Positions 1-24,943 of a stretch of 24,943 nt of DNA are shown piece after piece. Each line of letters starts with the position of its first letter. The first letter of the stretch is position 1. The notes beneath the pieces are model-generated. The model was not told the DNA's origin. It ran no database searches and saw only the letters and a list, made by a program, of their open reading frames with translations. This DNA is from Bacteroidota bacterium (GTDB lineage: Bacteria > Bacteroidota > Bacteroidia > Bacteroidales > JAIPAH01), in NCBI GenBank assembly GCA_034722575.1, contig JAYEOD010000061.1, positions 1 through 24,943 of the forward strand, read 5' to 3'. A program made the translations under genes and the position numbers.

Positions 1-2
1 TG

Positions 3-1871
3 CGTAATGCTTTGCGTTATTTTCCTGTAAGTTTTCATAAAGAGTTAGCTTCGGAATTTGCAGAGGAGCTGAAAAAGTATGGCCGAATTTACATGCATCG
101 TTTTCGTCCTGATTATGATATGTATGCTCGCCCTATCGATTGGTATCCGGGTAAATGCGACCAGGCAAAGTCTATTATGGTGATGATTCAGAATAATCTT
201 GACCCAAAAGTAGCTCAGCATCCACACGAATTGATTACTTACGGTGGTAATGGTGCTGTATTTCAAAATTGGGCTCAATATCGTCTTACAATGAAGTATC
301 TTGCCGAGATGACTGATGAGCAAACTATTACTATGTACTCAGGTCATCCAATGGGGATTTTTCCATCGCATAAAAATGCTCCGCGTGTTGTTGTTACTAA
401 TGGTATGATGGTTTCAAACTATTCGAAACCCGACGACTACGAAAAATTTAATGCGATGGGTGTTACACAGTACGGACAAATGACAGCCGGTTCGTTTATG
501 TATATCGGCCCTCAAGGAATTGTTCATGGTACAACCATTACTTTATTAAATGCATGTAGAAAAATTTCTGAAAATGGTGAAGGTACTGAAGGGCGACTAT
601 TTGTTACTTCGGGTTTAGGAGGGATGAGTGGAGCACAGCCTAAAGCAGGTAATATTGCAGGTGTGGTTTCTGTTTGTGCTGAAATTAATCCTAATGCCGC
701 ATATAAGCGTCTTGAACAAGGATGGGTTGATGAGGTGATTGAGGATGTGGATAAATTAATAGATGCCGCATTAGAGTCGCAGAAGAAAAAAGAGGCTCGC
801 TCATATGCTTTCTTAGGTAATATTGTTGATTTGTGGGAACGTCTTGATAAGAGAGGTGTTAAGGTTGACTTGGGTTCTGATCAAACATCATTACATATTC
901 CATGGTCGGGAGGATATTATCCTGTTGATGTTAGCTTTGAAGAAGCAAATAAATTAATGGTTGAAAATCCTGCGAAATTTAAAGAGTTGGTTCAGGAATC
1001 GTTGCGCCGTCAGGTGAGAGCGGTTAATTCATTAGCAGAAAAAGGAATGTATTTCTTTGATTATGGTAATGCGTTTTTATTAGAGTCGTCGAGAGCCGGT
1101 GCTGATATTATGGCAGAAGATGGTGAGTTATTCCGATACTCTTCGTATGTTCAGGATATTATGGGCCCTATGTGTTTCGATTATGGATTTGGTCCTTTCC
1201 GTTGGGTTTGTACTTCGGGTAATCCAAAAGATTTAGAAACTACAGATAGAATTGCTACTGAGGTATTATCTAAAATTAAAGCTGTATCGCCAAAAGAGAT
1301 TCAACAACAGATGGATGATAATATTCGTTGGATTAAGGGTGCTCAGGAAAATAAACTTGTAGTGGGTTCTCAGGCTAGAATTCTTTATGCCGATGCAGAG
1401 GGTAGAATAGAAATTGCGGCTGCTTTTAATGAAGCTATTAAGAGTGGAGAGATTTCTGCTCCTGTTGTTTTAGGAAGAGACCATCACGATGTATCGGGAA
1501 CCGATTCTCCATACCGCGAGACTTCAAATATTTATGACGGATCGCAATTTACTGCTGATATGGCTATTCAAAATGTTATTGGTGATGGTTTCCGCGGAGC
1601 TACGTGGGTCTCTATTCATAATGGCGGTGGCGTTGGTTGGGGAGAAGTAACCAATGGTGGTTTTGGTATGGTGTTAGATGGTAGTAAAGAGTCTGATGAT
1701 CGTTTAAGAATGATGTTGCACTGGGATGTGAATAATGGTATTGCCCGAAGAAGCTGGGCGCGTAACGAAGGAGCTATTTTTTCTATTAAACGCGAAATGG
1801 AAAAAACTCCCGAATTAAAAGCTACTGTTCCATTTATTGTGGATGATAATATTATTGATAGCGAATTTTAA
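3..1871 (+). CDS. hutU: Urocanate hydratase (urocanase), long Bacteroidota/eukaryote-like form; 5' end outside the window
   Basis: The frame is open from base 3 (RNALRYFP), so TTG at 12 is not the real start. Urocanase motifs: HPHELITYGGNG, GQMTAGS, GPQGIVHGT, GLGGMSGAQP, SDQTSLH, GRDHHD, HNGGGVGWG. Confidence 0.96.
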   Translation, partial: RNALRYFPVSFHKELASEFAEELKKYGRIYMHRFRPDYDMYARPIDWYPGKCDQAKSIMVMIQNNLDPKVAQHPHELITYGGNGAVFQNWAQYRLTMKYLAEMTDEQTITMYSGHPMGIFPSHKNAPRVVVTNGMMVSNYSKPDDYEKFNAMGVTQYGQMTAGSFMYIGPQGIVHGTTITLLNACRKISENGEGTEGRLFVTSGLGGMSGAQPKAGNIAGVVSVCAEINPNAAYKRLEQGWVDEVIEDVDKLIDAALESQKKKEARSYAFLGNIVDLWERLDKRGVKVDLGSDQTSLHIPWSGGYYPVDVSFEEANKLMVENPAKFKELVQESLRRQVRAVNSLAEKGMYFFDYGNAFLLESSRAGADIMAEDGELFRYSSYVQDIMGPMCFDYGFGPFRWVCTSGNPKDLETTDRIATEVLSKIKAVSPKEIQQQMDDNIRWIKGAQENKLVVGSQARILYADAEGRIEIAAAFNEAIKSGEISAPVVLGRDHHDVSGTDSPYRETSNIYDGSQFTADMAIQNVIGDGFRGATWVSIHNGGGVGWGEVTNGGFGMVLDGSKESDDRLRMMLHWDVNNGIARRSWARNEGAIFSIKREMEKTPELKATVPFIVDDNIIDSEF

Positions 1872-1888
1872 TATCAGTAATTTAAAAT

Positions 1889-1926
1889 AAAAAAAAGAGG
1901 CTTCCGTTTTGGAAGCCTCTTTTTTT
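1889..1926. terminator. Bidirectional intrinsic terminator between convergent hutU and the Omp28-like gene
   Basis: A8, stem GAGGCTTCC (1897-1905), loop GTTTT, stem GGAAGCCTC (1911-1919), T7. Confidence 0.92.
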
Positions 1927-1954
1927 GTTTCAATATTTTGATGTGTATTTGGTA

Positions 1955-3619
1955 TTATTCAACAATTAAGCGTTGTAATAATTCGTTTCCATTAATATTT
2001 ATCTTGATAAAGAATAAACCGCTATTGTAATTTCCGGTGTTAAGCATAATAGCATGATTTCCGGTAGATAATTCGCCTTGATTATATTCAGAAATTTTTC
2101 TTCCATATACATCGAAAACAGTAACTGCTACATTAGCCGATTCAGCTAAATTTATATTTAAAGTAGCCTCTTCTTTAGCAGGATTTGGGAAAATGTTTAT
2201 TGTAGTTGTTGAAGCAATATTATCAATTCCTGTACCGGAATGTGTAAAGAATTGTGTCTCTTCGCGACCACCAAAGTCACTATTGTTTTCAGCGATTATA
2301 TTTTCCTGACTGTCTTTCAGTTGATAAACACCAACGCCATTACTAAAACCATCGTCTCCTGAGTCGTACATTATAAACGAATAACAATTTTCAGGATCTA
2401 AAGGAAGTTCAACTTGCATCTCTACAAATGTATTAGCATCTTCATAAGGTCCGCCTGAATACATAACATCGCCATCTGAATTTGTTAGTTCCCACGATAA
2501 CTCTTCCGGATTCCCGTCAGTACGAACTATAAGAACCATTGTAGCTGTTGTGATGTCTGCATCAGTAAAAGTAGTTGATGCAGTATTGTTTGTTGGGAAT
2601 TCATCATCAACACCATTAGGAGCACTTATTTCAATGGCAACTGTGTTTTCTTCGCCGGTTTCAAATTCTACTTCTTCAAGAGTAACATCTTCTGATTCCA
2701 GTAAAGCAAGGCTGCCTGTCCAGCTATATGTACTAGATACATTGTTAACAGAATAGTCGATAACAAGTGAAGTTAACTCTTCTTGACCGTAATTTTGAAT
2801 TGTAACTACAGGAGTCATACTTCCAGTACAATTTGTAACAGGAACATTTTTGATATCTGCTATAGAAGCGTCAATATTAAGTCCTTCAAATGTATTTAAG
2901 GCAATCTTTTTTCCTTGCAGAATCTCTTTAGTAGAGTTGTCTTGTAGAAAAATTATTATCTCACAATTCTCATAATTCCAATTCTCTTCCAAGTCAAAAC
3001 CGAAATTCACAGTAATAGTTTCATTATCTGTAAAATCAACATCTGTTCCATATTGATTGGGAATCATTAATCTTTCAACATGACTTAATTCAGTTTCACC
3101 CATCCATGATTCTGGGATATGAGATTCTGTTAATACAGCGTGCATTTTAATATTTGAAGCGTCTGAATCAGCTACTTTTGTTAAAGTAGTTTCAATTTCG
3201 TAATGAACAAACCCTGCGCTAGTACCAGTTGTTGTAATAGAATATGAACAAGGGATATTTTTTCTTAGATTATATTTTGTATTATATGTTCCGTATAAAG
3301 AACCACCACCTACAACTTTTTCCACACCATCAAATATTGATGTAGGGAATCCAGTGATGTTATAATAACTAATTCTAGAAGCACCTGCTGTGTTATCGTA
3401 TTCATCACCACTTCCGCTATGATAAGCGATAGGGGCTAGATCAGCTCCGTTTTCTAGTAATTGATGAATAGCATCTGCCGCATCAGGGCAGTATCCGCAC
3501 CATGTGCCAGTTCCTTCTTCAAGGATAACCATCTCTCTTTCTACTTGTTGGGCATTTACTGTTGTTAATGATAATGCAAAAATGAGTAGAGAAAATGTTA
3601 GTAAGTTTTTAATTTTCAT
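1955..3619 (-). CDS. Omp28-related thioredoxin-fold protein with T9SS type A C-terminal sorting domain
   Basis: Signal peptide MKIKNLLTFSLLIFALSLTTVNA-Q; Omp28-like start (ILEEGTGTWCGYCP, CxxC; ITGFPTSIFDG; HVERLMIP); Ig/CARDB-like segment (PVVTIQNYG...FPTNN); WEL...CYSFIMYDSGDDG module; T9SS-type tail (IFPNPAKE...VFDVYGRKI...SGLFFIKI...RLIVE). Confidence 0.82.
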   Translation of the reverse strand: MKIKNLLTFSLLIFALSLTTVNAQQVEREMVILEEGTGTWCGYCPDAADAIHQLLENGADLAPIAYHSGSGDEYDNTAGASRISYYNITGFPTSIFDGVEKVVGGGSLYGTYNTKYNLRKNIPCSYSITTTGTSAGFVHYEIETTLTKVADSDASNIKMHAVLTESHIPESWMGETELSHVERLMIPNQYGTDVDFTDNETITVNFGFDLEENWNYENCEIIIFLQDNSTKEILQGKKIALNTFEGLNIDASIADIKNVPVTNCTGSMTPVVTIQNYGQEELTSLVIDYSVNNVSSTYSWTGSLALLESEDVTLEEVEFETGEENTVAIEISAPNGVDDEFPTNNTASTTFTDADITTATMVLIVRTDGNPEELSWELTNSDGDVMYSGGPYEDANTFVEMQVELPLDPENCYSFIMYDSGDDGFSNGVGVYQLKDSQENIIAENNSDFGGREETQFFTHSGTGIDNIASTTTINIFPNPAKEEATLNINLAESANVAVTVFDVYGRKISEYNQGELSTGNHAIMLNTGNYNSGLFFIKININGNELLQRLIVE

Positions 3620-3713
3620 AATTAGATTTTTTTATTAATAGTTTCGGTATTGTATTTATGACACCGGTATGTTATTTATGGTTGCCAGTAGAAATAAAAA
3701 AAATCTAATTATG
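3617..3713. repeat. Perfect 17-bp inverted repeat enclosing a 63-bp segment; one arm contains the Omp28-like start codon
   Basis: CATAATTAGATTTTTTT (3617-3633) is the exact reverse complement of AAAAAAATCTAATTATG (3697-3713). Pairing extends 3 bp inward with a 1-nt bulge. Confidence 0.93.
3645..3680. repeat. Two 16-bp direct repeats at a 20-bp period
   Basis: CGGTATTGTATTTATG (3645-3660) and CGGTATGTTATTTATG (3665-3680), 14/16 identical. Confidence 0.85.
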
Positions 3714-3731
3714 TTGGGATAGATAATTGAA

Positions 3732-3765
3732 AGCCTGCCAATAAAGAGTTTTTTATTGGCAGGCT
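3732..3765 (-). terminator. 14-bp hairpin downstream of metK; probable terminator or stabiliser with a weak U-tract
   Basis: AGCCTGCCAATAAA (3732-3745) pairs with TTTATTGGCAGGCT (3752-3765), 24 nt after the metK stop. Only TT follows on the minus strand. Confidence 0.65.
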
Positions 3766-3789
3766 AAGTGTGGTATTGGTATTATAAGA

Positions 3790-5034
3790 TTACTCTAAAG
3801 AGAATAGTTTTTTAATTTCATCTACTTTATCAAGTTTTTCCCAGGCGAAAAGATCTACAGTCTTTTCTACGCCTTGTATTATAACTTTTTTAGTAACATA
3901 ATCTCTTCCCATATGTCCGTGAGCAGCAGTTTCGCTAAAGATAGGATTTTTTAATCCGAATTTTTTAATTATATCTGCCGGACGTAGATGGAAAATAGTG
4001 TCTATTTTTTCAGATATCTTGCCATCAGTAAAATCAACATTTGATTTACCGTATGTGTTAACATATAATCCAACCGGCTCTGCAACTCCAATGGCGTATG
4101 CAACTTGAACTAAAATCTCGTCTGCAACACCGGCTGCTACCATATTTTTTGCAATATGTCGTGCGGCGTATGCTGCGGAGCGATCTACTTTCGATGAGTC
4201 TTTTCCTGAAAAAGCTCCACCACCATGAGCGCCTTTTCCACCATAAGTATCAACAATAATTTTTCTTCCTGTAAGTCCGGTGTCGCCATGAGGACCGCCA
4301 ATAATAAATTTTCCTGTCGGATTTACCAGCAGTTTGCAGTCGTCTCCAAACAAATCTCTTTGCGATTTTGGTAGTCTGTTTAATACTCTTTGTAATAAGA
4401 TGTTTTTTACATCTTCTTTTATCTTAGCTAACATCTTTTCATCATCACTATCAAAAGGATCGTGTTGTGTAGAGAGAACAATAGTATCGATTCTTAATGG
4501 GTTGTCATTATCGTCATACTCTATCGTTATTTGCGATTTTGCATCCGGACGAAGGTATGTCATCTCTTTGCCCTCGTTGCGAAGAGCAGAATGTTCTTGC
4601 ATAAACATATGGGCTAAAACAATAGGAAGTGGCATAAAATCTTCGGTTTCGTTGTTAGCATAGCCAAACATCATTCCTTGATCGCCGGCTCCTTGTTCTT
4701 CTTCGTTGTTTCTTTCAACGCCTTGGTTGATATCTGAAGATTGTTCGTGAAGGGTGGACATTACGCCACATGATTCTGAGTCGAAACGATAATCACTTTT
4801 TGTGTAACCTATTTTCTTAATTACTCTTCTTGCTACTTCTTGAACATCAACGTAAGCATTTGTTTTTATCTCTCCACTGAGAAAAACTAATCCTGTTGTA
4901 ACTAATGTCTCAACAGCTACTTTCGATTCAGGGTCTTGTTTTAGAAATTCATCTAATAAGGCATCTGAAATTTGATCCGATATCTTATCAGGGTGTCCTT
5001 CAGAAACAGATTCTGATGTAAAATAATATGACAT
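3790..5034 (-). CDS. metK: S-adenosylmethionine synthetase
   Basis: FTSESVSEGHPDK, GAGDQGMMFGYA, GGPHGDTGLTGRKIIVDTYGG, GGGAFSGKDSSKVDRS; 414 aa. Confidence 0.99.
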   Translation of the reverse strand: MSYYFTSESVSEGHPDKISDQISDALLDEFLKQDPESKVAVETLVTTGLVFLSGEIKTNAYVDVQEVARRVIKKIGYTKSDYRFDSESCGVMSTLHEQSSDINQGVERNNEEEQGAGDQGMMFGYANNETEDFMPLPIVLAHMFMQEHSALRNEGKEMTYLRPDAKSQITIEYDDNDNPLRIDTIVLSTQHDPFDSDDEKMLAKIKEDVKNILLQRVLNRLPKSQRDLFGDDCKLLVNPTGKFIIGGPHGDTGLTGRKIIVDTYGGKGAHGGGAFSGKDSSKVDRSAAYAARHIAKNMVAAGVADEILVQVAYAIGVAEPVGLYVNTYGKSNVDFTDGKISEKIDTIFHLRPADIIKKFGLKNPIFSETAAHGHMGRDYVTKKVIIQGVEKTVDLFAWEKLDKVDEIKKLFSLE

Positions 5035-5094
5035 GTGTATTTTTTTATGTAAAACGTATTGTGGAAAGGAGATTGAATATAGCTGGAAGAATTC

Positions 5095-5146
5095 TTTTTT
5101 TTAGCATTTTTTCCAGTGGTTGCAATCAATCAAATTTATCCACTTC
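5095..5146 (-). promoter_or_regulatory. SAM-II-type riboswitch aptamer (SAM-II / SAM-II long-loop family) in the metK leader
   Basis: Minus strand reads GAAGUGGAUAAAUUUGAUUGAUUGCAACCACUGGAAAAAAUGCUAAAAAAAA. P1 is AGUGG/CCACU, the loop has UUU and AUUGCAA, and the pseudoknot is UUGC with GC(U)AA followed by an A-tail, matching the SAM-II core. It lies upstream of metK and directly after a -7 promoter box. Confidence 0.85.
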
Positions 5147-5152
5147 AAGACA

Positions 5153-5160
5153 CAAAAGTA
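5153..5160 (-). promoter_or_regulatory. Bacteroidota sigma-A -7 element of the metK promoter
   Basis: TACTTTTG matches TAnnTTTG and sits 6 nt before the aptamer. No TTTG -33 element was found at the usual spacing. Confidence 0.7.
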
Positions 5161-5301
5161 TAAAAAAAAATAAGGAGAGGATTTTTTTTTGATATTTTTT
5201 TTAAAATTATAAGTAGCTATAAAGAAGCGATATTTAGTGCTTGAAACAGTGGTGTTTGTATAATAATACACATATGCCTATTTAAAGTCTGTCTATAAAC
5301 A

Positions 5302-6204
5302 CTATTTAGTAAGACGTTGAAATACCTGTTCTAAAGTGTTTGTCTCTTTATTCAGACTGATAATAGTGAGGTTTTTGTCTATAGCATATTTGAATAATTC
5401 GGGACGGATATCTTTTTTTGTTGACGATTCAACAATCCATTTTGTTGAACTGATTTTTTTTGTGTGTAAAAGGCCTTCTATATTTGGTTTAAGCTCATTA
5501 AGAGGGGTGTCGAATTCAACTGTGATTATGTTTTTTTCTCCAAAAATTTTTGAGATGTTGCCGGTGGCATCATCTGCTACTACAGCTCCTTTTTTTATAA
5601 TAATAACCCTGCTGCACATTGCTTCAACTTCTTGCATGATGTGTGTGGAAAGAAGTACTGTTTTTTCTTTACCAATTGTGCGTATTAAATTTCTGATATC
5701 GCTTAATTGATTTGGGTCGAGCCCGGATGTTGGTTCGTCGAGGATTAATACTTTTGGATCGTGGATTAATGCCTGAGCAATGCCAACACGCTGTTTATAT
5801 CCTTTAGAAAGAAATCGAATTTTTTTATTTTGTTCTATAGTAAGTCCTGTAAGTTCTATAATTTCTTGAATGCGTTTTTTAGGATTTTCAATGTTATGAA
5901 TACCTGCAACAAAAAATAAGTACTCCTTAATATACATATCGGGGTAAAGAGGGTTGTTTTCGGGTAGATAACCTATTTGTTTACGAATATCAATAGAATT
6001 GTCGATAATATCCATGCCATTAACAGAAACAGAACCTTTAGACGGAGGGATAAAACAAGTGATAATTTTCATTAATGTAGATTTACCGGCTCCGTTAGGG
6101 CCTAATAAACCAACCACTTCGTTAGAGTTAATCTCTAAATTGATATTATTTAATGCTTTTTGTTGTCCGTAATATTTTGATAGGTTGTTAATTTTTATCG
6201 ACAT
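5302..6204 (-). CDS. gldA: ABC transporter ATP-binding protein, GldA-like (gliding motility/T9SS-associated)
   Basis: Walker A GPNGAGKST, GYLPENNPLYPDM, signature LSKGYKQRVG, Walker B LILDEPTSGLDPNQ, LSTHIMQEV, C-terminal LEQVFQRLTK. Length (300 aa) and termini resemble F. johnsoniae GldA as recalled. Confidence 0.75.
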   Translation of the reverse strand: MSIKINNLSKYYGQQKALNNINLEINSNEVVGLLGPNGAGKSTLMKIITCFIPPSKGSVSVNGMDIIDNSIDIRKQIGYLPENNPLYPDMYIKEYLFFVAGIHNIENPKKRIQEIIELTGLTIEQNKKIRFLSKGYKQRVGIAQALIHDPKVLILDEPTSGLDPNQLSDIRNLIRTIGKEKTVLLSTHIMQEVEAMCSRVIIIKKGAVVADDATGNISKIFGEKNIITVEFDTPLNELKPNIEGLLHTKKISSTKWIVESSTKKDIRPELFKYAIDKNLTIISLNKETNTLEQVFQRLTK

Positions 6205-6230
6205 AGTGTGTTTTTTTATCTTTTCGGATG

Positions 6231-6263
6231 CGAAATTAGTGATTTATTAAATAGATTAACAAA
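6231..6263 (-). promoter_or_regulatory. Putative sigma-A promoter for gldA
   Basis: TTTG (6263-6260), 21 nt, then TAATTTCG-CA (6238-6231), one mismatch from TAnnTTTG, 26 nt before the ATG. Confidence 0.55.
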
Positions 6264-6434
6264 AGAAATGTTGTTGGTGAAAAAAATCCACATCACGAAA
6301 AGTAAAAAGAAACAAATAATAGACCTCTGAAAATTTCGTCATCTATTTAATGGCCAATTTGAGTGTTGAATATTAATATCAATTGAACATCAAAATACCC
6401 GATAAATCCTTCATTTTTTCCGGTTTTACCGCAC

Positions 6435-6476
6435 TTCAAATTTGAATCGTAGCTGTTACTATGCTTAAAATTTGAA
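6435..6476. repeat. Pair of near-identical 12-bp palindromes 30 bp apart (candidate operator)
   Basis: TTCAAATTTGAA (6435-6446, perfect) and TTAAAATTTGAA (6465-6476, one mismatch), both preceded by C. Confidence 0.6.
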
Positions 6477-6705
6477 GGTTGTAAAACAGAAAAATATCTT
6501 GAATTTATGTCGACCATTTTGAAATTAAATTGGTGTAAGTGGTTAGTTGAAGTTTCGTGTTTTTATTAATTTATTGATTGCTACTGTTTTATCGCGGTTT
6601 TTTGCCTTTGAAATTTTTTGCACAGTGTTTAAAATTGAGGTTTTTTTAAACAAGCCTTTGAGGAGTGTAGAAATTATTTTTTTATAAAATATTTTGCGCC
6701 AAAGA

Positions 6706-6736
6706 TTTAAGCGTGTTTATAAATATTATATATTTG
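6706..6736 (+). promoter_or_regulatory. Distal promoter P1 of the rplM operon
   Basis: TTTA (6706-6709), 19 nt, then TATATTTG-CA (6729-6736). Confidence 0.6.
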
Positions 6737-6811
6737 CACCTCGGTTTTAAAGGTAGAGTTCTACAACTGGTGTTTTTGGATTTATGATATTTATCGAATT
6801 TTATAGGTAAA

Positions 6812-6843
6812 TTTGTGAATTTCAAATAAGAACGCTATCTTTG
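6812..6843 (+). promoter_or_regulatory. Proximal consensus sigma-A promoter P2 of the rplM operon
   Basis: TTTG (6812-6815), 20 nt, then TATCTTTG-CA (6836-6843): a full match to the Bacteroides -33/-7 consensus. Confidence 0.85.
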
Positions 6844-6886
6844 CACCCCATTTTATATAGGTGGAATAAGAAACGAAATATTAGAA

Positions 6887-7339
6887 ATGGATATTAGTTA
6901 CAAAACAGTTAGCGCAAACGACAAAACTGTCAATAAAGAATGGTTGCTTATTGATGCAACAGATGCTCATGTAGGGCGTTTAGCGGCGAAAGTGGCTTAC
7001 TTATTGAGAGGAAAACACAAGCCTGAGTTTACACCACACGTAGATTGTGGCGACAACATTGTGATAATCAATGCTGAGAAGGTTGTGTTTACGGGAAACA
7101 AAATGACAGATAAAGAGTATGTTACTTTTTCAGGATATCCTGGAGGACAAAAGAAAATTACTCCTATAAATGTTTTAGAGAAATTCCCAGAGAGAATCAT
7201 CGAACATGCTGTAAGAGGTATGCTTCCAAAGAATCGCTTAGGAAGAAAGGTTTTCAAAAACATGAAAGTATATGCTGGAGAAGCGCACCAGCAAGAGGCT
7301 CAAAAGCCAAAATTAATTAGTTTAAACGAAATTAAATAA
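6887..7339 (+). CDS. rplM: 50S ribosomal protein L13
   Basis: KEWLLIDA, GRLAAKVAYLLRGKHKPEFTPHVDCGD, VRGMLPKNRLG. Confidence 0.99.
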   Translation: MDISYKTVSANDKTVNKEWLLIDATDAHVGRLAAKVAYLLRGKHKPEFTPHVDCGDNIVIINAEKVVFTGNKMTDKEYVTFSGYPGGQKKITPINVLEKFPERIIEHAVRGMLPKNRLGRKVFKNMKVYAGEAHQQEAQKPKLISLNEIK

Positions 7340-7344
7340 GAAAA

Positions 7345-7731
7345 ATGGAAGTAATAAACGCTGTCGGCAGAAGAAAGACTGCTATCGCACGAGTTTATTT
7401 AACTCCTGGAAGTGGGAAAGTTACTATTAACAAAAAGTCTTTTGAAGACTATTTTCCTATTGAAGGTGATCGAAAGCTTATTTTAAAACCATTTGTGCTT
7501 ACTGAAACAGAAGGTAAGTATGACTTAGTAGTTCGTCTTAATGGCGGTGGTACAACTGGTCAAGCAGATGCTATGAAATTAGGTATCGCAAGAGCGTTAA
7601 ATGAAGTAGATGGAGAGTTTCGTCCGGTATTAAAAGAGAATGGTTTTCTTAGACGTGATGCCCGTATGGTTGAACGTAAGAAACCTGGTCAAAAAGGTGC
7701 ACGTAAAAAATTCCAATTCAGCAAGCGTTAA
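7345..7731 (+). CDS. rpsI: 30S ribosomal protein S9
   Basis: GRRKTAIARV, GGGTTGQA, RDARMVERKKPGQKGARKKFQFSKR. Confidence 0.99.
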   Translation: MEVINAVGRRKTAIARVYLTPGSGKVTINKKSFEDYFPIEGDRKLILKPFVLTETEGKYDLVVRLNGGGTTGQADAMKLGIARALNEVDGEFRPVLKENGFLRRDARMVERKKPGQKGARKKFQFSKR

Positions 7732-7758
7732 TTTCATGTTTTTTCAATATATTGAAAA

Positions 7759-7837
7759 AATGTTTAGTATCTAAATTATTCAGATTCTCATTATTGTGAG
7801 ACTACTAGATAATTGATTTTAACGGAATGTAAACATT
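7759..7837 (+). promoter_or_regulatory. Structured leader upstream of rpsB (candidate S2 autoregulatory element)
   Basis: Three nested stems: AATGTTTA/TAAACATT (7759-7766/7830-7837), TATCTA/TAGATA (7768-7773/7806-7811), TCTCAT/GTGAGA (7786-7791/7796-7801). Ends 13 nt before the rpsB ATG. Confidence 0.55.
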
Positions 7838-7850
7838 AAAAACAATCAAA

Positions 7851-8720
7851 ATGCCTAGAGTAAATTTTGATCAATTATTAGATGCAGGTGTGCATTTCGG
7901 ACACCTGAAAAGAAAGTGGAATCCTAGTATGGCTCCTTATATTTTTATGGAGCGTAATGATATTCACGTAATAGACTTGTACAAGACTCAAGCAAAACTT
8001 GAAGAAGCAGCTGATGCAATGAGACAAATAGCAAAATCTGGTAAAAAGATTTTATTTGTTGCAACAAAAAAGCAGGCTCAAGATATTGTACAAGAAAAAG
8101 CTAAGGCTGTAGGGATGCCTTTCATGACTGAGCGTTGGCCGGGAGGTCTTCTTACTAACTTTGCTACAATTCGTAAAGCAGTTAAGAAGATGTCTTACAT
8201 CGATAAGTTGATGAAGAACCCTGCTACTTTAAAAAATATAGCAAAACGTGAGCGTCTTCAAATTACACGTGAGCGTGAGAAGCTGGAGAAGCAATTAGGT
8301 GGTATTGCTGATTTAAACAGATTGCCTTCTGCGTTATTTGTTGTTGATATTAACAAAGAGCATATTGCTATAAAAGAGGCTCGTAAATTGAATATCCCTA
8401 CTTTTGCAATGGTAGATACAAATTCAGATCCAACTCTTGTGGATTTCCCTATCCCTGCTAATGACGATGCATCAAAGTCTATCGCACTTATTCTTGACGT
8501 GGTAGTTAAGGCTACTGAAGAAGGTCTTATGGAGAGAAAAGCTGAGAGAGCTGAGAAAGATGAGAAGATAAGGAAAGATAAAGAAGCTAAGAAGCAGGAA
8601 AAGCAATTAGCTGAAGCTAAAAAGGCTGAAGAGAAGAAGGCTGAAGCTAAAAAAGCTGAAGAGGAGAAGGCTGAAGTAAAAACTGAAGAGGTGAAGAAAA
8701 CAGACTCGGAAAAGGAGTAA
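7851..8720 (+). CDS. rpsB: 30S ribosomal protein S2 with charged C-terminal tail
   Basis: LLDAGVHFGH, WNPSMAPYIF, RWPGGLLTNF, DTNSDP, IPANDDA. Confidence 0.99.
   Translation: MPRVNFDQLLDAGVHFGHLKRKWNPSMAPYIFMERNDIHVIDLYKTQAKLEEAADAMRQIAKSGKKILFVATKKQAQDIVQEKAKAVGMPFMTERWPGGLLTNFATIRKAVKKMSYIDKLMKNPATLKNIAKRERLQITREREKLEKQLGGIADLNRLPSALFVVDINKEHIAIKEARKLNIPTFAMVDTNSDPTLVDFPIPANDDASKSIALILDVVVKATEEGLMERKAERAEKDEKIRKDKEAKKQEKQLAEAKKAEEKKAEAKKAEEEKAEVKTEEVKKTDSEKE
8610..8681 (+). repeat. In-frame 30-bp tandem repeat in the S2 tail (AEAKKAEEKK / AEAKKAEEEK / AEVK)
   Basis: Units 8610-8639 and 8640-8669 are 28/30 identical; a degenerate third unit starts at 8670. Confidence 0.9.
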
Positions 8721-8747
8721 TTCAATAATATCTTAAAAGAAATTAAC

Positions 8748-9584
8748 ATGGCGAAAATAAGTGCTAAAGAAGTAAATGAGCTTCGTAAAAGAACGGGCGT
8801 TGGCATGATGGACTGTAAAAAGGCTCTTCAGGAAGCTGAAGGCGATTTTGATAAGGCTATTGAAATTCTTCGTAAAAAAGGTCAGAAGTTGGCTAACAAG
8901 CGTGCTGATAGATCTGCAAACGAAGGTTATGTTATTGCAAAAGCTTCTCAGGATGGGAAATTTGCAGCAATGATGATGTTGAATTGCGAAACTGACTTTG
9001 TTGCTAAGAATAGTGATTTTGTTGCCTTTGCTAATAAACTAATTGATATAGCTATTGTTAACAAAGCTGCTAATCTTGATGAGTTTAAAGCAATTAAATT
9101 AGATGATAAAACTGTTTCAGAAGCTGTTATTGAAATGGTTGGACGAACTGGTGAGAAACTGGAATTGTCTGCTTATAATAGTCTTTCTGCTGAATCGGTA
9201 GCTGTTTATAATCACCAAGGAAATCGTCTTGCTTCAATATTGAGTATGAATATTCCTATTACTGATGCTATTGTTAAGGTTGGTCATGAGGTTGCTATGC
9301 AAATTGCAGCAATGAATCCTGCCGGTCTTGATGAAAGTGACGTGCCGGCTGAAATTCTTGAAAAAGAACTTGAGATCGGAAGAGAGCAAGCTCGTAAAGA
9401 AGGTAAGCCGGAACAAATCATCGAAAAAATTGCTCAAGGTAAATTAAATAAATTCCTTAAGGAAAATACTTTGGTAAACCAAGAGTCAATTCGTGAAGCT
9501 AAAACTTCTGTTAAGGATTATCTTAAAAAGACTGATAAAGATCTTGCTGTTACTAAATTTTTCCGTTTAGAATTAGGAGAGTAA
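8748..9584 (+). CDS. tsf: Translation elongation factor Ts
   Basis: VNELRKRTGVGMMDCKKAL, NCETDFVAKN, EKIAQGKLNKF. Confidence 0.99.
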   Translation: MAKISAKEVNELRKRTGVGMMDCKKALQEAEGDFDKAIEILRKKGQKLANKRADRSANEGYVIAKASQDGKFAAMMMLNCETDFVAKNSDFVAFANKLIDIAIVNKAANLDEFKAIKLDDKTVSEAVIEMVGRTGEKLELSAYNSLSAESVAVYNHQGNRLASILSMNIPITDAIVKVGHEVAMQIAAMNPAGLDESDVPAEILEKELEIGREQARKEGKPEQIIEKIAQGKLNKFLKENTLVNQESIREAKTSVKDYLKKTDKDLAVTKFFRLELGE

Positions 9585-9604
9585 TAATACAGATTTTATT
9601 AAAT

Positions 9605-9641
9605 AAAAAAAGGCTGAAATCATTTGATTTCAGCCTTTTTT
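9605..9641. terminator. Bidirectional intrinsic terminator between tsf and yqeY
   Basis: A7, GGCTGAAATC, loop ATTT, GATTTCAGCC, T6. Confidence 0.93.
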
Positions 9642-9663
9642 AGTTTAATGCTATGATGTTTTA

Positions 9664-10116
9664 TTAGCTTAACAGCTCTTTTATAAGAGAGGAGACTATC
9701 TTATTGTCTGCTTTTCCGGCAAGTTGTTTTGAAGCCATTCCCATTATCTTCCCCATATCTTTCATTGAGGAAGCACCTTCGTTTTTAATAATAGAGTTAA
9801 TTACCTCACGCACTTCCTTCTCGTCCATTTGTGCCGGAAGAAAATTTTCTATAATTTGTGCTTGATATAATTCATTTTCAGCTAATTCTTCGCGATTTTG
9901 CTCTTTATAAATTATAGCACTCTCTTTTCTTTGCTTTACAAGTTTTTGTAGTAACTTTAGTTCAATGCTCTCAGGAACTTCTGTTGTAGAGGTGTCTCTA
10001 CCTGTTTTTTCGAGTAGCAGTGCTGCTTTTATTGCTCGTAGTGCCTCAAGCTTGCGTTTGTCTCTGGAACGCATTGCTTGTTTTATATCCTCGTTAATTA
10101 TTTTTTCTAAACTCAT
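9664..10116 (-). CDS. yqeY: GatB/YqeY domain protein
   Basis: DIKQAMRSRDK..LRAIKAA, KQRKES, FLPAQM, SMKDMGKIMG; usual Bacteroidota position after ftsZ. Confidence 0.9.
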   Translation of the reverse strand: MSLEKIINEDIKQAMRSRDKRKLEALRAIKAALLLEKTGRDTSTTEVPESIELKLLQKLVKQRKESAIIYKEQNREELAENELYQAQIIENFLPAQMDEKEVREVINSIIKNEGASSMKDMGKIMGMASKQLAGKADNKIVSSLIKELLS

Positions 10117-10144
10117 AATTTATGTTTTTAAATTTCAGCGATAC

Positions 10145-10178
10145 AAAAAAACGTCAAGAAATAGTTCTTGACGTTTTT
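10145..10178 (-). terminator. Intrinsic terminator at the end of the dcw cluster, after ftsZ
   Basis: Stem CGTCAAGAA/TTCTTGACG (10152-10160/10165-10173), 4-nt loop, U7 on the minus strand. It lies 28 nt before the yqeY ATG. Confidence 0.85.
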
Positions 10179-10186
10179 GTAATTAT

Positions 10187-11959
10187 TTAGTCTATATTTT
10201 TATGTATATAGCTATTGTTTTTTTTAATAATTGTTTCGTTATTTTTGTTTACAGATACCTGATAGTCTGTATTGTGCTCTTCGTCAGATGTTGGAGTATT
10301 ATCAAGAATTATACCTTTACGTTTATATGCTGATTCTGAATGCATTTTTTCCTGCTGTTTTTTAGTCAACGGAGTAGCACTGTAATGTCTTAGCTGTTTT
10401 ACTCTTTCGCTAGCATTTATTTGTGATTTGTCGTAAACAGAATCTCTGTTATTTGGATATATATTGTTGATTTTTTTAACTTTCTTTTTTGTAAAAGTAA
10501 AGGGTTGTTCCTCTTTTGGTAAATCGTTGTTTATATTGTTAATCTCTTCATGAATAGGCTCGTCATCTTGCGTGAAATTGTTGTCAGAATTGATTTTAGA
10601 AGGCGTTGTTGTCGGCTTTACGTTAGTCGGAGTCTCTATTATATCATCATGATTATTAATTTTGTTAAAAGAGAGATCCTCTTCTTGTGAAGTAGATTCG
10701 ATTTCAGGAAGAGTATTTTCTTCTTTTATTACCGGTTGTTGAGGGTATTCGAACTCGATATTTTCAGGTGTTTGAGATTCTGTCTCAATTTTTTCCCCGG
10801 TTTCAAAGTCGTAAACAACTTTTTTTGTAGGTTCTTGAATATCTAAATCAACTAACGATGTTGATTCGTTGTTTTGATTGGGAGTTTCTGGTAAATTTGG
10901 AGTTTTATTTTGTTGAATCGGAGTGTCAAAAGAGAATGAGTTGTTAGTAGTTTCGTTATTGCTTTTCTTGTATAAGTTATGAATAACTTTTGTATCTTCT
11001 TTTTTAGTCTCTTGTTGTTTTTCGAATCCTGTGGCAACTAAAGTAATTTTGATGTTTTTCCCTAATGTTTCATCTATTCCTGTGCCCCATATCACATCTG
11101 AGTCGTCACCGGCTTTATCTGTAATATATTCTGCAATATCAGTAACTTCATTAAGCGACATTTCTTCGGTTCCTGATGAGATATATAACAAGATGTTTGC
11201 AGCTCCTTTAATGTTGCTATCTGCTAAAAGAGGCGACGAAAGAACTGCTTCGCTACATTTAATTGCACGATCTTCTCCTTCGGCAGTGGCAGTACTCATA
11301 ATTGATTTGCCGCCATTTTCCATTACTGTTTTAACATCTTCAAAGTCAACATTAATAATACCTGTTACGGTAATTAATTCGGCTATACCTTTTGATGCAG
11401 TGGTTAAAATATTATCTGCTTTAGCAAAAGCCTCTTTAAGCATCATTTCGGGATGAATGTCTCTAAGTTTATCGTTAACGATAATAAGGATTGTGTCAAC
11501 GTTTTTTCTTAGCTCTTCGATGCCTTGTTGAGCTTGTAATTTGCGTCTTTTTCCTTCGAAAGAAAAAGGGATAGTAACAATTGCGATAGTTAATATGCCA
11601 AGTTCTTTGGAAACGGAAGCTATTACCGGAGCAGCACCAGTGCCTGTTCCACCACCCATTCCAGCAGTGATAAAGAGCATTTGTGTGTTTTTTTCCAGAA
11701 CTTCGCGTATTTCGTCTATGCTTTCTAGAGCTGCTTCGCGTCCTATGGAAGGTTTATTACCGGCTCCGCGACCTGTTTTTCCCAGCGCTATTTTTTTTGG
11801 TACAGGACTGTTTTTTAATGCTTGCTCATCGGTGTTTGCAATAATAAAATCTACATCTTTAATTCCTTCTTGGAACATATTGTCAACAGCATTATTTCCG
11901 CCGCCGCCTACACCAATGACTTTAATAATATTATTTGAGGAATGGTTGAATTTTAACAT
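10187..11959 (-). CDS. ftsZ: Cell division protein FtsZ with long disordered linker
   Basis: IKVIGVGGGG, NTDEQAL, AGMGGGTGTGAAP, PFSFEG, INVDFEDV; Bacteroidota-type tail (SAYKRKG...NNSYIHKNID); 590 aa. Confidence 0.98.
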   Translation of the reverse strand: MLKFNHSSNNIIKVIGVGGGGNNAVDNMFQEGIKDVDFIIANTDEQALKNSPVPKKIALGKTGRGAGNKPSIGREAALESIDEIREVLEKNTQMLFITAGMGGGTGTGAAPVIASVSKELGILTIAIVTIPFSFEGKRRKLQAQQGIEELRKNVDTILIIVNDKLRDIHPEMMLKEAFAKADNILTTASKGIAELITVTGIINVDFEDVKTVMENGGKSIMSTATAEGEDRAIKCSEAVLSSPLLADSNIKGAANILLYISSGTEEMSLNEVTDIAEYITDKAGDDSDVIWGTGIDETLGKNIKITLVATGFEKQQETKKEDTKVIHNLYKKSNNETTNNSFSFDTPIQQNKTPNLPETPNQNNESTSLVDLDIQEPTKKVVYDFETGEKIETESQTPENIEFEYPQQPVIKEENTLPEIESTSQEEDLSFNKINNHDDIIETPTNVKPTTTPSKINSDNNFTQDDEPIHEEINNINNDLPKEEQPFTFTKKKVKKINNIYPNNRDSVYDKSQINASERVKQLRHYSATPLTKKQQEKMHSESAYKRKGIILDNTPTSDEEHNTDYQVSVNKNNETIIKKNNSYIHKNID

Positions 11960-12048
11960 TTTATGTCGCTTATGTTTTCTTTAAAATTATTTAAAAATAT
12001 TGTTTGTTTTTGTGTTGAATAAAATAGTTATTCACAATCAATAGTTAA

Positions 12049-13371
12049 TTACTTGTAGTTGTCTTCTTCAAAAAGATCGATGATTTTCTTTAAGAATTTA
12101 TTCGAAACTTTTGGTTTGCGAATTGTGTCTTTAAAGGAATCTTCTGATGTCTCTACTGTTTCTGTTAAATCCGAGGATTTTTTTAATTCTTCCTCTTTTT
12201 GAGATTCATTTTCTTTAATACCATTATATACCAAACCTATAGCGGTGGCGTACATAGGAAGTGTTATCTCTTTTTGAGTGCCACTTGCCAGATGCTCGGT
12301 AGGGTATCCGATACGAGTGTCCATTCCTGTAACAAATTCAGTAAGTTCGCGGATATGCTTAAGCTGTGCTCCTCCGCCTGTTAAAACAATGCCTCCAATA
12401 AGTTTGTTTTCGTATCCCGAATTTTTAATTTCAAAATATACTTGTTCAATAATCTCTTCTATTCGTGCTTGAATAATGCTGGATAGATTTTTTAATGAGA
12501 TCTCTTTTGGAGGTCTTCCGCGTAATCCGGGAATGGAAACCACCTCTTCTATGCGGTTTTTATTTGATAGGGCAGAGCCAAATTTTACTTTTAAATCTTC
12601 GGCATGTCTTTTTATAATGGAACATCCTTCTTTTACGTCTTCAGTAATAGCAGAGCCTCCAAAAGGAATTACAGCTGTATGACGTAATATTTTTTCTTGA
12701 AAAATAGTGATATCTGTAGTGCCACCTCCTATATCTACTAAAACAACACCAGCCTCTTTTTCCTCTTCATTTAAAACAGAATCGGAAGAAGCTAGAGGTT
12801 CTAGTATTAATTTATCGCATGTTAGTCCTGCTTTGTTAACACATTTTATAATGTTTTTTACAGCCGCAGTTAATCCTGTTATAATATGAAAATTGGCTTC
12901 TAATGTGTTGCCCATCATACCAACAGGTTGTTTTATTCCCGGCTCATCATCCAAAGTAAATTCTTGTGGAATTACTGAAATAATCTCTTCTCCGGGTTTA
13001 ATGCCAACATTATACATGCTATTTATAAGGTCATCAATATCTTTATTATCAATTTCCTCTTCGCTATTGTCGCGTATAATACTTCCCCTGTGTTGATGAC
13101 TCTTAATATGTTGCCCTGCAATTCCTACTTTAACAACCTCAATAGTAACATTCGATTTTCTTTCTGCTTCTTCTACGGCTTTTTTAATTGAAGCTACAGT
13201 GTTATCGATGTTTATTACAACACCACGCTTTACACCAATAGACTCTGCTTTGCCATATCCAAGGATTTCGATTTTACCTTTATCATTTTTTCGACCTACT
13301 ATAGCCGCAATTTTGGTAGTACCAATATCCAGTCCAACTATTATTTCATTTTCATTACTATTCGTATGCAT
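12049..13371 (-). CDS. ftsA: Cell division protein FtsA
   Basis: VGLDIGTTKI, LVDIGGGTTD, GIVLTGGGAQL, amphipathic C-terminus KFLKKIIDLF. Confidence 0.98.
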   Translation of the reverse strand: MHTNSNENEIIVGLDIGTTKIAAIVGRKNDKGKIEILGYGKAESIGVKRGVVINIDNTVASIKKAVEEAERKSNVTIEVVKVGIAGQHIKSHQHRGSIIRDNSEEEIDNKDIDDLINSMYNVGIKPGEEIISVIPQEFTLDDEPGIKQPVGMMGNTLEANFHIITGLTAAVKNIIKCVNKAGLTCDKLILEPLASSDSVLNEEEKEAGVVLVDIGGGTTDITIFQEKILRHTAVIPFGGSAITEDVKEGCSIIKRHAEDLKVKFGSALSNKNRIEEVVSIPGLRGRPPKEISLKNLSSIIQARIEEIIEQVYFEIKNSGYENKLIGGIVLTGGGAQLKHIRELTEFVTGMDTRIGYPTEHLASGTQKEITLPMYATAIGLVYNGIKENESQKEEELKKSSDLTETVETSEDSFKDTIRKPKVSNKFLKKIIDLFEEDNYK

Positions 13372-13376
13372 AACCG

Positions 13377-14162
13377 TTATATTTTAGAACATACAATTTG
13401 ATTCTTGTATTTCAGGTTAATTTGTTTGTATTTCCAGCCATTATTTCTAATGGCTTGTTTGTAGAAAGCTTCTAGTTTTTCGAATTTGTTTTTGTATCCG
13501 AAAATGTCGCCAAAGATAATTATTTGTTCGCCAATTTTAGGTGTAATTTCGTATTCCTGCTTAGTGTTGATGTATATTTGGTCTATCTGAGCATTTAAAA
13601 AGACTTGTTTATCAATGTAGTTAGCTAAGATAAAAATATCTTTAAAATTTTTTAAATTTTTAGAATTATAGATATTAACATTATTTGTTAATAAGTCGTT
13701 ATCAGGTATGTTTTTTATGTGTCCGCTTACTATAATAACGCGTGCAGGATGTTTTGGGTTTACCGGTAGTAAGTTACCTTTTCTATCGATATAAAAATCT
13801 TGTCTGCCTGTGTTTATTATTCTTACTAGTGGCGAAAAGGGTTTTATTTTTATTTCTAGTGTACTTGATAAGCTGATATACACATCGGCATCTTGAATGT
13901 AGGGATTTTGTTTTAATGTTTTTTCAAGAAGTTCGGTATTGATATTTTTGTTTTGTAATCCTGCTAAAGAGTCGTATTTTGAATATATTATTTTTTCAAT
14001 ATTTTGTTTTGAGATGATAGTTTCTCCATAATCTGATGATAAAGTTATTTCAACCGATTGGCAAATTGCTTCGTCGTGAAATTTATTTGCATAAAATATA
14101 ACGAAACCAAATGCTATACTTGCTGCAAACCATAATGTGATATGAAGTATTTTTTTAATCAT
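13377..14162 (-). CDS. ftsQ: Cell division protein FtsQ/DivIB (Bacteroidota type)
   Basis: N-terminal TM helix, POTRA-like LEKTLKQNPYIQDADVY, FYIDRKG, C-terminal INLKYKNQIVCSK; located between murC and ftsA. Confidence 0.88.
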   Translation of the reverse strand: MIKKILHITLWFAASIAFGFVIFYANKFHDEAICQSVEITLSSDYGETIISKQNIEKIIYSKYDSLAGLQNKNINTELLEKTLKQNPYIQDADVYISLSSTLEIKIKPFSPLVRIINTGRQDFYIDRKGNLLPVNPKHPARVIIVSGHIKNIPDNDLLTNNVNIYNSKNLKNFKDIFILANYIDKQVFLNAQIDQIYINTKQEYEITPKIGEQIIIFGDIFGYKNKFEKLEAFYKQAIRNNGWKYKQINLKYKNQIVCSKI

Positions 14163-15519
14163 TGTATTTAGTCTTTAGCAGTTGTTCAATAGGTTTTATT
14201 AATCTGTCAATATCTCCTGCTCCTAATGTTAGGAGTATGTCTGTTTTTAATGTGGAAACTTTTTTAATTATTTCGTCTTTCTCTAATAATGATTTTTTCT
14301 TTATGGATATTTTATCCAGAAGAAATTTTGATGTTATACCCGGAATTGCCTCTTCGCGAGCAGGATAAATGGGCAGCAAAATAACTTCGTCTAACATACT
14401 CAAACTGGTAGCAAATTCATCTGCAAAATCGCGTGTTCGGGTAAAAAGATGTGGCTGGAAAATTCCTGTTATTGTTTTGTTAGGATAAAGGTTTTTTACA
14501 GCCTCTATGCACGATTTTATTTCGTTTGGATGGTGTGCATAGTCGTCGATATAAGTTATTGTGGCATGTTTATAACGATAGTCAAATCTGCGTTCTACTC
14601 CCTTAAAAGTTTTTAATCCGGAAATTATTTTTTCGTTGGGGATGTGCAAAAGTTTTGCTATGGCAGATGCAACCAGCGAATTTAAGGCGTTGTATCTTCC
14701 CGGTAACGGAAAAGAGACCTCTTTTAGCAGCTCCTCTTGTAACAAATAGTCTAAAATATGTATTCCATTATGATACCCTTTTGTGGTTACCGAAAAAGCG
14801 GTTTTTGTATTGTATCCGTATTCAAGAAAATTGATATTAGACTTTGTTACAGCGGGCAATTGATCTAGAACAATTGCTGTTCCGTTTGGTCTTATATTAT
14901 CAAGAAATTCGTTGAAAGTGTCCTCTAGTGCATTTTTATTATCGTATATGTCTAAATGATCCGCATCCATAGAGGTTATGACAGCAATATCCGGACTTAT
15001 CTTCAGAAAAGATCGGTCGTATTCGTCGGCTTCTACAACAACTATTTCGGTGTTTTTGGATATAATGCAATTTGAATTGAAATTTTTGGCAATGCCTCCA
15101 ATAAAAGCGGAGACATTTTTTCCGGCATGATTCAATAAGTGAGCTACCAGCGAAGTTACAGAGGTTTTTCCGTGTGTTCCGGCTATGGCAATAGTGAAGT
15201 GCTCTTTCGAGATCATACCTAATATTTCGGCTCGCTTAAATAGTGGTGTTTTGCGGTTTTTTATAGCCTGAAATTCTAAAAGTGAATTTGGAATAGCGGG
15301 CGTATAAATAACCATGTCGATATTGTCAGGAATCTTATTAGGATTATCTTTATAGTGAATCGTCATTCCTTCTTCCGATAATTTTTGAGTGAGTGGGGAA
15401 GGGGTTTTGTCATAACCGTGTACGTCGATATTACGTGAATTGAAATAACGCGCCAGGGCGCTCATTCCTATGCCGCCAATTCCTAAAAAGTATATTTTAT
15501 GTAGATTTTTTATATCCAA
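14155..15519 (-). CDS. murC: UDP-N-acetylmuramate--L-alanine ligase (TTG start)
   Basis: FLGIGGIGMSALA, GYDK, AGTHGKTS, EADEYDRSF, DDYAHHP, FQPHLFTRT. Confidence 0.97.
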   Translation of the reverse strand: MDIKNLHKIYFLGIGGIGMSALARYFNSRNIDVHGYDKTPSPLTQKLSEEGMTIHYKDNPNKIPDNIDMVIYTPAIPNSLLEFQAIKNRKTPLFKRAEILGMISKEHFTIAIAGTHGKTSVTSLVAHLLNHAGKNVSAFIGGIAKNFNSNCIISKNTEIVVVEADEYDRSFLKISPDIAVITSMDADHLDIYDNKNALEDTFNEFLDNIRPNGTAIVLDQLPAVTKSNINFLEYGYNTKTAFSVTTKGYHNGIHILDYLLQEELLKEVSFPLPGRYNALNSLVASAIAKLLHIPNEKIISGLKTFKGVERRFDYRYKHATITYIDDYAHHPNEIKSCIEAVKNLYPNKTITGIFQPHLFTRTRDFADEFATSLSMLDEVILLPIYPAREEAIPGITSKFLLDKISIKKKSLLEKDEIIKKVSTLKTDILLTLGAGDIDRLIKPIEQLLKTKYND

Positions 15520-15522
15520 TGT

Positions 15523-16635
15523 TTACTGTTTTATGTTTTTTAATATTTCTTTCGCAATGGTTTCTGTAGCATTTGGTTTGGCGAAAAATTTAATGTTTTT
15601 TTCCAGTTTTGTTATCTCCAATTCGTTTTTTAATAATGTAGTAATGGTATTGTAAAGATCTTTATTAGTATCGGAGTTTTTAATTAATTTGGCAGCGTTT
15701 TTTTCAACTAACTGTAAAGCATTTTTTGTTTGATGATCTTCGGCTGCTGTGGGTAAAGGGACAAAAACACACGCTTTTCCTGTTATGCTTAACTCTGCAA
15801 TAGACAGGGCTCCGGCTCTGGAGACAACAATATCTGCAGCAGCAAAAGCATCGTCGATGTTATTGATAAATACAAAAGGTTTTACTCCCGAAATATTTAA
15901 TCGTTTAATATCGAATTTTGCTTGTTGTATATAATGTTTTCCTGTTTGCCAGATTAATTGAATGTCATCGTTATGGTATTTATCGAGATGATTATGGATA
16001 GCTTCGTTTATAGCACGGGCTCCTTGACTGCCTCCCATAATAAATACGGTTGGTTTATTTTCATCGAGATGGAATATTTTTCGTGCTCTGCTTTTTGTTT
16101 TAAGTTCTCTGAGTAGTGATAATCTTATTGGGTTTCCTGAAAAAATGGTTTTTTCTTTTGCAAAAAAAGAGTCCATATTTTCATATGCCACAAATATTTT
16201 CACAGCTTTTTTTGCTGATAATTTATTTGTAATTCCGGGAAAAGAATTTTGCTCCTGTAAAAACGTAGGAATGTTTCTGTTTTGAGCAATGCGTAGTGTA
16301 GGACCGCTGGCATAGCCGCCAAAACCTACTACAGCATCGGGTGCGAATTGTTTAATTGTTTTACGTGCTTTAAAAAGGCTGTAAAGCAACATAAAAGGGA
16401 ATTTCAGATTTTGTAATGAGAAATTTCTTTGTATTCCCATTATAGGTAGCCCTACAATATCGTATCCTGCTTCAGGAACTTTTTCCATCTCCATGCGACC
16501 TGTTGCTCCAATGAAAAGTATTTTAGCTTTTGGATGCAGTGTTTTAATTTTATCTGCAACAGCTAAAGCAGGAAGAATATGTCCTCCTGTTCCTCCTGCG
16601 CTGAAAATAATCTTTATATTTTCTTTTTTATTCAT
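15523..16635 (-). CDS. murG: MurG glycosyltransferase (start placed at ATG 16635, 1 nt after the ftsW stop)
   Basis: GGTGGHILPA, GFGGYASGP, EQNSFPG, GGSQGA, SRAGA, EDHQTKNA. Confidence 0.97.
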   Translation of the reverse strand: MNKKENIKIIFSAGGTGGHILPALAVADKIKTLHPKAKILFIGATGRMEMEKVPEAGYDIVGLPIMGIQRNFSLQNLKFPFMLLYSLFKARKTIKQFAPDAVVGFGGYASGPTLRIAQNRNIPTFLQEQNSFPGITNKLSAKKAVKIFVAYENMDSFFAKEKTIFSGNPIRLSLLRELKTKSRARKIFHLDENKPTVFIMGGSQGARAINEAIHNHLDKYHNDDIQLIWQTGKHYIQQAKFDIKRLNISGVKPFVFINNIDDAFAAADIVVSRAGALSIAELSITGKACVFVPLPTAAEDHQTKNALQLVEKNAAKLIKNSDTNKDLYNTITTLLKNELEITKLEKNIKFFAKPNATETIAKEILKNIKQ

Positions 16636-16636
16636 A

Positions 16637-17806
16637 CTAACTCTCCTCTTCAATAAATTCTTCACTTTTTTTAGTGTTAAGCTCTAGTTCATTGCTACGG
16701 CTAATTGCCTGTATTATGCCAAATGAAACAAGTATTGTTATTACAGATGTTCCTCCCATACTGATAATTGGTAATGTTTGTCCGGTAACGGGTAGTAAAC
16801 CTACTGAAACTCCCATATTAACCATAGCCTGGAAAGAAACCATAAAGCTAATGCCAAATACTGTTAGTTTTCTGAAATTGGTTTTACTTTTGTTAGATAT
16901 TTGTATTGCCCGAAACAGTAGTGCCAGATAGAGTGAAAGGATAAATATTCCTGAAAATATTCCGTATTCTTCTATAATAATAGCATAGATAAAATCATTA
17001 TGTGCTTGAGGGAGAAAAAATCTTTGAGTACTTTTTCCCGGAGTTTTCCCAAACCATCCGCCTGTGGCAACTGCCATTTTAGCTTGATTGCTTTGCCATT
17101 GTGCATCTTTTGATTGTTCGGCGGTGTTAGAAGAGGTGTATGTCTCTATTCTTTTTTTCCATGTGCCAAATCTGCCAACTTCGGGAAATGCATTTATTGC
17201 CATCCATAAAATACCCAGAAATATAATTACTGTACCGGCTAAAAGTAGTAAGTGTTTTATTGATGTGCGCCCGACAAAGAGTAAAAGCACGCTAGAGACA
17301 AAAACTAATGCCGATGTTGAAAAGTTTCCGACAAAAATAAAGCCACAAACAAGTGCTATGGGGATAAGTAGTTTTACAAAGGTGTTAAACTCTTTTATAG
17401 TTTTTTGGTTATTAGCAATCAATCGGGCAAGAAAGATTATTAAAATAAATTTTGCCGGGTCGGATGTTTGAAATGAGTTGAGAATTGGTACCTGTATCCA
17501 ACGCGATTCGTTACCAAAAATCATTGTAAATAACAGGGCAGGGATAATTACGAAAATACCTAGTTGCGATAGTCCTGATATTACTGATGGTTTTAGTTTG
17601 TGTGTAAAGTAGGCGGCAACCCAGCCAATTATTAAAAATAGTATCTGTCTTTTTAAATAATATTCTGTATCTCCTCCTTGAAGTTTATATGCTAAATTAC
17701 ATGAAGAACTATATACCGATACAATGGAGAAAATAGACAGGAAAAACATTATAACCCAAATGGCTCTGTCTCCTTCAAAATTTGCTTTGTATTTTCTAAA
17801 ATTCAT
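16637..17806 (-). CDS. ftsW: SEDS peptidoglycan polymerase FtsW
   Basis: Multi-TM protein; SFQTSDPAK, NFSTSAL, LPQAHNDFIYAIIIEEYG, LPVTGQTLPIISMGGTS. Confidence 0.95.
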   Translation of the reverse strand: MNFRKYKANFEGDRAIWVIMFFLSIFSIVSVYSSSCNLAYKLQGGDTEYYLKRQILFLIIGWVAAYFTHKLKPSVISGLSQLGIFVIIPALLFTMIFGNESRWIQVPILNSFQTSDPAKFILIIFLARLIANNQKTIKEFNTFVKLLIPIALVCGFIFVGNFSTSALVFVSSVLLLFVGRTSIKHLLLLAGTVIIFLGILWMAINAFPEVGRFGTWKKRIETYTSSNTAEQSKDAQWQSNQAKMAVATGGWFGKTPGKSTQRFFLPQAHNDFIYAIIIEEYGIFSGIFILSLYLALLFRAIQISNKSKTNFRKLTVFGISFMVSFQAMVNMGVSVGLLPVTGQTLPIISMGGTSVITILVSFGIIQAISRSNELELNTKKSEEFIEEES

Positions 17807-17862
17807 ATAAGTAATAGTTTGTGTTATTGTTTACAAGAGATACGTTAAAAGAAAATATCGGA

Positions 17863-18411
17863 TTATATTTTTCTGGTAAAATATTTAAACTGATCTCCTC
17901 TGTCATCATAATTTTTAAAAAGGTCGAAGCTGTTACACGCCGGCGAGAGTAGTACAGCGTGATTGTTTTCTGCTAAAGAGTATGCGCCCTTTACAGCCTC
18001 TTCCATAGATTGTGTTTCGTAAATAGTGTCAAAAATCCCACTAAATTCTTTTATTATTTTGGTGTTATCTTTTCCAATACAAATTATTGCTTTGACCTTT
18101 TCTTGAACTAATGGTATTAGTTTAGAGTAGTCGTTTCCATTGTCTTCGCCACCGGCAATCCATATAATTGGTTTGTTGATACTCTCTAAAGCATACCAAG
18201 TACTGTTTATTTTAGTTGCTTTTGAGTCGTTTATAAACTCTATACCGTGTATGGTGGAGACAGATTCTAAGCGATGCTCAATATTTTGAAAGTCGGATAA
18301 GCACTGTTGAATGTTGCTTTTTCTGATATCGAGTAAACGAGAGGTTATTCCCGCAGCCATTGAATTGTGTTTGGTGGTTTTGCCTTGCAATGCTAATTCT
18401 TCTAGGGTCAT
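17863..18411 (-). CDS. murD: Stand-alone C-terminal domain of MurD (182 aa); N-terminal and central ATPase domains absent; either a pseudogene remnant or a diverged paralog
   Basis: Matches the last ~40% of MurD: NSMAAG, EHRLE, FINDSKAT, WIAGG, VLLSPAC.SFDLFKNY..RG. Sits in the murD slot between mraY and ftsW. Only 44 bp lie upstream, with an in-frame TAA four codons before the ATG. Confidence 0.9.
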   Translation of the reverse strand: MTLEELALQGKTTKHNSMAAGITSRLLDIRKSNIQQCLSDFQNIEHRLESVSTIHGIEFINDSKATKINSTWYALESINKPIIWIAGGEDNGNDYSKLIPLVQEKVKAIICIGKDNTKIIKEFSGIFDTIYETQSMEEAVKGAYSLAENNHAVLLSPACNSFDLFKNYDDRGDQFKYFTRKI

Positions 18412-18455
18412 AATATTTTTTTATATAAAATAAGTTTGTTTTTATCTTTTGTTTA

Positions 18456-19709
18456 TTATCTGATTTTTAATGTTACGATTGTTAGAATGGCCAGCATAAT
18501 TCCTATAATCATAAATCGTTGTACGATTTTTGGCTCCGGATATCCTAGCTTTTGATAATGATGATGTAGCGGAGACATCTTAAATATTCTGCGTCCTTCG
18601 CCATGTTTTTTCTTTGTGTATTTGAAGTAGCTTACCTGAAGCACAACAGATAGATTTTCTGCTAAAAATATCCCGCAAAGGATAGGGATAAGAAGCTCTT
18701 TTCGAATCATTATTGCAAAAACAGCAATAACTCCTCCTAATGTAAGGCTGCCTGTGTCGCCCATAAATACTTGCGCAGGATAGGAGTTGTACCATAAAAA
18801 TCCAATACTTGCTCCAACAAAAGCACTGATATAAATGGTTAATTCGCCAACATTAGGGATGTACATTATATTCAGATAATCGGAGAAAACAATATTGCCG
18901 GAAATCCATGCCAGAAGACCTAAAGTGGCTCCTATTATAGCTGAAGTTCCTGTTGCTAACCCATCTATTCCATCGGTTAAATTGGCTCCATTAGAGACAG
19001 ATGTGACTATTAATATTATGATAGGGATAAATATCAGGAAGGTGTATTTTCCTGCTCCTTTGCCTAGCCATGAGATTAAAATTCCGTAGTCGAATTCGTT
19101 ATTTTTTACGAATGGAATTGTTGTTTTTGTTGATTTTATTGGTTCGGTATATCTTTCATATACTGTATTTGCTGCAGCAGATGTACTGTTTGCGATTTGT
19201 GTAGCTGTCTTTTCGTGGGTTTGTAGCTTTTCTTTAATAACAATGTCTTCGTTAAAATACATTGTTACACCAACTACAATACCTAAAATTACTTGTCCTA
19301 AAATTTTAAATTTTCCGGCTAAACCCTTTTTGTCTTTTCTAAAAACTTTGATGTAGTCATCTATAAAGCCAATGATTCCAAGCCATATGGTTGCGAATAG
19401 GATTAGTAAAATGTAAATATTATCGAGTTTAGCAAATAGTAATGTTGGTATTACAATGGCTCCTATAATAATTAAACCTCCCATTGTAGGAGTGCCTTGT
19501 TTTTCTGTTTGACCGGAAAGTCCGAGATTGCGAACAGTTTCGCCAACTTGTTTTTTTACTAACAGGCGTATTAGGCTTTTCCCAAAAAGAAGAGATATCA
19601 ACAGCGATGTGATTGCTGCTCCGGCTGCCCGGAAAGAGATATATTGAAACATTCCTGCTCCAGGAAAATTAAACGCTTTGTCAAGATGTTCGAACAAATA
19701 GTATAGCAT
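18456..19709 (-). CDS. mraY: Phospho-N-acetylmuramoyl-pentapeptide transferase (start placed at ATG 19709, MLYYLF)
   Basis: [44 protein letters not shown]. Confidence 0.98.
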
Positions 19710-19713
19710 GGTT

Positions 19714-21168
19714 TTATTTAATGTATTCGTTAATAATTTCTTTGTCGTCAAAATGTTGTTTCACACCATTTATCTCCTGATACTTCTCATGTCCTTTTCC
19801 TGCTATAAGAATAATATCGCCTGGATTAGAGAGAAAACATGCTGTTTTAATGGCCTCTTTTCGAGAGGTGATAGAGATTACCTTGCCTTTTGCTTCTGCC
19901 GGAATCCCTTTTTCAATATCTCTGATAATGGTATCAGGATCTTCGTTGCGAGGATTGTCGGAAGTGAGAATCACTTTGTTGCTCAAGGTGGCGGCTATTT
20001 TTCCCATAATTGGACGCTTTGAAGAGTCTCTGTCTCCACCGGCGCCAATTACAGAAATTAGTGTTTCGTTATGTGTTCTGGATTCATTGATAGTCTCCAG
20101 TACATTTTTTAACGCATCGGGTGTGTGGGCATAATCTATAATAACTATCCTGCCTTCGGTTGATTTTGTGTAGTCGAAGCGTCCTTCTACAGTTTTTAAA
20201 TTGCTTATAGATGTTAATACTTCTGTGATGTTTTCGCCTAAAAGTATAGCGGTGGCGTATGTTGCCAGTAAGTTGTAAGCATTGAATCTTCCAACGAGCC
20301 GGCACCAAACCTCCAGATTATTTATCTGTAAAGAAAATCCTTCTAGTTCGTTTGATAAAAGTTTTGCCTTAAAATCAGCATTTCTGTTTAGTGCGTAAGT
20401 GTATTTTTTTGCCTTTGTGTTTTGTAATAATATATTTCCGTTTTTGTCGTCGATATTTGTTAATGCCCATGATGTTTTTGGTAGATTATCGAAAAATATT
20501 TTTTTTGCGTATAGATACTCTTTGAAAGTTTTGTGATAATCTAAATGGTCTTGTGTTAGGTTCGAAAATATTCCTCCAACAAAGTGTAGCCCAAAAATCC
20601 TGTCTTGATGAATGGCGTGTGAGCTGACTTCCATAAAACAATGAGTAACTCTGTTTTTTACCATGTTATGTAGTAACTCATTTAATTTTATAGGGTCGGG
20701 CGTTGTGTGTGTTGCAGGGAAAATATTATCGTCGATTTTGTTTTCTATTGTAGATATTAAACCGCAAGAGTATCCTAAATCTCTGAAAAGATTGAATAAT
20801 AAAGTAACAGTGGTTGTTTTTCCATTGGTTCCTGTTATGCCAACCAGATTTATTTTTTTTGACGGGTTGTTATAGTAGTTAGATGCTATTAAGCTAAGTG
20901 CTTTTCTGGAGTTGTTGGTTTTAATATAGGTTATATTGTCAGATAGTTGTTTGGGAAGCTCTTCGCAAACAATTGCTGAAACACTGTTTTTTTCAACCTC
21001 GCTAATGAATTTGTGTCCATCGGCTTGTGTGCCTTTTACAGCAATAAAAAGACTTTCTTTTTCGCACTTGCGTGAGTCGAAAGAGATATTCTCTATTTCA
21101 CGATTTATTGATCCAACAATTTCTGTTGAGTCAACTCCTTTTAATATGTCTTTTAAATTTTTTTTCAT
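19714..21168 (-). CDS. murE: UDP-N-acetylmuramoyl-L-alanyl-D-glutamate--2,6-diaminopimelate ligase
   Basis: [37 protein letters not shown] (meso-DAP specificity motif), GKGHE. Confidence 0.98.
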
Positions 21169-21170
21169 TG

Positions 21171-23273
21171 TTATGATAGATGTAAAACAATTTTTCTTCC
21201 TGTTGTGGCTTTTGTTCCGGGAATGATTGATTGTCTTCGTACTTTCCCTTTTCCGTATATTGTTACGTTTAACTCAAGTTTTTCAAGAATATATATAGCA
21301 TCTTTAATTCCCATTCCTCTTACGTTAGGAATAATATTTTCTTTAAATTTTCTGATGCCAAATTGCACTGTGTCTTGTATGCGTGTGCTTATTACCCACT
21401 CTGCTTCTGAGCTGTTTTCATCAATATGATAGCCTAGGTTTTTATAGATGTTTTCCAGATCGTTGCGTTGTGCTACAGCGATTAGAGGTGGATACGACGT
21501 AATGACTTTTTTTATTTCGTAATCTTGGATTTCTATGTGTGTTGCATAAATTTTATCAGAAATATCTTTAAAAACAGTTCCCGATACTTGATTTCCATAA
21601 TAAGAGCCTTTTGTAGGCTGATTGATTGTTACAATTATGCTATATTGAGGGTTGTTTGCCGGGAAATATCCTGCAAAAGAAGCCTTGTAATCCGACTTGT
21701 TATATCCTCCGGATTTTTGAGCTATTTGTGCGGTGCCTGTTTTTCCTGCTATTTTATAAACACTGCTTTTTAAATTTCGTGCAGTACCTTCCCGAACAAC
21801 GTTTTCCAGAAGTTGTTGTACGATTTTTATTGATTTGTCTGATGCAATAGATGGATTGATGATTTGTGTTTCAAATTTTTTTATAATATCGCCGGAGTTG
21901 CGAACCTCTTTTACAAACTGCGGCTTTATCATTTTACCATCGTTAGCAACAGCATTATAAAATGTTAGTATTTGTAATGGGGTAAGTAGTGTTTCGTAGC
22001 CGATTGACATCCATGGCAATGAAACTGCCGACCAAGAAGTTTGGTCGGGAGAGTTGAAATAAGGTGAGCCTTCACCTTTAATATCTAGGTCTAGCTTTTT
22101 TAATAACGAAAAATTTTCGATTGTAGATAGAAAATCTTTAGGGTCGTTATACGCTTCCGTTATAATAGTGGAGACTCCAATATTTGATGATTTTACAAAA
22201 ATTTCAGATACTGATAATTTGCCATATCCTCCACGATGAGAATCGGTCATATAACGATTTGCAAACCGTTTTCTCCCTTTTCCGGTATCTATTGTATCAT
22301 TTAAGTCGGGTAGTTTTCCGTCTTCCAGAGCGGCGAGATACGAAATAAGTTTAAAGGTAGATCCCGGTTCGCTGGCTTCTCCAATGGCGTAATTATATAT
22401 TTCGTTGTAATTGCCGTTTTTGTCTTTGCCGATATTTGCAATGGCTTTTATTTGTCCTGTATGTACTTCCATTACAATGGCAGAGCCATGATGAGCAGCG
22501 TGTTTTTCTAGTTGCTCCCTAAGACTTGTTTCGGCAACATCTTGAATATTTACATCGATTGTAGTAATAATATCGAAACCATTTTTTGGTTCTATTTGGT
22601 TTGTGAACTCAGCAGGAATCCACGATCCGTCTGCTGTTTTCTGAAGGATACGCTCTCCATGTTCTCCTTGTAAGTAGTTGTTGTATGCGCCTTCTATTCC
22701 AACATCATTTTTTGTGTTTTTATTAGAGTAACCTAATGTTCTCGAGGCAATGTCTCCGTAAGGTTTTGTGCGGTGAGTTTTCGTTTCTATTAGTAGCCCC
22801 CCTCTATATTTCCCTCTATTTAGTATTGGGAATTTTTTTATGATATTTAGTTGGCGATAGGTGATACCTCTTTTTAATAGTAGGTATCTATTTCCTTTTT
22901 TACGTGCTTTTTTTAATTTATTTAAGTAGTAAGAGTAGCTATGGTTGTTGAAGTGGTATGCAAATTGTTTTGCTAAGGCAGAAACAGAGTCGTTGAATAA
23001 TTTGTTTGAGATGTTGCTGTTTGCTACGTCCATACGGATATTAAAAACAGGTACTGATGTAACAAGTAGTGTGCCGTCGTCAGCGCAGATGTTACCACGA
23101 ACAGCTTCTACTTTATCTGGTCTGAAGGTTAGTTGTTTTGCCTCATTAATCCATTTTTCATTTTCAACAAATTGAATATTGATAATCTGAATTAATATTA
23201 GTGCCCCCAGTATTGCTGTGGAAACATAAACAAGAAAAGCCCTTATTATGATTGTGTTTTTGGGATCGGACAT
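21171..23273 (-). CDS. ftsI: Class B penicillin-binding protein FtsI/PBP3 with C-terminal PASTA domain
   Basis: N-terminal TM; RGNI dimerisation domain; SxxK (STFK), SxN (SSN), KTG (GKTGT); PNVRGMGIKDA PASTA domain. Confidence 0.94.
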   Translation of the reverse strand: MSDPKNTIIIRAFLVYVSTAILGALILIQIINIQFVENEKWINEAKQLTFRPDKVEAVRGNICADDGTLLVTSVPVFNIRMDVANSNISNKLFNDSVSALAKQFAYHFNNHSYSYYLNKLKKARKKGNRYLLLKRGITYRQLNIIKKFPILNRGKYRGGLLIETKTHRTKPYGDIASRTLGYSNKNTKNDVGIEGAYNNYLQGEHGERILQKTADGSWIPAEFTNQIEPKNGFDIITTIDVNIQDVAETSLREQLEKHAAHHGSAIVMEVHTGQIKAIANIGKDKNGNYNEIYNYAIGEASEPGSTFKLISYLAALEDGKLPDLNDTIDTGKGRKRFANRYMTDSHRGGYGKLSVSEIFVKSSNIGVSTIITEAYNDPKDFLSTIENFSLLKKLDLDIKGEGSPYFNSPDQTSWSAVSLPWMSIGYETLLTPLQILTFYNAVANDGKMIKPQFVKEVRNSGDIIKKFETQIINPSIASDKSIKIVQQLLENVVREGTARNLKSSVYKIAGKTGTAQIAQKSGGYNKSDYKASFAGYFPANNPQYSIIVTINQPTKGSYYGNQVSGTVFKDISDKIYATHIEIQDYEIKKVITSYPPLIAVAQRNDLENIYKNLGYHIDENSSEAEWVISTRIQDTVQFGIRKFKENIIPNVRGMGIKDAIYILEKLELNVTIYGKGKVRRQSIIPGTKATTGRKIVLHLS

Positions 23274-23284
23274 TTGTCTTATTT

Positions 23285-23671
23285 TTATTTGTTTATAATT
23301 ATCTTTTGCGGAGGAACTGTTGACTCTTTTATTCCCCGTTGTTTTAATGATTTTGAAATAGATGACTGTTTCGTGATATTTGTTAATTCAGCTTTTGTTG
23401 CGATATGTTCGAATTTCAGCTTTTTTAATTCCTTTGTTAAGGATCCTATTTCCCTCGCATTTTTTTGACCGTAATAGGTATTTGAAATAAGTAGTACGAC
23501 TAAAAGACTGATGTAAACAGTTATTTTTATCAGCTTGTTAGAGTCTAAATCTTTGAAAGTCCTTCCTGTAAGAAGACCTATTGGTATTCTTAATATCTCA
23601 GAAAATCTGTTGTGTTTATTTTTTTTCTGAATTTCGGGTTCCGGGTTTTCTTCAGATTTTATTCTGTTCAT
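23285..23671 (-). CDS. ftsL: FtsL-like cell division protein (Bacteroidota type)
   Basis: Cytoplasmic N-terminus, one TM helix, coiled coil (EIGSLTKELKKLK), GIKESTVPP; located between rsmH and the PBP gene; ATGA overlap with rsmH. Confidence 0.8.
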   Translation of the reverse strand: MNRIKSEENPEPEIQKKNKHNRFSEILRIPIGLLTGRTFKDLDSNKLIKITVYISLLVVLLISNTYYGQKNAREIGSLTKELKKLKFEHIATKAELTNITKQSSISKSLKQRGIKESTVPPQKIIINK

Positions 23672-24576
23672 TTTGTCTTTTTTTCTGCGATTCTTAGTTT
23701 AGCGCTACGTGCTCTGTTGTTAATTTTCAACTCTTCTTCACTTGGCGTGATGGGCTTTCGTGGAGTAAGAATCATGTCTGTTATTATGTTACCGTAAAAG
23801 TCTTTTTCTATTTTGCCTTTGAAATTGCCCGATTTAAGAAAGTTTTTTACAGGTCTGTCTTCAAGGGAGTGGTATGATATAACAACTAATCTGCCTCCCG
23901 GTTTTAAAATATCTTTGCTTTTTATTAGTAATGTCTCTAGAGCTTCCATTTCACGATTTACTTCTATGCGTAAAGCTTGAAATACCTGAGCCAAATATTT
24001 ATGGTCGTTAAATTTCGGAATGCATTTAGCTATTGCTAATTTCAAATCGTCGGTAGTAATAATGTTATTTTCTTCACGAAATATTGCTATGTGTTCTGCT
24101 AGTTTCCATGAGTTTTTAAGCTCTCCATAGCGTTGGAAAACAGATTTTAAATCCTCTTTGGTATAAGTATTAACAATATCAGCTGCTGTAATTTTTGCCT
24201 CCGGATTCATGCGAAGATCTAAATTACTGCTGTATCGAATAGAGAAGCCACGACCCGGTACATCAAATTGATGTGACGAAACTCCAAGATCTGCTAATAT
24301 GCCATCTACCGGAATTGCATTGTAAAATCGCATCCAGTTTTTGATGTATATAAAATTGCTATTGATAAGGGTGAAGCGTTTGTCGTCAATAGCGTTTTTT
24401 AATGCATCCGGATCTTGATCGAAGGCGTATAAATGCCCTTTTTCCCCCAATTGTTCAAGTATTTTGCGCGAGTGTCCGCCGCCGCCAAAGGTTACATCTA
24501 TATATGTACCGTCGGGCTTAATGTTTAAACCTTCTATACTCTCTGACAGTAAAACAGGTTGATGATAAGTGCTCAT
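23668..24576 (-). CDS. rsmH: 16S rRNA m4C1402 methyltransferase
   Basis: YHQPVLL, DVTFGGGGHS, DLGVSSHQFD, FQALRIEVN, ISYHSLEDR, RARSAKLR. Confidence 0.98.
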   Translation of the reverse strand: MSTYHQPVLLSESIEGLNIKPDGTYIDVTFGGGGHSRKILEQLGEKGHLYAFDQDPDALKNAIDDKRFTLINSNFIYIKNWMRFYNAIPVDGILADLGVSSHQFDVPGRGFSIRYSSNLDLRMNPEAKITAADIVNTYTKEDLKSVFQRYGELKNSWKLAEHIAIFREENNIITTDDLKLAIAKCIPKFNDHKYLAQVFQALRIEVNREMEALETLLIKSKDILKPGGRLVVISYHSLEDRPVKNFLKSGNFKGKIEKDFYGNIITDMILTPRKPITPSEEELKINNRARSAKLRIAEKKTK

Positions 24577-24578
24577 TT

Positions 24579-24943
24579 TTAGTCGTTTTTATTTCGTAAT
24601 GCCTGCTTTGTTATATCGTAAAAATTCTTAGGTTTTTTATTGGTGTAGTTTTGGTACTCTTCAGCATCCCATATCTGAATCATATCAAGTATTGTAACCA
24701 AAACCACCTCTTTTCCGATGCTAAACTCTGCCTTTAACTGAGGAGGAATAGCAATCCTTTTTGCTTTATCAATAGTAACGGGCTGATGACCCCTTAAAAA
24801 ATGAATTAAAAATTCTTGAACTTCAGGTTGAAACCTGTCAAGCGTTTTTAGTTTTGTTGAAATATCCTCCCACTGCGATTGTGGGTATAGGTCGATACAT
24901 GGCTTGTCGGAATTGGGTTTAAGAATAAACATAGTGGTATCCT
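24579..24943 (-). CDS. mraZ: MraZ transcriptional regulator, divergent; 5' end outside the window
   Basis: The frame stays open to the window edge (D-T-T-M...). CIDLYP..QW, DxxxR (DKAKR)-IAIP, IQIWD; immediately upstream of rsmH. Confidence 0.78.
   Translation of the reverse strand, partial: DTTMFILKPNSDKPCIDLYPQSQWEDISTKLKTLDRFQPEVQEFLIHFLRGHQPVTIDKAKRIAIPPQLKAEFSIGKEVVLVTILDMIQIWDAEEYQNYTNKKPKNFYDITKQALRNKND

Follow-up and report, generated by a model that had tools for sequence, protein, structure and literature searches.

A perfect inverted repeat at the start codon of an Omp28-like gene encloses a putative ECF-type promoter and is very probably not a recombination switch

Does a perfect inverted repeat around the start codon of a gene for a secreted protein mark a DNA segment that can be inverted, an RNA hairpin that hides the start codon, or neither? 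The question is raised by a locus in a Bacteroidota bacterium (GCA_034722575.1) within the stretch JAYEOD010000061.1:1-24943, and by the window we mean the whole of this stretch, 24,943 nucleotides in length. The genome assembly has 2.69 Mb in 560 contigs with 34% GC and is ~90% complete; its DNA is present in brine-metagenome runs, with the locus itself in the Logan records SRR26901925 and SRR26901930, and homologues are named Bacteroidales or Marinilabiliales. In the 554-aa ORF that starts in the repeat, Pfam finds Omp28 (53 bits) and the T9SS domain Por_Secre_tail. Its start codon reads CAT at 3617-3619 and lies on the minus strand. This assignment is correct as judged by the N-terminus, since MK.(K/R)NLL, a signal peptide and a WCxYCP motif are kept among the orthologues. 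In this protein the thioredoxin-like motif reads WCGYCP, the NCBIfam model 'Omp28-related selenoprotein' matches below its cut-off, and some sources name the homologues thiol-disulfide isomerase. The features of the locus are collected in Table 1.

Table 1. Features of the start-codon repeat and its surroundings in the window
Feature	Position	Strand	Remarks
Omp28/T9SS cargo gene	1955-3619	-	554 aa, secreted; thioredoxin-like CxxC, Omp28 domain, T9SS C-terminal sorting domain
Inverted repeat, downstream arm	3617-3633	-	+ strand CATAATTAGATTTTTTT; gene strand AAAAAAATCTAATTATG, i.e. the A-rich initiation region and ATG; ~+20/+36 relative to the predicted ECF transcription start
Interior between the arms	3634-3696	-	63 nt; contains the putative ECF-type promoter, oriented as in every relative compared
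Two 14-nt direct repeats, 20 nt apart	3646-3659 and 3666-3679	-	one after the -10 element, one in the promoter spacer
Predicted transcription start zone	3650-3655	-	5-10 nt downstream of TGTC; placed by general ECF promoter geometry
Putative -10 element TGTC	3663-3660	-	17 nt after the -35 element, 40 nt before ATG
Putative -35 element GCAAC	3685-3681	-	conserved motif
Inverted repeat, upstream arm	3697-3713	-	+ strand AAAAAAATCTAATTATG; gene strand CATAATTAGATTTTTTT; ~-60 to -44 relative to the predicted ECF transcription start
Hairpin after metK	3732-3765	-	14-bp stem, 6-nt loop; followed only by UUC, without a U-tract
metK (S-adenosylmethionine synthetase)	3790-5034	-	co-directional, upstream; source of any read-through RNA

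The repeat is as an earlier note on this DNA described it: the two 17-nt arms are 100% complementary, the left one includes the ATG, and a homopolymer run of 7 lies within the arm. With the spacing of 63 nt the whole structure covers 97 bp including arms. Independent Logan contigs from four runs carry the same repeat with zero differences, so it is not an assembly artefact. We counted perfect inverted repeats of at least 17 nt across the genome (2.69 Mb) and found 12 with a spacer of 10-300 nt, versus 0.17 in shuffled sequences, and 4 with a spacer of at least 30 nt, versus 0. The shuffling was local, in blocks of 100 nt, and it destroys homopolymers, so a stricter null was added that starts from paired T7 and A7 runs. 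Such pairs, T7...A7 within 10-300 nt, number 1504 in the genome, and requiring 10 further complementary bases at ~0.32 per base leaves ~0.02 expected per genome. Among ~1950 crude gene starts, the upstream complement extending to the start codon is longest at this locus, with 17 nt, versus a maximum of 10 nt in the downstream control. The repeat exceeds chance for one genome, though a few repeats of this kind would turn up by chance if windows were scanned in very large numbers.

The arm sequence has no second copy anywhere in the ~90% complete assembly. Other long perfect inverted repeats are found at C180:174-498 (21 nt/148), where several repeats are nested, C554:6809-6943 (19 nt/97) and C235:2795-2992 (18 nt/162); none of the three has arm sequence in common with the repeat at 3617-3713, which argues against a repeat family. 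A 15-bp stem with an 18-nt loop at C349:1040-1087 likewise covers a candidate start codon. Scans of JGI metagenomes gave 0 matches for both arms with any interior and 0 for the promoter core, and nothing in Rfam came near its gathering score over 3450-3900.

Our analysis suggests that the interior of the repeat holds a promoter of the ECF type. The motif GCAAC-N17-TGTC lies wholly within the 63 nt, on the gene strand, and is aimed at the Omp28 gene. We found it with exactly this spacing, on the gene strand and 33-49 nt before the ATG, in 7/7 genus orthologues including the one studied here. The six orthologues from other genomes of the genus share 43-46% amino acid identity with our protein, and their upstream DNA does not align to the window except for the GCAAC-N17-TGTC block. 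A sister species is closer (71-72% amino acid identity) and has the same metK-omp28-urocanase order; it is collinear with the window over the T-run, the promoter and the sequence up to the ATG, and its promoter has the one-base variant CCAAC-N17-TGTC. Since the promoter has the same orientation in the genus orthologues and in the sister species, the segment in the window is in its ancestral, gene-facing orientation. Among more distant homologues the motif is found in one, which is syntenic, and is absent from three. A search of 40 relatives with the DNA of the locus gave matches to metK and coding parts alone, at 64-79% identity, and past the sister species the spacer DNA aligned to none of them.

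The spacing of the motif is also favored in the genome as a whole. The counts of GCAAC-Nx-TGTC are highest at x = 17, with 15 matches versus 2-11 at other spacings, where the instances were collected by regular expression and about half of the N17 matches are intragenic and probably due to chance. Across 21 instances, all with identical spacing, the consensus is GCAAC(c)-N-TGTC. We take the interior motif to be a putative ECF-type promoter of the Omp28 gene, for which both the sigma dependence and the transcription start are predictions. The two 14-nt direct repeats read ATAAATAACATACC and ATAAATACAATACC on the gene strand, and the sister species has TATATACA twice in the same places; they may be the site of a regulator. 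Another short box is conserved in the leaders of the orthologues (L030-L035), 15-25 nt ahead of the ATG; it consists of CTAAC with an A-rich stretch after it and reads ACTAACAAAA or TCTAACTAAAAC, and the window has CTATTAATAAAAAA at that place.

Which sigma factor could use this promoter? The hallmark of an autoregulated ECF sigma factor is a strictly spaced motif of the AAC/GTC type that precedes the sigma gene as well as a group of envelope genes. An ECF sigma gene of 180 aa on contig C110 of this genome (G000) encodes Sigma70_r2 and r4_2 domains and matches TIGR02937 at 101.7 bits, above the cut-off. GCAAC-N17-TGTC stands 27 nt upstream of its start. The motif is found just upstream of the sigma gene in 8/8 genus orthologues (63-70% identity) and is absent upstream of the sigma paralogues (~50% identity), and this distribution is the one expected of an autoregulated ECF promoter. 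We infer on these grounds that the C110 sigma factor is the partner of GCAAC-N17-TGTC. The motif also precedes four other genes with T9SS sorting domains, i.e. those for PKD, LamG/PNGase-F, BNR and C25-peptidase proteins. Together with the Omp28 gene they appear to form a regulon for T9SS cargo proteins under an ECF sigma factor, and one that is conserved throughout the genus. At C110:16000-21467 (L041) the sigma gene is followed by a gene for a 439-aa protein and then by the PKD/T9SS cargo gene; the 439-aa protein has a weak C-terminal match to an OMP beta-barrel and is a possible anti-sigma factor. The other motif-bearing loci, L042, L043 and L044, hold the large T9SS cargo genes (LamG/PNGase-F, BNR, C25 peptidase).

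Promoters of autoregulated ECF (group 4) sigma factors, such as those of the SigM/SigX/SigW type in Bacillus subtilis, have the form 'xxAAC-N16-17-CGTx'. The promoter described here resembles those of autoregulated ECF systems in its AAC-containing -35 element (GCAAC), its GTC-containing -10 element (TGTC) and the fixed 17-nt spacing, and also in that the motif precedes the sigma gene itself as well as genes for envelope and secreted proteins. It differs from the known systems in belonging to an uncultured genus of brine Bacteroidales and in having T9SS cargo as its apparent regulon. SigP of Porphyromonas gingivalis was considered as an explanation and rejected, as its proposed motif is loose and differs from GCAAC-N17-TGTC (PMC4800418). 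The main text of the ECF reclassification paper has no matching promoter logo.

Repeats that flank a short promoter-bearing segment are one mark of an inverton, and this locus has 17-nt arms with a putative ECF-type promoter inside, placed upstream of a gene for a surface or secreted protein, as in the invertible promoters of Bacteroides (Mpi- or Tsr-driven, the PhaseFinder class). The earlier note proposed an inverton in its OFF orientation, in which the opposite-strand ATTG-N20-TATTTATG would drive the gene after a flip. Its observations hold: both boxes exist on the + strand at 3649-3680 with one mismatch each, and there is no exact TAnnTTTG facing the gene between metK and the ATG. The promoter that it read into these boxes is at the noise level, since matches of this quality occur at 7.3/kb on the + strand and 2.3/kb on the - strand of the window, i.e. 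2-7 per kb per strand, and the + strand of the 170-nt spacer alone has four. The TATTTATG boxes are the complement of the 14-nt direct repeats found on either side of the -10 element of the conserved promoter, which lies on the opposite strand. That promoter already faces the gene, collinear with the six genus orthologues and the sister species, which contradicts the proposal, and a flip would turn it away. Everything that argues against any inversion at this locus, as given below, counts here too, and we regard the chance of an OFF inverton as negligible. A different possibility is a tiny inverton of 97 bp with its arms that is now in the ON state, and whose ECF promoter a recombinase would turn around in a part of the population, so that it no longer faces the gene. 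The layout would be the classic one, as the perfect repeats bracket the promoter exactly.

The orientation of the segment can be compared directly, as the earlier note had suggested. The contigs from four runs of one brine study are all in the orientation of the window, and no joints, alternative contigs or breaks are seen at the arms, where these are contigs only, at a depth of 5-10x, and a minority orientation would escape. The four contigs of the sister species and all six genus members are collinear with the window as well. No recombinase is encoded in the window, in agreement with the earlier note, and the genome-wide search it called for, for further arm copies and an invertase, left the arm unique and found no dedicated invertase. 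The genome has 0 matches to the serine recombinase family (Resolvase, PF00239), at ~90% completeness, and three tyrosine recombinases (PF00589) that score best as XerD, XerC and Xer/integron-like, where the last is a fragment cut by a contig end; the incomplete assembly and this fragment leave some room for an invertase. An interior of 63 bp is very short for recombination synapsis. Most invertons found by PhaseFinder are shorter than 300 bases, which favors a small one here, but those of the Bacteroidetes are the longest among the five most inverton-rich phyla (PMC11602134). Unlike the Bacteroides invertons, the locus has a single orientation both within the species and across its relatives, no invertase was found, the arm is single-copy whereas Mpi-type systems have a repeat consensus common to several loci, and the promoter is of the ECF type rather than the TAnnTTTG type. 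We consider an ON inverton quite improbable, and its more specific form, a minimal ECF-promoter inverton whose unassembled or Xer-like recombinase adds phase variation to the envelope-stress control of this cargo protein, highly improbable. The inverted repeat is very probably not a switch operated by recombination.

If not from a recombination system, where does the repeat come from? No repeat of at least 9 nt touching the ATG is found in the six other genus members or in four more distant homologues. At the orthologous position in the sister species there is an imperfect repeat of T7/A7 with 4 further bp past a bulge (8+4 bp), whose fold lacks significance (z -1.0). Window and sister species both have the T7 run that precedes the -35 element and the A7 run ahead of the ATG. 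Of the 10 outer positions, each arm has 4-5 that differ from those of the sister; the two arms are nevertheless perfectly complementary here, which calls for a concerted change. The simplest route to such a change is a single template switch that makes a quasi-palindrome perfect, and perfect repeats in bacteria are known to arise in this way (PMC5941160, PMC7202029, PMC8604942). The origin of the repeat is most likely a quasi-palindrome that was perfected by a single template switch, as suggested by the comparison of two lineages. The resemblance to documented cases of quasi-palindrome correction lies in the imperfect repeat of a relative, the perfect repeat here and the clustered multi-nucleotide differences in the arms; the difference is that only two lineages are compared, and both the event and its direction are presumed. 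The earlier note had made conservation of the repeat in relatives a common test of its two readings, and both are weakened by the outcome. The comparison with relatives gives no sign of selection on the hairpin, as the long stem is absent from the six genus members and not significant in the sister species.

The second proposal of the earlier note was that the arms pair in read-through RNA from metK and hide the start codon. The folding energy supports the stem, and the location of the promoter agrees with the proposal; the repeat is not conserved in the genus. The 17-bp stem appears in the MFE structure of the RNA from 3725 to 3595 (minus strand) and likewise in its centroid; the fold has -20 kcal/mol with z -5.2, and 0/200 shuffled sequences are as stable. 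The RNA from the predicted ECF start (~3655) is unstructured, at 0 kcal/mol. Given its position relative to this start (Table 1), the upstream arm should lie outside the gene's own transcript. Bacteroidetes initiate translation without Shine-Dalgarno pairing, and mRNA structure and an A-rich context modulate this step (PMC6847099); with such sensitivity to structure the stem should silence the read-through RNA. Read-through from metK may occur, as suggested by the hairpin without a U-tract after this gene, which probably terminates with some leakage. In the sister species this position is occupied by a canonical GC-rich hairpin with a T9 run behind it (L049 ~1395-1425). A scan for sigma-70-type signals, which covers neither Bacteroidetes nor ECF promoters, gave no promoter facing the gene and no terminator call for the metK hairpin. 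We consider it plausible that the hairpin hides the start codon, at most in the read-through RNA from metK.

The locus resembles the 5' hairpins that block translation in thermosensors, riboswitch expression platforms and isoform-specific translation, in that the start codon and the sequence before it are paired in a long stem. It differs in that the 5' arm lies upstream of the predicted promoter of the gene, so that only read-through transcripts would be blocked. Also unlike the thermosensors and riboswitches, no element that senses a ligand or temperature is evident, and the structure is not conserved.

Taken as a whole, we believe, with moderate confidence, that an ECF promoter drives the Omp28 gene, that the repeat is a lineage-specific, perfected quasi-palindrome, and that its stem blocks read-through RNA only. 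The gene for this T9SS cargo protein would be transcribed from GCAAC-N17-TGTC, which already faces it from within the interior. The T-run and A-run, held in common with the sister species, would be older, and the 10 outer bases would have been copied from one arm to the other, most likely by a template switch during replication. Transcripts that enter from metK would hold both arms and bury the A-rich initiation region and the AUG in the 17-bp stem, while those started by the ECF sigma factor would begin past the upstream arm and remain accessible. Translation would thus depend on the ECF promoter, as the metK-derived RNA would fold shut and the ECF-started RNA would not.

This explanation has to be weighed against one in which the repeat has no role at all. 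The repeat could be a neutral by-product of template switching or of chance, with the hairpin after metK terminating enough transcription that no RNA holds both arms. It is missing from the six genus members and the four more distant homologues, and the sister species has only a weak version. Template switching makes perfect inverted repeats over-represented in bacterial genomes generally (PMC5941160). Moreover 7 of the 17 bp are homopolymer runs, each with a likely reason of its own to exist, and the scanning of very many windows meets rare chance events. Against neutrality, a 14-bp hairpin that lacks a U-tract is unlikely to stop all transcription, any read-through would form the stem as a matter of physics, and the locus has the longest complement covering a start codon among the ~1950 gene starts. 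We hold the neutral explanation to be unlikely, though a serious candidate. It could also be speculated that the arms are half-sites of a DNA-binding protein that loops the DNA or occludes the promoter between them. The arms do flank the promoter, at about -60/-44 and +20/+36, and 14-nt direct repeats lie within the promoter as well, but the arm sequence is not conserved in any relative and is absent elsewhere in the genome, and no regulator gene is adjacent. This makes paired half-sites a very remote prospect.

The blocking of read-through RNA by the stem, with an ECF promoter behind the gene's own transcript, is hence the explanation that we prefer. If the hairpin is functional, the translation of a gene in a stress regulon would be made dependent on the promoter that made the RNA. 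The locus also indicates that in Bacteroidota an inverted repeat at a start codon is not necessarily an inverton, which removes a false lead, and that a comparison of orientation with relatives settles the inverton question quickly. On the side of regulation, the motif connects one ECF sigma factor, predicted to be autoregulated, with at least five genes for T9SS cargo throughout an uncultured genus, i.e. those for the Omp28-like, PKD, PNGase-F/LamG and BNR proteins and a C25 gingipain-like peptidase. The regulation of T9SS cargo genes is poorly known, unlike that of the genes for the machinery, and the proposed set of genes offers a regulon that can be tested.

Follow-up and report, generated by a model that had tools for sequence, protein, structure and literature searches.

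In an uncultured Bacteroidales bacterium, the murD slot of the dcw cluster is occupied by a gene that is real, looks translated and encodes a C-terminal module of MurD on its own (hereafter the stub), and comparison across the order revealed that this truncation is recurrent, having arisen in many independent events with the same end-product. The best overall explanation, to which we assign a probability of roughly 0.6, is that a MurD2/MurL pair took over the D-glutamate step from canonical MurD and that the stub was kept as a non-catalytic protein consisting of the MurD tail.

The murD slot encodes only the C-terminal module of MurD

The window analysed here (the whole stretch of DNA, 24,943 nt) is the entire contig C61, one of the 560 contigs of a MAG (G000, the source genome) that was recovered from a brine metagenome (90 % complete, 2.2 % contamination, GC 34 %). 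A dcw cluster of the Bacteroidota type lies on its minus strand, each gene having the Pfam domains to be expected of it; the cluster comprises murC, ftsQ, ftsA and ftsZ in addition to the following features:

21171-23273, minus strand: ftsI, assigned by Pfam domains
19714-21168, minus strand: murE, with three Mur ligase domains and the GKT and DNPR motifs
18456-19751, minus strand: mraY, the upstream neighbour of the stub (Glycos_transf_4 and MraY_sig1)
18412-18455, minus strand: A/T-rich spacer of 44 nt from the mraY stop to the stub ATG, presumably where translation initiates
17863-18411, minus strand: stub gene (182 codons and a stop codon), whose product corresponds by homology to the C-terminal 182 residues of canonical dcw MurD
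18274-18411, minus strand: stub residues 1-46, corresponding to the two final helices of what was the central domain (by comparison with the MurD of genome G002)
17866-18273, minus strand: stub residues 47-182, the Rossmann-like MurD domain 3 (by pLDDT, Foldseek and motif conservation)
16637-17806, minus strand: ftsW, the downstream neighbour of the stub (FTSW_RODA_SPOVE, 213.8 bits)
15523-16665, minus strand: murG (Glyco_transf_28 N- and C-terminal domains)

An earlier sequence-only reading of this stretch had described a 182-aa frame beginning MTLEELALQG, placed 44 nt after the mraY stop (18456-18458) and preceded by an A-rich region with an A at -3, and had judged the neighbouring enzymes to be intact. 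That description is correct in every detail: MurE retains its GKT and DNPR motifs, and MraY, FtsW, MurG, MurC, FtsI, FtsQ and FtsA are likewise intact. The gap between the stub and ftsW is 56 nt in the source genome. In most relatives, the stop of the stub or of murD touches or overlaps the ftsW start, as is typical of coupled dcw genes.

The same reading had proposed that the slot retains the C-terminal part of MurD only, and the domain searches agree. Mur_ligase_C (PF02875, 53 bits) is the sole Pfam match of the stub, which has no match to MurD-like_N (the UDP-MurNAc-binding domain) or Mur_ligase_M (the central ATPase domain); a pattern search for the P-loop GxxGK[TS] found none, and the murD model TIGR01087 aligns over profile positions 263-440 only (181.9 bits versus a cut-off of 211.95). 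Domains 1 and 2 (~265 residues) are therefore absent, together with the UDP-binding fold, P-loop, DH motif and carbamoyl-lysine that they contain. Among the attributes of a canonical MurD ligase (TIGR01087/EC 6.3.2.9), the stub possesses those of C-terminal domain 3 alone, namely HRLE, NDSKAT and SPAC.SFD. Judging from its domain content, it cannot act as a ligase, since it is missing the P-loop, the region of the carbamoyl-lysine and the domain that binds UDP-MurNAc.

Over the C-terminal 182 residues, the stub is 65-70 % identical to the full-length MurD of its congeners. Residues 1-46 include the ATP-side motif, which reads GKHNxYN in full-length genes and is degraded to GKTTKHN in the stub, followed by the HRLE linker. 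Domain 3 carries the motifs NDSKAT, SPAC.SFD and RG..F, with an N at the position of E. coli K348 (GGEDNGNDY), and changes at ligand-contact positions comprise H12T, N13T, K91N and A160N. No MurD remnant is recognisable in the 44-nt spacer; an apparent HMM extension of the stub into the spacer has two TAA codons inside it and was rejected as spurious.

Assembly of the locus

The suspicion of a misassembly, also raised in the sequence-only reading, can be set aside. The stub locus is not misassembled, because Logan contigs built independently for each of four runs in a single brine study bridge the mraY-stub junction without a joint. They cover 17300-19300; examples include a contig of 3775 nt spanning 17514-19300 and others spanning 18017-18661 and 18294-19300. 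Three differences from the window were found: A>T at 17905, giving D169E and thereby approaching the family consensus NYEDRG; a synonymous change at 18133; and an extra T after 18415 in the spacer (three runs). The same mraY-stub-ftsW layout is present on contigs of 5.26 Mb and 1.5 Mb from other genomes.

A broader version of the objection holds that the real genome has a full-length murD at this position, or that the contig carrying the MurD2/MurL pair is foreign. The source genome is, after all, an incomplete MAG in 560 contigs with measurable contamination; however, the separately assembled contigs run across mraY, the stub and ftsW without joints, the layout recurs on long contigs elsewhere, the MurD2/MurL contig has a GC of 33 % versus the genome mean of 34 %, and both MurL and MurD2 are found in all congeners, with MurL also present in nearly every genome that lacks the canonical N-terminal half (see below). 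An artefact of assembly or binning is thus extremely improbable.

A MurD2/MurL pair as the putative substitute pathway

When the murD model (TIGR01087) was run over the whole source genome, a single full-length match was returned, a 451-aa protein on contig C540 (5750-7105, 318 bits). The C540 protein possesses a P-loop and a C-domain of its own, the latter being 29 % identical to the stub. Aligned to E. coli MurD, it has E at D182 (EEH versus EDH), R at K348 (GGFDR versus GGDGK) and I at K319, and the combination of Glu at D182 and Arg at K348 marks it as a ligase of the MurD2 type. Its identity to the MurD2 of congeners is 47-49 %. In Xanthomonas MurD2, double replacement of E197 and R358 yields a D-Glu ligase, and K319T makes E. 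coli MurD accept L-Glu (PMC8788868).

The MurD2 start at 5750 is overlapped by the end of a MurL-like gene (C540 4393-5769, 458 aa), which returned a hit to the MurL epimerase model NF041275 (E value 2.6e-76) at 257 bits versus an equivalog cut-off of 700, indicating a distant homologue. Glutamate racemase MurI (TIGR00067) was not found in this 90 % complete genome, and no D-amino-acid aminotransferase scored above cut-off. By homology, the C540 pair would ligate L-Glu and then carry out an ATP-dependent L-to-D epimerisation, and it very likely took over the D-glutamate step from canonical MurD. The assignment of C540 to the source genome (90 % complete, 2 % contamination) rests on binning and on the order-wide pattern described below.

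The sequence-only reading had suggested that D-Glu addition must be supplied by a relocated or duplicated murD, a split gene or another enzyme. Supply from elsewhere holds up, in the form of the C540 pair, whereas a relocated copy does not, the only candidate being a distant paralogue. A split gene was likewise rejected, since no canonical N-terminal half was found in the source genome or in any of the other 61 genomes without these domains. Given that a known alternative pathway is present, the puzzle of a missing essential enzyme becomes an ordinary one.

Distribution of the stub across the order

A sample of 401 genomes from this order, each with a completeness of 90 % or more, was searched with a query spanning the first two domains (N-terminal and central) of the MurD from a congener. 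The best E values were sharply bimodal (≤1e-56 in 338 genomes, 1e-14 to 1e-31 in 62, and one intermediate). The canonical N-terminal and central domains are accordingly missing from 62/401 genomes (about 15 %), which belong to 30 GTDB families and whose best matches are MurD2 or other Mur ligases. A MurL-like gene was detected in 60 of these 62 genomes and in 79 of the 339 that retain the N-terminal half, while MurI was detected in 1 (G128, at a contig edge) and 250, respectively. The association of MurL with loss of the N-terminal half is strong on paper (Fisher p = 8e-30), a value that is overstated because relatives are not independent. Taken over the whole sample, MurL-like genes occur in 139 genomes (35 %) and MurI in 251, and the two co-occur in three only, two of which are weak matches.

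Nearly all of the 62 genomes returned two matches to the stub, one being a C-domain of the canonical type and the other of the MurD2 type. The sequence-only reading had pointed to related genomes as a place to look for the mraY-short MurD-ftsW layout; we verified it in 18 genomes, and stub-length open frames (178-193 aa) were found in nine more. Among these nine are divergent stubs from families f42, f72, f84 and f118, whose genomes are small and 97-100 % complete, and reduced genomes of 1.8-2.1 Mb retain the stub. The only genomes in which it was not found are four fragmented MAGs (G087, G120, G153 and G094), one of which has the gene split over contig ends. G097 is ambiguous, with its stub match at a contig edge. 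G020, which is 98 % complete, has a divergent stub, and neither MurD, MurD2, MurL nor MurI was detected in it. Outside the order, a sample of 136 genomes from other orders and classes of the phylum contained no stub, all frames being at least 430 aa. Long frames around MurD in G484 and G518, considered as potential MurD-FtsW fusions, proved to be N-terminal extensions in high-GC genomes.

A collection of 5.8 billion proteins returned 5554 matches, many of exactly 182 aa, but these counts were not used. The metagenomic 'protein' P0009 is identical to the C-terminal part of a full-length gene in G007, suggesting that the 182-aa metagenomic entries are largely gene-calling artefacts at contig edges. 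NCBI labels proteins of this kind as 'glutamate ligase domain-containing protein', partial MurD or cyanophycin synthetase. We searched for a cultured strain bearing the stub, and all records found were MAGs; the literature searched gave no account of a stand-alone MurD C-domain or of MurL in Bacteroidota.

Repeated truncation at a common methionine

All six congeners of the source genome encode a full-length MurD (446-451 aa) in the slot, along with a MurD2 paralogue and MurL. Full-length and stub-bearing species are found together in genera g1, g49, g69 and g140, where the loci were verified, and also in g48 and g61 as judged by E value. Sister pairs consisting of one stub and one full-length genome are strongly supported (e.g. 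G075/G194 and G176/G050), and a tree based on genomes only requires eight changes of state, three of which are forced by starred branches. The stub is fixed in whole families (f3, f4, f32, f42, f58, f72, f84, f116, f118 and f122).

The product is nearly identical in extent each time. Fifteen of the 17 aligned stubs begin at the same Met, and the other two begin 1 and ~10 residues upstream of it. This Met is a conserved internal residue of full-length MurD (..FTMTLEELALQGKHNxYNS..), and 182 codons separate it from the stop whether the gene is a stub or full-length. We considered a pre-existing internal translation start in full-length murD, which was not clearly supported: in 91 full-length genes, the 20 nt preceding the internal Met are only mildly A-rich (A fraction 0.46 versus a gene mean of ~0.34 and 0.42 for a control Met).

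Selection and conservation

Most pairs were saturated at synonymous sites, and dN/dS is given where dS was measurable. Stub-stub comparisons yielded 0.054, 0.079 and 0.082 (dS 0.7-1.0), and pairs of full-length C-domains within the genus of the source genome yielded 0.056-0.083. Stubs are accordingly under strong purifying selection, to the same degree as full-length genes. For the source genome itself, whose stub is 69 % identical to its closest relative, dS versus congeners is saturated, and selection on this particular stub is inferred from the class of stubs.

Conservation was compared between 17 full-length sequences and 17 stubs using a threshold of ≥94 % in each set. Of 55 positions that are invariant in full-length MurD, 44 stay conserved in stubs, including H46/R47 (E. 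coli H301/R302), N61-D62-S63-K64-A65-T66 (D317, K319 and T321), S156-P157-A158-C159, S161-F162-D163 (S415 and L416) and R171-G172..F175. The 11 relaxed positions cluster at K91 (E. coli K348) and at the HN..N motif on the ATP side (H12, N13, Y15 and N16); the His of HN..N is lost in 10/12 stub lineages, and the K348 equivalent in several. Catalysis-specific contacts have thus lost constraint, while the fold and the cleft-facing pocket remain strongly constrained.

The stub of the source genome carries exactly the changes of the relaxed class (GKTTKHN and GGEDNGNDY). Stub branches are longer than full-length ones, and that of the source genome measures 0.36-0.42 versus 0.06-0.17 in congeners (2-4 times); some relaxation in this stub is real, given its long branch and the lost K348 equivalent. 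Its frame is intact, as are those of the 26 other stubs inspected, and none of the 27 loci showed an intermediate broken by a frameshift or a stop codon.

Predicted structure

AlphaFold2 modelling of the stub from a 31-sequence alignment returned a mean pLDDT of 80, with values of 86-97 for the Rossmann-like domain (residues 47-182) and below 50 for two segments (residues 1-21 and 35-46) that represent the final helices of the central domain, now orphaned. The top Foldseek matches of the model were MurD structures (7ti7, 7u35, 1uag and others; TM ~0.7 over 139-146 columns), followed by weaker matches to MurE, MurF, MurT and the MurE-like subunit of plastid RNA polymerase. A single co-folding job with the stub, MurL and MurG (residues 12-370), run without controls, scored 0.00 versus a mark of 0.34, a value that counts neither for nor against an interaction.

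Alternative explanations

The sequence-only reading had left room for a decaying gene, in which case the stub would be a young, unbroken but functionless pseudogene fragment remaining after the MurD2/MurL takeover. The long branch of the stub and its four changes at ligand-contact positions are what such decay would produce, and the full-length genes of all congeners indicate that the truncation is recent on the scale of the genus. Against this, the same product arose in at least six genera and is fixed in whole families, no broken intermediate was seen among the inspected loci, stub-stub dN/dS is 0.05-0.08, the 44 invariant positions are retained, reduced genomes keep the gene and the population variant D169E shifts towards the family consensus. 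We therefore consider a decaying remnant improbable, and an ordinary pseudogene unique to this strain fits poorly with stubs in 30 families and such low dN/dS.

Selection might instead act on the DNA rather than the protein, the 3′ third of murD being kept for promoter or translational-coupling signals of ftsW, with an irrelevant amino-acid sequence. The close contact between this gene and ftsW in most relatives is suggestive of coupling, and a deletion that reached the signals of ftsW would be lethal, so that the surviving deletions could be a biased set. However, a spacer ORF needs neither the observed dN/dS nor invariant ligand-pocket motifs, a far shorter ORF would do, yet the whole module from the common Met is kept in all lineages, and the stub and ftsW are 56 nt apart in the source genome; a role purely in cis is rather less probable again than decay. 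Lower still, and in our view very unlikely, is a catalytic role in trans, whereby the stub would close onto domains 1 and 2 of a different Mur ligase (e.g. MurD2) to permit D-Glu ligation. The best-conserved parts of the stub are indeed residues of the D-Glu/adenine-side cleft (HR, NDSKAT and the S415 and F422 equivalents), but no canonical N-terminal half was found in the source genome or the other 61 genomes without these domains, MurD2 has its own C-domain, the HN..N motif is lost in 10/12 stub lineages and the K348 equivalent in several, including the source genome, and no source of free D-Glu is evident.

A possible second function of the MurD tail

MurD is among the best-studied antibiotic-target enzymes and is regarded as a purely catalytic, monomeric ligase; multi-enzyme Mur complexes have long been postulated and are poorly defined. 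Under the favoured explanation, in which MurD2/MurL took over and the tail was kept, the D-Glu position of the peptidoglycan stem would be made by the MurD2/MurL route encoded on another contig. With this route in place and MurI gone, the catalytic two-thirds of canonical MurD would have become dispensable; it has been deleted many times independently in Bacteroidales, the C-terminal module being kept every time under strong purifying selection. The stub would be a non-catalytic protein that continues a second function of the MurD tail, one not supplied by MurD2. Its retained cleft-facing pocket (D317, K319, T321, S415 and F422 equivalents) may bind either a partner protein or the nucleotide precursor at its glutamate end, and such binding could couple precursor supply to the neighbouring MurE/MraY/FtsW/MurG machinery. 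The candidate ligand is the glutamate end of UDP-MurNAc-dipeptide; alternatively, a partner may be found in the MurE/MraY/FtsW/MurG neighbourhood.

That the stub is a selected, non-catalytic protein of some kind appears quite probable, in keeping with the suggestion of the sequence-only reading that the domain may have become a binding or scaffolding subunit. Its expression is presumed, and so are a role outside catalysis and any partner or ligand. A ligand- or precursor-binding adaptor is only a tentative proposal, and a pure protein scaffold is slightly more doubtful. The wider idea that the MurD C-terminal module has a near-indispensable second, non-catalytic function in Bacteroidales, acting as a ligand sensor or adaptor between the synthesis of precursors in the cytoplasm and MurE/MraY/FtsW/MurG, falls a little short of even odds in our estimation. 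If true, a dozen or more natural 'domain-deletion experiments', in which the tail was never lost, would expose a second function of MurD.

A domain that is kept repeatedly under selection after catalysis has moved elsewhere would constitute natural evidence for a separable second role, for which complex assembly, precursor hand-off and sensing are possibilities, and the 182-aa stub represents a minimal construct for partner and ligand searches. A precedent for contacts among these enzymes is that MurD binds a MurE-MurF chimera (KD ~0.8 µM), and natural MurD-FtsW chimeras exist (PMC10214165). The MurD2/MurL bypass is common in environmental Bacteroidales, which bears on pathway-specific inhibitors and on genome annotation.

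Comparison with known systems

The stub resembles canonical MurD in position (mraY-murD-ftsW), sequence, domain-3 fold and motifs (HRLE, NDSKAT, SPAC.SFD and RG..F), and differs from it in lacking domains 1 and 2, in its degraded HN..N motif and K348 position and in its sub-cut-off score. Analogies for a scaffold role are provided by PAP11, a MurE-like protein that puts the Mur-ligase fold to structural use within the plastid-encoded RNA polymerase (PDB 8qma and 8r6s), and by the C-domain of MurT, which docks GatD (6h5e) and so uses this fold as a protein-binding module. Both differ from the stub, however, in being derived from other paralogues (MurE and MurT), in their low identity (10-14 %) and in keeping several domains.

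The substitute pathway is reminiscent of the MurD2/MurL pathway of Xanthomonas oryzae (Feng et al. 2017, 2019, via PMC8788868), with which it shares a MurD paralogue bearing E at D182 and R at K348, a MurD2 gene overlapping a MurL homologue and a genome in which MurI was not found. The MurL of the source genome is divergent from the characterised enzyme, scoring well below the 700-bit cut-off. The range described for MurD2/MurL in PMC8788868 covers some Gamma- and Alphaproteobacteria and Micromonosporaceae, whereas here a MurL-like gene was present in 139/401 sampled Bacteroidales. The retained tail of canonical MurD is absent from that account of MurD2/MurL, and it is this tail that the source genome preserves alongside the pair.

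Canonical MurD alongside the predicted alternative D-Glu route

Across the order-wide sample of Bacteroidales genomes, a full-length, well-conserved canonical MurD is present in 79 genomes despite their encoding the epimerase MurL and lacking the glutamate racemase MurI. Within the genus of the genome that carries the window (G000), canonical MurD returned dN/dS values of 0.06–0.08. One idea is that salvage of D-Glu from turnover provides a candidate reason for selection on canonical MurD in such MurL-positive, MurI-negative genomes.

In genomes of two families, MurL matches lie inside open frames of 885–949 aa (f84: G090, G207, G300 and G379; f91: G097 and G382). The 885-aa frame of G090 that contains the MurL match also holds the MurD2-type C-domain. 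The long MurL frames of these genomes are apparent MurL–MurD2 fusions.

The murD slot of genome G020 (2.1 Mb, 10 contigs, 98 % complete) contains only a very divergent counterpart (33 % identity) of the stub, the MurD C-terminal ORF of the window:
L027 (G020:C4:297000-303000), 2423-3058: stub-like frame between mraY and ftsW

Genome searches of G020 detected neither MurD nor MurD2 over the cut-off, and MurL and MurI were likewise not found.

Contig edges, assembly and population variation

Dozens of '182-aa' MurD C-terminal proteins in the metagenomic protein collection (e.g. P0009) derive from contigs of ~1 kb and start at the conserved internal Met of MurD, and at least one of them coincides exactly with a stretch of the full-length G007 gene; gene callers produce false stand-alone domains of this kind at contig edges. 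Genome G094 was initially scored as lacking the canonical N-terminal and central domains; two fragments lie on separate contigs:
G094:C85:17863-18432: divergent N-terminal fragment in the murD slot, at a contig end
G094:C119:124-417: middle fragment of murD

It is more likely that the murD of G094 is a divergent gene split by assembly, rather than one devoid of these domains. Within the G000 bin, Mur-ligase-like matches occur at differing positions on C27 and C28, two contigs identical in length (5954 nt) that may be relatives or duplicates of one another.

The differences between the window and contigs assembled separately from the brine-metagenome runs include those at 17905 and 18415. At 17905, a T is present in contigs from all four runs, resulting in a D169E substitution in the stub that agrees with the family consensus; at 18415, three runs have an extra T in the spacer, 4 nt before the start codon of the stub. 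The MAG consensus is therefore slightly unlike the dominant population.

Other dcw proteins in the window

The cluster also encodes FtsZ and FtsI:
10187-11959, minus strand: ftsZ, 590-aa FtsZ
21171-23273, minus strand: ftsI, 700-aa FtsI with a C-terminal PASTA domain

The tubulin and FtsZ_C domains of FtsZ are finished by residue 313 and are followed by a C-terminal extension of ~275 residues. The PASTA domain of FtsI spans residues 647–700 (37 bits), an unusual feature at the end of Gram-negative class B PBPs.
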